This document shows, piece by piece, positions 1-64,000 of a stretch of DNA of 64,000 nucleotides. Each line of letters opens with the position of its first letter. The first letter of the stretch is position 1. The notes under the pieces were generated by a model. It did not search any database. It saw only the letters and a program-made list of their open reading frames with translations, and was not told where the DNA came from. Position numbers and translations under genes: made by a program. This DNA comes from a virus: IMG/VR virus record IMGVR_UViG_3300037258_000161, positions 44,412 through 108,411 of that record. One strand, 5' to 3'.

Positions 1-1275
1 GAGTGCCAGGTACGCGAGCCCGGCATCCACGAGGAGGGGATTCGCGCGCAGCAGGGGTGACACGACGTCGGATATGCCAGTCGCCAGCGCGGTGACCGGC
101 GGCAGGACGGCATGCAGCCCGGCCACGAGATCGCCTGTGAGGGCGCCCGTGATCTGCAGGATCGGGGGCAGGAGCTTGTCCAGGGCACCGATCAGGGTGT
201 TCACCAGCGCAACGGACTGCGTGGCATTCCCGTTGGAGGCGAACGTCTGGAAAAGGTCACCCAGGGTCTTGCCCAGCAGCGACGCGGTCTGCCCGAGTTC
301 GGCTTCCGCCGGCTGCATTTCACGAAGCGCCGAGGTGAACTCCGGCAGGAACTCCGCAGCCCCCTGGTGCAGCCCCGACAGCAGATCTCTCAGCCCGGGA
401 AGGCCGGCCTGGAAGGCGGCTGCCACTTCCGGGGTCAGCCCCTCAAGGCCCGTGGCGAATTCCTGCAGCGAGGGCAGGAGTTCGGTGGCAATGGGGGCCA
501 GTTCGGTGATGGCCTCGTCCTTGACCCCGGTGAACATCGAGGTCACCGCGGCCTTGAGTTTCGGGTCCCCGGCGATCACCGCGGCGGCGATGCCGCCCAC
601 GAGCCCCACGCCTATCGCGGCCCCGGCCGCCGGAGCCAGGGCAGCCGCCCCGACGAGGATGCCGGCGATGAGGGTGCCGAGGCCGATGCCGCCCCCGCCG
701 GCTGCCGAGCCTGAGTCGCTCACCCCCTTGAGGGCAGCGCCAGCCTCAATGGCCTTGTCCCGGACACTGGCGAGGGACTCGGCCTCCGCCTCATTGGCCG
801 CGGCACTCTCCGCAGCTGCCCCCGCCTCTTCCGCGACAGCACCGGCTAGCTCATTGAGGGCGCCCCCGGCTTCGGCTCCGTCGCGGCCCACATTGGCCAG
901 GGCTTCCGCGAAGGCTTCGGAAGACGCGTCCCCGCCGTCCATGAGGCCGGCGAGTTCCTCAACCGAGCCGCCCAGGGCCTGGGTGGTCGCGGCCACCTGG
1001 CCCATCTGGTCCCGCAGATGGGAGGCACCCTCGGAGGTGGTGGCAAGGCTGTCGTCCAGGGTGCCGAGTTCGGCATCGACTTCTGCGACATTGCTGTTGA
1101 TGTTGAGCTTGGTGTCGGCAAGGGCGGCTTCTATGCCCTCTTTGAGATGATCACCGATCTCAACGCCCAGCTCGTCAGCCTCGGGCAGTATCTGGCTTTT
1201 AAGCTTGTCTGACCAGCCCTGGGCGCTCGGCACCACGGCGACGGTCACAGACCCGACTTCGCCCGCAGAAGGCAC
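1..1275 (-). CDS. Tape measure protein, N-terminal part (runs off window)
   Basis: Open frame from GTG at 1275 (MPSAGEVGSVTVAVVPSAQGWSDKLK...) with GGAAGG upstream; Ala/Gly/Leu-rich helical sequence; directly after the tail assembly chaperones. Confidence 0.88.
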   Translation of the reverse strand, partial: MPSAGEVGSVTVAVVPSAQGWSDKLKSQILPEADELGVEIGDHLKEGIEAALADTKLNINSNVAEVDAELGTLDDSLATTSEGASHLRDQMGQVAATTQALGGSVEELAGLMDGGDASSEAFAEALANVGRDGAEAGGALNELAGAVAEEAGAAAESAAANEAEAESLASVRDKAIEAGAALKGVSDSGSAAGGGGIGLGTLIAGILVGAAALAPAAGAAIGVGLVGGIAAAVIAGDPKLKAAVTSMFTGVKDEAITELAPIATELLPSLQEFATGLEGLTPEVAAAFQAGLPGLRDLLSGLHQGAAEFLPEFTSALREMQPAEAELGQTASLLGKTLGDLFQTFASNGNATQSVALVNTLIGALDKLLPPILQITGALTGDLVAGLHAVLPPVTALATGISDVVSPLLRANPLLVDAGLAYLAL

Positions 1276-1322
1276 GCTTTGTCACCGCCTTCCCGCTCGC
1301 CGGTCCGGGCAGCGGGAAAGCC

Positions 1323-1802
1323 TCACTCCAGCGCCGGTATCTCCAGTCCCCCCTCGGCCGCCCTCTTCCGCAGGCGCGGATCCAGGCGCAGCCTGTCTTT
1401 CATGCTGAGCCGCTTCCTCCTCGGCCTGGCGCCGGGGCGCTGCACCGGGTCAGGAGGCGACCCGGCTGCATTGCCGCCGGCGCTCGCTGCCACGGTGGTC
1501 CACCGCAGCAGCCGCACCTCGTCCACGAGCAGGGCCAGAAGCATCTCCGGGGAAGACCAGCGGCCGGCGTCCGGATCAACCGGCTCCACTGGTGCCGCGT
1601 CCGGGTCATCCTGCGCGGCGTTGCGGAGCCCGGTCAGCGTCAGGGACTCCGGAGGGAGCGCGTCGATCAGTACGAGGAGCTTGCGCAGGCTGAGCTTGCC
1701 GCGGTAGTGATCAAGCAGGTCCAGCCCGTAGTAACGGTGCAGGTCGGCCTCTAGCGCCTCGTGGTGCTCCTTGAGGAACGCGAGCGCCGAGAGGGTTTTC
1801 CC
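1323..1802 (-). CDS. Tail assembly chaperone, -1 frameshift extension (G-T type)
   Basis: The -1 frame from the GGGAAAA site reads KTLSALAFLKEHHEALEADLHRYYGLDLLD... and continues into ORF 1323..1589. Confidence 0.85.
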   Translation of the reverse strand, partial: GKTLSALAFLKEHHEALEADLHRYYGLDLLDHYRGKLSLRKLLVLIDALPPESLTLTGLRNAAQDDPDAAPVEPVDPDAGRWSSPEMLLALLVDEVRLLRWTTVAASAGGNAAGSPPDPVQRPGARPRRKRLSMKDRLRLDPRLRKRAAEGGLEIPALE

Positions 1803-2125
1803 GGCGTGATACCACTGGCAGAGGACACGACCTCGATGATCCGCTCAAGCTGGTAGTTCCGGACCTTCGCCGCGGTGAACGCCTTGAAGTCCTTGTCGCT
1901 CAGGACGCGCTGCGCCCACGCGATCGAGTTTCCGTTCCCGAGGAACACGCTGGCCTCGTGCGGCCAGTCCTTCTGATGCGGGAAGGTGACGACCTTCCCG
2001 CCGATGCGGACGCTCGTGGGCTCGCCGACCGCCTCACGGCGCAGGGCGTCATCTTCGGCGTCCAGGTCGAGGTCAACAACGTCAGCCTCTTCAGCGTCCC
2101 GTTCCGGGGCGTCTGCGGCGGTCAT
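1751..2125 (-). CDS. Tail assembly chaperone (G-like)
   Basis: Lies between major tail and tape measure; slippery heptamer near its 3' end. Confidence 0.85.
   Translation of the reverse strand: MTAADAPERDAEEADVVDLDLDAEDDALRREAVGEPTSVRIGGKVVTFPHQKDWPHEASVFLGNGNSIAWAQRVLSDKDFKAFTAAKVRNYQLERIIEVVSSASGITPGKPSRRSRSSRSTTRR
1796..1802 (-). other. Programmed -1 ribosomal frameshift site G GGA AAA
   Basis: XXXYYYZ heptamer in the correct phase (CCG GGA AAA) in the chaperone gene. Confidence 0.85.
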
Positions 2126-2207
2126 TCAGGGTCCTCTCTGGCGCTCCCATTCCGGCAGCGCGGACGGCAGGAAACGGCCCGGTACATTCCGCACCGGGCC
2201 GCACTGG

Positions 2208-2813
2208 TTACGCGAAGAACGGCGTCAGATCAGCGGCGCCGTAGTCGATGTAGCGCTGGATCGCCGCCCTGGTGGACCCGATCATGTCGGGGTACAGGGT
2301 GATGGTCAGCTGGATGGTCTCGGCGTCGGTCTGCTGCTGCTGGTCGTTGCCGCGGCTGGTCACCTTGGCGTTGACAGCGAAGTTCCGCATCGCCTTGTCG
2401 CCGTCGATGGTGTCGAACAGGAAGCAGTACCTGTTGTCGGTGGGGATCTCGGGCATCAGGTACGTGGCCACGGTGGTGCCGGTCGCAGGCTGCAGCTGGT
2501 CGAGCAGCACATCGTCGTACAGCGCCCTGACGGCGGGGTTCAGGCCCTCCATGAAGGTGACGTCGAACGTCTTAGGGGCTGCGGACGTGATGGTGCGGAT
2601 CGGGTCCAGTGTGCCGGCCGCCATCACATCCTTGATGGTCTCGGCCAGCTTGAAGGTGGCACCCGTGGTGTCCACCCAGCCCAGGCAGATCCACGGCGAT
2701 GTCACCGCAGCGAAGCCCGCGGGCGGCGTAGTACCCAGGTCGGCGTAGTACGCCATGACATCACCTGCGGCATATGTGAGGTCAGCTGACCTAGTGTCCG
2801 TAATGAGACTCAC
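2208..2813 (-). CDS. Major tail (tube) protein
   Basis: 201 aa; LGWVDTTGATF and TITLYPD motifs typical of actinophage tail tube proteins; synteny. Confidence 0.85.
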   Translation of the reverse strand: MSLITDTRSADLTYAAGDVMAYYADLGTTPPAGFAAVTSPWICLGWVDTTGATFKLAETIKDVMAAGTLDPIRTITSAAPKTFDVTFMEGLNPAVRALYDDVLLDQLQPATGTTVATYLMPEIPTDNRYCFLFDTIDGDKAMRNFAVNAKVTSRGNDQQQQTDAETIQLTITLYPDMIGSTRAAIQRYIDYGAADLTPFFA

Positions 2814-2824
2814 CCTCTATCTAG

Positions 2825-3523
2825 TCAGGTTTCCTCACCGCCCGTCCCATTAGGCGATGTGGGGGCGGATTTGGGTTCGGTAGTGACTGCCGGCCAGACG
2901 ACCTGCGCTCTTGCGGTCAGGACGTTCTTCCGGTACGTCGGGTCCTGCCACTGGGCCTTCCGGGTCGCACTGAGTTTCGCTAGCGCCTCCGCAGAGTGCG
3001 TTCGGCCTATGTGAGCTTCCGAGCGGTTCTTACGGCCCTCTTCGGAGCGCTGCCCTGCCAGGATGGCGGCACGTTTCTCCTTGTCAGCCCACATAGCGCG
3101 ACCGTTCGCGGACATCGTGGCCAGCAGTTCCGGGCTCTTCTCGCGACCGCGGTTAGCCGCCCCGATCTTGGCCCGCGTCTCGGCGGACACCACGCGCCCG
3201 CGGTGTGCCGCGCTGAGCTTGGCCCGCGTCTCAGGGGAGATCGAGCCCTTGATGCGCTCATTGAGCAGTGCGCCGCGGGTGAGTTTGCGCAGGGCGATGA
3301 TGCATGCCCGCTCCACCTTGTTGGCCTCTTCGCCGTCCTCGACGATGGCGATGATCCGGAAGGCTGGCGGAGCATCCAGCGTCCGCAGCCACTGGTGCAG
3401 CTTGTTGTTCCTGCGGGTGCGGTCGTTCCAGTGCTGGCGCTGCCTGCCTTTACCGCTCACGGACTGCCCGATGTACCTGATCTCACCCGCGTCGCCGAGT
3501 ACGGCGTAGATGTCTGTAGCCAT
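2825..3523 (-). CDS. GIY-YIG homing endonuclease with NUMOD3-like repeats
   Basis: DIYAV...RYIGQS...R..H...E..I...LLN, then repeated SxETRAKL/I motifs; ATG at 3523. Confidence 0.8.
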   Translation of the reverse strand: MATDIYAVLGDAGEIRYIGQSVSGKGRQRQHWNDRTRRNNKLHQWLRTLDAPPAFRIIAIVEDGEEANKVERACIIALRKLTRGALLNERIKGSISPETRAKLSAAHRGRVVSAETRAKIGAANRGREKSPELLATMSANGRAMWADKEKRAAILAGQRSEEGRKNRSEAHIGRTHSAEALAKLSATRKAQWQDPTYRKNVLTARAQVVWPAVTTEPKSAPTSPNGTGGEET

Positions 3524-3532
3524 GCGGTCTAT

Positions 3533-3548
3533 TGTACATCCATGTACA
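3533..3548. promoter_or_regulatory. Tandem TGTACA palindromes (candidate Phd/YefM operator)
   Basis: TGTACA at 3533-3538 and 3543-3548, just upstream of the antitoxin gene. Confidence 0.55.
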
Positions 3549-3557
3549 TGAGCTAGC

Positions 3558-3758
3558 ATGGATGTCATGAGCGAGTCTTCAGAGAAAGGCGTCGCCGAGT
3601 TGCGGCTTGAACTGGCCGACGTCCTCAATGCCGCCGCCGTGCGCGGCGAGATAACCTACGTCACCAACCGCGGGAGGCGCATGGCCGCCGTCGTCCCCAT
3701 TCCCGTCGCTGAGGCGGCCGAAGCGGCGGCCAAGTCGAGGACTGATCGGCAGAGATGA
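3558..3758 (+). CDS. Phd/YefM family antitoxin
   Basis: GVAELRLELADVLN...GEITYVTNRGRRMAAVVP fits the Phd/YefM N-terminal pattern. Confidence 0.8.
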   Translation: MDVMSESSEKGVAELRLELADVLNAAAVRGEITYVTNRGRRMAAVVPIPVAEAAEAAAKSRTDRQR

Positions 3759-4213
3759 CTACCGATAAGGCCGTTGACGTCTGGCTGATCGCCTTCCTGT
3801 CCGCCCGGCTGGACGAGGACGAGCTGGCCGCGCGGAACGCGGGCGGGGAGACATGGGACTTCACGGGCCCGGACTGCAAGGTACGCGTCCGCGAGCCTGA
3901 CGGCGACCTCGGGCGCATCATCGCCTACTGCCGGCACGGCGAGCCACTGAACGAAGATCTGGCGCTCGCAATCCATATCGGCCACAACGACCCAGCCCGC
4001 ACGCTCCGCGAGATCGAGATCGAGATCGAGATCAGGCGGGCGAGGCTGAGGCGGTACCTGGAACAGCCCAGCTGGCACCTGCCCGAGGGTGTCCGCGACA
4101 CCGACGAGCGCCAGCGCGCCCAGATAGTGAAAGACGTACTGGACGGCGAGGTCCGGGAGGACGCCGCCGTCTACAGCGACCATCCGGACTACCGGCAGGA
4201 GTGGAAACCATGA
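3755..4213 (+). CDS. DUF6221-like protein (copy 1)
   Basis: AFLSARLDEDE...HDPARxLRE...YSDHPDYRQEWKP family motifs (recalled); ATGA overlap with the antitoxin. Confidence 0.7.
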   Translation: MTTDKAVDVWLIAFLSARLDEDELAARNAGGETWDFTGPDCKVRVREPDGDLGRIIAYCRHGEPLNEDLALAIHIGHNDPARTLREIEIEIEIRRARLRRYLEQPSWHLPEGVRDTDERQRAQIVKDVLDGEVREDAAVYSDHPDYRQEWKP

Positions 4214-4413
4214 CCGGCCAGATCCTGGTCATCCTGGGGATTGCGATTGCCGTGTTCGTAACGGTCATCCTGGGTGCGTTCTTGTATGCGGCGCTCAAGG
4301 GGGCCACATTCCGTGAGGCGTGGCACCTCTGGTGGGAAGCTGTGGACCGCGAATACAAGGAGCACCCGACGTGGATTGCCCGGTGGCGCAGGCGCCGGCG
4401 AGCGCCTAAGTGA
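4210..4413 (+). CDS. Small membrane protein
   Basis: N-terminal hydrophobic helix, basic C-terminus; coupled to the upstream gene. Confidence 0.55.
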   Translation: MTGQILVILGIAIAVFVTVILGAFLYAALKGATFREAWHLWWEAVDREYKEHPTWIARWRRRRRAPK

Positions 4414-4422
4414 CGTGCCCTG

Positions 4423-4854
4423 TCAGGGCCGGGCGTGGATCTCGTAGCTCGCGCCGTAACGCGACATGTCCTGGTTCTCGTCGGGGATCCACCGCGGCCC
4501 GACTACCACCGTGACCGTCTGGACCGTCCCCTCCGGCAGGCTCACCCCCCGCAGCTGCCACAGCAGGAGGCATTCGCAGGCCTGCGCGATGGCGTACGCC
4601 GCATCCCGGTCGAACGAGTACACGTCCAGGTCCACGATCGGGCGGTCCACGAAATAGCTCCGCGTCGCACCGGACACGCGGCTGATCCGGGTCCACGCAC
4701 CGGACGCGCCAGGGGGGATGTACGGCAGGTCGGTGCAGAGCCTCACCGGGGCGAGCACGGCGTTCTGCCCGAGCCCCTGCTGCCCGGTGAGCCAGTTGAG
4801 CAGCAACACCTCGATGTCAGGGAACGGCTTCGGGCTGAACCTCGGCAGCGGCAC
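4423..4854 (-). CDS. Tail terminator
   Basis: FPDIE...RISRVSG...DRPIVDLDVY...GPRWIPD; synteny. Confidence 0.8.
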   Translation of the reverse strand: MPLPRFSPKPFPDIEVLLLNWLTGQQGLGQNAVLAPVRLCTDLPYIPPGASGAWTRISRVSGATRSYFVDRPIVDLDVYSFDRDAAYAIAQACECLLLWQLRGVSLPEGTVQTVTVVVGPRWIPDENQDMSRYGASYEIHARP

Positions 4855-4855
4855 G

Positions 4856-5194
4856 TCAGTCGCCGGCCGCGCTCATCAGCGCGTTGAGCATCGTGTGGTG
4901 AGCCAGCTGGCGGTGCGTGCCGTACTCGACCCAGCGGGCTTCGGGGGCTGAGTTCGAGATGATTGCTGCCGCCCTGTCCCCTTTCCAGCCGCCAGCGCTG
5001 GTGATCGTCATAGAGAAGGAGTCCTTGTACCGGCCGCGGTGCGGATCTTCCCAGTCGCCGTGATAGACGGGGGCCGTGGCGATGCACTGCGCCAGGACGT
5101 TCGCGCCGCGGCGTCCCATCTCGGCCTGCAGGAAGTCCGAGCGGAGCATGGCACCGATTCCGGCATAGCTGCCCTGGTAGGTGCTGCCGCCCAT
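4856..5194 (-). CDS. HK97 gp10-like neck/tail-completion protein
   Basis: APV...GRYKDS...ARWVEYGT...HHTMLNAL motif. Confidence 0.75.
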   Translation of the reverse strand: MGGSTYQGSYAGIGAMLRSDFLQAEMGRRGANVLAQCIATAPVYHGDWEDPHRGRYKDSFSMTITSAGGWKGDRAAAIISNSAPEARWVEYGTHRQLAHHTMLNALMSAAGD

Positions 5195-5203
5195 TGGTGC
5201 CCC

Positions 5204-5575
5204 CTAACCCGCCTCGGTAGACATGTGGGCCGTGGCGCCCGTGACGCGCTTCAGGTGGACGAAGACCGGGCCGACGAGGCCGGTAAAGGGCGACGTCCAG
5301 GTGCCACCCTCGCCAGTAATCTCGAACGTTTCGCCGTTCTCGCGGATGATCCGGTCCTGCGGCGCGACCGGTGTTCCCCGGGGCAGGTACATCTGGCCAC
5401 CAGCCGTGACCTGCTCAGTGCCGATCGCGGCTTCGGCCTCGGTACCGGGCTCCCATGCGACGGGGCCGACCGTAGAGTCGGTGAAGGTGATGATGTCGTT
5501 GCCGCGAGCGCTCCGGCCGGTTATGGCCGCCCTTTGGTACGTGACGTACTCACCTGGACCGCCGGGATCCAGCAT
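5204..5575 (-). CDS. Head-to-tail stopper (head closure)
   Basis: DRII...GETFEITGE...W.SPFTG...V.LKRVTG; synteny. Confidence 0.75.
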   Translation of the reverse strand: MLDPGGPGEYVTYQRAAITGRSARGNDIITFTDSTVGPVAWEPGTEAEAAIGTEQVTAGGQMYLPRGTPVAPQDRIIRENGETFEITGEGGTWTSPFTGLVGPVFVHLKRVTGATAHMSTEAG

Positions 5576-5596
5576 CGGCTACCTCCCGCGCTCCGG

Positions 5597-5932
5597 TCAG
5601 GCCACGTGCTTCCAGGTCACCCGGTTGACGACGTCGTGCACGGTCGGCTGCTTTACGCCATAGGCGGCACCGAGGGTCTGCTGGGAGACGCCGCCTGCGT
5701 CCCATCTGCGGCGTATCTCTCTCACTTTGTCCTCGTTCAATTTGGCGCAGCAGTGCTCGTTGCCCTTGGCTGGGTGAAGTGAGCCATGGCGCAGCGAGTC
5801 CTGCACGTTCTCGCTGTGAGTGCCGAACTCAAGGTTGGACGCAGCACAGTCGGTCTTGATGCCGTTCTTGTGCCGGCGGACCAGACCGGGCGGCAGAGGT
5901 CCGAGGAAAGCGGCCAGGTCGTATCCGCGCAT
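5597..5932 (-). CDS. HNH endonuclease, probably N-terminally truncated, with C-terminal HTH
   Basis: AFLGP...VRRHKNGIKTDCAASNLEFGTHSEN, then AKLNEDKVREIR. Confidence 0.7.
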   Translation of the reverse strand: MRGYDLAAFLGPLPPGLVRRHKNGIKTDCAASNLEFGTHSENVQDSLRHGSLHPAKGNEHCCAKLNEDKVREIRRRWDAGGVSQQTLGAAYGVKQPTVHDVVNRVTWKHVA

Positions 5933-6576
5933 TAGCGCAGGCGCGTCATGATCGTGCCAGTCGTGAGCCGGTAGTCCTTCAGTGCCGCGAGGTCAGCCTG
6001 AGTCAGGGCGACCGCCACGCCACCGCCAGACCGCTCCAAACGGTACGAATACGCCCCTAATGTTTCCCCGATCACGCCCGCCGCAAGAGTCGGCGCCGCG
6101 AGTACTGACAGCACTGCATTCGCGCAGACCATCACCACGTCGTCGGGTACCTCGGGGTAACCGTAGTTCCGGCAGACCTTGAAGGTCTGGGGGTACAAAT
6201 CGGAATCCCAGTACACATAGGGCAGGTTGATGATGAAGTCGGTCCCCACGTCCAACCGGATGCGGTCGATCCCGTCGAAGATGAACCAGGTGATCGGGAT
6301 GTCCGGCAAATCAATGCCGCCGCCGAAGTCGCTCCCGATCGCGGTCACGGAGATGACCTCGGTCGTGGTCTTGTCCGGCAGCAGGATCTCGGAGTCGTGG
6401 CCGCGGAAGATGCCCGTCTCATCCGCGTGCAGCAGGAAGTCCCGCCGGCAGTAGCGGCGGATCTGCGCCGAGGCGTCGGCCAGGAGCGCCGGGGCACGCG
6501 TGGCCTCAGCCTCGGTCAGGTCGCGCCCCAGCCGCGCGGCGACGTCATCCGGCTGGGCGAGAGGGGGCGGGCTCAT
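5932..6576 (-). CDS. Head-to-tail adaptor
   Basis: LAQPDDVAARLGRDL...LLADASAQIR...ETLGAYSY. Confidence 0.8.
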   Translation of the reverse strand: MSPPPLAQPDDVAARLGRDLTEAEATRAPALLADASAQIRRYCRRDFLLHADETGIFRGHDSEILLPDKTTTEVISVTAIGSDFGGGIDLPDIPITWFIFDGIDRIRLDVGTDFIINLPYVYWDSDLYPQTFKVCRNYGYPEVPDDVVMVCANAVLSVLAAPTLAAGVIGETLGAYSYRLERSGGGVAVALTQADLAALKDYRLTTGTIMTRLR

Positions 6577-6624
6577 CGGCTACCCCTTCCTGCCGTCACC
6601 GGATGACGTCGCCGCGGTCAGGTG

Positions 6625-6978
6625 CTAGTGGGTGCGGATGCGGCCGGTCACCCAGAGGGTGATCTTCGCCGTGGTCCCCTGCAGGCCACTGAGGAAGTCG
6701 CCGGGCTGCATGACGATGCCGAGTGTGCCGAGGGTTGAGGCCAGCGATGACGAGGACACCGCCGCCACGGACAGGGCGGCGGCCACGCGGTGCGTGACCC
6801 CGGCGGTACCCCCCGAGGGCACGACGTCCAGCGTGTAGCCGTACGCGGTGCTCCCGTCGTTGTTGCAGGCCACCACGTTGTCGAGGATCCAGTCCTCGCC
6901 GGCCGGAACGGTGGCGAGGGTGGTCGCCGAGGTAGTCGGCTGTCCCTTGTAGAAGTTGGCGTTCTGGAGCGGTCCCAT
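6625..6978 (-). CDS. Putative virion decoration protein (beta-sandwich); paralog of 21894..22259
   Basis: Follows the capsid gene; beta-rich; similar to 21894..22259. Confidence 0.5.
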   Translation of the reverse strand: MGPLQNANFYKGQPTTSATTLATVPAGEDWILDNVVACNNDGSTAYGYTLDVVPSGGTAGVTHRVAAALSVAAVSSSSLASTLGTLGIVMQPGDFLSGLQGTTAKITLWVTGRIRTH

Positions 6979-7029
6979 GCGTCTTCTCCTGTTCCTGGTT
7001 CGTGTCTTCGTGTTGCCCGGGAACCGGCG

Positions 7030-8031
7030 TCAGACGGCGCTCGCGATGGCACCGAAGGGCCAGCGCTGCTGGGTCCCCCCCGCTCCGTCGATCGTCTCGG
7101 TCGGCTGCATGATGGTGACCGGGTTCGCGGTGGCATAGGCCATGCGGAAGGTCAGCTTCATGGCCACGGCGTTCTGCTGGAGGAGGTTGAGGACGACCTG
7201 CCCGGAGTCGTTGCTGATGACGCCCACATCGGTCATCTGGAACGAGATGTCCTGCCGCAGCCCGATCACAGCCTTGGTCCAGTCGCCGCACAGCACCTGG
7301 GCCTTGGCGCCTTGCCACGAGCCGTTCTTGACCTCCGTCATCGTGTAGCCGTACAGAAGCGAGTTCCCCGTCGCCTTGCCGTTCTGCATGTCGGGGGCAT
7401 AGATCGGGACACCCTGTTCCGACCGCAGTCCCTTCAGCCGCCATCCCAGGCCGGGACGCGCGGCGAAGCCGTCCACCGTGTAGCCGGTCTGGGACATTGC
7501 GTCCCCGAGGGCCGCGATGGACTGCCCGAAGTCGTCCGCCGACTCGGTCCCGGCGGAATCCAGGTAACCATCCTGGACGACGTTCCCGGCCGCTACCGCA
7601 CCGTCGTAGATCGCCTGTCCCCATGTGGTGGGCTTGGCGACATTCCAGAAAACAGCCGAGTCGATCAGTGCGCCGAGCGCCTCCACCATCCGCGGCTGGA
7701 CCTGCGCCCAGACATCCACATCGGCGTCATCGAGATACGCCTTCGGAACGGGGATGATCGTGGCGAGTTCCTCCACGACCAGCTGGACGCCCTTCCATGC
7801 CTGCGCCGCCGTCTGCACGAGGCCCGTGTCGCCTCCGACGAAGTAGGCGACCGGCAGCATGTCCAGCACGGGGATGCGCTGGGTCTTGGAGGACAGCGGC
7901 ATGTGCGCCATCAGGCCCAGGGCCGCGCTCGAAGTCGGGAGTTCCTGGAAGATCTCGTTGCTCAGCGGCTCCGGCACGAGTGCGTCGGAACCGCTGGAGC
8001 GCGAGATGAGGTCGTTATAGACACCCGTCAT
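7030..8031 (-). CDS. Major capsid protein (HK97 fold)
   Basis: 333 aa; LVPEPLSNEI...AYFV...EELATIIPV...GDW...GLRQDI...NLLQQNAVAMK. Confidence 0.92.
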   Translation of the reverse strand: MTGVYNDLISRSSGSDALVPEPLSNEIFQELPTSSAALGLMAHMPLSSKTQRIPVLDMLPVAYFVGGDTGLVQTAAQAWKGVQLVVEELATIIPVPKAYLDDADVDVWAQVQPRMVEALGALIDSAVFWNVAKPTTWGQAIYDGAVAAGNVVQDGYLDSAGTESADDFGQSIAALGDAMSQTGYTVDGFAARPGLGWRLKGLRSEQGVPIYAPDMQNGKATGNSLLYGYTMTEVKNGSWQGAKAQVLCGDWTKAVIGLRQDISFQMTDVGVISNDSGQVVLNLLQQNAVAMKLTFRMAYATANPVTIMQPTETIDGAGGTQQRWPFGAIASAV

Positions 8032-8084
8032 CGGGCTTACCGCCTTTCACTGTGGGGCAGCCCGGCATGGCGGTGCTGCTGGAA

Positions 8085-8783
8085 TTACCTGGAACGGAGG
8101 TCTTCGTACTGGTTGCGGATCCACTCGCCGCCAGTCCGCGGCGCGTCACGGCCCGCAGGGGACGCCCCGGCGCGCATGGCTTCTACGGGCCGGCGCCCGC
8201 GGGCTGCCGCCGCCGTTCCCGCGGCAGTGGCTGAGGTGCCGTTCGCGCCAGCCGCCGCCTGGGCCGTGGCGAGCTGGGCCGCCACCTGGTCGGCGACACG
8301 GTTGTTGATCTCGGCGGCGATGGCCTCCGCATTCGCGTTGATCTCGTCCTCGGTCGCACCGCTGAGCGTGTCGATCAGCCCGGGAGGGAGTCCGTACGTG
8401 GCCGCCGCGAGGGTGCGGTGATAGCGGCCCTCCGCGTCAGCCGCGCGCTGCTCAGCCGCGGCCCGGGCGTCGGTCTCACGCTGGAGCTCGGTCTTCTGGG
8501 CGTCCTCGATCGCGGCGAGCTTCCTGGCTGCCTCGCCGCCCGCCTGGACCTGGTTTCTGTACCTGTTCGCCGCCGTCTCGTTCTTGCGGGACAGGTCCCG
8601 CCACTTCTTTGCCTCAGCCTGCGCCGCGGCGAGCGGGTCACCCTCGGTGCCGTCATCGCCGCCGGTGAGAGCGTCGGCGAGCATCTCCGCCGGGTCACCC
8701 CCGGCGTCAGCGGCCGGGGCTGCGGGTGCGGTGGCGTCAGCGGTTCCGGTGCCTTCCGCCCCGGCTCCTGCGTCTTCGGACAT
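8085..8783 (-). CDS. Scaffolding protein
   Basis: KWRDLSRKNE...IEDAQKTELQR coiled coil; upstream of capsid; GGAGG RBS before ATG 8783. Confidence 0.85.
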   Translation of the reverse strand: MSEDAGAGAEGTGTADATAPAAPAADAGGDPAEMLADALTGGDDGTEGDPLAAAQAEAKKWRDLSRKNETAANRYRNQVQAGGEAARKLAAIEDAQKTELQRETDARAAAEQRAADAEGRYHRTLAAATYGLPPGLIDTLSGATEDEINANAEAIAAEINNRVADQVAAQLATAQAAAGANGTSATAAGTAAAARGRRPVEAMRAGASPAGRDAPRTGGEWIRNQYEDLRSR

Positions 8784-8807
8784 GCGGATGCCTCCCATTC
8801 CGGGAAA

Positions 8808-8841
8808 TGAAAAAGCCCTCCGCCATTCCGGCTGAGAGCTC
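8808..8841 (-). terminator. Intrinsic terminator-like hairpin with U tract
   Basis: Minus strand GCTCTCAGCC-GGAAT-GGCGGAGGGC followed by TTTTT. Confidence 0.5.
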
Positions 8842-8862
8842 CGTGGTGCCGCGCGAGCGCGG

Positions 8863-9234
8863 TTACTTGCGGGTGGGGCCGTCCGCCTTGAGGCTGCCGT
8901 CAGGTGCCCAGGTCGGGGGAATACGGGAAGAGAGACCCAGCTGTTTCGCGCGCATCATGACGAATCTCCGGACCGCCGCGCGTGCCTCGTCGGTAGCAGG
9001 CTTGATGCGGCCGATCGCCTTGATGGCGTTGTCCAGGTCAGCGGCGTTCTGAATGTTGAACCGGGGGCGCCCACCGGGCTTCGCTGGAGGCAGCGCCTTC
9101 CGCTGCTTCTGGAGCTTCCGCATGGTCGCGACGTCGGGTGTGGCCATGGGCCGCTTCCTTCCTGGCGAGAGGGGTTCGGGGACGAGGGGGTCACTGCCAC
9201 TCGAGCGGGAGATGGCTGAGCCATAGGAAGCCAC
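8863..9234 (-). CDS. Head-region protein whose N-terminus copies the capsid N-terminal peptide
   Basis: GTG 9234 with GGAGG RBS; ISRSSGSDPLVPEPLS vs capsid ISRSSGSDALVPEPLS; second in-frame ATG at 9147. Confidence 0.7.
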   Translation of the reverse strand: MASYGSAISRSSGSDPLVPEPLSPGRKRPMATPDVATMRKLQKQRKALPPAKPGGRPRFNIQNAADLDNAIKAIGRIKPATDEARAAVRRFVMMRAKQLGLSSRIPPTWAPDGSLKADGPTRK

Positions 9235-9349
9235 GGGACCTCCCGTCGCTACGCTGGGAGCATGGCCAAGGTTCACCTGCAGGTCCGGGCCGCTGGACCG
9301 GGTCGCGCACGGAAGCTCGCCCGGTACATGACCCGGTGGGAGGGCGGTA

Positions 9350-10156
9350 CTACGCGACCCGAGGTGCCCCTACCGCGTCAGGGTGAGCCTTATCCCAGTA
9401 CCGCCGCCATGCCCGCACTGCATCCGGTCCAGAGAAACCTCTGGTGACCCGCCTCCATTGCCGGTACAGGTCGTTGTCGCGGAGGGCCTTGGCGTCTTCC
9501 CTGCTAAAGGCTGCTGCGGCGCTGCAACGGCAACGCGAATGCGCCTTAAATCCTGCGGTCTGGGCGGTTTTGTACACTGCGCCACGTCCCGCTAGAAGGG
9601 CGCACCACGCGCATGGATCCGCCGCCGTAACGCGGTACCAGGCGACCGCTGCCGAGTCCTGCTGGACGGCCTGCAGGACCGCTGTGCGGGCCCCGTTCTG
9701 GATCAGCCGGGTAGCCGCCGACGCCATCACGTTCCCGGTCGCCTGCGCCGCCTGCGGGACGGGCTGCCCGGCCTTGATGCGCTTCAGCAGCGAGTACGGG
9801 CCGGTCGAGTCCAGCGTGGCCGTGACGAGTTCCGGGGGAGGCGGAGGGGGCACGCTCAGCAGCGGGGGAAGCGTGACCACCCCGGCTGCTGAGCGGGCCT
9901 GCTGATAGTACGCGTTCCCCGCCTGCCCCATCGCCTGTGACTGGGTCCCGATGACCGCGGTGATGGACGTGCGCACCTGGGGCCATGACGAGATCACGTT
10001 CCGCAGGTCAAGCAGTCCCCACAGGCTGGTGATCTGCGAGAGAAGCCATGCCACCTGCCACGCCTGCTGCTGCCTGGAAGATTCGGCGATCTGGGCCTGC
10101 GCCGCACGGGACGCGGTCGGCTGCGTGAGCGGCACCGGCCCGGCGTAGAGGCTCAC
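9350..10156 (-). CDS. MuF-like / capsid maturation-associated protein
   Basis: WYRV...PCAWCALLAGRGAVY...AHSRCRC; follows the portal gene. Confidence 0.75.
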   Translation of the reverse strand: MSLYAGPVPLTQPTASRAAQAQIAESSRQQQAWQVAWLLSQITSLWGLLDLRNVISSWPQVRTSITAVIGTQSQAMGQAGNAYYQQARSAAGVVTLPPLLSVPPPPPPELVTATLDSTGPYSLLKRIKAGQPVPQAAQATGNVMASAATRLIQNGARTAVLQAVQQDSAAVAWYRVTAADPCAWCALLAGRGAVYKTAQTAGFKAHSRCRCSAAAAFSREDAKALRDNDLYRQWRRVTRGFSGPDAVRAWRRYWDKAHPDAVGAPRVA

Positions 10157-11766
10157 ACGCCGTGGGTCCGTTTCAATGCTGGCCCCTGGAAGGGATCGTC
10201 ATCACCCGGAGGTGCCTGCTGGGCGCCCTGGGTCATCTGCGACTCGATCAGCTGATCCAGTTCCGCCAGCGCACCCTGCTTCGACGCTGCGGCCTTCCAG
10301 CGGGCCACATCATCGGCACTCGTCCCCGGCACCCGCTGCCACAGTTCCGTCGCGGGCACGCCGAGCATCTGGGTGAGTTTCCCGAGGGCGTCCACGGTGC
10401 CGGCGAACGCCCGGCCGCCCGTGTCGCGCCAGACGATCACCGCGGCGTCGTCATTCCACCCGGCCAGGTCGCCGGCTGCTTTCGACGCGAGCTGGAAGGT
10501 CTGCTTGTGGGGCTCGTTCAGGACACCCTGGGCCTCTTCCACTCTGCGGTCGAGCGCGTCGCGACTCGCAGTCAGGGCGTCTGCGGACAGATTTACCATC
10601 TGCCCCAAAAGATAATAAGGCGGCAACTGCGTGATGGTGCTCATGTGCACGATCGTGGCCTCGGCCGACTTGAGAAACCCCGTGAGATCCGTTTGCGCGA
10701 ATTCACCGAATTTCGTGTCGGAATCCTCAGCCGTAAAGAGGCGGTCAACACCAGCCCGGAACGGCTCCTTCGGGTTCCCGTCCTCGTCAGACACAACCAT
10801 CCCCGTGACCCACCGCTGCCTGAAAGCCCCGTACTGCTGGGCCATCAGGGCATTGAAGGTCGTGGTGTTCAGCTGGTCCTGCAGCGGGATCAGCGGCTCC
10901 ACGATCCCGGAGACGTCCATCTCGCCGTCAAGGTCAATCTGGTGCAGGTAGCGAACGACGGGGCACACCCCGAGCCCATGCTCGCTGACCGCCTGTGTTC
11001 CGTTGAGCAGGACCGGGTCGTCGTCCTGCGGCCAGAACAGGCCCTCAGTGTCGGCCTTCCCGGTCAGCGTGTAGACCTTCTGGTCGTCATACAGCCGCAC
11101 GATCCGCCGCGCCCCGCCGGGCGCGTTGACGACGGTCTCCTCGACTGCGTAGGCAGGCCATTCGTCGTCAACGTCATCGGCGTACAGGGCGGTGAGGCGC
11201 CGCGGCGACACCGGCCGGATCACCGGATACGGCTCCCCGGGCAGCACCACTGTGTAGGCGAGCCCGTACTCGATCACCGAGCGGTGCAGGCCGTGCTGAC
11301 GGCCTCCCATCCGGTTGGCCTGCCAGATCCGCCACGGCCCGTCATCTTCCTGCGGGGACTGGGCCTCTGCATGCGCGGCCTTCGCCTGGGCGAGAATCCC
11401 CGCCGCCCCAGCGGTATCACCGGCCTGCAGGGCGTCGTGAGCGCCCGCCAGGGCCACCGACACGTCATCGACCACATCCGCCGCCGCGCTCGGCCGGTAG
11501 CCGTCCACGTGCAGGTTCTGGCTAATCGTGGACACCACCAGCGGCAGGAAGTTCACCACCGACCGGTGCAGCAGCCAGCGGTACTCCTCCCGCGCGCCCC
11601 GCGGCACGTACACCGAGTCGTGGCGCCCGCGCATGTACTTGGAGATCCGCTTCAGGCGCCGCTGCTCGTGACCGCGGATGGCGAGGATCTTCTGCGCAAG
11701 CTGCGGGATGTCCTGGCTGTTTGCTGCGGAGGGAGCGTCGGCCTGCGCGAGCGTCATGACGGTCAC
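10153..11766 (-). CDS. Portal protein (SPP1 gp6-like)
   Basis: HGLGVCPVV...PLQDQLN...AFRQRWVTG...KFGEF...NLSADAL. Confidence 0.92.
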   Translation of the reverse strand: MTVMTLAQADAPSAANSQDIPQLAQKILAIRGHEQRRLKRISKYMRGRHDSVYVPRGAREEYRWLLHRSVVNFLPLVVSTISQNLHVDGYRPSAAADVVDDVSVALAGAHDALQAGDTAGAAGILAQAKAAHAEAQSPQEDDGPWRIWQANRMGGRQHGLHRSVIEYGLAYTVVLPGEPYPVIRPVSPRRLTALYADDVDDEWPAYAVEETVVNAPGGARRIVRLYDDQKVYTLTGKADTEGLFWPQDDDPVLLNGTQAVSEHGLGVCPVVRYLHQIDLDGEMDVSGIVEPLIPLQDQLNTTTFNALMAQQYGAFRQRWVTGMVVSDEDGNPKEPFRAGVDRLFTAEDSDTKFGEFAQTDLTGFLKSAEATIVHMSTITQLPPYYLLGQMVNLSADALTASRDALDRRVEEAQGVLNEPHKQTFQLASKAAGDLAGWNDDAAVIVWRDTGGRAFAGTVDALGKLTQMLGVPATELWQRVPGTSADDVARWKAAASKQGALAELDQLIESQMTQGAQQAPPGDDDPFQGPALKRTHGV

Positions 11767-11812
11767 GCTCGGCCACCGCCCCCCGCGTTGCCAGCGTCTC
11801 TAGGCTGGATGG

Positions 11813-12190
11813 ATGGCAGACGATGAATACGCAGCCCAGACGGCCTTCCTGCGGGCACGCCTGGACGAGGACGAGGTGTGGGCACGCGAGGCTGTGCCGC
11901 GACCATGGCTCACCCAGGACAACTTCATCGAGTCGCCCGATGGCGGCGAGGTGGCCCGGTTCAACATGAAGGCGGACGCCAGGCTCGCCGCCCAATACGA
12001 CCCGGCCCGGGTGCTCCGCGAGGTTGAGGCCAAGCGGAGGATCCTGGATCAGCTGGGGACCGACCTGTCATACCGGCCGCCTGTCCCGGTGGGCCACCGA
12101 CGCGCGTGGGCTATCGCGTCGCTGATCGCGGAAGCTATGGCCGGTCCCTACAGCGACCACCCGGACTACCGGCGGGAGCGGAAGCCCTAG
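11813..12190 (+). CDS. DUF6221-like protein (copy 2), antisense between TerL and portal
   Basis: AFLRARLDEDE...YDPARVLREVEAKRRIL...YSDHPDYR. Confidence 0.72.
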   Translation: MADDEYAAQTAFLRARLDEDEVWAREAVPRPWLTQDNFIESPDGGEVARFNMKADARLAAQYDPARVLREVEAKRRILDQLGTDLSYRPPVPVGHRRAWAIASLIAEAMAGPYSDHPDYRRERKP

Positions 12191-13869
12191 CTGAACCCGT
12201 AGACCTTCCCCGAACGGGGCTTCTTCTCCGCTGGCTTGCCGGCCAGGTACAGCCGCCGCACCATCCGGGCGCCGATCACGCACACCGCGGCGTCGATCTT
12301 CTTCGGCGAGTCCCTGGTCTCCTTCGCGACCGACACGCCCCACCTATTCGGGTGCCGCCGCGCGTTCCCCACATGCCGGGCAACCCGCGAGTCACCGTCG
12401 TGGGTGAACGCCCGGTCCTCGATCTCCTGCAGGGTGAGCTCGCACGCCATCGTGAAGTCATAGACCCGGGTCCGCATATCCCACGCGACCGGCTGCGGAT
12501 CCTTCCCGCCCGGCACCGCGTGGAGCTTCAGCTGGTCGCCGTAGCGCTTCGGCCACTCGACCTTGGTGAACGACTCCCACTCACGGACGTCCGCGAAGAA
12601 CGCAACGACGTTCCAGTGCTCGAAGGAGTGCTCCACGGCCGCGTCGACCTGTGCGACGGGAACCGGCTGGGCCTCCACGCCGGCACGTGCAGGCGCCGGC
12701 TCCCAGACCTCTATGCAGAAGACGTGGCCGGTCTCGACATGGCAGCCGAGGAGCGCGGTCGCGTCATTGGTGCGCGAGCCGTCGAAGAACATGACGATCT
12801 CGTCGCCATCAGGGACTGGCACCGAGGGGTCGGAGATGGCCGCCCACTCCTGCGGCGTGACCCAACTCGTCAGTGACGCGACCGGCTGGTTCAGGTAGAA
12901 CCGCCTGGCAACGTCCGGGGCGGTCCGCAGCGACAGGATGCGGTCCATGATCGTCTGCTGGTCAACCCAGAAGCAGTCGTGATACGCCGCTGCGATCCCG
13001 GTCCGCAGGGAATCGTCGTCGGTCAGGTCCGTGTCCGGCGGGGCAACGTACGCGTCGTAGAGAATCTTCGCCCGCGACCGGGTGAGCCCTTCCTCCTGGG
13101 CCACCCACGCGTCCCACGTAGCCTCGGCCACCGAGCCCGCGCCAGGCTCCCACGCGTTGCACGTCTCCACGCCACGGCTGCCCGACTTCGCCATGTTGCG
13201 GTCCATCACCGCAGCGAGCTCAGAACCGCCGTTCGCAGGGCGCCACAGTTCGGTCTCGTCAAGCAGCCCGAACGTCGTCAGCGCGCCCTCAGCGGCGGAC
13301 GCCGATGAGGTGATGATCTCTAGCTGGCCGCCGTTCTCGCTGTACGTGACCGTCTTCCCCGGGTCGAGCCCGAAGTCGCGCACGAGCCGCGAGCTCTTGG
13401 GCATCATCGCCCGGACCATGCGGTTTGTGTTCGCGGTCTGGGACTCTGACGTGGCCGCGATCTGCACCAGCGGCATGTCCACGGGCTTGCCGCGGACACC
13501 GCCCCACGTCCGGGGGTCGTCAGGGTCGCGTTCGCAGAAGTGGGAGAAGCGCACGGGCCCGCAGAGTTCCGTGATGCAGTGCGCGCCGGCCCCGGGCGAC
13601 TTCCCGGCACCTTTGCTGAGCCTGCGCACCCCATGCTGGTACAGCCATCGCGTGGTGATCTCCTCCAGCGAGTACCACCACAAGATCCAGTGGCGCTGCG
13701 ACGGCGTGTACTCCCACGGCAGCCCCGCTCGCGGGCCGTTCGGGTGCCTCAGGTACTTCGCCGCGAAGAAGATTGCCTCGTAGCCCAGCGTGAACTCAGG
13801 CTCGCCTGGAGGAAGCGTTACCAGCCGGTCGAGCGGGCCCGGTAGCTCAGTTGGCCTCGCGCTTGCCAC
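12187..13869 (-). CDS. terL: Terminase large subunit
   Basis: Walker A (SKGAGKS), Walker B (LLDE), nuclease FFDGSRTNDAT and KIDAAV. Confidence 0.93.
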   Translation of the reverse strand: MASARPTELPGPLDRLVTLPPGEPEFTLGYEAIFFAAKYLRHPNGPRAGLPWEYTPSQRHWILWWYSLEEITTRWLYQHGVRRLSKGAGKSPGAGAHCITELCGPVRFSHFCERDPDDPRTWGGVRGKPVDMPLVQIAATSESQTANTNRMVRAMMPKSSRLVRDFGLDPGKTVTYSENGGQLEIITSSASAAEGALTTFGLLDETELWRPANGGSELAAVMDRNMAKSGSRGVETCNAWEPGAGSVAEATWDAWVAQEEGLTRSRAKILYDAYVAPPDTDLTDDDSLRTGIAAAYHDCFWVDQQTIMDRILSLRTAPDVARRFYLNQPVASLTSWVTPQEWAAISDPSVPVPDGDEIVMFFDGSRTNDATALLGCHVETGHVFCIEVWEPAPARAGVEAQPVPVAQVDAAVEHSFEHWNVVAFFADVREWESFTKVEWPKRYGDQLKLHAVPGGKDPQPVAWDMRTRVYDFTMACELTLQEIEDRAFTHDGDSRVARHVGNARRHPNRWGVSVAKETRDSPKKIDAAVCVIGARMVRRLYLAGKPAEKKPRSGKVYGFS

Positions 13870-14302
13870 GCCACGCCGCCATGCTCGCCACGGCCGCCGC
13901 TTCGTCCGGGTCCTCGGGCTTATCGCGCTCCAGTTCCAGCCGCAGGCGACGCCTGTCGCCCTCGGTCATCAGCAGCCGGGCCATCAGCGCGTCCCAGGCC
14001 GCGAACATCACCGCCGACGGGCGGCCAGAGTTCAGCTGCTGCGACATGACCTCCGAGCCGATCCGCAGCATGTTCCAGTCGGTCGGCTCCCAGAACGCGC
14101 TCTGCCCCGACCGCCCAGCGGACTCGTACAGGTCTCGGATCAGCGGATGCCACGCAGGGTCGGGCTCGGGCACGCCAGGCCCGGAGGATGCCCCACGGCT
14201 GCCTGCTGGTGCCTTCGTGACGGGCCCTGCTGGATCCTTGTTCGTCCTCCGGCGCTGGTCTGTGCGCTTCGGGACCGGGCCGCGGCTACCCACGGTGGAC
14301 AA
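13847..14302 (-). CDS. terS: Terminase small subunit
   Basis: RGPVPKR...WHP...SGQS.F..TDW...LLMTEGDRRRLRLEL; start codon uncertain. Confidence 0.88.
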   Translation of the reverse strand: MSTVGSRGPVPKRTDQRRRTNKDPAGPVTKAPAGSRGASSGPGVPEPDPAWHPLIRDLYESAGRSGQSAFWEPTDWNMLRIGSEVMSQQLNSGRPSAVMFAAWDALMARLLMTEGDRRRLRLELERDKPEDPDEAAAVASMAAWRGKREAN

Positions 14303-14388
14303 CCTTCATCGACTGCTCCCATTCCGGGTACGGCCCATTCCGGGCTACTGCCAGGGATGGCCCGCATTCCGCAGGGAGCCCTAGCCGA

Positions 14389-15285
14389 TCAGGAGCGGCT
14401 TCGGAGCGCCGCCTCGTTGTTCTTCCTGCTGTTACAGGAGTAGTGGGCGCACTGAGCGTTCGCCGGCTCATGGAACCCGCGTGGCTCTCCCTCGCGGGGC
14501 CGCAGCGGGACGATGTGGTCGATCGTCGGTGAGAGGAGGTCCGGCCAGACGGCGCCCCGGCTGACGGGCTTCCCGCAGAGCTGGCAGATCCAGCCGTCGC
14601 GCTCAAAGATCTCCAACGGCTCAACAGGTGCCCGGAACGCAGCCGCCTCCACGGCCCGGCGTACATGCGAGGCGATCCGGCCGTAGCAGCGCTGCGAGCA
14701 CGTCCTGGTCTTCGGGTCAATACTCACAAACCATGTACCGCAGCACGAGCAGCGACCTGAATACCACTGCTGGCGCAGGCGTGGCAGCCTCGGGCTGGCT
14801 GCCTTGAGCCGCGCTAGTAGACGTGGATGCAGCCATCCTTCGGGGCGTTCCCAGAGGACTACCTGCGAGCGGGCTGCGCGCACGGCGTCATAGTCGCAAC
14901 TCACGGAGCGGCCGGAGCGGCAGCTATCCGAGCAGTAGAACGAAGTTGGAGCGGGTGCCTGCCACAAATCGCCGCAGCTTTGGCATATCAGCGTCCATTT
15001 GCGCGTCTTATTGTGGCAACTATTTGAGCAGAACCAGGTACGGGGCTCGGAGTTCGTCCATTTCTTGCCGCAGTTCTCGCACGTGTGCTCGTAGCGGTAT
15101 TGGGATCTCCACGTCTTCCCGGTGCGCTTGGCGTAGCTGCGGAAATACTCTCTCGCCCGATCATTATTGCGCCGCCGTTTACATTCAGGCGCAGAGCATG
15201 TTTTCCACCTCTCCTGCGCCGTCTCGGTGCCGCAGTACTCGCAGGCACCCCGGACGGGCGCAGGGACTGGCACGAGGATCCTCAT
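14389..15285 (-). CDS. HNH endonuclease with several CxxC zinc fingers
   Basis: IFERDGWICQLC...TIDHIVPL...H...NAQCAHYSCNSRK. Confidence 0.85.
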   Translation of the reverse strand: MRILVPVPAPVRGACEYCGTETAQERWKTCSAPECKRRRNNDRAREYFRSYAKRTGKTWRSQYRYEHTCENCGKKWTNSEPRTWFCSNSCHNKTRKWTLICQSCGDLWQAPAPTSFYCSDSCRSGRSVSCDYDAVRAARSQVVLWERPEGWLHPRLLARLKAASPRLPRLRQQWYSGRCSCCGTWFVSIDPKTRTCSQRCYGRIASHVRRAVEAAAFRAPVEPLEIFERDGWICQLCGKPVSRGAVWPDLLSPTIDHIVPLRPREGEPRGFHEPANAQCAHYSCNSRKNNEAALRSRS

Positions 15286-15702
15286 ACGCCCAGCTTAGAG
15301 GCCCCTACCGACAGTCTCACGGGGGTCGAAATACGTATCCACAGGCCGCCGCTATACGGGGCCGGTCGGGCGAAGCCCGGCATTTGGGCACTCCCCCCAC
15401 CCCTGCCATTGCTGCAGTGCGCATCCCGTGCCAGGCCTTGCCCGCGGCCCTCTGTATGCACACCGTGGCCTGCGCGGATGCCCGTACCCCGCACCGTGCC
15501 GAGCTCACCGGCACTGCTGGCAGCTGGCCACCATCCCCGCGGGGGACTGCCGCGGATTCCTGGCCGCTATTCCCTCGAGGCTGGCTTTCCGTGCCCCGAT
15601 TGCCGCGTGGCTTAGTGCCTGCTCTCAGGTGGACTCAGCAAGCTTTGCCTGTGCTTTGCGCGATTCGCTTGCCTGCCAATTCGGTAGGCCATACGGTAGT
15701 GG

Positions 15703-15877
15703 TATGCCAATCAACCAGACCGCTAAGCGCCTCGAAGCGGGCGCCCCGCAATGGGTGCGGGATGCCCAGGCCGATCTGTACCTCTGCCAGTGCGGCCAGC
15801 AGGCCATATCTATCTGGGCTGGCACGGGCAGGCCGATCTGTGACACGTGCCTGCAGCGGAAGCAGCGGCAGTCATGA
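15703..15877 (+). CDS. Small zinc-ribbon protein
   Basis: MPINQT...CQC...ICDTC; follows a promoter-like TTGCCT...TACGGT. Confidence 0.4.
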
Positions 15878-16770
15878 CTGCCGCTAAGCGCGTCGTGCGC
15901 GCTGTCCGCATTGCCTTCCGTGCCGCGCGCATCCTCGCGACTGATCCGCAGCTCCCGTGGCTGCTGCGCATCCTCTTCGTTATCGGATGCGTGCAGATCC
16001 CGGTGTGCCCAGTGGATGAAGTCGCCATGGCGCTGGCGCTCGGGTGGCTGTTCCTGTTCCACCGTGACCGCCTGGCGCATGCCGTGCGCGAGGCCCGCTC
16101 ATCCGATCCGAAGGAGCGCAAGCCCATGAACGTTCGCAAGCTCGCTGTTGCTGCCGCCGCCAGCCTCGCCGCTCTGGCCGCAGTCATCTCGCTCACTGCC
16201 GGTCTCATGCCGGCATCTGCCGCGGCCCGCTCGCCGCTCGCTACTGTCATCGCTCACGGCGTGCGGATGCCGCAGCACCACGAGACCACCTGCACCCGCC
16301 AGCTTGAGGTGATGGGTGCTGCCGAGTACGAGACCGGCGTGCACCCCGGTTCATACACCATCGCGCCTGTCGCCCTCGCCGGCCCGCGTGCATGGGCCCG
16401 GCAGCTGCGGCGCGCTGGCCTGTTCCTGCTGGCAGCGACCGCGGAGGGCGTTCACGATGCGGCCTCGGCGCATGACTTCACGATGGCGCTGCTGGCGTCG
16501 GTGAAGGCGGCGCGTATGGGCGTGGACTGCCGCAGCGGCTATCCGGCGCCTTCACCGGCCGCGTGCGCCCGCCTGTCACCGCGGCCGGGTCACGTCCCGC
16601 CGGCGTTCGAGATCGGCGCCTCCGGTCTCACGTGGCAGTACGTGACGAAGCGGGAGGCGGCTTACTTCCACGTGTCCCGCTGCTCTGTGGTGGTCGTGAG
16701 CCACAACCGCTACGGGCAGGATGCGGACTTCATCCTCACGCCGTCGGGGCGCGTGACTGGCCGCAGCTGA
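15874..16770 (+). CDS. DUF1232-like membrane N-terminus in frame with a secreted protein (internal ATG 16126)
   Basis: ATDPQLPW...IPVCPVDE; AAGGAG RBS before the MNVRKLAVAAAASLAA signal peptide. Confidence 0.5.
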   Translation: MTAAKRVVRAVRIAFRAARILATDPQLPWLLRILFVIGCVQIPVCPVDEVAMALALGWLFLFHRDRLAHAVREARSSDPKERKPMNVRKLAVAAAASLAALAAVISLTAGLMPASAAARSPLATVIAHGVRMPQHHETTCTRQLEVMGAAEYETGVHPGSYTIAPVALAGPRAWARQLRRAGLFLLAATAEGVHDAASAHDFTMALLASVKAARMGVDCRSGYPAPSPAACARLSPRPGHVPPAFEIGASGLTWQYVTKREAAYFHVSRCSVVVVSHNRYGQDADFILTPSGRVTGRS

Positions 16771-16954
16771 CTGCCACGGTGGCGCTCGCTGCTCACGAGG
16801 GCGAGCGCTGCCGCGGTGGCCAGATGGCGCCGGTAACCACGGGGGATCACATGCGCAGTGCCGCGCGGGAGATCGAGACCAGGATCGCGGAGTGGCTCAC
16901 CAGCTTCGCGGAGAAGCAGATGCGGCGCAGGCCGCTCACTGAAGGGGGATCACG

Positions 16955-18145
16955 ATGACGATCACGACGGACGCGCCTAGGACGCCACTCGACGAGGTGC
17001 GCAGCTTCCTGGGCAAGTTCATCGACGCCAGCGACACCCAGCTGGACGCCATCACGCTCTGGGTGGCGCACACCAACGTGCTGGGCGCGTTCCCGGCGTC
17101 GCCGCGCCTGCTGATCACCAGCCGTGACCCGGGCTGCGGCAAGTCGGAGACGCTGCGGCGGATCCGCGACCTGTCGCAGAACGGGTGGAGCGCCAAGGGC
17201 ACGAGCTTCGCCATCCGCGCCAAGCTCGGCGAGCCGGACCGGCCGACAATCACGGTGGACGAGGTGAGCGACGTGTTCGGCAAGTCGGGCCGCTCAGGTG
17301 CGACTCACCCGCTGGGCACGCTGCTGCGGCTCGGCTACAAGGCAGGCGAGACGGACTGCTTCGCGCAGAACAAGGTGGCCGAGGAGATCAGCATCTACAC
17401 GGCGGCGGCGATGGCCGGGCGCGGTGCGGCCGTGCCGGACGACATCCGCTCGCGGTGCGTCATCATCAAGCTCAAGCCGGGCCGGCCTGCGGAGGATTAC
17501 GTGATCCGCGAGCACGAGCCACAGGCGCGGATGCTGCGGGACGCGCTCGGCCAGTGGGTGAAGTCGCAGTTCGGCGAGGTGCAGAAGTTCCGGGCGCGCG
17601 GCCTGCACCCGAAGCTGACCGGCCGCCGGCGCGAGATTTGGGAGCCGCTGCTGGCTGTGGCTAAGGCGGGTGGCGAGGAGTGGCTGCGGCGCGGCCTGTC
17701 GGCGCTGCTCGACCTGGCGCTGGACGAGTCCGACCAGCCGGTTCTGACGCCGCAGCAGACCGTGCTCCGCGACATGGCGAAGGCGGCCGGGCTGGTGGAA
17801 CTGGCTGGCGGCACCGAGGACGGCTTCGCTCTGGGCGCTGACCTGCGCGAGGAGATGCGGCGCATGGGTGAGCCAATGTACGAGACGCTGGCCGACCGGG
17901 CGCTGTCGATGCTGATGGCCGAAGCGGTGGCGGACGCCTCGCCTGACGGGCAGGCGATCGTGACGGTGGGCGAGCGGCGCGGGCGCGGCTACCGGCTGGC
18001 GGACATCCGCGCCGAGTGGGCTGCGCGCGCTCCGGTCGGTTCGGCCGAGGAAGTCGCGGACACTGAGCCGCTCGACCCGGATGCGGTTGAGTTCGTCGCG
18101 CAACCTGACGACCTGACAACCTCGACGACCTCGGACGCGGCCTGA
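16955..18145 (+). CDS. DUF3631-like P-loop ATPase (replication/helicase-associated)
   Basis: ITLWVAHT...SPRLLITSRDPGCGKS...VDE...IRSRC...R..EIWEPLLAVA. Confidence 0.72.
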   Translation: MTITTDAPRTPLDEVRSFLGKFIDASDTQLDAITLWVAHTNVLGAFPASPRLLITSRDPGCGKSETLRRIRDLSQNGWSAKGTSFAIRAKLGEPDRPTITVDEVSDVFGKSGRSGATHPLGTLLRLGYKAGETDCFAQNKVAEEISIYTAAAMAGRGAAVPDDIRSRCVIIKLKPGRPAEDYVIREHEPQARMLRDALGQWVKSQFGEVQKFRARGLHPKLTGRRREIWEPLLAVAKAGGEEWLRRGLSALLDLALDESDQPVLTPQQTVLRDMAKAAGLVELAGGTEDGFALGADLREEMRRMGEPMYETLADRALSMLMAEAVADASPDGQAIVTVGERRGRGYRLADIRAEWAARAPVGSAEEVADTEPLDPDAVEFVAQPDDLTTSTTSDAA

Positions 18146-18295
18146 TTTTTGCCGCAATCTCAGCCGATAGGCGTCACCCTGATGGGTGGCGCCATCGGCA
18201 TGTCCGGGCATGAACCCGGTAAGCTTGGAGAACACAAACGCCCTGGTGAGCGCTGCAAACACCCACCAGGGCACGACCTGAGAAGGCAGGCCGCT

Positions 18296-19015
18296 GTGAG
18301 CAATCTACCCTTGGGCGAGATCCCCGCTGATGCGCTGATGAGGGAACTCGGTGCCCGTGACTTCGACCCGCGCGGCTTCTTCGTCTACATCCTGTGGGAT
18401 GCCGAGGATGAGGCCGTCTACGTGGGCCAGTCGGCCAACATCCTGTCGCGGCTCGGCAACCACATGCAGGACGCGGAGAAGCGCGGCCAGACGGTGCGCG
18501 CGTCGTTTATCCGCTGCGAGACGCGGCGCGAGATGGACGCCACTGAGGCATGGCTGATCAGCAAACTAGACCCGAAGCTCAACATCGCCCTCACGGACAA
18601 GCCGCGCAGCGTGCGCCGTAAGGCGATTGCGGTCTGGCCGACCGACGCGCAGATGGCGTCAGAGGACGCTGCTGCCGATGCCCGCTGGATACCTGCCGCC
18701 GGGCGGCTGGTATCACGGGCCGCCCTTGACCAGCTGGTCGCCGACATCGTGACCGTGTGGAAGCCGACGGTGAGATTGCGCAGCGTTGCGTGGCTCACGG
18801 ACGCCCTGCTCGCGATCCCCGGTGGCCAGTACGCGGCCATGTGGGACTCAAACCGGGTGTTCGCGATGCACAACCTGGAGTGGATGCTGGAGTACAGGCT
18901 GGGCATTGAGCCGCACCCTGGCATCGACGGCGCCTGTGGTGTGCGCACAGTTGGCTGGCGGCGCGACCAGTTCCCTGCCGACCTGCCAGCCTCCGCTTTG
19001 GTGACAACCCACTGA
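18296..19015 (+). CDS. GIY-YIG nuclease-domain protein
   Basis: FVYILWD...VYVGQSANILSRLGNH...EAWLISKLDPKLN. Confidence 0.7.
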   Translation: MSNLPLGEIPADALMRELGARDFDPRGFFVYILWDAEDEAVYVGQSANILSRLGNHMQDAEKRGQTVRASFIRCETRREMDATEAWLISKLDPKLNIALTDKPRSVRRKAIAVWPTDAQMASEDAAADARWIPAAGRLVSRAALDQLVADIVTVWKPTVRLRSVAWLTDALLAIPGGQYAAMWDSNRVFAMHNLEWMLEYRLGIEPHPGIDGACGVRTVGWRRDQFPADLPASALVTTH

Positions 19016-19076
19016 CCTGCGGCGAGTCACGATCGCTCACCGGCCGGCAAGCGCGGCGCGCGGGCAAAGCCTCCGG

Positions 19077-19328
19077 TTAGCGGGACGGCCACGAGGGCAC
19101 ACGGGACGGCTTAGCCGCTGCACCGTTGCCCGTGCCTATCCCCCGTGCATCCAGCTCCGCAGCGACAGCCTCACGGACGAGCAAGCGCATCTGCTCGTCC
19201 GGGTCGGGCAGCAGGCGCCGCGCCTCGAGCGCCTCACGCAGCAGCACCGGGATAGACGCGCCGGACTGCTTCCACGCCGCCCAGAGGTCGTCGGGTAGCT
19301 CGCTGCTGGTTTTCCTGCCTGCACCCAT
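19077..19328 (-). CDS. Small ribbon-helix-helix-like protein
   Basis: RKTSSELPDDLW...LLREAL. Confidence 0.45.
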   Translation of the reverse strand: MGAGRKTSSELPDDLWAAWKQSGASIPVLLREALEARRLLPDPDEQMRLLVREAVAAELDARGIGTGNGAAAKPSRVPSWPSR

Positions 19329-20333
19329 GCGGGACAGGCTACCTGACGGGGCGCCGGAAACAAGTTCCGCGACTTGCCACGTTGCGGTTGACCTGCGGAT
19401 TCGGTAGCGGGTACTGTAGTCCCATGATCGCAAGGATGGTGGTCCGGAGGGCGGTGCGGCAGTCGCGCCGCAACTCCCGCGCGCGGCGCCCGAGGCCGGC
19501 GGTGCGCGTGATCGTCATCCCCGCGGCGCGGCGGGTGCAGGCGGTGCGCAGTGAGCGCACGGCGCGGCCGGCATGGGCGGACGTGAGCGCGTGGCGGGCG
19601 TGAGCGCGGCGCAGGCGGCCGTGCGAAGCAGGCGGATCGGCCCATGCCAGACATGACCGAGATGACGGGCACGGGTCCGCGCGCGCGCGGATAGCCCTGA
19701 GTCGGCCTGAGTCCGGTTATGATCCCTGGATGAGCGAATCGGCCACGCAGCACGCACGCGCTGTCGTGCCACCGCTAGGTCACTTCCTGTGGATCCAGAA
19801 CCTCGCCGATGGCGGGCAATGGGTAACACAGACCGAGCAGGATGGCGCTGCGTTCTTCATCAGGATCGACGGGCACCAGGTCGTATGCTATGGCCCGTTC
19901 CGGCGGCACGCTGAGTTCGGGTGCGCCCTGTCGCCTGTGATCAGGATGGACGCGCTGCCAGCCGATGAGCACCCGCCAGGGCTAGGTGCTGACACCGAAG
20001 TGCTCAGTCCCGGGCCGCTGGATCCGCCAGCTTGTTAAGCGCGGTCAGACGGCTCCTGAGCGCACAGCGCTCCCTATAGGGAGACCGATTTTGAGATTTC
20101 CCGGGAAACCATTTCCGGCGAGCCGCTGAAAAATAAGGGATGGTCACCATGCCACCCTCCGCGAGGTCTTCCCGGGAAAATCCCGGCCGCGCAATGCTGT
20201 GGGCGGCTCCGGAATAAGGGAGGTGGGTACCTCCTCCCGCAGGGTCAGTCAGTACCGCCAGCACAGCAGGCACAGCGGTCGTCCGAGCAGTCTTCGCACC
20301 TGCCAGATCTGCATGCCTTGCAGACGTACGCCA

Positions 20334-21062
20334 TCAGCTGTCCTTCTCGAGTGCGAGACCGGCCGCGATCTCGTCGCCGAGCACCCGCATCCTGGCGTCC
20401 AGGTCCGGGCTGCCCTCGTTGAGCGCCGCAAGGAACTCCCGCGCCGCCGGGCTGACCCGCTGCCGTGGCTTCGCCCGGGTGGCACCGAGCGCGGCCCGCA
20501 TCCTGCCCGCCGAGGTGAACCTGGCGAAGCACTGGCCAGCGGCTCCCTGGTGGACTGCCCACGACTCCCACGGCTTCGGGACCGCCGCCTGCCCGGGCGC
20601 ACTATCAGGCGCGAAGATCCACAGCGGATACGGGCCCAGGCCCGCACAGTTCCCCGCTGCGGCGAAAGCAGGTGACGTGCACACCACGGGAACGCGGCCG
20701 AGGACGGCTTCCAGGGATCTGGCGGTCATCCGCGCCCACACGCTCACCTGCGCCGGATTGCGGCTGTCAGTGGTGTCGAGGCTGACCGCGATGCCGTCGC
20801 CGTCGCCCAGGCCGAGATTCGTGACGGCTGAGGTGAAGAACTCCGCCGTTTCCTTCGGCGACGATGCGGGATGGCCGATCAGGCAGGCGATCCGGGCTTT
20901 CCCGTTCGCCGCGAGCCAGTCCCATTCTTCCGCCGCAGTGGAGCTGAGCCACCGGGAGCCGTCAGCCCTGACCTCGGTCACGGTCACGCCAGCCCAGGTG
21001 ATGTCCGCGTCCTGCCACGGCTGGGGGGCGCCCCAGCAGGAGATGTCAGCGCCGGAGAGCAT
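20334..21062 (-). CDS. Degenerate GH25 muramidase-like protein
   Basis: GADIS.W...TE...AEFF...GRVPVV...YPLWI...PKPW..W..HQ; DxE motif replaced by SLDT. Confidence 0.6.
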   Translation of the reverse strand: MLSGADISCWGAPQPWQDADITWAGVTVTEVRADGSRWLSSTAAEEWDWLAANGKARIACLIGHPASSPKETAEFFTSAVTNLGLGDGDGIAVSLDTTDSRNPAQVSVWARMTARSLEAVLGRVPVVCTSPAFAAAGNCAGLGPYPLWIFAPDSAPGQAAVPKPWESWAVHQGAAGQCFARFTSAGRMRAALGATRAKPRQRVSPAAREFLAALNEGSPDLDARMRVLGDEIAAGLALEKDS

Positions 21063-21064
21063 GG

Positions 21065-21301
21065 TCAGGTGCGCTCTGGCCAGTGCCAGGTGCCACCCTT
21101 GCGCTCCTGCGGCAGGTCGTCATCGTCGAAGATGACTCCCCGGTTCAGGAAGAGGCCGGTCGGGTTGAGTACGCACAGCCCTACGGCGTGCGCTTCCTCG
21201 ACCTCGGTGACGATGGCAGCGCGGCACTCCTTGCCGTACTCGCCGCCCGGCGTGCCGTAGCTGGTGTAGTGGACGATGCTGCCGATTGCGGGACTGCTCA
21301 C
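21065..21301 (-). CDS. Conserved actinophage small protein
   Basis: IVHY.SYGTPGGEY...CRAAIVTEV...VGLCVLNPTG...GTWHWP. Confidence 0.6.
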   Translation of the reverse strand: MSSPAIGSIVHYTSYGTPGGEYGKECRAAIVTEVEEAHAVGLCVLNPTGLFLNRGVIFDDDDLPQERKGGTWHWPERT

Positions 21302-21542
21302 GTGGCCGGCTTCTCGTCCGCCTTGCGGGCGGTGGCCGTGCCGACAGGCTTGTCCTCGCCCGTGACCCGGATACCCTCGCCGGCCCCCACGGCTGGCCGG
21401 TCAGGCCGCGGTGGCGCGGACCTGGCACCCTCCGCGACGGGGATCTGCGCCGAAGCCGGTGCTCCCTCGGGCAGTGCGGCGACCGGCTCGGCCTTGTGTG
21501 CCTGCTTGTGCCGCAGGACGGCGAAGTTCGGCCAGCGCTGGC

Positions 21543-21890
21543 TCATAAGTTCCCCTTCGGAATCAGCCCCGGATGGGACTCGGCCGGGCGGAATCTTGCT
21601 GCCGCGATCTTGCGGCGGAGCGCACCAGCGGCGCGGCCAGCTTCAACGCCAGTCTTGTGATTGTGATGAAACGGGCAAAGTGCCTGGAGGTTGGACAGAT
21701 CGTCAGGGCCGTCCGGATCTATGTGATCCGCCTGGTTGGCCCGCTGGCCGCAGATGCCGCCGGGCATGCGCCACCGGCAGGCGAAGCCGTCGCGGACCAG
21801 GCACTGGGTCCGGAGCCCATGCACCCCCTCCCAATTGGGCGGAAGGGGGCGCCGGCGCCGGCTACCCGGATGGCCGGGCCCGGCGCTCAC
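21543..21890 (-). CDS. HNH endonuclease (packaging-associated type)
   Basis: LPPNW...RDGFAC...ADHI...DDLSNLQALCPFHHNHKT. Confidence 0.85.
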   Translation of the reverse strand: MSAGPGHPGSRRRRPLPPNWEGVHGLRTQCLVRDGFACRWRMPGGICGQRANQADHIDPDGPDDLSNLQALCPFHHNHKTGVEAGRAAGALRRKIAAARFRPAESHPGLIPKGNL

Positions 21891-21893
21891 GGC

Positions 21894-22259
21894 TTACCCG
21901 CCGATGATCAGCAGTGTGATCGACGAGCTCGTCCCCTGGAGGCCCTGCAGGGTGTCACCCGTCTCCAGCTGGAGCCCGTTCAGCGCCGAGTACAGGTGCT
22001 CCGACGGCAGCAGGGCCGCGGTGGAGTTGGCGGCCACCGACACTGCGGCGGCGATGTTGACCGCATAGGCGTCGCTCGACGTGCCGCCCTTCCTCACCAG
22101 ATTCAGGGTGATCGTCGCCGCGGCACCCGTGCCGTTGATGGCGTAGATGCCCTTCACGACGGCCGGGGCGGACGCGGTGTAGAGCGTGGCGTTGCTGGTG
22201 GAGGGGGTCGTGTCGTAAAGCGTCGGGTAGGTCACGGGTGACTGGACACCGGAAGCCAT
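21894..22259 (-). CDS. Beta-sandwich protein, paralog of 6625..6978
   Basis: Shared TL.T...N.....L..V..GG...SVAA.S...GD.L.GLQGT...ITL...G pattern. Confidence 0.55.
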   Translation of the reverse strand: MASGVQSPVTYPTLYDTTPSTSNATLYTASAPAVVKGIYAINGTGAAATITLNLVRKGGTSSDAYAVNIAAAVSVAANSTAALLPSEHLYSALNGLQLETGDTLQGLQGTSSSITLLIIGG

Positions 22260-22392
22260 GGTCGTTTCTCCTCAGGTCGGAGGGCGTCGGGAATGCCGCG
22301 CCGAGGAGGAGCGGCCAGGGGATTGCTGCGGAAATGCTGCACCGCCCTGCCGCGGTCCTGGAGCAGGAGGTCCGTGGCAGGGCGGGGATGAT

Positions 22393-22746
22393 TCAGGAAG
22401 CCGGGGGCGCCGGGGGGGCCGCGGCGGTGGCGACACCGGCCACGCCGTTCGCGGCGGTCTGCGCGTCGCCGAGCGCGGCCTCCAGGCCGGTGAAGTCCAG
22501 TTCCGCCGGCGGGGTGCCGTTCGCGATGGCCTGCTGCAGCGCGGCAACCTCGGCCGAGGCGGTCTGCACGCTGTCATTGATGGCGGACACGACGGTAGTG
22601 AGCTGCTGGGTGTCGGCGTCGAGCTCGGCCTGCTGATCGGACAAGATGTTCTCCTTTGCGAGGATCTGGTCAACTTTGCTGTGCAGGTCATCGTGACGGC
22701 CCGCGAGCAGGCGCAACTCGGCGATCACGGTTTCCCAGATCGTCAC
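22393..22746 (-). CDS. Small coiled-coil protein
   Basis: Heptad-rich 117 aa ORF in the operon. Confidence 0.5.
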   Translation of the reverse strand: MTIWETVIAELRLLAGRHDDLHSKVDQILAKENILSDQQAELDADTQQLTTVVSAINDSVQTASAEVAALQQAIANGTPPAELDFTGLEAALGDAQTAANGVAGVATAAAPPAPPAS

Positions 22747-22758
22747 GTGCGCCTCCCG

Positions 22759-23082
22759 TCAATCGCCTGCATTGAAGGCCAGTTCGGCCGTGAGGGTGCC
22801 GCCGGACAGTGCGGTCAGATTGGCCCGCACGTACCGGGCCAGGACCCCGGTGACCGTCGTGCCATTGGTCACCGCCACGACCGCGGACCCGAGGGTGAAC
22901 CAGTTGCTCCCGTCGACCGAGCCCTGGAAGGTCACCGAGAACGTGGGCGAGCCCGTGGTCTGCACGAGCACGCTGAACTCATCCCGGATGTCACCCAGGT
23001 CCGCGCCCGTGCCCGCGCCAGTCCCGGTGACGGCGGCCAGCAGCGTGACGAGATGCCCCTCGCCTGCCTCAGCGCTCGGCAT
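22759..23082 (-). CDS. Beta-sandwich (discoidin-like) putative virion protein
   Basis: QGSVDGSNWF...ARYVRA. Confidence 0.5.
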   Translation of the reverse strand: MPSAEAGEGHLVTLLAAVTGTGAGTGADLGDIRDEFSVLVQTTGSPTFSVTFQGSVDGSNWFTLGSAVVAVTNGTTVTGVLARYVRANLTALSGGTLTAELAFNAGD

Positions 23083-23084
23083 CT

Positions 23085-23411
23085 CTACGGCTCGAAGGCC
23101 GTGACCTCGACCAGCGCCGAGTTCGCCTGGTAGGTCAGCTGGGAGCCGAAGGTCCGGGTGTCGAACTCCGACAGCCATTCCTTCGCGCTGGCCCCGAGGG
23201 TGATCACCAGGTCGGCCAGCGCCAGGCCGTCCTCGGTGGGGATGGTCGTGAACGTGACCGTGTGCGAGGACGAGTCGGTGTTCTGCAGCCGGAAGATCGT
23301 CGCCCCGCTGTTGGGCGTGATGTTCCCGTTCGTGGCGTCACAGAACGTCGGGCTGGGGTCAGCCGTCGGCGTGCGCGACAGCTGGACCGACGCGATGGCG
23401 GTAGCGGCCAT
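23085..23411 (-). CDS. Putative virion/decoration protein
   Basis: DATNGN..PNSG...N.....HTVT; GGAGG RBS. Confidence 0.5.
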   Translation of the reverse strand: MAATAIASVQLSRTPTADPSPTFCDATNGNITPNSGATIFRLQNTDSSSHTVTFTTIPTEDGLALADLVITLGASAKEWLSEFDTRTFGSQLTYQANSALVEVTAFEP

Positions 23412-23483
23412 GGGGCGTTACTCCTCCGTGAGATGAGAACTGGAGACGCCCCGCAGCGGGGGCAGAGTCAGGGGTCAGGCGGA

Positions 23484-23783
23484 TCACGCCGCGTGACGGC
23501 GCTTGATCTGCACGTCAGTTCCCGAGGCCTTGATGGCCGCTTCCCATGCCCTGTGCTCGGCGGCGATCACGTCTTCCCAGGCATACAGCGGCTTGCGCGG
23601 CGGGCATCCGTCCAGCGGCGTGAGGTATCCGCGGCTGCGCCACCAGGTGATGGTGCACGGCGCGACCCGCATTGCGGCGGCGGCCTGCTTGGTGCTGACG
23701 TAGATCCGGTCATCGGGGGCAGGCTCGGGCAACTCGAAGTCCTGGAACGCCGGCAGCGAGATCGCCTCCCCCGGGAACGGCAA
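23484..23783 (-). CDS. HTH DNA-binding protein (late-regulator-like)
   Basis: STKQAAAAMRVAPCTITWWRSRGYL...LY. Confidence 0.65.
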   Translation of the reverse strand: MPFPGEAISLPAFQDFELPEPAPDDRIYVSTKQAAAAMRVAPCTITWWRSRGYLTPLDGCPPRKPLYAWEDVIAAEHRAWEAAIKASGTDVQIKRRHAA

Positions 23784-24239
23784 AGCCCCCGACCGGAGGA
23801 CTCCCGGATCGAGGGCATGACGAAACTGCTCAGGCGCAGTTTAGGGGCTCCACCGACCGGTTGTCACGCAGGGTCGTGATCTTTCCCCCGGCCTCGCTAC
23901 GCTGGGACGATGCCGCGCAGGAGAGTTACGCTCCGCCAGTTCACCGTCTACGGCGACCACGGCGGCGGCGTGACAGTGGAGCACGTATACCGCAGGTGCG
24001 ATTGGACCAGCAACATTCAAGGCGAGACGCCCGGCGAGATCATGCAGATAGCCCGCGTTCACGCACGGGAATGCAGGGGGGAGCCGCAGCCTCGGCTTCC
24101 CGCGGGGACAGTGGCTTCCGGCCTCATTCCAGGGGTGTTCCTCGTTGACCTGGGTAACGGGCTCATGGATACCTGGAAGGTCACGCCACCAGGCCGGGAT
24201 GGCCTCTGGCACGCCGAGCGCCCAGCCGGCTGACCCCGT

Positions 24240-24950
24240 TCAGGTACTCGCGCCGGCGGTCTTGCCCGCTATCGCGGCACCCGTCGCCGACTCGGCCTCG
24301 GCGGCCAGATCCTCATACTCGCGGACACTCATCAGCCGCCCGCACTCGCGGCACTTCACCACGTCCGACCCGCGCTCCTGGGACAGGCCCATCTTGCTGC
24401 ACCGCGGGCACGGCACCGGCTTGGACACCAGCGCCGGGCCCGCCTTGGCCAGCTTCGCCAGCCGCGAGTGCCACGAGCGGACCGCGTCGTACAACTGCGC
24501 GGCGTAGTCCTCGTCGATCATGTAGAGGTTCAGGTTCGCGATCAGCCACGACGTGGACTCCGTCACCGGCCGCGCCAGGTAGCCGAGCCTCGCCGCTACC
24601 GGGCGCTTGACCGCTACCCACTGGCGCAGTGCGTCCTCAAGCTCGCCGAGGAGATCCGAGACCGGCGACGGGGAACCTCTCCCGGTGCCGTTCCTGTGCG
24701 CCCTGATGGCCGCGTCCGATCCCGTGGAACCGCGGAAGCCGTCAGCCTCGGCAGTCAGCATCGCGGAGAGCGTGTCCAGCCCGGACAGCTCGTTGCGCAG
24801 GACCGAGACGCACTTGGGGCAGAGGACCGGGTCGCCCTCCCGGCCGATGCCCTTCCCGTTCTTGCGGTACAGGGCATTGCAGGCACCTGGGCAGAGTCTT
24901 GGCCGGTCCCGCTCATCGGGCTCTGTGTCCGGAACTGTTATCTCGCTCAC
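24240..24950 (-). CDS. Zinc-binding actinophage protein (putative late regulator)
   Basis: CPGACN...LCPKC and C-terminal CPRC...CREC. Confidence 0.55.
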   Translation of the reverse strand: MSEITVPDTEPDERDRPRLCPGACNALYRKNGKGIGREGDPVLCPKCVSVLRNELSGLDTLSAMLTAEADGFRGSTGSDAAIRAHRNGTGRGSPSPVSDLLGELEDALRQWVAVKRPVAARLGYLARPVTESTSWLIANLNLYMIDEDYAAQLYDAVRSWHSRLAKLAKAGPALVSKPVPCPRCSKMGLSQERGSDVVKCRECGRLMSVREYEDLAAEAESATGAAIAGKTAGAST

Positions 24951-25852
24951 GAGGAGCCGTCACGAGGGGTCACCGATGTAGGTGTACCGCACACGGACCG
25001 TGACGGGCAACCCCTGCGCCCTAGTGCGCCGCCTTCAGGGTCGTGCACGCGTTGTGGGCATCGGCCAGCAGCTTCTCCAGGTCCCCTGCCACCGCATGTT
25101 CACGGCGTGCCCTCAGGTGGCCTGGAGGCCATGGCGACCGCCTCCGCGGGCCCGAGCCCGAGTTCCTGCGCCCACCCGTCCAGGTGCAGCCAGTTCAGGT
25201 TGCCCGGCTCTACCGAGCTGGACGTGACGGCGATCTGCATGGCGCTGACGGCCTGCTCGCGGTCCAGCCTGCGCCCGGGGAGCCACGACACTGCCCAGGT
25301 GCCGTCTTCCTCGCGGGCTGTGTGCGGGGTGGCGTCGCTGAACATCAGGCTGGTGGTGATGTGCAGGCTCATGGGGTGGCTCCGCCGCTACGGGGCCGCT
25401 GCCAGCCGATGTCAGCGTGCTCCGGGTCGGGCTCCAGGTTGCCCAGCCAGGCGTAGCCGAATGCCTGGAGGATCCACTCCCGCTCCCAGGAGCCAGGACG
25501 GTAGACGGCCTGCTGGGCATGGTCGGCGAGTTCGTACAGGACGGTGCTGATCTTGTGTGCCTGGTCCCGGTACTCCGCGCCCGGCTCGGCCACGGCGGCG
25601 AGGCGCGCTGCTACCAGGGGAGTGAACGTCAGGGTGACAGTGACTTGCCCTGGCTCGGTCATGACGAAGCCTCCGCGATGACGAGGCCGGCCTGGATTGT
25701 GTCGTAGACATCCTGTGCGCGCTGCGGATCCACGGCAGCGAGGACGCGGAGGAAGTCGGCCACGGCTTCCATGTCCCGCGCCTGGAGTGCCCGGTGAACG
25801 CCCTCGGTGAGCTGGTCTGCGGTCCACGGAATGTCGGCCATGGTTCAGTCTC

Positions 25853-26215
25853 CTAGATCGCCTGGGCGGCCACGACTTCCGCGGCCCGCGCTACAGCTTC
25901 GGGATTCTCCTGCCGCCACTGCTCCCAGGACTCGTCAGTGAGCTTCCAGTTCAGCCATTCGGCCGTGTCGGGGGTGGCATCGAAGGGCGGTTCCCCGTCA
26001 ATGCAGCGCTCGCACTGCTGGCAGGGGTCACCGCCAGTCAGGTGCTCACCGCAGAAGTACAGGCCGCAGCCGTCCTCGCCGCCATACGGTTCGCCGCCGC
26101 ACACGTAGCCCAGTCCGCGGTCGACCGCCTCGCCGCAGGCAGGCTGATCGCAGATAGCGGGGACGCCGTAGCCAATGTCGCGGCTCCAGTTGGAGTCGAA
26201 CCCTACTGACCATCC
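25853..26215 (-). CDS. Conserved Cys-rich phage protein
   Basis: RDIGYGVPAICD.P.C...DRGL.YVCGG...GCGLYFC..H. Confidence 0.55.
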   Translation of the reverse strand, partial: GWSVGFDSNWSRDIGYGVPAICDQPACGEAVDRGLGYVCGGEPYGGEDGCGLYFCGEHLTGGDPCQQCERCIDGEPPFDATPDTAEWLNWKLTDESWEQWRQENPEAVARAAEVVAAQAI

Positions 26216-26254
26216 CATGACTTGCTCCATTCTCTTGGGTTGACCCTGGTGACA

Positions 26255-26938
26255 CTAAATCGCGTGGACGTGGAGGTACGGGACGGCTGCCCGGTAGGCC
26301 AGGAAGCCGAGGGCCAGCAGGAGAGCAGGTGCGACCACAAGGTTCTCCCGCCAGGTGCCGGTAACGAAGCTCAGCGGGCGGGGCAGGCCGAAATGGCGCA
26401 TGGTCACGGGCCACGCGAGCGGGCAGCCCTGCACCGTGATCATGTCCCCGGCGATGTGGGTTGCGCATCCCAGGGCGCAGGCGAGCGGGATGAGTGCCAG
26501 CGAGAAGCCTTCCCATCCGACAGCGAAAGCAGCACCGAGGGCGAGGAGGTCCGCGAAGTGGCCGCCGATCCGCAGCGCCCGCAGGCCGGCGGCGAAGGCG
26601 AGAGCCAGCAGGAGCGCGAGCGCCCAGTGCCCGGCCGTCGTGTGCCGGAAGGCGCAGCACAGCCACGTGAGGGCGGTGAACACGGCGACGCCGAGCACCG
26701 AGTGGCTGCCGTGGCGATGCCCCCCGCTGATCTTGCCGATCACCCAGGCGAAGGCCTCGGACAGGAAGCCGAGCGAGCGGGAGACCGTCGAGTGGCAGGT
26801 GTCGATGTCGGGCAGCGTGGCGAAGGCTGCGGTGAAGCCGGCGAGCGCCGCCGACTGGAGCGGCGGCAGGTGCAGGACGAACTCTCCTGCACCTGCGCCG
26901 GTCACCCCGCCGGACAAGGCGTGCGAATGTCCCAGCAC
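26255..26938 (-). CDS. Membrane metal-dependent hydrolase (YdjM-like)
   Basis: SHALSG...LPDID...HRHGSHS...THIAGD...G.PL.WP. Confidence 0.78.
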   Translation of the reverse strand: MLGHSHALSGGVTGAGAGEFVLHLPPLQSAALAGFTAAFATLPDIDTCHSTVSRSLGFLSEAFAWVIGKISGGHRHGSHSVLGVAVFTALTWLCCAFRHTTAGHWALALLLALAFAAGLRALRIGGHFADLLALGAAFAVGWEGFSLALIPLACALGCATHIAGDMITVQGCPLAWPVTMRHFGLPRPLSFVTGTWRENLVVAPALLLALGFLAYRAAVPYLHVHAI

Positions 26939-26939
26939 T

Positions 26940-27524
26940 TCATCCCCCTGGTTGGTAGAACTGGCGGTCAGCAGCCCGGACGGGTGCCGACTGGACGGCC
27001 TCGGCGATGCCCCCGTGACGCCGCCGCAGACCGTCACGCATCCGGCTGGCAATGTCGGCCGCAGTAGCCAGTTCCTCGCGCAGCCGTTCCCGTGCCCGCT
27101 CCAGCCTCTGACTGGCGGCCCGGAGGTCTTCCTCTGCCGCACCGACAGCGGAAGCTTTCGCCCCGTGGCACCCGTCGCATGGCTCGTTCTCCGGCATCCC
27201 CCGGGCGGCGTCCAGTTGCTCCTGCGCATCGGACACCTGGCGCTCGGCCGCCCTCACGTCCCGGGCGGCCTGGGCCACGTCCGCCTCGGCGGCGACCATG
27301 TCCATCGCGTCACCGATGGTCTGGGCGTCCACGTCCTGGGGCTGCATCTCCTCGGCCAGTTCCAGGAACTCCCGCTGGAGCGCTTCGGCTGACACCTCGT
27401 CACCGGCTGCGCGGACCTCGGCCGGGTCGGCCAGGTCAAGGGCCGAGGTGTAGGTGGCGTCGCCGTAGCTGCGCGCTCCCCGCTCGGCAGCGGAGAGGCG
27501 TGATGCGGCCTCGGCAGGCGTCAT
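26940..27524 (-). CDS. Helical protein with C-terminal HGGIxxAV..AP...FY motif
   Basis: Motif shared with 32792..33943. Confidence 0.55.
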   Translation of the reverse strand: MTPAEAASRLSAAERGARSYGDATYTSALDLADPAEVRAAGDEVSAEALQREFLELAEEMQPQDVDAQTIGDAMDMVAAEADVAQAARDVRAAERQVSDAQEQLDAARGMPENEPCDGCHGAKASAVGAAEEDLRAASQRLERARERLREELATAADIASRMRDGLRRRHGGIAEAVQSAPVRAADRQFYQPGG

Positions 27525-27551
27525 GGCGCGTGCCAGTCAGCCTCGGCGGGG

Positions 27552-28862
27552 TTGGCATTCCCTCGGCCCTCACTGGACCGAGGTTCCCGGGTGCTCATGC
27601 GGCGCTCCGGGTGATTCCCGCTGCCCCGGCGAGTGCCGGGGACTTCTGCGGGCGTGAGACCCCGTGCCCCGGGGCGTGCGCAGGGACAAGCTCACCAGTG
27701 GTGAGCAGGAGTCCCCGGGCAAGGATGTTGCGCGCGGCATTGCGATCTGCGTGATCCTCGTGGCCGCACTCCTGGCACCGGAATACCGCTTGGCTCTCGC
27801 GGTTCTCCTTAGCCGTGTGACCGCAGACGTGGCACTGCTGCGAAGTGAAACGCGGGTCGATCTGGACGACCGTGACTCCGGAGGCGACGGCTTTGTGCTC
27901 TAGCCGCTCAGCTAGCACTCCCCAGCAGGAGGCAAGGATGCCCCGGCTCAGGCTGGCCCGTGCGCGAGCCTGGTTTCGGAGGAAGTTCCCGGCTAGGTCG
28001 GGGTCCGGCTTGGCCGCGGGTCGCCTGATCATGCCCTTGATGTTGAGCTTCTCCAGCACGACCAAGTCGTGGTCGGAGACTATGCGCGTGCTGATCTTCT
28101 CCGCCCAGTCTCTGCGGCGGTCGGCCACTCGCGCGGCCATGACGGCAAGGGTGCGACGTGTGCGCTCACGCTTGGCCGAACGCTTGTGCTGCCGTGCCAT
28201 GCGCTGCTGAAGGGCGATGTAGTGCTGGGCTTGGGCGGCCGAGATCCGGGGAGCGCGGTAGTGCTGACCGTCTGATGTGACCAGTGCGGTACGGATGCCT
28301 CGGTCAAGGCCAACCGAACCCTTGGTGGACTCGCGCCTGATGGCAGGCTGCGGTGCGGGGAAGGACACATGCCAGCGGCCGGTCTTGTCACAAGTGACCC
28401 GGGCCATACGCAGTTCGGTGGGCAGTTGGCGCGTCCACCGGAAGCGGACGTAGCCGCACTTCGGCACGAACACTGCTCCCCAGCGACGATTTAGTCTCCG
28501 AGCCTTGGTATCGCGGATCACGAAGCCCTGGCGCCCGCGCTTGCTGCGGTAAGACGGCATCCCGGCAACCCTGGACTTGTCGAAAAAGGCGCCCAGCGCA
28601 CGGTCGAAATCCCGGAGCGCCTGCTGCTGGACGGACGACGCCCCGGCCGCGAGCCAGGGTTCCGCTTTGCGCGCTTCCGCCAACTGCCGCTGGCGATCCG
28701 CGCTGCCCGGCGCTCGCCCGCGTCCGGGGCGCCACCACGACTGCTGCTCCACGGCGAGGTTCCAGACGAACCGGGCGTGCGCACAGTGCTCCAGGAGGGT
28801 TGCCTCCTGGCGAGCATCAGGGCACAGGCGGTTCCGTATGGCCATGTTGTACATTGTACTGC
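27552..28862 (-). mobile_element. IS200/IS605-family TnpB-only element (no tnpA seen); omegaRNA expected at ~27552-27700
   Basis: tnpB plus 3' hairpin CCTCGGTCC-AGTGA-GGGCCGAGG ending ...GCCAA; left end not defined. Confidence 0.6.
27595..28845 (-). CDS. tnpB: RNA-guided endonuclease TnpB
   Basis: HARFVWN, QQQALRD, RuvC GLDRG / VLEKL / HADRNAARNI, zinc finger CHVC...CQEC. Confidence 0.92.
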   Translation of the reverse strand: MAIRNRLCPDARQEATLLEHCAHARFVWNLAVEQQSWWRPGRGRAPGSADRQRQLAEARKAEPWLAAGASSVQQQALRDFDRALGAFFDKSRVAGMPSYRSKRGRQGFVIRDTKARRLNRRWGAVFVPKCGYVRFRWTRQLPTELRMARVTCDKTGRWHVSFPAPQPAIRRESTKGSVGLDRGIRTALVTSDGQHYRAPRISAAQAQHYIALQQRMARQHKRSAKRERTRRTLAVMAARVADRRRDWAEKISTRIVSDHDLVVLEKLNIKGMIRRPAAKPDPDLAGNFLRNQARARASLSRGILASCWGVLAERLEHKAVASGVTVVQIDPRFTSQQCHVCGHTAKENRESQAVFRCQECGHEDHADRNAARNILARGLLLTTGELVPAHAPGHGVSRPQKSPALAGAAGITRSAA

Positions 28863-29015
28863 ATGGCACGACAGACTGAGCGGCTTGACCTGCGGATAGA
28901 CCCGGAACTCCGGGAAGCAATCGAGCGGATAGCCCAAGCGAAGGATCGCTCCGTTGCATGGGTAGTGCGGGACGCACTGAGGCGCTACGTCCAGCAGGAA
29001 CAACCCCCGGGCTGA
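28863..29015 (+). CDS. CopG/Arc ribbon-helix-helix protein, divergent from tnpB
   Basis: RLDLRIDPELREAIERIAQAKDRSVAWVVRDALRRY. Confidence 0.75.
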   Translation: MARQTERLDLRIDPELREAIERIAQAKDRSVAWVVRDALRRYVQQEQPPG

Positions 29016-29566
29016 GTCCGCTCATCACTTCCCCGGTCAGCCGTGGCGCCGCAGGAGCCGTCGCCACGCGGGAACGGGCAGCGCCAGCGAGGCTTCCGTG
29101 TAGGTGCCCGGCTCCCACTGCTCGCCCTCGGTGCGGCCCATGCCGACCACGCGGGCCACGATGCGGTCACCCTCGCGGGTCATGGTGAGCGCGCCCCGCG
29201 TCGTGCCATTGGAGATGGGCCACCAGAACCGGCTGACTACATCGGCAGGCAGGGCGTCCAGCGCCTCAGTGTTGGCCTTGGCGTGGCGGCAGTGGTTGTC
29301 GTCGTTGTCGGCCCACCGCATCGCCTCGTCCAGGTCGTGGTGCTCGCCGTGCTCCGCGAGTGAGTAGCCAACGCCACCCGGGTAGACCTTCGCCAGCGCG
29401 GGGTCGATCTTGCGCAGCAGGTACCTGGTCGCCAGGTGGGATGGCTCGCCGGGGAGTTCGATCCGCACGATGACGTACTTGCCGTCCGTGCTGCGCCACA
29501 GGCCGCTGCGCAGGTCCGTCGTCCAGGTGCGCCCTTGTGTGTCGGTAATCCGGGTGCTGGTGGTGG

Positions 29567-30724
29567 TCATTGCCTTGCTCCTATCTCGATGATGTCGGCC
29601 CCTTTGCGGGACTCGTAGGCCAGACCGAGCGCATCGCGCGCCTTGTCCGGGCCGATGTGCAGGTCACGCCTCACGCGGGCCAGCGAGACGGCCTCCGCGC
29701 CGTACACGTCGAGCATGGCTCCGACGTTGAGCGCGAGGTCTTCTGCTGGCATGCTCCGTGAGCGTGTCGCTGAGAGTTTGAGAGCGGGTGCCGTGCGCGA
29801 CTTCGTGCGCGCCTCGTGAGCGGGTGCCGGGGTGTCACCGTGACTGATTCCGTCCGTGGGCTCGTGAGCGACGGGCGGCATGGCTTGTGCTGCATTCGGT
29901 GACGCTTCCGGTGCGCGCACCGGAGCGGCCCCGTTGCGGATCTCGGCGCGCTTACGGGTCACCTTCACGGCCACGTCCTCGCGGCGCGTCAGGCCGTGCA
30001 CCACCCAGTCCTCAACGGGCTTCTCCCAGGCTGCCGCTCCCTTCCCCTCGGCGCCCTCGGCGACAGCCATCAGGACGGCAGCCGGGGGACGCGAGTGGAC
30101 GATCTGGCGCTTGAGGAGTGACGGGACGCGCAGCCGCCAGAAGATGCCCTTCTGGTCACGGACGAAGTCGAGGGCGTAGCGCCGGGCGTCGGCGGTCTCC
30201 GAGGCGAGCGCCACCTCGTCCTCGGTGACGGCCACCGCGTGGACCGCGGCCTCGGCGGCAAGCACCGGGAGGAAGAACGCGATCGTCACCGCGGCGTGGC
30301 CGACCATCGCGGGGAAGTTGCCGTGCGCCGCGTAGACGTTGAGGAACAGGCTGGCGGCGGCGAACGGGTACGGCGCCCAGCGGAGCCACGCCTTCGGCTT
30401 GCCCTTGCGCTGCAGCCACAGCCCGAGGATGTAGAGGAACAGGAACGCGCCCTCGGTCGCGGCCGGGACGGTCCAGGCGTCCGGCATCTCCGGGGAGAGC
30501 AGATCCGTGACCGTGCGGAACATGTCCAGGAAGAACACGGGCGCCAGGCCGCAGCCGAGCATGATGATGATGGCCAGGAGCGGGCGGTCCCATGAGCCGC
30601 CTGGACGGGACTTCCGGGCCGAGGCGAGCAAGGGCTTCGCGGCCTGGGTCACGGCGGCCACGAGGAACGCCGCGGCGGCGATGCCGAGCGTGAAGCCCAG
30701 CGGAATGTTCGGGATGGCAGGCAT
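29567..30724 (-). CDS. DUF2637/Spd-like membrane protein
   Basis: Several TM helices, SLFLNV.A, low-complexity linker, C-terminal HTH (SLARVRRDLHIGPDKAR). Confidence 0.65.
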   Translation of the reverse strand: MPAIPNIPLGFTLGIAAAAFLVAAVTQAAKPLLASARKSRPGGSWDRPLLAIIIMLGCGLAPVFFLDMFRTVTDLLSPEMPDAWTVPAATEGAFLFLYILGLWLQRKGKPKAWLRWAPYPFAAASLFLNVYAAHGNFPAMVGHAAVTIAFFLPVLAAEAAVHAVAVTEDEVALASETADARRYALDFVRDQKGIFWRLRVPSLLKRQIVHSRPPAAVLMAVAEGAEGKGAAAWEKPVEDWVVHGLTRREDVAVKVTRKRAEIRNGAAPVRAPEASPNAAQAMPPVAHEPTDGISHGDTPAPAHEARTKSRTAPALKLSATRSRSMPAEDLALNVGAMLDVYGAEAVSLARVRRDLHIGPDKARDALGLAYESRKGADIIEIGARQ

Positions 30725-30729
30725 GGGTT

Positions 30730-32787
30730 CTAGGCTCCCGTGGCTTCGGACTCAGTGTGATCAGAACCGGACACAACGTGCAGGGATGCGCGCACTGGGG
30801 CGTATGTGCCGTGCTTTGTCTTCGTGATGCGCCCGGCCTCGGTCAGGCTGCGGAGCGCGTCACGCCAGGCGCCCATGCTGAACGGCTTCGCGCGGCCCCA
30901 CTGGCCGGTGACGAGCTTCCCGGCCCGGATGATGATCTCCCCGCGGTCAAGTTCGGCGCCTGCCTCGTCCAGAACGGCGAGAATGGCGTCCGCGGCGGTG
31001 CGCCCGGGAGGGGCTTCGTCGTCTTGCGGCGGGACGGCAGCGAGCGGAGCAGCGGACGGGATTGCCAGCTGGACGCCGCCCTGCGCCATTGCGCGGTCCA
31101 TCGCCTCGCGGAACCTGTCGTCCAGTGCGGGCACGACAGGGTTGCAGCGCTTCATCGCCTTCGGCACCAGGTCGGTGCGCATCGGCGCGTCGGGACGGTT
31201 GTCCGGGCCGACTATGTAACCCAGCCCGGCCGTCTCCTTGCCGTCGGCGAAGTACTGGGGGATTAGCGACGGGTCCTTCTCCAGGCCGAGCATCCCGCCG
31301 GCGACCCGGTTGGCGGTACGGCCACTCCACGCATTCCCGCCGCGGAGCATGTCCCGGAGGGCCTGCTCGCCGCCGAGTTCGGAAAGACCCGGCAGGTGGG
31401 TCGCCAGCCACATGGCCTCGCCGGTCTTGCGGCCCAGGCGCCCGATGTCCAGGGTGAGCTGCACCGCCTTCCGGTCGTCCTTCGAATCGCCGGCGAGCAG
31501 CATGTGCGCCTCATCGAAAATGACCAGGACGATGGGCAGGCCCGTCAGGACGTGGTCGAACATCCCCATGCCGCGCATCGGCACCCCGTCGTCGTCCCAC
31601 TTCAGGCTGGAGAGGTAACGGGAACGGTCCAGCATCCCGGCGTGCAGGCCGCGGAGCATGTTCAGGCACTCCGGCTTCCCGGCGGCATAGAGGCAGCGGT
31701 CGCGCCAGTACGGAAGGGACTGCCCTTCCTGCGGGTCCAGGACCACGGGGACGATGTAGCCGCACTCGATGGCGATGAACAGCAGCAGGTTGAGCACCTC
31801 GGACTTACCCGACCCCGTGGTTCCGCTGATGAGGGCATGGCGCGTACCGAAGCGGGGGGTGAAGAACTTGAAGTGCGCGGCGGACCCGTCCGCGAACCGG
31901 CCGACGATCGCCGTGCCGGTCTGCGGGTCGATCCCCTTGCCATTCCATTCCCGGGTCCGCATGAGGGTGTCGCGGCCGAGGACGGTCAGGTAGCCGCTGG
32001 AGGTGATGCCGTCGGCAGACCGCTCGGCGTAGGCCTCGGTCATCGGCTTGTGCCAGGCGCCGGCGATGTTCTCGGGGGCGGACACGATGTTGCCGATGGT
32101 GGTCTTGATGCCGTCGGTGCGGACCGGGTAGCGCCTGCCGCCTCCGGGGAGTTCCTCCACCATGCCGAGGCTGGCGTTCCAGCGCTTCTCGGCAGTCAGC
32201 AGGTTCCACCGCACGTAGTCGTTCTGCGGGGCGGCAGCAGGGGGCGCTTCCTCGGGGATGCGCCGGAAGTGCCGCACCCACGGGACGATCACCACGAGGG
32301 CGCAGACGGCCAGGACGGCCCGGTAGGCGGCCACGAGCAGGTGCGGCCACGGCGGGGCGAAGCCCGTCAGGCACAGCACGGGGATCCAGAACGCGGACAG
32401 GACAGCCATCGCCTGCCACGCGTGATGCCTGAAGCCGTCCATGTGGCGGGTGAACAGCCAGATCCCCGCCGCGGTCAGGCCGGCGAGGACGAGAGCGGCC
32501 TTGATGTTGTGCGCGGTGCCGGTGCCCAGTCCCGCTGCCAGCACCCAGGCAGCCCAGGCGAACGGCGGCAGGAAGCGGCGGAAACGGTAGGCGCGCGTCT
32601 TGCCGAGGAAGCCGTTCACCTGCGGCGCGGCGGTCACGGGAGCCGCGCCGGGCTGGGCGGCGACCTGGCGGGCGACCTCGCGGACGAGTGCCTTCTGCTG
32701 GCGCTTGCCGAGGTTGATCTGGTGGGCAGGCTTGGGCTGGCCCCGCCGCCAGCGCGGGACTTCCTTCTTGGCCTGACGGCGGGGCAT
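30730..32787 (-). CDS. traB: TraB-like FtsK/SpoIIIE DNA translocase
   Basis: N-terminal TM helices, HALISGTTGSGKS, VIFDEAH, GRKTG, C-terminal winged helix. Confidence 0.8.
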   Translation of the reverse strand: MPRRQAKKEVPRWRRGQPKPAHQINLGKRQQKALVREVARQVAAQPGAAPVTAAPQVNGFLGKTRAYRFRRFLPPFAWAAWVLAAGLGTGTAHNIKAALVLAGLTAAGIWLFTRHMDGFRHHAWQAMAVLSAFWIPVLCLTGFAPPWPHLLVAAYRAVLAVCALVVIVPWVRHFRRIPEEAPPAAAPQNDYVRWNLLTAEKRWNASLGMVEELPGGGRRYPVRTDGIKTTIGNIVSAPENIAGAWHKPMTEAYAERSADGITSSGYLTVLGRDTLMRTREWNGKGIDPQTGTAIVGRFADGSAAHFKFFTPRFGTRHALISGTTGSGKSEVLNLLLFIAIECGYIVPVVLDPQEGQSLPYWRDRCLYAAGKPECLNMLRGLHAGMLDRSRYLSSLKWDDDGVPMRGMGMFDHVLTGLPIVLVIFDEAHMLLAGDSKDDRKAVQLTLDIGRLGRKTGEAMWLATHLPGLSELGGEQALRDMLRGGNAWSGRTANRVAGGMLGLEKDPSLIPQYFADGKETAGLGYIVGPDNRPDAPMRTDLVPKAMKRCNPVVPALDDRFREAMDRAMAQGGVQLAIPSAAPLAAVPPQDDEAPPGRTAADAILAVLDEAGAELDRGEIIIRAGKLVTGQWGRAKPFSMGAWRDALRSLTEAGRITKTKHGTYAPVRASLHVVSGSDHTESEATGA

Positions 32788-32791
32788 CGGT

Positions 32792-33943
32792 CTAGCTCCC
32801 TACGTAGAAGTCGGTCTCGGCGGGACGGGGGATCGGGGCGTCATCGACAGCAGCCTTGATGCCGCCGTGCTCCTTTGTGAGGGCGTCCCTGACGGCGACT
32901 GCCTGCTCGGCAATCGCTTTGTGGTCCTCCTCAGCCTTCTTGAGCTGGTCAACGAGGTCCATCTGCGCGGTCATGGTGCCGCCCTGGACGCCGACTGCCT
33001 GCATGTCCTCCGCGTGCTGCGTGGCGGCGGTGTGGCGCTGGGCCGCCGCGGCGGCGTCCTGCTCGGCCTCCTCGGCGCGCTTGCGGGCGTTCTCCATGAC
33101 GATGTCGTAGTTGGTGTCTGCGGCCACTTGCTCTCCTTGGGTGGTGGGTGATGCGGTGGTGTCGATCGGCTGCGGGTTGCGGGAGGCGTCAGCGCCAGGC
33201 TCTGCCTCGGCGCGCTCGCGCATGCGATTGAGGATGGCTGCGTCCGGGTCACCGGCCGGGGGGATGTTGCCGTCCCGGTCGAGCGGGCCGTCGTAACCGG
33301 ACTCGCGCTGGTCGAAGAACCTCCGGTCAGCGTCACTCTCGGGCTGGCCGTCTACGCGGCGGGTTGGCTCCGGTTCGACAGCAGGGGCGGCGGTGACGAT
33401 CGGGGCGCAGCCCGGCAGGCACGGGTAACCGTCAGGGGCACCGCAACTGGAGCACTTCCATCCGGTCGACTGCCGCTGCTCACGCCGTGCGGCCACCTCG
33501 TCGGCTGCCCTCCGGACTGCCTTCCTTCCTGTTGCCGGACTGCCTTTTGCCTGCTGGGCGGCGAGTTCCTCTTCGATCTCGCGTTGCGCCTCAGCCTGCC
33601 TCGTCCGGTGCTCACGGATGGATGCGGCAGTGTCGCGCTCGGTCTCAAGGTGGTTCGTGCGCGCAGCCTCACGGATGTTCCGCTGCTGGGCGAGAACTGC
33701 CCTGTGGGCAAGCCATCCGGCGTGCCAGCCGGTACGGCCAGCCGGGAAACCGTGGAGTCCCTCACGGATCCAGTAGCCGGCCTGCCGCTGGCGCACTCCG
33801 CGCGAGGCTGACTTCCCCGCGCGTCCCGGCGTTGCCTTTGCGGGTGCTGGCGACGCCTTGGGAGCTCCGGCGCGGGCATTCTTGACTGCGGACTTGGAGA
33901 CGTCCCAGATGGCGATCACGAACAGGATGGCGATGAGTTCCAT
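32792..33943 (-). CDS. Membrane-anchored coiled-coil protein upstream of traB (probable internal start 33127)
   Basis: N-terminal TM, CxxC motif, C-terminal HGGIKAAVDDAP...FY; AAGGAG RBS before GTG 33127. Confidence 0.6.
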   Translation of the reverse strand: MELIAILFVIAIWDVSKSAVKNARAGAPKASPAPAKATPGRAGKSASRGVRQRQAGYWIREGLHGFPAGRTGWHAGWLAHRAVLAQQRNIREAARTNHLETERDTAASIREHRTRQAEAQREIEEELAAQQAKGSPATGRKAVRRAADEVAARREQRQSTGWKCSSCGAPDGYPCLPGCAPIVTAAPAVEPEPTRRVDGQPESDADRRFFDQRESGYDGPLDRDGNIPPAGDPDAAILNRMRERAEAEPGADASRNPQPIDTTASPTTQGEQVAADTNYDIVMENARKRAEEAEQDAAAAAQRHTAATQHAEDMQAVGVQGGTMTAQMDLVDQLKKAEEDHKAIAEQAVAVRDALTKEHGGIKAAVDDAPIPRPAETDFYVGS

Positions 33944-33951
33944 GTCACACC

Positions 33952-34377
33952 TCAGATCGAGTTCAGGGCGGACACGGCGTTGCCGGTCAGCGAGAGGATG
34001 GCCCCGCGCAGGCCGGCCAGTGCCGGGATCCCCGCCACGCCGACTGCGACGAGGACACCGAGGGCCAGCGCAATCCAGCCGGTCGACTTCTTCGCCTTGC
34101 CCTTCGGGTGCAGGTGATGGGCAAGCACGATGGCCAGGAGGATGAACAATCCGGCGGCGAACCCCGTGCCGAGGGCCCAGCCGGTCACGGACCCGAAGGT
34201 GTTCTGCGCCCAGGTGCCGATGTCAGCGAGTATCCGGCCGATGAAGCCGGACGTCCCGACGATGACGACGCCGAGGAATGCGAGCACGGCCCGAGCTTTC
34301 GCCCAGGTCCCAAGCCAGTACAGGACGCCGAACAGGAGCAGGAACAGCACTCCCAGCTCGGGGACGGTCAGTTTCAT
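33952..34377 (-). CDS. Multi-TM membrane protein (Spd-like)
   Basis: About four hydrophobic helices; in the tra operon. Confidence 0.55.
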   Translation of the reverse strand: MKLTVPELGVLFLLLFGVLYWLGTWAKARAVLAFLGVVIVGTSGFIGRILADIGTWAQNTFGSVTGWALGTGFAAGLFILLAIVLAHHLHPKGKAKKSTGWIALALGVLVAVGVAGIPALAGLRGAILSLTGNAVSALNSI

Positions 34378-36651
34378 CAGGCCCTCCTAGAGCCAGTGGG
34401 TGACGAGCAGATAGACGACGACGGCGGCCACGGCACGGGCAGGGGACTCGGCCAGCCACTCCGCGACATCCAGGCACGCCTTGACGACGAGGTGCAGCCA
34501 TCCCCAGGCCCGGCGCAGGGCGCGGGCGGCAGGGGACTTGCACTCGCCGGCGGCTTCCACGTGGCGCAGGTGCGCGGAGTGCAGGGAGCCGTGATCGACC
34601 TGGAGCAGGTTCGTCCCCCTCGGGATGACGAACGCGCCGAAGACCCGGGTCAGGAAGTCCCTGGCCCGGGTGTACGGGTCGTCGGGGACGGGTGTGACGC
34701 GGGCAAGCGGAAGGGCAGTTGGTATGCTTTCGCGCGCGCGCGCCTGGACGCCTTGACTCCTGGCGTCCGGTTCAGGCGGCAGACTGCCCTTTGCGACTGC
34801 CTCACTAGCGCGGCTGGTCATAGCCGCCTCCGTCCAGGCGCGCGGCGAGCTGCGCCAGGAGATCGCCCGCGTAATCCAGGAGCTGGTCCGCCTGGGTGAG
34901 CGCACGAGGGTCGGCCACGGCCAGCAGGCCGAGACCGCCGGGCCTCGTGTGCCGGTGGATCATCAGCCGCACCGAGGAGCGGAACCAGTCCGCCTTCACG
35001 GCGAACCGTGACGACGCGTCACCGGAGGCGGTGAGCTTGCGCTGCCAGCGCTCCTTGCGCTGCTGCGCCTTCGTCTTCGTCTCGCCGAGATCCTGGCGGC
35101 GGGTGCGGGTGGTCACGAGGCCCTCACCGTGGCGAGCTTCTTCCAGGTGCCGTCAGCGAACGCGACGGCCTCGAACTGGTCCCACTTGCCGCGGCCCCAC
35201 TTGTTGCCCGTCAGCCAGCCGGTCAGGATCTCCCTGAGCTCGGCCGGGTTCGCCGGGTCGGCCTGCACCTTGAACGAGTCCTCCTTGCGGCCCTTGCGGC
35301 GGATCTCGATCTCGAGCGGCTGGCTGGTCATCGGGCTCTCCTGTCGCTGATGTACTCGGTCAGGGACGGGATCCAGCGGTGCCCGATCGCGAGGATTACC
35401 CCGCTGGCAAGGCCACCAAGGAACTGTGCGGGGAGCCCGTAGCCGAGCCACGGGCAGATAGCCAGGTAGGCAGCGAGGGACGGGACAGCCACGGCCAGTT
35501 CCTTCGCCGCCGCCCGGCTTCCGTAGTCGCGCGCCGTGCGGCGGCACGACAGCACCGTCCCGGTAGTGGCAGCGACAGCCAGGATGATGTAGGCGACGAA
35601 GTTCGGGCTCATGCGCGCTCGTTCTCCTTGCCGCGCATCGCGCGCCACGTCTCCCGTAGCGAGTGGCCGGGGAGCGATGAGAGGGAGCCGACGGGCACCC
35701 ATATGGCCGGGCCGAGATCCTCGTCCTCGTCGCAGGGCTGCACGAGGGCGACGGAGTAGGGCGCGTCGTCGTGCTCCTGGACGTAGAGGATGACCGCCTC
35801 GGAGCCATCGGGCAGCGTCACCATCGCGTGCGGCCGGTCCCAGCGGACGCTCACCTTGAAGCGGCGCGGGATGACGTGCCACAGCGGGTGCAGGTCGATA
35901 CTGATCCGCTCCAGCACCCAGTTCCCGAGGCCGTCGAGGATGTGCATCGCGCCGAGGATGGCGAGCAGGACCACGATGATGGCCGGGTCGCCGTGCAGGG
36001 TGTAGGTCATGACTGGGCGCCTTCCTGGACGCTGGACTTGAGGACGGCAGGCGCGGGAGCGAGGCCCGGGAGGCGGCGCACGTAGACGGCGGCGATGAAC
36101 TGGTGCTCGCCCATCGATGAGGTAGCGATGTTCTCGACGGCTTCGACGGTGAGGTTCGCGTCCGGCCCGTACAGGTCGCGGGCGCGGGCCAGGGCAGCGG
36201 ATTCCAGTTCCGGGATGCTCGCGGCGCGCACGTTTGCCCGGAGCAGGTCCCGGCCATCGCCCGCAGGGACGGGGGACGCGGTGCCGAGGTGACGCAGAGG
36301 CGGCAGACGCAGCAGCAGCGAGCTCAGCACGTTCAGAGTGCAGGTCAGGACCGTGATGGTGCCGAGGGCGGCGAGGACGATAATGAGCCAGCCCAGCCAG
36401 CCGAAGTCGTTGGCGAGGAAGAAGAACGGCGCGGCCCACCATGGGTGAGGGCCGAAGGTGCCCGTGATGTCATGCATGGCGGGTGATCGCTTCCTGGGAA
36501 GTGGGAGCACAGTGAGCCGCAGCGCTGGGCGTCCGGCTCACTGTGCGACTGGGGGGCGGGAACTTTGCCGCGTAGTACGCCCGGTAGCGGTCCAGTTCCA
36601 GGTCACGGGGAGCGGTTACCCATGCAGCATGGGGGTCGGTGGTCGTGGCGT

Positions 36652-37239
36652 TCATGACGCGCGCACCTCCTGTGCTGCGAACCGCTCAAGCGCGGGCCAG
36701 AGCAGGTCGTTGCGGCCCCACCGGGGGTCGATGACGGTGACCCGGAATGCCCGGCAAAGGGCGTCCACGGCGTCCGCGTGGCAGATGCCGTAGCCCACGT
36801 GCGGGTCGCGGAGGTCGCGGCGCGGCAGCTGGGCGCCGAAGCGCGTGTAGGCCGCACCGTTGTGACGGGTGACGACGTGAGCCTTCCCGTAGCGCACGCG
36901 GCGGCGGGACGACCGCTGGGCGATCACGATGAGGCCGGTCCCGTCCGTCTCCCGCAGGATGCGGCCGAGGACACCGGGACTGGCGAAGCCTTCCACGGCT
37001 GCCCGCTGCTCCCATGTCCCGTCACCGGAGTACCCGGGCTGCGAGCAGTCCGTGACGAAGCCCGCGCGGTTGCAGGCAGCGAGGGCGCCGGTGAGCGGGC
37101 ACGTCTCCTCGTCGGGGCCGCAGTTCGGGGCGTAGGCCGGCTGGGACATGATGTCCCCTTCCAGCCACTGGGCCGTCAGGTTCCCGAGGTCGGCGAGCGT
37201 GCGGGCCGAGGCCCAGCGCTTGCGGTCGGCGCGGTTCAT
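36652..37239 (-). CDS. DUF6919-like protein
   Basis: W..ARTLADLG.L.A.WLEG...DEET...NRAGFVT..SQPG...QRAAVEGF (recalled family). Confidence 0.6.
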   Translation of the reverse strand: MNRADRKRWASARTLADLGNLTAQWLEGDIMSQPAYAPNCGPDEETCPLTGALAACNRAGFVTDCSQPGYSGDGTWEQRAAVEGFASPGVLGRILRETDGTGLIVIAQRSSRRRVRYGKAHVVTRHNGAAYTRFGAQLPRRDLRDPHVGYGICHADAVDALCRAFRVTVIDPRWGRNDLLWPALERFAAQEVRAS

Positions 37240-38042
37240 CGCTCGCCCTCCGCCGTGATCCGCTGGTACTCGTCCTGCGGCCAGAGGTCCAGTGACCAGC
37301 CGGCGAGCATCACGTCGTCCTGCGCACCGAGGGGAAGGGACTCCGCCTCAGGGTGGCCAGCCGGGGGACCGTAGTCCTCGTCCGGGGCGCTGGCGGGCGG
37401 GGCGCCGTCCCGCAGCCATGCAGGCACCGGCCGGTCCTCGGCCTTGTAGGTGCAGGCGATGACGTCGCTGATGTTGCCGACACGCTCGGCCATCGCGGCG
37501 AAGCAGGCACGCCAGTGCAGCGGGACCTGCTCCGGTTCCGGGCGGGGTGCGTGGCGCTGGGCGCGGCGCATGATCTTCTGCTGCAGGATGGGGTCCACGG
37601 TTCCGGCCTTCCGATCCAGGCTTGGAGTCCGAGCCCCTGTGATGCCGGTGACACGGCATCCGGGGGCGCTTTTCGTTGCGGGGCTCATGACGGGCGCCCC
37701 TGGCGGTGATAGTCGCGGATGATGTGACCGGGGGAGTTCAGCCGCTGCGCTTCCCAGGTGACACCCTCAGTGCAGTCGTTGTGTGGTCCGTCGTGGCCGT
37801 CGAGCAGGTAGCAGCGCAGCGTGGCGAACATGGCGCGCTCGCCGCCGACAGGGCGTTCGGCGGCGCACTGGATTCCGGTGACTGGCTGGGTCATGACACC
37901 ACCGCCCGGCGCTTCTCGCAGCAGTCCCAGCAGATGAGCGGGCCGGTGGCCGACTGCCAGTAGGTCTCGCCTGGCTTCTGGCCGCAGTCCTCACAGAGGT
38001 TGCGGGCCTTGCGCTGGCTGCGGACCCAGTCGGGGAGGCGGG

Positions 38043-38306
38043 TCATGACGTGCTCCCGGTCGTTTCCGGCCATGCGGTGAACGCGTCCACCCAGGCGACG
38101 GGCACGAGCCACTTCTCGCCGATGCGCTTGGCCGGGACCTCGGACGGGTCCGCAAGGTGGCGGCGCTTGAGGTGGGCGACGGAGACGCCGAGAATGCGGG
38201 CTGCCTTGGCGATCGGGTACATCCGCGGCTCCGGTGCACTAGGCGGCCGGGAAGCAACTGAGGCGGAATCAGCGCTCAAGGTCACTCCCGGGGTCCAGTG
38301 GCTCAC
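38043..38306 (-). CDS. Excisionase-like HTH_17 protein, first gene of the leftward operon
   Basis: YPIAKAARILGVS...VPAKRIGEKWLVP. Confidence 0.65.
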   Translation of the reverse strand: MSHWTPGVTLSADSASVASRPPSAPEPRMYPIAKAARILGVSVAHLKRRHLADPSEVPAKRIGEKWLVPVAWVDAFTAWPETTGSTS

Positions 38307-38412
38307 TCATCGCCCTTATGATGCCTCACCGTTCTAGCACTGTCAACACTTACATAAGGGTGTTGTCGCGTAGTTACTTTGCCGGCAGAGTTGGAAGACC
38401 TACGCTGTAGGC

Positions 38413-38802
38413 GTGACGAAGGGGCAGAGCGCGCACGAGGAGATCGCGGCCGGGATACGCAAGCGCATCCTGAGCGGCGACCTGGCGCCCGGAGACCGGG
38501 CCGTGGCATCACTGGACGCGGCGGCGGCCGAGCATGGCGTGGCAGTCGGCACGGTCCGCGAGGCACTGCGGCTGCTCGCCGGCGATGGGCTGGTCGTGAC
38601 CCGGCCCGGCAAAGGCTCGTTCGTGATCGCGGCGGACCTGGCGGCGGACGGCACGGAGGGTGGTGCGCCCATCAGCCTCGCCGACGTGCGCAAGCTCCAG
38701 GAAGACGTCGCCGGCCTGAAGGCTGACGTCGCGGAGCTCCAGTCACAGCGGGGAATCAGCAGGGGGCGGAAGCGGGAGCGCAGCAATGAGAAGTCTGGCT
38801 AA
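38413..38802 (+). CDS. GntR-family repressor (KorA/TraR-like)
   Basis: IAAGIRKRILSGDLAPGD...HGVAVGTVREALRLL...GLVVTRPGKGSFV; divergent from the tra operon. Confidence 0.82.
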   Translation: MTKGQSAHEEIAAGIRKRILSGDLAPGDRAVASLDAAAAEHGVAVGTVREALRLLAGDGLVVTRPGKGSFVIAADLAADGTEGGAPISLADVRKLQEDVAGLKADVAELQSQRGISRGRKRERSNEKSG

Positions 38803-39568
38803 CGCAGAAGTCATCAGCCTTGCGGCCAGGAGGGCGAGCCCGCCGGACTTCCGCGGCGTGGCATCATCCCAGTTCCGGGGCGCCCGGGAGAAGCTCGGCG
38901 TCGGTCAGGAGGAGTTCGCGGAACTTCTCAGCGACATGACCGGCTGGGATGTTGACCCCGACCTCATTGGCCCCTGGGAGCAGGGGCGCGGCATCCCGAC
39001 CGCTGACGTCCTGCTCGCTGCCAGGCACCTCGCCGGCGAGGAGGCAGCCGAGCCGTCCGGGGTCCTGCTGGCAGAGGTGCCGCAGGGTTTCCCGGCGCAG
39101 GCACTCGCCGGCTGGTGGCTGACCTGTTACGACTTCTCCCACGCCGGCGAGCGCCGGTACCACGCTGACGTGGCCTGCGTGAGTGCAGTGACCGGGCGCA
39201 GCGTGCGGGTCACGAACTACCCTCCGCAGCCCCGGACCGAGGGCCGCGCGTCCGGGTTCAGGAATGAAATCGAGGCCCAGCTGGCGAGCCGCCACCTGAT
39301 GGGGCACTGGCGCAATGTCAGCGACACGCGGTACTTCGGTACCCTGCATCTCGCCGTGCTGCCCGGGGAGACCATCATGGATGGCTACTACACGGGGTTC
39401 GCCAGCGACATCCAGGTCTCCGAAGGGCACTGGAAGTGGGCACGGCTGGACACGGAGACCGCGCCGCAGATGGCCTTGCGGGAGCCGGCCGCCCTGCACG
39501 GCCTCATCATGGAACGCTCGCAGGACGACCCGCCGCTGGAACTGGCCGAGATCGGGGAGGATGCCTGA
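38786..39568 (+). CDS. XRE HTH regulator with C-terminal beta-barrel domain
   Basis: AREKLGVGQEEFAELL...WEQG; C-terminal GHWRN...YFGTLHLAV...MDGYYTG. Confidence 0.7.
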   Translation: MRSLANAEVISLAARRASPPDFRGVASSQFRGAREKLGVGQEEFAELLSDMTGWDVDPDLIGPWEQGRGIPTADVLLAARHLAGEEAAEPSGVLLAEVPQGFPAQALAGWWLTCYDFSHAGERRYHADVACVSAVTGRSVRVTNYPPQPRTEGRASGFRNEIEAQLASRHLMGHWRNVSDTRYFGTLHLAVLPGETIMDGYYTGFASDIQVSEGHWKWARLDTETAPQMALREPAALHGLIMERSQDDPPLELAEIGEDA

Positions 39569-39982
39569 ATGGCGCTCACCAGGGAGCATGTCGAGGACGT
39601 CATCGCCACCTACATCCAGGCGTGGCAGCAGCAGGACCCGGATCTCATCGTGACGATCTTCACCGAGGGCGCCCGGTACCACGAGCGCGTCATGGAAGCG
39701 GCGATCCCGGACCGGGAAGCGATCCGGCGGTACTGGGAAACGAAGGTGGTCGGCGCCCAGGCGAACATCACCTGCAAGCTGCTGAGCCTCTACGTGGACG
39801 GCACCACGGCCATCGCCGAATGGGAAGCCGAGTTTGACGATCTCGTCAAGGGCGCGCGGAAGCGGATGCGCGAGGTGGCCATCCTCGAGTTCGAGGACGG
39901 GCTGATCGCCAGCCTGAGGGAGTACTGGGCCAGTGAGCAGGTCGGGCACCTGGCCTCGGCCGGGAGTAACGGGAGCGGCTGA
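39569..39982 (+). CDS. SnoaL/NTF2-like protein
   Basis: YIQAWQQQDPD...IFTEGARY...IRRYW...AIAEW...FEDGLIASLREYW. Confidence 0.8.
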   Translation: MALTREHVEDVIATYIQAWQQQDPDLIVTIFTEGARYHERVMEAAIPDREAIRRYWETKVVGAQANITCKLLSLYVDGTTAIAEWEAEFDDLVKGARKRMREVAILEFEDGLIASLREYWASEQVGHLASAGSNGSG

Positions 39983-39986
39983 CGCT

Positions 39987-40037
39987 CAGCACAGAAGCAC
40001 GCCCCGGCCATCGCGGCCGGGGCGTGCTTCTGTGCTG
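39987..40037. terminator. Perfect 23-bp inverted repeat
   Basis: CAGCACAGAAGCACGCCCCGGCC-ATCGC-GGCCGGGGCGTGCTTCTGTGCTG just after the stop codon. Confidence 0.7.
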
Positions 40038-40077
40038 GCCCCCTTGCAATCGCCCACCGTAGTGGGATGCTCACAGG

Positions 40078-40344
40078 ATGATCTGGGTCATCCTCCTCGG
40101 TGCCGCGCTCTTATACGTCCTGTCCTGGTACATCCACCCGCTGATGGCGTGCCCGGCCTGCAAGGGCGCTTCCCGGCACTACGGGGCGCTGCACCGCTCC
40201 AAGTTCCGCTTCTGCCACGTCTGCGGGGGCAACGGGAGGGCGGTGCGGCCCGGGGCGAAGGTGCTCATGTCCGCGGGACTGATGAAGAACGGCGCCGAGC
40301 GGACGGGGAGCTACGGGTGGGCGCGGAGGAACCGGCGCCGCTAG
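40078..40344 (+). CDS. Small membrane protein with DnaJ-type zinc finger
   Basis: TM helix + CPACKG...CHVCGGNG. Confidence 0.6.
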   Translation: MIWVILLGAALLYVLSWYIHPLMACPACKGASRHYGALHRSKFRFCHVCGGNGRAVRPGAKVLMSAGLMKNGAERTGSYGWARRNRRR

Positions 40345-40898
40345 CGCTTCCAGGACACTAGCCGGATCCCCAGCGACCCTCCGGTGCCAAGCTGGGCGTC
40401 TGCAGCGCTGTCGGCAGAGCGTGACACCCTGGGCACATGACGCTAGCCCCAGCAGAAGCCGCAGCGCTCTACCGCGATAAGAAGCTCTCGGCGTGCGAGA
40501 TCGCGCAGCTTCACAAGCTCACCCCGCAGGGCGCGGCAGCGAGGATACGGACTGGCGGTCTTGGCGGCGTGACGTGGTGCCGGATCCACCGCACCTACGA
40601 GGACGTGAGCCTTGTCAACGCTGAGGCGGTCTCGTACATGGCTGCCCGCTGGGGTGCCTGACGCGCGCTCGCTACCAGGCGTGATGATTCCCGGGCCTTG
40701 CGCACAGGCCGTGACGAAGCGGTAACCTGAGCCCGACAACTGAAACGCCCCCGGCCGACGCTTGCGACGCCGGACGCGGGGACTTGCCTCCACCGATCCG
40801 TTGAAAGCCCGGTGACGACCAAGCATGAGCGTACCTTTCAAGCGCCTGCGAGCGCAGCGCCCCCCTGTAGCTAACCCGCTACTCCCTGCGATCTAGCC

Positions 40899-41456
40899 GT
40901 GACGCTCGGCGCAAGGTGCCAGCACTCCGACGCCGCAGACTGCCTCGCCGACATAGCCGTCAAGCTCGGCGTCCGGCCACGCGAGCAGTTCCCGCACAAG
41001 TACGTCGGCGACTGTCCCGTCTGCGGGCACCACGACAAACTCTCCGCCGAGCCGGGCACGGGCGACTGGATCGTCTGGTGGTGCAACCGCCGCAAGCGCG
41101 GGCAGGCTGGATGGTGCGACCCGGCCGAGATCCGCGGCAAGATCCTGGAGAGCGTTAGCGCCGACCACCTCGGCGGCTACGCGCGGTTCCGCTCCGACGT
41201 GAAGCCGCGCCTGTCCCGTGACGACCAGCTCGCCCAGGCGCTCCGCAAGCTCTCGCGGATTGAGCGCCTACTGCGCACCGAGGGGATGCCGCCTGCTGAC
41301 CTGCGCGTGAGGATCGGCGCGGAACTCTGGAACGACGGCACTGAGCCGGACGACCGGGGCGGCTGGCTGGCTCTCGCCGAGGAATCCGGGGTTGGACGCA
41401 GCCAGCGCTACGAGGGATGGGCCCGGAGGATGGGGGGTCGTCTGCGACGCCAGTAG
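40899..41456 (+). CDS. Primase-type zinc-finger protein (putative replication protein)
   Basis: CPVCGHHD..S...WWC...C. Confidence 0.5.
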   Translation: MTLGARCQHSDAADCLADIAVKLGVRPREQFPHKYVGDCPVCGHHDKLSAEPGTGDWIVWWCNRRKRGQAGWCDPAEIRGKILESVSADHLGGYARFRSDVKPRLSRDDQLAQALRKLSRIERLLRTEGMPPADLRVRIGAELWNDGTEPDDRGGWLALAEESGVGRSQRYEGWARRMGGRLRRQ

Positions 41457-41509
41457 TAGGTCCCCAGCAAAGGAGTTGTCAAGTCGTGCAGGTCAGAGGC
41501 ATATCGCAA

Positions 41510-41585
41510 TCCGGAAACCGGACGATCGGAGGTGCCCCCGTCCGGAAACCGGACGGATTCTCGGGGCATCGTCCGGAAACCGGAC
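41510..41585. repeat. Three TCCGGAAACCGGAC repeats with 31-bp period
   Basis: Copies start at 41510, 41541 and 41572. Confidence 0.85.
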
Positions 41586-44388
41586 AACGGGCAAAGTGGA
41601 CACAGGAAAGTGGGGAAGACCATGAGCGCAACATCGGCGCCTGACCCGGAGCCAGTTGAAGTCGGCTCCGTTGAGGAGCTTGAGGGATACCTCCGCCAGG
41701 CGGTCACCGCAGGGAACATGCCGGACGTGCTGTGCCTGCTGGAGGTGGCCCGGGAGATGGGGCCGGACATCGCCGACCGGGTCTACGGGGACATCGTGCG
41801 CCCCGGTCTCGTTGCCCGGTGGCAGGCCGGGATTCAGGGAGAACCCGGTGCCCCGGAACTGACCGAGGATGAACTCGCGATGCTCATGCAACTGGCTAGC
41901 GACTGGATCGGAGCGAGCCGGGCGGACTCTCGGTGAGGGAATCACTACCGATTGGCTTGACGGTGGTTAGCACCTGCGCTACGGTCAGTCCATCAGAGGT
42001 GCTAACCACCAGAGAGGACCACCCGATGCCAGTGCCGGATCTCAATCCAGCCGAACCGCCCGAGGTTACGGACGAGCGGATCTACGAAGATCTCAAGGCC
42101 TACCAGGACGCGGGGATGCTTGAGTACGTCCTGCTCACCGAGCCGCTCGGTGAGCAGTGGATCGTCGGCTGGAACGGCACGATCCTCAAGTTCGTGACCA
42201 AGGAAGGCATCGTCGGCTTCCTGACCGGCATCCAGGTCTGCGCCACGTTCGCGGCCAAGATGCGCAGGCAGTCGGACCCCTTGGCGGAGATGTTCGGCCG
42301 CTCCTGATGCCCAACAAGCACAAGAACCCGATGCTCGGCTGGCACCCGCCGGCCGAGCTTTCGGGGTGGGTGCGCGCCGAGGCTGAGCGTCGTGGCGTTC
42401 CCTACGGGGAGATCCTGACCGAGGCTGTTGAGGGGTACCGCCGCAAGCAGGAGGCAGAATCATGAGCGCCCGATCCCGCAGTCTCAATGCCCTCGCTGAT
42501 CACATGGAGTGGCTGCGCGACGGCGGCGCGGGCTCCCCCGGCAAGGACGGCCCGGAGATCTACACCGCGCGGGACATCTGGGAGCGGGGCGCGGACATGG
42601 CGAGGCGCACCGCTGACGAGCAGACATGGACCGCGCGATTCCTGCGGCTGTTCCCGCTGAGCTTTCAGGCTTGGCTTGAGCAGATCCGCGTCAAGCACGA
42701 GACCAAGGAGAACGAGCGATGAGCACCGAGACGGGAACCTTGCACTCCCGCTTCGCGCACTCGGACTACGAGTACGAGACCACTACCGGCCAGCGCAAGG
42801 CATGGGACGCCGCAGACGTTCCGCCCGAGGGTGAGGGATGGGAGCGGAACGTGGACGCGGGTCGCCCTGGTGAGGGGTGGGACCGATTCGACTACCACGA
42901 GGAGTCGTACTGGCGGCGCCCGAAACGGGCCCACCTCTGGCCCTGCGGCTGCCTGCGCAACGACGCCGGGGCACACAGGGCAGGCTGCCCTGATCACCCG
43001 GAAGGAGTACGGGGATGAGCGCCGCCCTGACGATGGATGACGCCGACCAGTTGCGCGATCTGGCAGACCGCTCAGAACGAGCCGCGGGAACCGCGCTGCG
43101 GGCACAGCAGGCCGAGGCGGACCAGATGCTCGCCGGCTGGCTGGAGGATCTCAGCAACCGTCTCGGCGATGCGGCCGACCTTGCCCGGCGCATCGCTGGC
43201 TACCTTGAGCGCGGCGAGGGGAATCGATGAGCACCGAGCCGGTAGGGCTGAAGTGTCCTGGCTGCGGAGAGCCGCCCGTGTTCCTGCTCGGTGGCGGTAC
43301 GCAGGCGTTCTGCCAGACCGACGACTGCCCTTGGTTCACGTGGGATCCCACCAAGACTCTTGCCGACCTGAACGCCGACTCGAAGGTCATCGACCTTGAA
43401 GGCCACGACACCCAGGAGGGGGAGCGATGAAGGACTACCGGATCGACGGGCCACCCGAAGCCCGGCAGCTTGTCCGCGAGCACCGGGCCTGCGAGACCGC
43501 ACCGGACGGGACCGGGGCCTGGTGCACGTGCAGTTTCGGGTGCGCCAACTACTGGCTGCGTTCCCGGGGATTCAGGGCCGGGGACGGGCAGGACACGAAG
43601 GGGGAGCGGTGAGCAGCTGCATCTACGTCACGTTCGACGAGGACGAGGGCGTCACCGGCGAAGCCTGGACTGAGTTCTGCCGCGAGCACGGGATCCGCTA
43701 CAGCCCGCAGACGGTCGGCCAGAACGTCTTCTACGCTGGCGACGTGGAGATTCACTTCGGCGCCAAGGACGGCACGGCACCGACATTGCGGCCCGGCGGC
43801 GGCTACGACTGGGACACCGCAAAGCCACCGGACTACGCGGAGGAGATTACTTTCCGGACCGTCTACGGTCACGCACTGGAACGACTGGCGGAACTGGCCC
43901 GCACCTTCTGGCTCCAGTTCGGCGGGGCGGTGTGCGCCGAGGAGACGCTGCGGCACCTGTTCGCCACTGGCACCGGGGCGCAGCGCAGGACGGTGATCAG
44001 GGACGTGATTGTTCGCGACCAGGGCGAGATCACAGCCTGACCATCCCCGGATCCGGTGGTGATCCATTCCCCTCCCTGGTGCGTCTGTCCCCAAGAGCAC
44101 ACCGAAGCCTTGAGGGGGGCCCAAGATGCTCAGCCTGTTACTCCGCCGCCACCACGGACGCCACGAGGCACCGCCGCCGCAGCCACCACGGGAGATGCCC
44201 GCCACCCCGCCGCCGCCGGAACGCTTCTGGCCAGTACTGCGCTGGCTGGAGCAGAAAGCCGCGGGGATCCGGAGCGACCCGGTCTACGAGGCGGAGATGG
44301 CTGCGTTAGCGGCGGAGCTGGACACCTGGCAGCGGGAGCAGGACGGGTGACCGGAGCGCTACGCTCAGTTGCATGGCGAAGGATCACA

Positions 44389-44789
44389 TGACCGCCGTCC
44401 GGTTCGACACCGCGACGATTGAGGCCGTCAAGCTGGCAGCCGAGGCGCGCGGCGGTTCGGTCAGCGACTGGATCCGCGATGCCGTTCAGCGGGAAGTGGA
44501 CCGCCGTGGCAGTAGCCCGACGAGCACCAGCGCCGTGCCGCCCGCACTGCGCCCGGACGACTGCGTGTCGATGGCGCTCACCATCGGGCCGGGCGACTCC
44601 TGGCACATCGTGGTGAAGACGGGCCAGCGGGCTGGCCGCTGGTGCTGCGAGGAAGGTCACGGCTCGCCCGAGGATGCCTCGGCACATGGTGCACTACTGG
44701 CCATCCAGGCGCTGAGCGCGTGGGCGCGAAGCCTGCAGCCCCCCGCCATCGGCGCCCTGATTCTCAGAGGCGAGAGCACTGCAGCATGA
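44389..44789 (+). CDS. RHH-domain protein
   Basis: TAVRFD...VKLAAEARGGSVSDWIRDAV. Confidence 0.55.
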
Positions 44790-45907
44790 ACGCGCTCCCG
44801 TGGCTTATCGCCGGCGCTGGCATAGGGAGCACCTTCGGATGTGGCCTCGGCTGGTGGTTCGCGCAGAGGGAGCGGACGCGACTGGAGGGAATCCTCGCGG
44901 AGTGGCGCCAAGGGAAGCGCGTGGCGGTGATCGTGCAGGGCTCTTATGCAGAGGCCACGAAGGTAGATGCCTGATGACCGAGCCCATCGTGACCGCCGAG
45001 ATCTGCCTCGGCCGCATCAGCGACAAGAGGACCCGTGACGTGCTGCGCCAGGCCTGCCATGAAGCGGGGTACTCCCCGGTGTGGATCAGGAACCGTGCCG
45101 GGAAGATCCTGGGGGCCATCGTGACCGAGGACCAGGCGCGCGATGTGGCGTGGCGGGAGATGGTAGCGCTCGGGGACCAACTGCAAGGAGGTGGCACCGT
45201 GGAAGGCGACGACTGATGGCGCTCCTCCGTCACGCTGACCACGACCCGGAGATCGTCTGCCGACCGGCCGGGAATGGCCTGTGCGAGCCGATGGACGAGG
45301 ACAGGGCACGCAGGCTGAGGCAACTGCTCGACGAACTGGCACCGGGCTGGCGGGAGAGGGCCGTTGCTCACCTGCCCCCGCTCGAACCCCGCTAGGCTCG
45401 TCCTGGCTATTCACCAGAGGGTCCGGATCGCGATGAGGCGGCCGGGCCCTCTGTCGTGCCTGCTCACGACGTGGTTGTGGACGTCCTAAACCATCTGGTA
45501 GTACCGTAGCAACGGTAGTAGCTGTACCAATAGGACCAAGGGGACAAGACGTGACGGGTGATCTCAGCGCCGGCGAGCGTGTCCAGCGCGGCCTCCAGCG
45601 CCTCGCCGCCGGGTGCCCGCTCTGGTTCGGCAACCGCAACGCCCCGCCCGTCGAGCCCCTGTTCCTCGACTTCACCGACCCCGCCCACAGCCTCCTCGCC
45701 GCGATCTTCGGCAGCCACGAGATCGGCCTGCACCTCCTGAACATCGCCCCGGAGGAAGCGGTCAGCTACGGCTTCATGGCTGCAGACGAGGCTGACAACG
45801 CCGCCCTGCGGCGCCTGTGGGCCATGTGCGCCAGCTCAAGCCGCGCCGAGGCGGCCTCCACCGCCAGTACCAGCCCGCTCCGCCCGCCCTGCTGAAAGGA
45901 ACCGCAA

Positions 45908-46087
45908 ATGAAGCTCGCCGCAGTCAGACGAAGGAAGATCCTCGCCACCGTGTTCGCCGCCGCCCTCAGTGCGGGTATCGCGCCCGCCGTCCTGTCCGCC
46001 GCGCCAGCATCTGCTGGAGTCACGGCCACCTGCCCCGCCGGCCAGCACCTCGTCCACGGAGCCTGCGAGAACATGCACTACGAGTAA
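45908..46087 (+). CDS. 59-aa secreted peptide precursor (not in ORF track)
   Basis: AAAGGA RBS; MKLAAVRRRKILATVFAAALSAGIAPAVLSAAPASA|GVTATCPAGQHLVHGACENMHYE*. Confidence 0.7.
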   Translation: MKLAAVRRRKILATVFAAALSAGIAPAVLSAAPASAGVTATCPAGQHLVHGACENMHYE

Positions 46088-46133
46088 CCAGGACTGCGGC
46101 CAGCAGGTCCAACGTCCCCTGTATCGGCCGCGG

Positions 46134-46176
46134 AAGACCCCGGCAACCTTGCACACCAAGCGTTGCCGGGGTCTTT
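46134..46176. terminator. Terminator-like hairpin between convergent genes
   Basis: AAGACCCCGGCAAC...GTTGCCGGGGTCTT. Confidence 0.7.
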
Positions 46177-46185
46177 GCTTTGCGG

Positions 46186-47826
46186 TCAGCCGCCCGCGAC
46201 CTGCTCCCACGGGTATGCGGCCCGCTTGCCCGCTTCCAGCAGCGGGACCATGCGGAATGCCTGGTCGGTCAGGCCGCCCATCGCGTGCCGGTTGCCGTGG
46301 CCAGCGGGAGCCGCGCCGTGCGAGTAGCCGGCGAAGTTCCACATGTAGACCGGGACGTGAGCGGGGATCAGTGAGTCCGTGAAGGTCTCGCCCATGCCGC
46401 CGTTGTAGAGCATGTTCGATGGCAGGTAGCCCGGCCTCGTCTGCTCGTCGGTGACGATCAGCACCCGGTCATGCCCGGCGTAATGCCGCTTGACGGCCGA
46501 CGGGATGTCGGTGCCCGGGCTCTGGGTGAACTGCTCAGCGAGGCGCAGGACGCTGCCGCCCCTGGAGACAGGGATCTCCCGGCTCTGTCCCCCGAACTCG
46601 GCCAGCGTCGGGCTCTCCGCCCGCAGGGCGACGGCCGAGCCGAACAGTGCCGCCATCTCCGCCAGCGGGATGTCCGACTTGGAGGGCGTCGAGAACCCGT
46701 AGCCCGGGAACATCGACGGCGAGCGGTCCACGAGGATCAGCGTCCGCCCCGGCAGTGCGGGCACGCTGGCCAGCGATGCCGTGATGGCCTTGTCCAGCGC
46801 GTGGCCCCACCGCATCGAAGCGGTGTGCTTGTGCGCGGCCCAGAAGCGGAACGGGAACATCCGCGACTCCGCCACCGCGGCCGGGTCGCTGATCCGCGCC
46901 GACACCTGCCCGGCCACGTCGTCAGGAACGCCGGCCTGGTCGAAGTTCCGCAGGTTGCGCACCAGCGCGAAGATGCCCATCGACGGGATGACCGCCTGCC
47001 ACGCCGCCGCGTCCATCGGCCCGTTCAGCCACCCGGCCAGCGCCTCCCAGGTGATCCCCGCGTCCGCGAGCCTGCCGATGCCCTCCGGGTCACGGATGAA
47101 CGCGTTGCGCTCGGCCTGCGGGATGGCCATAAGGGCGGCGTGGCGCCGGAGCATCCCCAGCGTCTCCGGGATCTCGTTGTCCCGGCCGTGCCTGCGGTCC
47201 AGCGCACACCCGAGCAGGTCGTAGCGCCACGTCCCCCGGATCTCCGGGTGATGGTAAGCCGGCGTGACCAGGTCGATCACGTCACCGAACCGGACCGCCC
47301 GGCTGTCGCTGTCGTACTTGAGCAGTGACCGCTCGTCGTAGAGGCGGACAACGGCATCAGCGAGGCCGCGCTTGACCGAGATCGGGACCGGCTTGCCGTA
47401 CTGGCCGAGCCAGTAGGCGAGCAGTTCCCCCGGCTCGTCGCCGCGCTGGAGCACGGAGGCGATAAGTGCCCGGCCGCCCGGCTCCTTCGCTTCCTGACGC
47501 GCCTTTACCGCCTCGGCCGCACCAATGAGCGGCGCGGTCCGCATGTTGGCGTCGGAACGCAGCCAGGACAGGAAGCTGGTCAGCCACGGCAGGTCTTCCA
47601 CGGCGAGCTGGCGCACGAGCCGGGCGTAGCGCGAGTCGCGCTCCTTGCCGCTCTCATAGAAGGAATCCTCGGCACCCATGTTGGCGACGCCGAGCAGGAA
47701 CAGTTCCGACTTGGCCTCGCGTGCGAAACCCGGCGCACCCTCATGCGTGGTACCTGACGGGATCGTCTCGCCACTGATCGGACTACGGCCCGGGGCCCGG
47801 ACGGTTCCCTTGTTGAACTTGCTCAT
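46186..47826 (-). CDS. rsr: Ro60/Rsr TROVE-domain RNA-binding protein with vWA domain
   Basis: ELFLL...FYESG...WLR....MRTAP...RGDEPGE...VKRG.AD...KYD...TWE.L...ALVRNLRN...FPFRF...LVDRSPSM...VTDEQ. Confidence 0.9.
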   Translation of the reverse strand: MSKFNKGTVRAPGRSPISGETIPSGTTHEGAPGFAREAKSELFLLGVANMGAEDSFYESGKERDSRYARLVRQLAVEDLPWLTSFLSWLRSDANMRTAPLIGAAEAVKARQEAKEPGGRALIASVLQRGDEPGELLAYWLGQYGKPVPISVKRGLADAVVRLYDERSLLKYDSDSRAVRFGDVIDLVTPAYHHPEIRGTWRYDLLGCALDRRHGRDNEIPETLGMLRRHAALMAIPQAERNAFIRDPEGIGRLADAGITWEALAGWLNGPMDAAAWQAVIPSMGIFALVRNLRNFDQAGVPDDVAGQVSARISDPAAVAESRMFPFRFWAAHKHTASMRWGHALDKAITASLASVPALPGRTLILVDRSPSMFPGYGFSTPSKSDIPLAEMAALFGSAVALRAESPTLAEFGGQSREIPVSRGGSVLRLAEQFTQSPGTDIPSAVKRHYAGHDRVLIVTDEQTRPGYLPSNMLYNGGMGETFTDSLIPAHVPVYMWNFAGYSHGAAPAGHGNRHAMGGLTDQAFRMVPLLEAGKRAAYPWEQVAGG

Positions 47827-47872
47827 CCTGCGACCCTCTATCACGGAGGGGAGGGAGTCTCACTTCAGACGG

Positions 47873-47944
47873 CGCGCCCGACAACGGGACGGCCGGAGGT
47901 GTTTTCACCGAAAGAAGTAACCCCTGGCCTGCACTTCGGGCGCG
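47873..47944 (-). ncRNA. Y-RNA-like hairpin, copy 1
   Basis: CGCGCCCGA-AGUGCA-GGCCAGGGGU-UACUUC...ACCUCCGGCC-GUCCCGUUG-UCGGGCGCG; upstream of rsr; strand inferred from rsr. Confidence 0.7.
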
Positions 47945-47960
47945 ACGTCATGAAGTTGTT

Positions 47961-48033
47961 CCCTCCCGATAACGGATCGGCGGCGGCATGGTCTTCTAGC
48001 AGGAAGTAGCCGTCACCAGCACTTCGGGAGAGG
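47961..48033 (-). ncRNA. Y-RNA-like hairpin, copy 2
   Basis: CUCCCGA-AGUGCU-GGUGACGGC-UACUUC...GCCGCCGCC-GAUCCGUUA-UCGGGAG; compensatory changes relative to copy 1. Confidence 0.7.
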
Positions 48034-48077
48034 TGCTGAATCAGAACCTAGCCGATGACCGCGCATGATGCACGTTG

Positions 48078-48341
48078 TTACTGTCCGTCATCCGCCCAGT
48101 CCTCCCGCTGCCTGACTCTCGTGCCGATAGTTGCCGCCGTCTGGACGTGCCCGGAGTCCCGCAGGATCTCCAGTGCCCTGCGCACTGTCCCCCGGCTGAC
48201 CCCCCATTCGGCAGCCATGTCCTTCTCGCCGGGCAGCACGTCACCAGGCCGCAGTTCCCCCGCCTCGACCTGCGCCCGCACCGCTCTTGCGAGCTGAACA
48301 TACAAGGGCACCCCAGCCCACTTATCCAATCTGCGCACCAT
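48078..48341 (-). CDS. GntR-family winged HTH regulator
   Basis: PLYVQLA...GELRPGDVLPGEKDMAAEWGVSRGTVRRAL. Confidence 0.82.
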   Translation of the reverse strand: MVRRLDKWAGVPLYVQLARAVRAQVEAGELRPGDVLPGEKDMAAEWGVSRGTVRRALEILRDSGHVQTAATIGTRVRQREDWADDGQ

Positions 48342-49488
48342 ACCCAGACGGTACGCCTGCGCCTTCTTGTCCAGTCCCATGAGGCTCAGCAGTAACAGGC
48401 GGACATGCCGGACTTACCGATAGTGCTGGACATGATGGACCAGCGGGACAATCATTGGGCTGAAGCGGTCGCGGCACGGGGGGAACCCCCGCACCAACCG
48501 TCTTGCGCACCAGGACGGGTCCCTGACGGTGTATGGCCCTCCGTGCCGCGACCGCCCGGCAGCGAGGGGGGAGACCCTGTGATTACCGGAGAGGCTTACG
48601 CCGGGTCAGTGGTGAGCCCGGCAGAGCGTGCCATGCGGTCCGAATGCGCCGCGTTGATGAGAGAGTTCCCCGGCTGCACGATCAGGTGGACGAGCATGCG
48701 GGGCTACCGGGTGGACCGGGAAGGCCGCGAGCCGCTGTTCTGCGAGTCCCGTACCGCCGTCCTGTGCCACCTCGTGCAGGACCGGCAGCGGCCAGACTTG
48801 TGAGCGGCAACGGCTTCGTCTACGGCACGGCGGTGTACCGTTCCGCCCGGCCCGGCGAGATCGAGGTCACCCGCGACGGCGACGAGTACGGCGAGCGGTT
48901 CCAGGGACCTGCCGCGGGGCCTCCCAGGCGCATCCACCTGGCGCCGACGCCGTGGCGGGTCGTGCCCGATGCCGACTGGGACCAGGACGAAACGGGGGCG
49001 TGGTGGATACGCGTGGAGCAGGACGAGGATCCGGCGGCGGTATTTCCCGGCTGACCCCCCGGGCCGGGGGCTTGCTTCCCGCACGTAAGCGGCTAAGTTG
49101 ACTTTTCTGTGAACCGATGTCATCTTCCGGACGTCATCGGGTACAGGAGAACGGTGCCCCGCATCACGCAGGGCAGGGGCACCTGGCGCATCAGGGGGAG
49201 TGAACGCCGCAGCGGCGCGGCCGGCTCCGAGTCTGCGCAGGCGAGGAGTGCGGGTCGCGCCGCTGCGGCCTGCCCTTGACTATCGCTAACTTAAAGTGAG
49301 TGCTGTCTCACTATTGGACACCGGGCCGCGTAAAGTCCGCGTATTGACGCTGCCATGAGCCTGTTACGTTAAGTCGCCGCCCCGTCACGTTCGGTGCCGT
49401 ATGATCATCTGGACTTCTCAGCCGCCTCTGAGGGAGCTGGGACGCCTGCGCGCATCACCTGGGTACTTTCGACACGGGGGTCGATCTG

Positions 49489-49893
49489 ATGCTGCGCCAT
49501 GTCCGCACGACCAGGTTCCGCTTTCCCTGGTGGCTGCCCGCCCTCGCCGCCATTCCCCTCATCGTGGCGCTGGTGCTGCTCTCGGCCGGGACCGAGTACC
49601 TCGAGGACTGGCGCATCCTCGTCACCGCAGGCGTGCTGTTCGCCGTCCTGGCATCGCTCCCGGTGCTGCGCCGGCTGGCCTGTGACGCCAGCAGGCACCG
49701 GAGGCATCACCGCAGGATGGACCGCCAGCACGCGTTTATGGCAGCCCTCACGCGGTTCACGTTCACCGACGAGGGCCAGGACGTCCCGCCCGCGCTGGCC
49801 GATGAGAGGGAGCAGCAGCCAGGGGTGGCAGTCTTCAGGCCCCGCCCCGCCGCTCCGCGTCACCGGGCTCAGTCGCGCCGGCATAACGCCTGA
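49489..49893 (+). CDS. Two-TM membrane protein
   Basis: Two hydrophobic helices. Confidence 0.45.
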   Translation: MLRHVRTTRFRFPWWLPALAAIPLIVALVLLSAGTEYLEDWRILVTAGVLFAVLASLPVLRRLACDASRHRRHHRRMDRQHAFMAALTRFTFTDEGQDVPPALADEREQQPGVAVFRPRPAAPRHRAQSRRHNA

Positions 49894-50287
49894 CCGCCCG
49901 CCGCAATGCCTCGGGCACGTCGCTGATACCCAGCTCGTTGAGCATCTCCCGGGCCTGCTCGCGGTGACGGCGGATCGCTGCCGCCTTCTCGTCATCAGGG
50001 AGGTCGGCACCCATAATCGCCTGCTCGAAGGCGTCCTGGGGCGCATCCTCGCCGGCATCCTCGGCAGCGAGGGCCAGCACGTGCTCTAGCGGCCAGTCGA
50101 GCCCCTTGGCGATCGCGGCCAGCGTGAGGTCGCGGATGTTGCTGACCGTGCCGCGGCGGATGAGGACCATCTGCTCTACCGATGGGCCGCCCCGGGCCGT
50201 CACGTCAGCCCACCGCAGGCCCAGCTCAAGCCGCCGTGCGTTCATCGCCTCCGCGAGTTTCACGTAGGTCTTGGGCTTACCGGGCAC
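49835..50287 (-). CDS. Immunity repressor-like XRE protein
   Basis: MNARRLELGLRWADV...GGPS...TLAAIAKGLDW; divergent from a Cro-like gene. Confidence 0.7.
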   Translation of the reverse strand: MPGKPKTYVKLAEAMNARRLELGLRWADVTARGGPSVEQMVLIRRGTVSNIRDLTLAAIAKGLDWPLEHVLALAAEDAGEDAPQDAFEQAIMGADLPDDEKAAAIRRHREQAREMLNELGISDVPEALRRAVRRYAGATEPGDAERRGGA

Positions 50288-50307
50288 GCGTCGCCTCCCC
50301 GTAGCTG

Positions 50308-50437
50308 CTGGTAATTACCAGAGACTACAAGCACGCTGCCGATCTTTCCTAGTCTGACGCTCCGCGTCCTCAATCTGTAGTTACGCCCAGACACGCGCAT
50401 TTACAGGTAAGCGTTTGCAAGCACTGGTAATTACTAG
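50308..50437. promoter_or_regulatory. Operator palindromes CTGGTAATTACCAG (50308-50321) and CTGGTAATTACTAG (50424-50437)
   Basis: 14-bp palindrome and its one-mismatch copy in the repressor/Cro intergenic region. Confidence 0.75.
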
Positions 50438-50450
50438 TACCGTGTCCTGC

Positions 50451-50696
50451 ATGGCTAGACCGAGGTACCCGGAACTCAACCGCCAGTTGCTGGAACGCGA
50501 GCGGCGCCGGCAGGGCCTGACCCTCGCCGACCTTGCCCGCAGGTGCCACGAGCGCGGTGACAAGAACGTCGACGAGACCGCACTGTCCCGCTATGAGCGC
50601 GGCGAAGTGCGGCCCGGCCCGAACCGGCTCCTCATCCTCGCTCAGGCACTCGGTGTCACCGTGGACGACCTGCTGGCGGAAGAGATCGCAGCATGA
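50451..50696 (+). CDS. Cro-like XRE HTH protein
   Basis: RRRQGLTLADLA...LSRYERGE...LAQALGVTVDDL. Confidence 0.8.
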   Translation: MARPRYPELNRQLLERERRRQGLTLADLARRCHERGDKNVDETALSRYERGEVRPGPNRLLILAQALGVTVDDLLAEEIAA

Positions 50697-51333
50697 GGCC
50701 CCAGGGAGTGCGCGTCCTGCGCAAGGACCGGCGCCGTGCCATGCGTGGCGTGCCCACCGGACGACGGGCCACGCACTACGTCAAGGCGGAGCGCCCACGT
50801 CAGCGTCAGCACGACATGCACGTCCGCATCTGGCGCTTCGTCCAGATCAACGACCGCCGCTGGGCAGAGCAGGACGTGGCCGCATGACCGGCGCCCAGCA
50901 CTACCAGGAAGCCGAGCGGCTGCTGCTTGAGGCCAACCATGTTGGCCACACGGACCCGGAACGGTCCGACCGCTACGTCACCGCCGCCCAGGTCCACGCC
51001 ACGCTGGCGGTCGCATTCACGACGGCAATGGCTCCCGCCTACCCCGCCGAGATGGACTCAGCCTGGATCAAGATGGCCGGCGGTCCCGCATGAGTCTCGC
51101 CGACGCGATCCGCGATCTGGACAAGAACCCGCCGCCTCCCCTGTCCATCGAACGTCACCCGGTCGCCCTGCGCGCACTGGGCGAGGGACTCGACTGGATC
51201 GAGGAGCAGCGGCAGAAGCAGCACCAGGGAGAGGCGGCCAGTCCGGCCGCGTAAACGCCAGCGGGCCCCGGTCGTGACCCGGGACCCGCAGAAGGCAAGC
51301 ACTGCACAGATTACCAGAAAGAGGGCAAGCACA

Positions 51334-51900
51334 GTGACCACGATCATCACGCCGCCAGTGGCAGTAGCCCTGGACGCCGGCGAGCTCGGCCTCAGGGCCG
51401 AGCTGGACGCCATCGAGAGCGCACCACCAGCGCCGACCAAGCGTCAGTTGGTCTTCATCAGGAACTTCCCCAAACGGCTACTTGCCGGCGCGGTCGTTGA
51501 CCTGGATGGGCCGAGGCCAGTAGATGACGCCCCGTGCTGGACGTGGGCATCGACAGTCATGCCAAACGGCTACGGCCGGATCGGCCGGGGCCCGCGCAAC
51601 ATCCTCGCCCACAGGGCCATGTGGATGTTGCTTAGAGGACCGATCCCGGACGGTCTGCAACTCGACCACCTCTGCCGCAATCGCGCTTGCGTCAACCCGG
51701 CCCACCTTGAGCCGGTGACCAACTGGGAGAACACGCTTCGCGGTGAACACCCGATCGCGGCCAACATCCACAAGACCCAGTGCCCGAAGGAGCACCCGTA
51801 CGACGAAGAGAACACCTACCGCCATGGCAGTCATCGCTACTGCCGCGCGTGCAGCCGCGAATCCCAAAGGGCTCGCGCCGGGAAGGCGGCCTCAAAGTGA
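51334..51900 (+). CDS. HNH endonuclease
   Basis: CWTW...GYG...AHR...LDHLCRNRACVNPAHLEPVT..EN...KTQCPKEHPY. Confidence 0.85.
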   Translation: MTTIITPPVAVALDAGELGLRAELDAIESAPPAPTKRQLVFIRNFPKRLLAGAVVDLDGPRPVDDAPCWTWASTVMPNGYGRIGRGPRNILAHRAMWMLLRGPIPDGLQLDHLCRNRACVNPAHLEPVTNWENTLRGEHPIAANIHKTQCPKEHPYDEENTYRHGSHRYCRACSRESQRARAGKAASK

Positions 51901-52225
51901 GCATCACCACGAGCGCCCCCGCGAGTCTCACCGAAGAGATGCGAGCGGTGGAATGTGAGTACCCCGGGTGGCTGCTCCACCTGTCCGAGCAGGGCTCCAT
52001 CTGGATCGACTCCGTCAGTGGCGTCCCGAGCCTCCGGGCCGCGACCCCGCTGCACGCCCGCCGCGTCATCGCCGAGTGGGAGCACCTGATGGACGTGCGG
52101 TACGGGCCGGGGAGCGAGGGCACCTGTGCCCGGCCAGGCTGCACGCACGACCACGGTTCCCACTGGGACGGCACCGGCCGGTGCGGCTTCTGCGACTGCG
52201 ACAGCTACGTACTGGCGGCTGCGTC

Positions 52226-52984
52226 ATGAGCGCCACCATCGCCGAGCGGTTCGCCAGCGACACCGCAGGCCACCAGATGATCGTGAAGCGCGACGACGGC
52301 CTGTACCGGCACCTGCGCTTCGTTCACCACCGCCTGTGCAACGACACAGTGATGCGGCCGGGCCACTCGTTCTACTGGTTCGACGTGATCACCTGGCCCG
52401 GCACGCTCACGGTCAACGGTGACTGCGGAACCTTCGTGTTCTCGCGGATCACGGACATGTTCGAGTTCTTCCGGTCCAGGTACGGCATCAACCCTCAGTA
52501 CTGGTCCGAGAAGCTGCAGGCCCCCGACCCTCAGTGTGCCAAGAAATACAGCCAGGACGCGTTCCGGCAGCACGTTGTTGATTACGTCACCGAGGCGATC
52601 CGCTACGGCGACGCGCCCCGCGGCATCGGCAAGGCGGTCCGTGACGAGATCTTCGGCCCGGACGCGAAGTGGAGCACCGAGTACGAGGAAGGCGCCCGGG
52701 AAGCGCTCCGCGACTTTGAGTACGGCGACACCTACACCGCCGCATGCCACTGCGGGGACAGCGCCGAGGGCCTGCTCTACGGGGCAGCCCTGGACTGGCG
52801 CAGCGATCACCGCAAGCAGCGCGGAATCGGCCACTTCGCGGAACTCACCAAGATCGAGAGCTTCCGGTTCACCGACACCTGGGAGTGGGACCTCACCGAC
52901 TACGACTGGCAGTTCCTCTGGTGCTGCCACGCGATCCAGTGGGGCATCGCCCAGTACGACGCCAGCAAGGCGGTGTCGGCATGA
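52226..52984 (+). CDS. Conserved phage hypothetical protein
   Basis: RDDGLYRHLRF...WFDVITWPG...GD.G..VFSR..DMFEFFR...INPQYW.EK. Confidence 0.6.
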   Translation: MSATIAERFASDTAGHQMIVKRDDGLYRHLRFVHHRLCNDTVMRPGHSFYWFDVITWPGTLTVNGDCGTFVFSRITDMFEFFRSRYGINPQYWSEKLQAPDPQCAKKYSQDAFRQHVVDYVTEAIRYGDAPRGIGKAVRDEIFGPDAKWSTEYEEGAREALRDFEYGDTYTAACHCGDSAEGLLYGAALDWRSDHRKQRGIGHFAELTKIESFRFTDTWEWDLTDYDWQFLWCCHAIQWGIAQYDASKAVSA

Positions 52985-54506
52985 ACGGCATCGGGCGCCG
53001 CCGCAGGACGCGGGACAACGACGACATAGTGACCGTCGCCCTGAAACTCGGCGCAATGGCCCCCGACTCCCCATCTGCGCAGCGCCTGGCCGAGATGGAG
53101 CGCATCCACGCCGACGAGATCGCCAGCCACCGCCAGCTCGCCAGCGACCACGCTGCACTGCTCGACGCCCTGCACGCCCGTTCCCCGGAGGAGTGGCACA
53201 TCGGGGACCCGGCCACGGCGGCGCTGGCCTACCTGCGCCACCTGGAAGACGAGGCGGACCGCTGCGGCATCAACCGCCGGCCCCCCTGGTCCCGCGAGGA
53301 CCGTCCCCGCGATGAGCACCTGTTCCGCAGGCTCGCGGCCGAACTCGGCGCGGAGGAGCGGTTCGGCCTCCCCGTCCCGCCGCGCACTGCGGCGGACGCT
53401 CAGGACCCCGGATCCGCAGCCGTACCTGCGGACGGTGGCCCGGCCGACAGGCCAGCGGCTGCGGATCCGGCCATCCCCGGCCCGGAGGTCCAGCCCCCGG
53501 CAGGTGAGGACGCGGCCCCCACCGCCGCAGGTGCCTCGCCTCGGGCCTCCGGGCCGGTCAGCAGCGAGGACGAGCCCGTGCAGGACGAGCCGGACGCGGA
53601 GGCCGACTGCGGCGAGACGGGAGACGTGGCATGACTCCCGGGGACTACGCGGCCCTGATCGTCGCTGGCGCGGTCGTGCTCCTGGCCCTCATCGGCGCCG
53701 TGGTCTACGGCATCCGCAGCGATTACACCGCGACTCTCACGGTCGGCCTCAAGCCGAAGCCCGCGCCGAAGGTGATCGCGCCCAGCGAGACGGGAGCCAC
53801 GTCATGAACCTGCTCGAGGTCGCGGTAGCGGCTGCGTTCGGGCTGACCATCTGGGTGCTCGTCATGCGCGCCGCCTACCACCGCGGCTTCGGTGCCGGGC
53901 TGTTCGCGGGCTACGGCTACGGCGAGACGGACGGTTACCGGCACGGGCGGTCAGAGGCGGCACTGGATCACATTCTCGCCACGCCTACCGAGACGGAGCA
54001 CTACGCCGGCGTCATCGGCTGGGCAGGCGACGCCGCGCAGGACAGTTCCCTGGCGTTCGCTGAGGCACTGCTGAGCGGCAGGCTCCGCGAGCCCGTCGGA
54101 GAGGACGTGCAGCGATGAGCGCCACCGTCCAGGTGATGCCGGGCGTGCGGCCCATCTACGTGCCGGACCTGTCCACCCAGCAGAAGGTCGCCCGCATCGA
54201 GGATCTCGCCTCAGCCACCGGCCTGACGCCAGAGATGACCCATGACCTGCTGCTGACCGTGGCCCATCCGTGGCTCGTCGGCGCGGCACTCATGGACGCC
54301 TGGATGAAAGCAGAGCAGGCCATCGCACTCAGGGACGCAACCCGCGTGCTGGACGAGGACGGCTTCGAGGCCGCTCCCGAGCTTCAGGACGAGGACTTCG
54401 AGGGCTACAAGGAGCGCGCCGAGGACGCGATCGGCGACCTGATCCACGGAACCAACATCAGCACCGCCCGGGGGGGCGGCCTTACATCACGGGGGAACGA
54501 AGCATC

Positions 54507-56705
54507 ATGAGCGAGTTTTCATTCGAGCCGGCAACCAAGGACCAGGCCAAGGCGCGCATCGCACTGGCGGGGCCGTCCGGCAGCGGCAAGGCGCTGCGCA
54601 TCAACCAGCCCGTCCTGACACCAAACGGATGGGTGCCGATCGGCGAGCTGGAGATTGGCGACCCGGTGATGGGTGCCGATGGACTGTCGCACACCGTTAC
54701 GGGCGTCTTCCCTCAGGGGGTCCGCGACCTCTACGAGGTTGTGATGTCCGACGGGACCGTGGTCATCGCCGACGGCGATCACCTGTGGCTGACCGAGACG
54801 GTCTACGCCCGGGCCGACGGGGCGCCGGCGAAGATCAGGACCACCACACACATAGCTGACACGGTGCGGCTCGGCAATGGGCGCGCCAATCACTACCTGC
54901 CCATGCCGCAGCCAGTGGAATTCCCGGCCGCCGAGTTGCCGATTGACCCCTACCTGCTGGGCGTGCTCCTGGGCGATGGCTGCCTGCGCACCGGAACCCG
55001 GAAGAACGGGGTCTCGGTCTCAACTGCCGACGCCGAGATGGTTGAGGTGCTGGCGAAGCTCCTGCCAGAGCCATGCACCCTGAAGTACGAGGGCGGCTAC
55101 GACTACCGCATCTCTACCGGCAACATTGGCCCCGGCAAGAATCCGCTGACCAAAGCGCTCCGGTCACTGGGACTCCTGGGCTCAAGCTCGCACGACAAGC
55201 ACATCCCCAGCGAGTACCTGTTCGCCGCACCCAATCAACGCCTAGCGATGCTCCAGGGCCTCCTGGACTCGGATGGCCATACGAGTGGCCACACCGTGGA
55301 ATTCGCGACCGCCAGCCACCAACTGGCGAATGACGTGGTGTTCCTGGTGCAGTCATTTGGCGGGACCGTCACGATCGCCGAGCGCCAGCCGAGTTACAGC
55401 TACGGAGGCGCGAAGCACACCGGGCGGCCATCGTGGCGCCTGTACGTCAAGCTTCCCGCCGGCATTGAGCCTTTCCGGCTTGAGCGCAAGCGCATCGTCT
55501 ACATCCCCCGGACCAAGTACCAGCCGTGGCGGCAGATCGTTGCCGTCCGCCCAGCCGGGTCAGGACTGGCTGTGTGCATCAGCGTTGACGCTCCTGATCA
55601 CCTGTTCCTCACCGCAGGCTGCGTGCCAACGCACAACACCTGGACGAGCCTCACCGTCGCGCAGGCACTCGGCGACAAGGTGGCCGTGATCGACACCGAG
55701 CGCGGCTCGGCCAGCAAGTACGCCAGCGACTTCAAGTTCGACCGCCTCAACATGAACCGCTACGACCCGCGCGACCTCGCCAAGGCGCTCGCCGCCGCCG
55801 CGCAGGCCGGGTACGAGGTCGTCATCGTGGACTCGCTGTCGAAGTTCTGGAGCGGGTCCGGCGGGATGCTGGAGCAGGTCGACAACGCGGCCAAGCGCGG
55901 CTACGGCGGCAACAGCTTCGGCGGGTGGAAGGAAGCCCGGCCGATGGAGTCGGCCATGGTCGAGGCCCTGCTGAGCTACCCCGGCCACGTCATCGTGACC
56001 ATGCGGACCAAGACCGCCTACGAGATCATCGAGGACGAGCGCGGGCGCAAGGTCCCGACGAAGCTCGGCCTCAAGCCCGAGCAGCGCGACGGCATCGAGT
56101 ACGAGTTCGACATCGTCGGCGACATGGACCTGCAGAACGCGCTGACGGTCTCCAAGTCCCGCTGCCGCTCACTGTCCGGCATGGTCATCCAGCGGCCCGA
56201 CGCCACGCTCGGCGAGGAGATCCTCGCGTGGCTGTCCGACGGCAAGCCTGCGATGAATGCCACGGACTACCGGGAGGCGGCATGTGCCCCCGGTGCGACG
56301 ACCGAGATGCTGCGCACCCTGCACGCTGAGGTGAAGGCCAAGGGCCTGCTCGGTGCCGCTGTCGTCCTCGGCGACGAGACCCTGACCCTCGGGGCGCTCA
56401 TTGTCCGCAAGGGCCAGGAGGCCACCCAGCGGGAGCGCTCGGGCACCGCAGAAGCAACCCCGGCCGAGCCCGCAAAGCCCGCTACCAGGAAGCCGCGGGC
56501 CGTGAAGGATACGCCTGCACTCGACCCGGAGGACCCATGGGCTGCACGGGTGGAGGAGATCGCCTGCGATGCCGACGCCCTGGCAATCGGCAGCGAGGTT
56601 GACAGCGAGGTCAGCCTCGGCAACCTCGGCGACGACAAGGCCGCCGCAATCCGCCACGCCATCGTCGCCCGGCTGGACGCACTCAAGCACGAGGCAGCGG
56701 CATGA
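54507..56705 (+). CDS. AAA_24 (Sak4-like) ATPase, intein-containing
   Basis: RIALAGPSGSGK|T...VIDTERGSASKY...IVDSLS.FW...HVIVTMR.K...QRDGIEYEFD. Confidence 0.85.
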   Translation: MSEFSFEPATKDQAKARIALAGPSGSGKALRINQPVLTPNGWVPIGELEIGDPVMGADGLSHTVTGVFPQGVRDLYEVVMSDGTVVIADGDHLWLTETVYARADGAPAKIRTTTHIADTVRLGNGRANHYLPMPQPVEFPAAELPIDPYLLGVLLGDGCLRTGTRKNGVSVSTADAEMVEVLAKLLPEPCTLKYEGGYDYRISTGNIGPGKNPLTKALRSLGLLGSSSHDKHIPSEYLFAAPNQRLAMLQGLLDSDGHTSGHTVEFATASHQLANDVVFLVQSFGGTVTIAERQPSYSYGGAKHTGRPSWRLYVKLPAGIEPFRLERKRIVYIPRTKYQPWRQIVAVRPAGSGLAVCISVDAPDHLFLTAGCVPTHNTWTSLTVAQALGDKVAVIDTERGSASKYASDFKFDRLNMNRYDPRDLAKALAAAAQAGYEVVIVDSLSKFWSGSGGMLEQVDNAAKRGYGGNSFGGWKEARPMESAMVEALLSYPGHVIVTMRTKTAYEIIEDERGRKVPTKLGLKPEQRDGIEYEFDIVGDMDLQNALTVSKSRCRSLSGMVIQRPDATLGEEILAWLSDGKPAMNATDYREAACAPGATTEMLRTLHAEVKAKGLLGAAVVLGDETLTLGALIVRKGQEATQRERSGTAEATPAEPAKPATRKPRAVKDTPALDPEDPWAARVEEIACDADALAIGSEVDSEVSLGNLGDDKAAAIRHAIVARLDALKHEAAA
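54591..55637 (+). mobile_element. Class 3 intein (349 aa) with LAGLIDADG endonuclease
   Basis: Ala1 (ALRINQPVLTP), DHLW, VCISV, PTHN|T; LGVLLGDG and LQGLLDSDG. Confidence 0.85.
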
Positions 56706-57385
56706 GCACCCCGCGCCTCGTCCCCGGCGACCGCCGCGTCAAGACGGCCTGGACCGACCCGGAGCACGTCCGCCTCGCCGAGGGGACCCCGGAGGAGCGG
56801 GTCAGCCCGCACCACGCCGAGCGGCTGCGCCGTGCCGACCTGGACGACTGGGTCGCCCCGTGCCCCCATGCCGCCGAAGAGGCCGCACTCGCGCTGCCTG
56901 CTGGCGGTGAGTCGTGAGCGCCCTGTTCGTAGACGCACGGCCGTGCCCCGGCGGCGTGGAGCTGACGCGCAATGGCGGCGAGCGGATCAACCGCCTGTCC
57001 GTCGATGAGGCGCGGAAGCTGGCCGTGCGCCTGCTCGCCGCCGCCAGCGAGAGCCAGCACACCCAGGCCGGGGACGCCACGCGGCAGTACCAGATGCGCC
57101 AGCGCGACCCCGACAACGACCACCGCTTCGACGGGGCCGGAACGGATGGCTACGAGCTATGAACGGCGAGACCCCGGCGGAGGAAGTCCGCCGTACCCGC
57201 CGCCAGCTCGTGGCCGCCGCACTGCGTGACGCCCTCGCCGAAGCCGAGATGCAGGGCGTCCCCACGAAGGTCATGAAGGCCGACGGGGAACTGGCCATCG
57301 CCGCCAGGAACCACGCCCGCGCGATCGGCGCCCTGGATCCGCACCTGCAGCCGAAAGGCTGGCACGAGCCGGTTGAGGTGGCTTC

Positions 57386-57943
57386 ATGAGGCGTTGCGGA
57401 AAGCGGTACAGCTCCGAGGAGGCCGCCCTGCGCTCCAAGAAGGGGCTCACGGGCCGATACCTCGCGGTCCCGTGCCGCTGCGAGGGCTGGCATCTCGAGG
57501 AGCTGATCCTCAAGCCGGTCCCGTCCTGGTCGGCCGGGCCTGCTGGCAGTGAGACCTTCTCCGCTGCGGTCTGCGCGCTGATCGACCAGCGTGACGGGGA
57601 CGACGGCGGGGCCGTCCTGGTGCGCCTCTGCCAGCGCTGCGGGACCACGCGGAACCTGCACCGGCATCACCGGCGCGGCAAGGATGCCGGGGGCAGCAGC
57701 GACCGGGCACACACGCACTGCGCGTGCAACGGCGTCACGCTGTGCCGCGGCTGCCACGCCGAGGTTCACGCCCACCCGGAGCAGTCACAGGCCGAGGGCT
57801 GGATCGTCTCTCAGTCCGAGGACGAGCCCGCCTCAGTGGGCGTGATGCGCTTCGCCTCCGCAGAGGGTGGCGCTACCCAGTGGCCGTCCTGCTCGGGCGA
57901 GTGGGCCCGGACCGCGCCGGAGATGCGGGAGGCGGTCTCATGA
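57386..57943 (+). CDS. HNH-family protein
   Basis: CQRCG...HRHHRR...NGVTLC.GCHAEVH. Confidence 0.7.
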   Translation: MRRCGKRYSSEEAALRSKKGLTGRYLAVPCRCEGWHLEELILKPVPSWSAGPAGSETFSAAVCALIDQRDGDDGGAVLVRLCQRCGTTRNLHRHHRRGKDAGGSSDRAHTHCACNGVTLCRGCHAEVHAHPEQSQAEGWIVSQSEDEPASVGVMRFASAEGGATQWPSCSGEWARTAPEMREAVS

Positions 57944-58203
57944 GCGAGTCCGTAGCCCGCGCGTGCGGCATCACTTACCGGCAGCTGGACTACTGGGTCA
58001 GGCGCGGATGGGTGCGCCCGGAGGAGCCCCTGCCGGGCCAGGGCCGCCCCAGGGAATGGCCTGCCGCGGAGCTGAACATCGCCCGCCAGATGGGGCTGCT
58101 CATCGCTGCTGGATTCAACGCTGAGGCAGCGCATCAGGTGGCACGCGACGGCCGGGCTCTTGATGTCCTGGGCGCCCTGCGGCCGAAGGAAGGTGCAGCT
58201 TGA
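57940..58203 (+). CDS. MerR-like HTH protein
   Basis: GITYRQLDYWVRRG...G.GRPREW...LIAAG. Confidence 0.7.
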   Translation: MSESVARACGITYRQLDYWVRRGWVRPEEPLPGQGRPREWPAAELNIARQMGLLIAAGFNAEAAHQVARDGRALDVLGALRPKEGAA

Positions 58204-58522
58204 ACGGCGCCGGGATCGGCCGCAGGCTCCGCCAGCCCGGTCACCTGATCGCCGGGGCCGGGCCGTGGCTCGCGGGCCGCCTCGTCGCCTTCGCGGACCT
58301 CTGCGGGCTGACGACGTTCGAGGCGTGGCAGGACCGCAGGTCCCCCTCCGGTGCCGGGCCTGCCGACGCCGCTGCGCCCGGGCATCCGGTCACCTACAGG
58401 AAGTGCGAGACGCCGGGGCTTCCCGTGGACGGCAGGCCGCTGGACGGCTACGAGCAGCAGGCCTTCGCCTCCCTGGCACTGCGGGTCTCCGGTGCCCGGG
58501 TGCCGGAGCAGGGGGAGGGCCG

Positions 58523-59104
58523 GTGAGCGTCGTTGGCTACCGGGCCCGCAATCACCCGCAGCAAGTCCGTGCCAGCGGCGCCGTGGCTGAGGTGGACGAT
58601 CGCGCCACCGACTGGGAGGACTTCCGGCCGCTTAACGCCCGGTTCGGCTTCACGATCGACGCAGCGGCCTCGCCACGCAACGCCAAGCTGCCCCGGTACT
58701 GGACGGCTGCCGTTAACGGCCTGGAGCAGTCGTGGGCCGGTGAGCGCGTGTGGTGCAACCCGCCGTACTCGCACCCGAACCTGTACCACTGGGTGACCAA
58801 GGCCTGGCGCGAGCTCGGCACGCAGCCGGGGCCACCCGAGCTCGTCGTGATGCTCGTCCCGGCCAACCGCACCGAGCAGGTCTGGTGGCAGCAGTGGGTT
58901 GAGCCATTCCGCGACCGGGCCGGGGAGATCCTGCACGTGGAGTTCCTGCCCGGCCGGATGCGCTTCGTCGCCCCTGGTGCCAATGGCATCGGCCCGAACG
59001 AGCGCCCGCCGTTCGGCTGCTGCCTGCTGATCTGGGGCCACGACGTGCCGCCTGCGCTGCCCGTGGCCACACAGGCCGACCTGTTCAGCGGGGAGGCGTC
59101 ATGA
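58523..59104 (+). CDS. Phage DNA N6-adenine methyltransferase (Dam)
   Basis: FGFTIDAAAS..NAK...WCNPPYS...MLVPANRT. Confidence 0.85.
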   Translation: MSVVGYRARNHPQQVRASGAVAEVDDRATDWEDFRPLNARFGFTIDAAASPRNAKLPRYWTAAVNGLEQSWAGERVWCNPPYSHPNLYHWVTKAWRELGTQPGPPELVVMLVPANRTEQVWWQQWVEPFRDRAGEILHVEFLPGRMRFVAPGANGIGPNERPPFGCCLLIWGHDVPPALPVATQADLFSGEAS

Positions 59105-59307
59105 AGCCCAGCCCTCCCCATGAGCACCTCCTGCGTCCCGGGGAGGTCGCTGCCCTGTTCAGGGTCGGCATGACAGCGATCCGCTCCTGGGAGGAACGCG
59201 GGCTCCTGCACCCCATCCGGACGCCGGGCGGTGAACGGCGCTACATCGAGGCCGAGGTGCTCGCCCGGCGCGCAGGGCTCCCGTGGGAGCCACCACAGAC
59301 CGACTGA
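59101..59307 (+). CDS. BldC-like MerR/Xis HTH protein
   Basis: LLRPGEVAALFRV...W...G.L..IRTPGGERRY.EAEV. Confidence 0.78.
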   Translation: MKPSPPHEHLLRPGEVAALFRVGMTAIRSWEERGLLHPIRTPGGERRYIEAEVLARRAGLPWEPPQTD

Positions 59308-59375
59308 CCTGCCCCGCTCAACCAGCGCCGGGAAAGGCCCGGTGCGCCAACCGAAGAAAACCGAAGGGGATTCAC

Positions 59376-60236
59376 TTGTTCACCACGCGCATCAGCGCCT
59401 ACCTCGCAGCCGCCGGCCTGGCGGCTGGCGGCTTCCTGGCGGTGGCTGCGGCTCCTGCCGCGTCCGCCAGCACGGGCCCGGTTATCTACACGACGAACGC
59501 CGCCGGCTACCAGGCGTCGGGGAGAGATTTCAGATTCATCACCTCGACAATCACCGTCCCGGACTGGTTCAGCAATGTGCTGTACCCGCAGTCCTACATC
59601 CAGCTGTCCGAGGGCAGCCTGAATAACCTCGTCTCCCAGAGCGGCGACCAGTTCGTCCGCGCCGGGATCGAGCCCTGCGTGCTCGCCAAGGTCTTCGGGT
59701 CCACCTGCACGCCCGGCGACTGGGTGGCGTTCGTCAGCGAGTACAACAACTCGCTGAACTTCCCGGTCTTCCAGCACTTCACGGACCTCGCCGGCGTGCA
59801 GGCCGGGGACGGCGTGAACTTCTCGGTCTACTTCGACCAGGCCGGGAATGAGCTCCACTTCACGATCACCCCGCCGGTCACCAGCGGCCCGGAGCAGTTC
59901 TACAAGACCAACGCGCACGGGCCGCTGTTCGACCACGCCGCAGCGGTCAATGACTTCCTGGCCACCACCGGCAAGCCCGTGCCGCTGCCCCCGGGGTTCA
60001 ACCCCATCAAGGTCAACTCGTTCTACCAGGGCGCGCTGACCACCTACTCGGGCCTGCGTGGCTCGCTCACCAGCCCCGGATGGGCGACCTCCGAGGTGCA
60101 GGCCACGTCCAACGGGCTCCAGCCGCCGAGCGGGGCGCTCCGGGTGGACCCGGGTGCCCTGTTCACGGACGGCCTGTCCGCGAACGGCGCGAAGCGGGCT
60201 GACGACGCCTTCGGGCCCGTCACGGTCGTCGGCTAG
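59376..60236 (+). CDS. Secreted beta-rich protein (weak G1/eqolisin-like N-terminus)
   Basis: TTG start with AAGGGGA RBS; signal peptide ending APAASA; NAAGY...FRFITSTITVP. Confidence 0.6.
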   Translation: MFTTRISAYLAAAGLAAGGFLAVAAAPAASASTGPVIYTTNAAGYQASGRDFRFITSTITVPDWFSNVLYPQSYIQLSEGSLNNLVSQSGDQFVRAGIEPCVLAKVFGSTCTPGDWVAFVSEYNNSLNFPVFQHFTDLAGVQAGDGVNFSVYFDQAGNELHFTITPPVTSGPEQFYKTNAHGPLFDHAAAVNDFLATTGKPVPLPPGFNPIKVNSFYQGALTTYSGLRGSLTSPGWATSEVQATSNGLQPPSGALRVDPGALFTDGLSANGAKRADDAFGPVTVVG

Positions 60237-60250
60237 CACCACCAAGACGT

Positions 60251-60302
60251 CCCGCCGGTCCCGGGCACCCCGTGGGGGGGAAGTGGGCCCGGGACCGGCG
60301 GG
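60251..60302. terminator. 15-bp stem hairpin
   Basis: CCCGCCGGTCCCGGG...CCCGGGACCGGCGGG. Confidence 0.5.
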
Positions 60303-60322
60303 GCCACCACCACGGGGGAACG

Positions 60323-60793
60323 ATGAAGGGACGAACTTTGAGCGGTCGGTCTTTCGACGCGGAGTACGCGGCGGCGATCGGGGCACGCCTGCGCCGCCTG
60401 CGGGAAACGCGCGGCCTGTCGCTCTCCCAGGCGTGCAGGCTGGCCATGGCGGAACTGCGATGGGACCTCAAGCCGGTATCGCTGGCCTCCTGGGAGCGGG
60501 GTGACCGCAGGGTCCCCGTCCACAAGCTTGCGGCGCTGGCGCGGCTGTACGGCGTCCCCGTGGCAGACCTGCTGCCCGGCACGCAATGGGACGCCCCTGA
60601 GCCTCCCTCCGTCCTCTCTGAGTTCCCTGCCGAGATTTCCCTCACGATGGACTCCCTCGGCCGCTGGGCGCTGGTCCTGGACGGCCCCCAGCTTCACGGT
60701 GCGGCGGTGTCGACGTCCCGCCCCGTACTCCTGGCCATCGCTGAGTCTTACGCGGCCATGCGCCGCGACCAGGAGGCGGTGAGCGCCGCGTGA
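60323..60793 (+). CDS. BldD-like XRE DNA-binding protein
   Basis: EYAAAIGARLRRLR...GLSL...K.V...S.ERGDRRV.V..LA.LA..YGVPV..LLPG. Confidence 0.72.
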   Translation: MKGRTLSGRSFDAEYAAAIGARLRRLRETRGLSLSQACRLAMAELRWDLKPVSLASWERGDRRVPVHKLAALARLYGVPVADLLPGTQWDAPEPPSVLSEFPAEISLTMDSLGRWALVLDGPQLHGAAVSTSRPVLLAIAESYAAMRRDQEAVSAA

Positions 60794-61330
60794 GCGGACT
60801 TGTCATCGCAGCGATCGTGCTGGTGTCCGTCGCTGTCTACCTGCTTTGGGGCTGGCATCTCGCCATGACGCAGCTGCCGGTATCGCGGGCCATCGCGTTC
60901 GCCGAGTGGTCATCAGAACGCAGCCGCCGGTCAAGCCTGCGCCAGCAGACCGCGTGCATCGCCTTGTTCTGGCCCCTCATGATGCCGTTCCGAGTGGCCC
61001 GGACCCGGCTGGATGAGGCGATCGACGGCCGGGATCCTGTAGCCCTCGCTGCCAAGGTCGCCGAGCGTGACCGCTACATCGCCCAGCTTGAGCGAGAGGC
61101 AGGCATCCGGCCATGAACCCCGTCGCCGCGTGGCTTGAGAGCACCGAGGGCCAGGACTGGGCCCGGACCCGGATGACCAGACCGCGCCAGGGCCACCAGT
61201 CACAGGTCCCGGGCTTCGCCCCGTTCGCCCAGATCCTGGCCGACCCCGGGCTCGACGCCTCCCCGTACGGCGTGTTCACGCCAGACCCCGCGCACGATCC
61301 GTGCGGGCGTCCTGTCCTGCGGGAGTTGAG

Positions 61331-61846
61331 ATGACTTCCCTCCCCAAGATCGGCGCACCGGGGCCCCCCGTCCCGGCTGCGCGGCACGGCGCTGCCCCCG
61401 TGGCGCACGTGTCCCCGGTCCCGCTGTCCGCCTACCCCGGCGGCGGGACCGGGCCCCAGACTCCGGGCACCTGTGCTGAACGGGAACCACCACGGGTGCC
61501 CGGCCCGCTTGCCCCCGGCATGGCGAAACTCGCGGCAGCGATGAGCGAGGGAGAGCTCGAGCGGAAGGTGCGCGGCATCTGCCGCGACCTCGGCCTGCTC
61601 GCCTACCACACGCACGACTCGCGCCGGAGCCCGGAGGGTTACCCGGACTGGACGTTCTGCGGGCCCCGCGGCGTGATGTGGCGGGAGCTCAAGCGCGAGA
61701 ACGGGGGCGTCACTGCGGCACAGAAGACGTGGCTGGCCGCCCTCGTAGCCGCCGGGCAGGACGCGTGCATATGGCGCCCCTCGGACCTGCTGTCCGGCCG
61801 CATCGCAAGGAAGCTGGCCGCACTGGCGGGGATCGGTGCGCCATGA
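61331..61846 (+). CDS. VRR-NUC nuclease
   Basis: MSEGEL...YHTHDSRRS..GYPD...RELK...G.VT..Q..W; start uncertain. Confidence 0.8.
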   Translation: MTSLPKIGAPGPPVPAARHGAAPVAHVSPVPLSAYPGGGTGPQTPGTCAEREPPRVPGPLAPGMAKLAAAMSEGELERKVRGICRDLGLLAYHTHDSRRSPEGYPDWTFCGPRGVMWRELKRENGGVTAAQKTWLAALVAAGQDACIWRPSDLLSGRIARKLAALAGIGAP

Positions 61847-62852
61847 CCACCGACCCGGCCCGCGAGGCGATCCACGAGGCCATCCAGAAGCACGCACCCA
61901 GAGGCGAGGACGCCCTCCTGACTGGGTGGGTGTTCGTCGCTGAGTGGGTGGACCACGACGGCGAGCGGTGGCTCTCGAAGGCCGCCGCAGCGTCCACGTC
62001 GAACTGGGCGGCGAACGGGATGCACCACGAGGCCATCTGGGGTGACTGGGGTGACTGACCGCATGACCACCAAGCGCGCAACGCCACCCGACCCCTCCCG
62101 CATCCAGGACACCCCGTCCCTCCTCGCTGCCCTCCGGGACTTCCGCGAGCAGGCAGGGAACCCGCCGCCACGGAAGATCGCCATCGCCTGCCGGCAGCTG
62201 GTGACCGCCACGCCCATCGCCGCGGCACTCAAGGGGGACCGTCTCCCGCCGTTGCGGACGGTTACGGCGGTGCTGAGGGGCTGCGGGGCGACGGGGGAGT
62301 ACGAGGCTGCGTTCGCTGAGGCCTGGCAGCGGTGCCGGGTGCCCGGGGACGCGTAGGTAGCAGGTCAATTCAACAGCGCAGCGAGGAGGAGATGTGGCTG
62401 GGCAATCAGGCCGGTTCGTCGGCCTTCTTGCGCGAGGTGCCGATGGCGGGCGCAGTGAGACGGGAGATCGTGCCCCGCTCGAGCACGCCGCCGATCATGC
62501 CCTCAAGCTTCCGTGGCCCGTACAGTTTCGGGTCCGTGGCGCGCACAACGGGCAGCAGTTCCCGGACCTTGGCGATCTCCCGCTCATAGGTCTCCTGGGC
62601 CCGCTTGGCCGCCCTTGCATGGGCCACCAGATCATCTACCACGTCGCTCACGCCCTCAGTGTCCGTGATCTTGCCTCATGCCGCAAGGACATGCGCCGGG
62701 TCATGACTTGTGTCATGACTGCCCCAACGTTATCACGGCGTGTTCTCGCGCATGGCTTGCAGCATCGTCTTAGACATGCGTAAGATCATCGCTGCAAGCA
62801 CGTCCAGCGGCATCGTTCCGCATACGTAACCAGCGGAGAGGCATCCCTACCC

Positions 62853-63425
62853 GTGGCCGACATCCCTTCCATCCCCACCTGGTTCGACGGCTGGTGGTTC
62901 CGGTCCAGGACGGAAGCCCGCTGGGCTTTCGTATGGAAGCAGCTCGGCATTGAGTACGAGTACGAGACCCAGGGCTTTGATGCCAACGGGACCTGGTATC
63001 TGCCCGACTTCGTGCTCTACCCCGCGCTCGGCATGCTGTGGGCCGAGATCAAGGGGAGCTGGGAACAGGACCCGGACGGCATCGCCAAGTGGCGGAAGTT
63101 CTCGCCGTGGCGTCCGCAGCGGTCCCGCGGTGCGCTCATCATCGGCATCCCAGCGCTGGACAACAGGGCCGATCTGATCGGCGGCAGCGAGGACGTCTCG
63201 CCATCTGACCCCTGGTACGACGACACCCAGATCTGGCGCCCGTGCCCAAGTGGCTACCACTTCGACCTAGCGCAGCCCGGCCGGTTCGGCGGGAAATTTG
63301 CCGAGGACGGCTGCCCGTACAGCGACCAGGAAGGCCATGGCGAGGACCGGCTGAGGCGCGCCATCGGGGAAGCCCGGGCTTACCGCTTCGAGGACAAGCC
63401 CCCCTCTCCCGGGGAGGCAGCCTAG
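62853..63425 (+). CDS. PD-(D/E)XK nuclease
   Basis: FRSRTEARWA...YEYE..G...YLPDF...WAEIKG. Confidence 0.75.
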   Translation: MADIPSIPTWFDGWWFRSRTEARWAFVWKQLGIEYEYETQGFDANGTWYLPDFVLYPALGMLWAEIKGSWEQDPDGIAKWRKFSPWRPQRSRGALIIGIPALDNRADLIGGSEDVSPSDPWYDDTQIWRPCPSGYHFDLAQPGRFGGKFAEDGCPYSDQEGHGEDRLRRAIGEARAYRFEDKPPSPGEAA

Positions 63426-63427
63426 CC

Positions 63428-64000
63428 ATGCCAGACGGGGTGGAGTGCCTCAACATGGCGGCGACGATGCCGGAGCACCCGAAGATCATGCGGGCCGGCG
63501 GGGATGCCGCGTGGCTATGGGTCTGCGCGATGGCCTACTGCAAGCGGAACAAGACGGACGGCGTGATCGAGGCAACAGCTCTGCCACGGATCTCCGACCG
63601 GCGCCAGCCGATGAAACTCGTAGCCCGGCTGCTCCAGGAGCGCCTGATGCACGGGTCGGCTCATGACTGCAAAGACTGCGTCCAGCCGATGCCCGGCTCC
63701 TACGTAATGCATGACTACGTGGACTGGCAGGGCACCGCGGCCGAGGCCGAGGAGGCTGCCGTGGAGGCTCAGCAGGTCGCGTCAGCCAAGGGCAGGGGAG
63801 GTGCCTTCGGTAACCACCGGAGGTGGCATGCCGCCCGCGGGCACGCCGACCCGGCCTGTCGCTACTGCATCGCATCGGCATCGGATAACCGATCGGATAT
63901 GCCATCGGAGTCCGATGGCATATCCGAAGGGGTAACCGAATCGGGTGCGAGTCGGGTGCGAGTCGCACCAGCGATGACCGAGCCCCCCTCCCCCCCCCAG
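63428..64000 (+). CDS. Phage replication initiator-like protein, N-terminal part (runs off window)
   Basis: MPEHPKI...AAWLWVCAMAYC....TDGVI...YVMHDYVDWQ, then ATCGG/CCGA-rich repeats. Confidence 0.65.
   Translation, partial: MPDGVECLNMAATMPEHPKIMRAGGDAAWLWVCAMAYCKRNKTDGVIEATALPRISDRRQPMKLVARLLQERLMHGSAHDCKDCVQPMPGSYVMHDYVDWQGTAAEAEEAAVEAQQVASAKGRGGAFGNHRRWHAARGHADPACRYCIASASDNRSDMPSESDGISEGVTESGASRVRVAPAMTEPPSPPQ

Follow-up and report, generated by a model that had tools for sequence, protein, structure and literature searches.

A second copy of the capsid N-terminal arm in a small head-module protein and in other phage proteins, and its possible role as a docking tag

Why should a small protein, encoded in the head module of a phage, begin with what amounts to a copy of the N-terminal arm (N-arm) of that phage's own major capsid protein? 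The gene in question lies in a window of 64,000 nucleotides (the whole stretch of DNA that was analysed), which is part of a 108,411-base virus record with a completeness rating of 92%. A preliminary description, made from the letters of the window, had drawn attention to the copy and had proposed that it serves as a capsid-targeting tag that loads a basic cargo domain into the head.

The head module and the copied stretch

The head module occupies the minus strand of the window from 14.3 kb to 5.9 kb, and its genes are ordered as terminase subunits, portal, VG15/MuF-like protein, the small open reading frame (ORF), scaffold, capsid, a 117-aa ORF, and head-tail adaptor. In particular, we identified a portal protein of the SPP1 gp6 type (10153-11766, on the minus strand, as are the other head genes given here; PF05133, E=5.4e-35; phrog_104), a VG15/MuF-like minor head protein (9350-10156; PF25310, E=3.8e-28; phrog_193), a scaffolding protein of the DUF4355 family, as in 80alpha gp46 (8085-8798; Pfam and PHROG matches), and a major capsid protein with the HK97 fold and no delta domain (7030-8031; PF05065, E=2.4e-17; phrog_10). 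The capsid ORF scored 63.7 bits against PF05065, the cut-off being 24.2, which places it among the HK97-fold proteins; its closest solved counterpart by profile match is the capsid of mycobacteriophage Muddy (8EDU, E=1e-98), and its identity to the capsids of cultured phages is 45% at most. (Note that in the record G001 the capsid gene is found in two overlapping frames, 4582-4857 and 4856-5539 (L245/L246), reflecting a frameshift or an assembly error.) The 117-aa ORF (6625-6978, minus strand), which sits between the capsid and head-tail adaptor genes and has no Pfam or PHROG match, may encode a decoration or head-completion protein. Also present in the window are a cysteine-rich ORF upstream of the small terminase gene (14389-15285, minus strand), with an HNH-like motif at its end as judged by eye, and a GIY-YIG-like ORF in the tail region (2825-3628, minus strand), likewise assigned by eye. 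In Muddy (L340), a 259-bp stretch with no annotated gene (5763-6022) lies between the MuF-like and scaffold genes, which is the position held by the small gene in the window.

The small ORF, in the longer of its two putative forms, encodes a protein of 123 aa with a pI of 11.5 (8863-9234, minus strand; GTG start, TAA stop). Residues 8-23 of this protein and residues 9-24 of the capsid protein are identical at 15 of 16 positions, the sole difference being Pro versus Ala. Of the 15 residues in common, just 4 (Ile, Arg, Asp, and Leu) are specified by the same codon, and at two Ser residues the copy and the capsid gene differ by a switch between AGY and TCN codons. The count of identical residues, the count of codons in common, and the Ser switch had been given in the preliminary description and were recovered in full when the minus strand was read directly. 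The likeness starts further towards the N-terminus, at a Tyr (residue 4 of the small protein and residue 5 of the capsid protein), from which point 16 of 20 residues, 5 codons, and 36 of 60 nucleotides are the same. This N-arm-like tag, comprising residues 4-23 of the small ORF (9166-9225, minus strand), reads Y-x3-I-x-R-x4-D-P-L-V-P-E-P-L-S and matches our peptide profile A3 with an E-value of 7.9e-16; the template of the copy is the N-arm motif at residues 5-24 of the capsid protein (7960-8019, minus strand), within which Y5, R11, G14, D16, and L18-L23 are invariant in 15 capsid homologues. When the ORFs of the 108-kb genome, in all six frames, were searched with the first 30 residues of the capsid protein, the best was the small ORF, at E=1.9e-9, and the next best had an E-value of 1.0, which excludes chance as an explanation for the copy. 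Similarly, a scan of the genome with the peptide profile scored seven candidates and gave two matches, the capsid protein and the small ORF. A self-scan of Muddy gave no second copy of its own capsid N-arm.

Comparison of homologous loci indicated that it is the peptide, rather than the DNA, that is conserved, as had been proposed in the preliminary description. Twelve distinct loci have the extension fused in frame to the remainder of the small gene, with the start codon at the same M-A-x-Y position. Across these loci the extension had a pN/pS of 0.53, as against 0.42 in the domain that follows it, with pS saturated at 0.57; the fact that the amino acids are conserved while the synonymous sites are saturated argues that the extension is under purifying selection. 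The module as a whole has the consensus Y-x3-[IV]-x-R-x3-6-D-P-L-V-P-E-P, over ~20 residues, and the near-identity seen in the window reflects, for the most part, two copies of a very conserved motif.

Solved capsids offer some indication as to what the copied stretch does in the capsid protein itself. In SPP1, which has a head module with the same gene order, the capsid N-terminus is described as first binding the scaffold through a helix (Phe15-Leu26) and, after scaffold release, as unfolding to give an extended arm, which passes between subunits and forms an antiparallel pair with its counterpart from the next capsomere, with contacts at Tyr3, Ile10, Pro12, Phe15, and Tyr18 (PMC6813328). 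In 80alpha, the N-arm helix is bound by the helix-and-hook at the scaffold C-terminus (PMC5644958), and in a profile alignment this scaffold-binding helix falls just after the stretch that is copied here. In Muddy, a loop of the A domain is reported to form a salt bridge to the N-arm of the neighbouring subunit (10.1101/2022.09.09.507160). Taken together, these accounts suggest that the copied part is the arm's extended tip, where contacts to other capsid subunits are made; judging by motif likeness, the copied stretch may correspond to the contact residues of SPP1.

Two starts in the small gene and the peptide as a separate ORF

The small gene has two candidate starts. The GTG of the long form (9234-9232) is preceded at 4 nt by the Shine-Dalgarno sequence GGGAGG (9239-9244, minus strand). 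An in-frame ATG (9147-9145) lies 6 nt downstream of the purine-rich Shine-Dalgarno sequence AGGAAGGAAG (9163-9154), the two elements together spanning 9145-9163 on the minus strand; this second start, too, was noted in the preliminary description, and its purine-rich site proved to be conserved in the fused loci. Initiation at the ATG would give a short form of 94 aa (8863-9147, minus strand) that comprises the conserved basic domain, and it is this form that appears as the public gene call (P0003, from ATG 9147). Most of the fused homologues have Shine-Dalgarno-like sites upstream of the long-form start, and in all nine of the fused loci that were printed the internal start (ATG or GTG) has a purine-rich site 6-10 nt ahead of it, which in several of the loci is made up of AGA or AGG codons. 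The internal start is thus conserved together with a ribosome-binding site that serves it, as in a dual-start gene, and the conservation of the internal purine-rich site probably reflects selection, at the level of the DNA, for a second initiation event that would yield a short untagged form alongside a long tagged one. In lambda, the C and Nu3 head genes are nested in frame, with an internal start. The small gene resembles this type in having one frame, two conserved starts, and a long and a short protein, but differs from it in that the long form has only a 29-residue tag in addition, and in that the two products are putative. Among 53 database homologues, the extension motif was found within the first 70 residues in 26.

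The peptide also occurs as an ORF of its own, of 33-60 aa, in seven distinct loci. In five of these (L018, L076, L077, L079/L080, and L081) it forms a separate ORF of 44-60 aa that ends in K-K-G-K or similar and whose stop codon either adjoins or overlaps the small gene's ATG, the junctions being TGA-ACC-ATG, TAA-ATG, TAATG, and ATGA. (Note that L018 and L077 were counted as having separate ORFs on account of in-frame stops seen by direct reading.) In the other two, L021 and L015, the peptide is found in an ORF of 57 aa or ~33 aa that immediately follows the portal gene; here the small gene is without the extension. In total, we counted 89 distinct loci that contained a relative of the small gene and for which sufficient upstream sequence was available; the tag is fused to the gene in 12 of these, is in an abutting ORF in 5, and is not found within 250 nt in 72. 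The codons for the basic residues that follow the tag coincide with the Shine-Dalgarno sequence of the next start, and these residues may therefore be a by-product of the site. We entertained the idea that programmed frameshifting or readthrough joins the mini-ORF to the small gene, and set it aside on finding four different stop/start arrangements among the five loci and, by eye, no slippery heptamer. A search for longer proteins containing the mini-ORF returned only a longer call of the same ORF.

The C-terminal domain is basic (pI 11.6) and has the motif …Y-P-I…D-L-D-N-A-I…G-R…R-A-K-x-L-G…I-P-D-x-W. The small protein, including its short form, has no match in Pfam, PHROGs, or NCBIfam, and a PDB sequence search with the small-protein profile gave rows at chance level only (E-values of at least 0.1). 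The name DUF6582 (PF20223) was suggested solely by language-model neighbours in a protein atlas (score 0.96) and was rejected, as there was no match to this family for the protein, for the six-frame genome at E<=10, for the 53 homologues, or for 10 distant copies of the domain. In distant loci the domain is fused after a ClpP-type protease (L105, L106, and L095) or before Peptidase_S78 (L117), and its fusion to two families of head protease places the domain in head maturation. (In L054, L083, and L084, a 25-position motif of PF23847 (DUF7211) directly follows the same domain.)

Other carriers and a single extra copy per genome

To define the range of proteins that carry the peptide, the 30-position profile A3 was compared with 1.84 billion protein representatives at E<=0.001. 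Forty-seven matches were obtained, in 35 of which the motif lies within 12 residues of the C-terminus and in 5 of which it lies within 12 residues of the N-terminus. Four are repeat proteins that we took to be spurious (three of them on inspection; the fourth is P0065), and two are N-terminal fragments of capsid proteins. Most of the remainder are proteins of 40-145 aa with unrelated N-terminal parts, among them cysteine knuckles and acidic stretches.

In IMG/VR, the motif also ends a protein of ~205 aa that contains the methyltransferase motif E-A-G-S-G-I-G-T. This protein belongs to a family that some sources name SAM-dependent methyltransferase and that has weak matches to known methyltransferase models; the family numbers 213 at E<=0.001, and of the 120 members listed, 90 end with the motif, ~8 more have a degraded or cut version of it, and the rest have other tails. 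Members were found alongside the same capsid family in 20 of 33 records, and in 6 of 6 of those that are at least 90% complete. The tagged methyltransferase gene was found 12-17 kb downstream of the capsid gene, and in the same orientation, in 18 of 18 records. We considered whether the tags might be 5' pieces of split capsid genes, and this idea was discarded given that the tagged genes are 12-17 kb away from intact capsid genes. The tail of the methyltransferase profile matches the capsid N-arm of the window (E=0.004), which is its only match in the genome; thus, the 108-kb genome has no methyltransferase by profile search, yet has two copies of the motif.

The tag is not confined to these enzymes, nor do all of them have it. 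The methyltransferases of G010, G013, and G032 have no strict tag. Proteins of 153-190 aa (open-frame lengths) bear the tag in G003 (40333-40389, plus strand), G037 (27779-27835, minus strand), and G039 (8935-8991, plus strand); at least two of the three share a part resembling P-P-D-Y-D-K…A-A-Q-R-Y-I, and one adds a C-x-R-C…C-D-D-Y-P-x-C knuckle. Unlike the tagged methyltransferases, these cysteine-rich or acidic carriers are encoded on the strand opposite to the capsid gene, and so may not be products of late genes. When the small protein, its extension, one mini-ORF, and two of the tagged proteins were used as tblastn queries, no cultured phage with the tag was found. Similarly, the profile found no tag in Bbif-1, ReT1v-2, NoShow, Bridgette, or KimJongPhill, a single 10-position match in the last of these (E=0.009) being taken as chance.

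We profiled 28 viral records that had been reached by three routes, namely the small gene, the methyltransferase, and the motif. Exactly two matches to the motif, one at the capsid N-terminus and one in another protein, were present in 26 of the 28; in one of the remaining records the start of the capsid gene is off the contig, and the other, G045, which is 52% complete, has the capsid copy only. Each of the 11 records with a completeness of 90% or more has exactly two matches, and in no record were there two tagged proteins other than the capsid. Moreover, where the methyltransferase is without the tag, in G003, G004, and G037, another protein is tagged (three of the three examined). Note that the count of records in which the extra copy is present may be inflated by the routes through which the records were reached; the lack of doubly tagged records is unaffected by this. 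To judge from these sequences, the known carriers belong to uncultured soil actinophages with this capsid family, with what appears to be one non-capsid copy in each.

The preliminary description had put forward, as a check, that the peptide should co-vary with the capsid of its own phage. Such co-variation is present but weak. For 13 peptide/capsid pairs (the near-duplicate loci L009, L016, and L079 and re-fetched copies having been dropped), the peptide agreed with its own capsid at 12.62 and with other capsids at 11.63 of ~20 residues (permutation p=0.0002 by identity and 0.012 by BLOSUM). For 17 pairs of methyltransferase tag and capsid (8 of 25 records having been dropped because they had no strict tag or an unreadable capsid start), the values were 10.06 and 9.35 (p about 0.005). 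The difference thus amounts to about 1 residue in 20, by statistics that ignore shared ancestry, and we take the effect to be real but small and largely at the level of clades. Strong lineage-specific co-variation was rejected, as the peptide of the window agrees with its own capsid at 16 of 20 residues and with three other capsids at 16 of 20 residues as well.

A candidate docking tag and its alternatives

We consider there to be about an even chance that the peptide is a docking tag that works by mimicry of the capsid N-arm. The long form, initiated at GTG 9234, would carry the copy of the capsid arm, and the short form, initiated at ATG 9147, would be without it. During head assembly the tag would occupy a site that recognizes the capsid's own N-arm, candidates being a groove on the neighbouring capsid subunit, the partner N-arm across the two-fold axis, and the scaffold, and by docking there the tag would anchor its carrier in the head, possibly taking it into the virion. 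Because the scaffold of 80alpha binds the helix just after the copied stretch, the scaffold is not clearly the partner of the tag. The strongest evidence for a docking tag is its portability, as the peptide is found at either terminus of unrelated proteins, including an enzyme. To this extent the proposal of a capsid-targeting tag for the small ORF is partly supported; the accompanying proposal of a basic cargo domain does not hold in general, given that in the seven mini-ORF loci the carrier is no such domain. Indeed, the mini-ORFs are nearly all peptide, with no obvious cargo, which weakens the case for docking. A general cargo label would also be odd in view of the fact that no record has more than one tagged protein, whereas T4 tags several of its proteins.

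Capsid-targeting peptides are already known from T4, P1, and the encapsulins, and what appears to be new here is a copy of the capsid's own arm. (DarB of P1 has methyltransferase content.) Our searches of the literature, under N-arm mimics, capsid targeting sequences, and DUF6582, turned up no described tag that copies the arm of its own capsid. The tag fits neither clamp-binding nor type VII secretion motifs. The capsid targeting sequence (CTS) of T4 IPIII and the first 30 residues of P1 DarB, which belongs to an anti-restriction system that the capsid carries, are short terminal peptides that target the capsid (PMC9024508). As in those cases, a short terminal peptide (within the range of 10-30 residues) here appears on otherwise unrelated carriers, as if to address them to the head. 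The T4 and P1 signals, however, are N-terminal, have been demonstrated experimentally, and are not reported to resemble the capsid protein, whereas the candidate tag described here copies the capsid N-arm and occurs at either terminus and once per genome. The targeting peptides of encapsulins are stretches of 10-20 residues at the termini of cargo proteins that direct loading into an HK97-fold shell during self-assembly (PMC11664910); they are not copies of the N-arm of the shell, and the shell in our case belongs to a phage, which has a portal and a scaffold as well. A further parallel is CpmB of SaPI1, a small protein that copies an assembly-contact peptide, the C-terminus of the 80alpha scaffold, and binds to the same site (PMC5644958). 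CpmB, as portrayed there, copies the helix-and-hook of the scaffold and belongs to a parasite of the phage; here it is the phage itself that copies its capsid N-arm.

The finding of exactly one non-capsid copy per record fits at least as well with the peptide being a working part as with its being a cargo tag. The main alternative, conceivable albeit doubtful, is that the peptide itself is a single-copy assembly cofactor, in effect a surrogate N-arm, and that the carriers are incidental hosts. Such a cofactor might fill or cap N-arm acceptor sites that have no partner, for example around the portal vertex, or might time the joining of capsomeres. In favour of this are the one non-capsid copy in 26 of 28 records, with never a second, the observation that the tag changes carrier while the count stays at one, the occurrence of mini-ORFs of 33-60 aa, two of which come straight after the portal gene, and the unusual invariance of the capsid N-arm motif. 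Less easily accommodated is the position of the tag at the very end of 90 of the 120 listed methyltransferase homologues, much like an address on an enzyme. In addition, G045 has the capsid copy only, though that record is 52% complete, and the vacant N-arm site is putative. A related and bolder proposal, which we regard as unlikely, is that each phage of this clade needs exactly one extra copy of the N-arm, a surrogate arm that completes the capsid lattice, most plausibly at the symmetry-mismatched portal vertex, and that has repeatedly been reused as an anchor for payloads such as the methyltransferase, the basic head protein, and small cysteine-rich proteins.

We think it improbable that the peptide is recognized by an enzyme or chaperone instead of being an element for docking to the capsid. 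It might be a processing site; alternatively, the tagged methyltransferase might take it as a substrate or pseudosubstrate, in which case the enzyme would modify the N-arm of the capsid protein. The precedent comes from 80alpha, where the capsid protein, the scaffolding protein, and ribosomal protein L27 are described as having a common N-terminal motif that is cut by the host protease Prp (PMC5744158). That phage also has a DUF4355 scaffold, and in it, too, one short peptide stands at the start of both the capsid protein and a second head protein; moreover, the commonest carrier of the tag is a putative enzyme, and the motif contains an invariant Arg. The motif of 80alpha, as described in that source, is a removable N-terminal propeptide that is cleaved between F and A. 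The tag, in contrast, is mostly C-terminal, overlaps a conserved part of the N-arm, and contains no F-A pair, and the scaffold in the window is without it. With the motif within 12 residues of the C-terminus in 35 of 47 bearers, cutting would free almost nothing. In addition, models for Peptidase_S78 and CLP_protease, the two families searched, gave no match in the 108-kb genome at E<=10. These findings disfavour the shared protease site that the preliminary description had offered as an alternative, and a processing site was rejected for this genome, in which neither an S78 nor a ClpP protease was found. As for the methyltransferase version, this genome has the tag but no methyltransferase.

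Finally, it is highly improbable that ATG 9147 is the sole start, with no long form produced and the upstream likeness left over from a partial duplication of the capsid gene: although the gene caller picked the short form (P0003), the internal Shine-Dalgarno sequence and ATG are conserved, and homologues without the extension exist, the extension is in frame with a conserved start in 12 loci, its amino acids are kept while synonymous sites are saturated, and other gene contexts retain the motif as well.

Short peptides with a head-targeting function are known from a few model phages. If docking by mimicry of the N-arm proves to be correct, it would provide a rule, readable from sequence, for recognizing packaged or capsid-bound proteins in uncultured phages; a methyltransferase-like enzyme may travel with the virion; and the tag would constitute a natural handle, transferable to other proteins, by which HK97-type capsids could be loaded. 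That each genome has strictly one tagged protein could, for its part, reveal a unique site in the capsid. Should the reading of the peptide as a surrogate arm be the true one, a peptide that completes the capsid lattice would double as a natural, modular tag for docking to the capsid.
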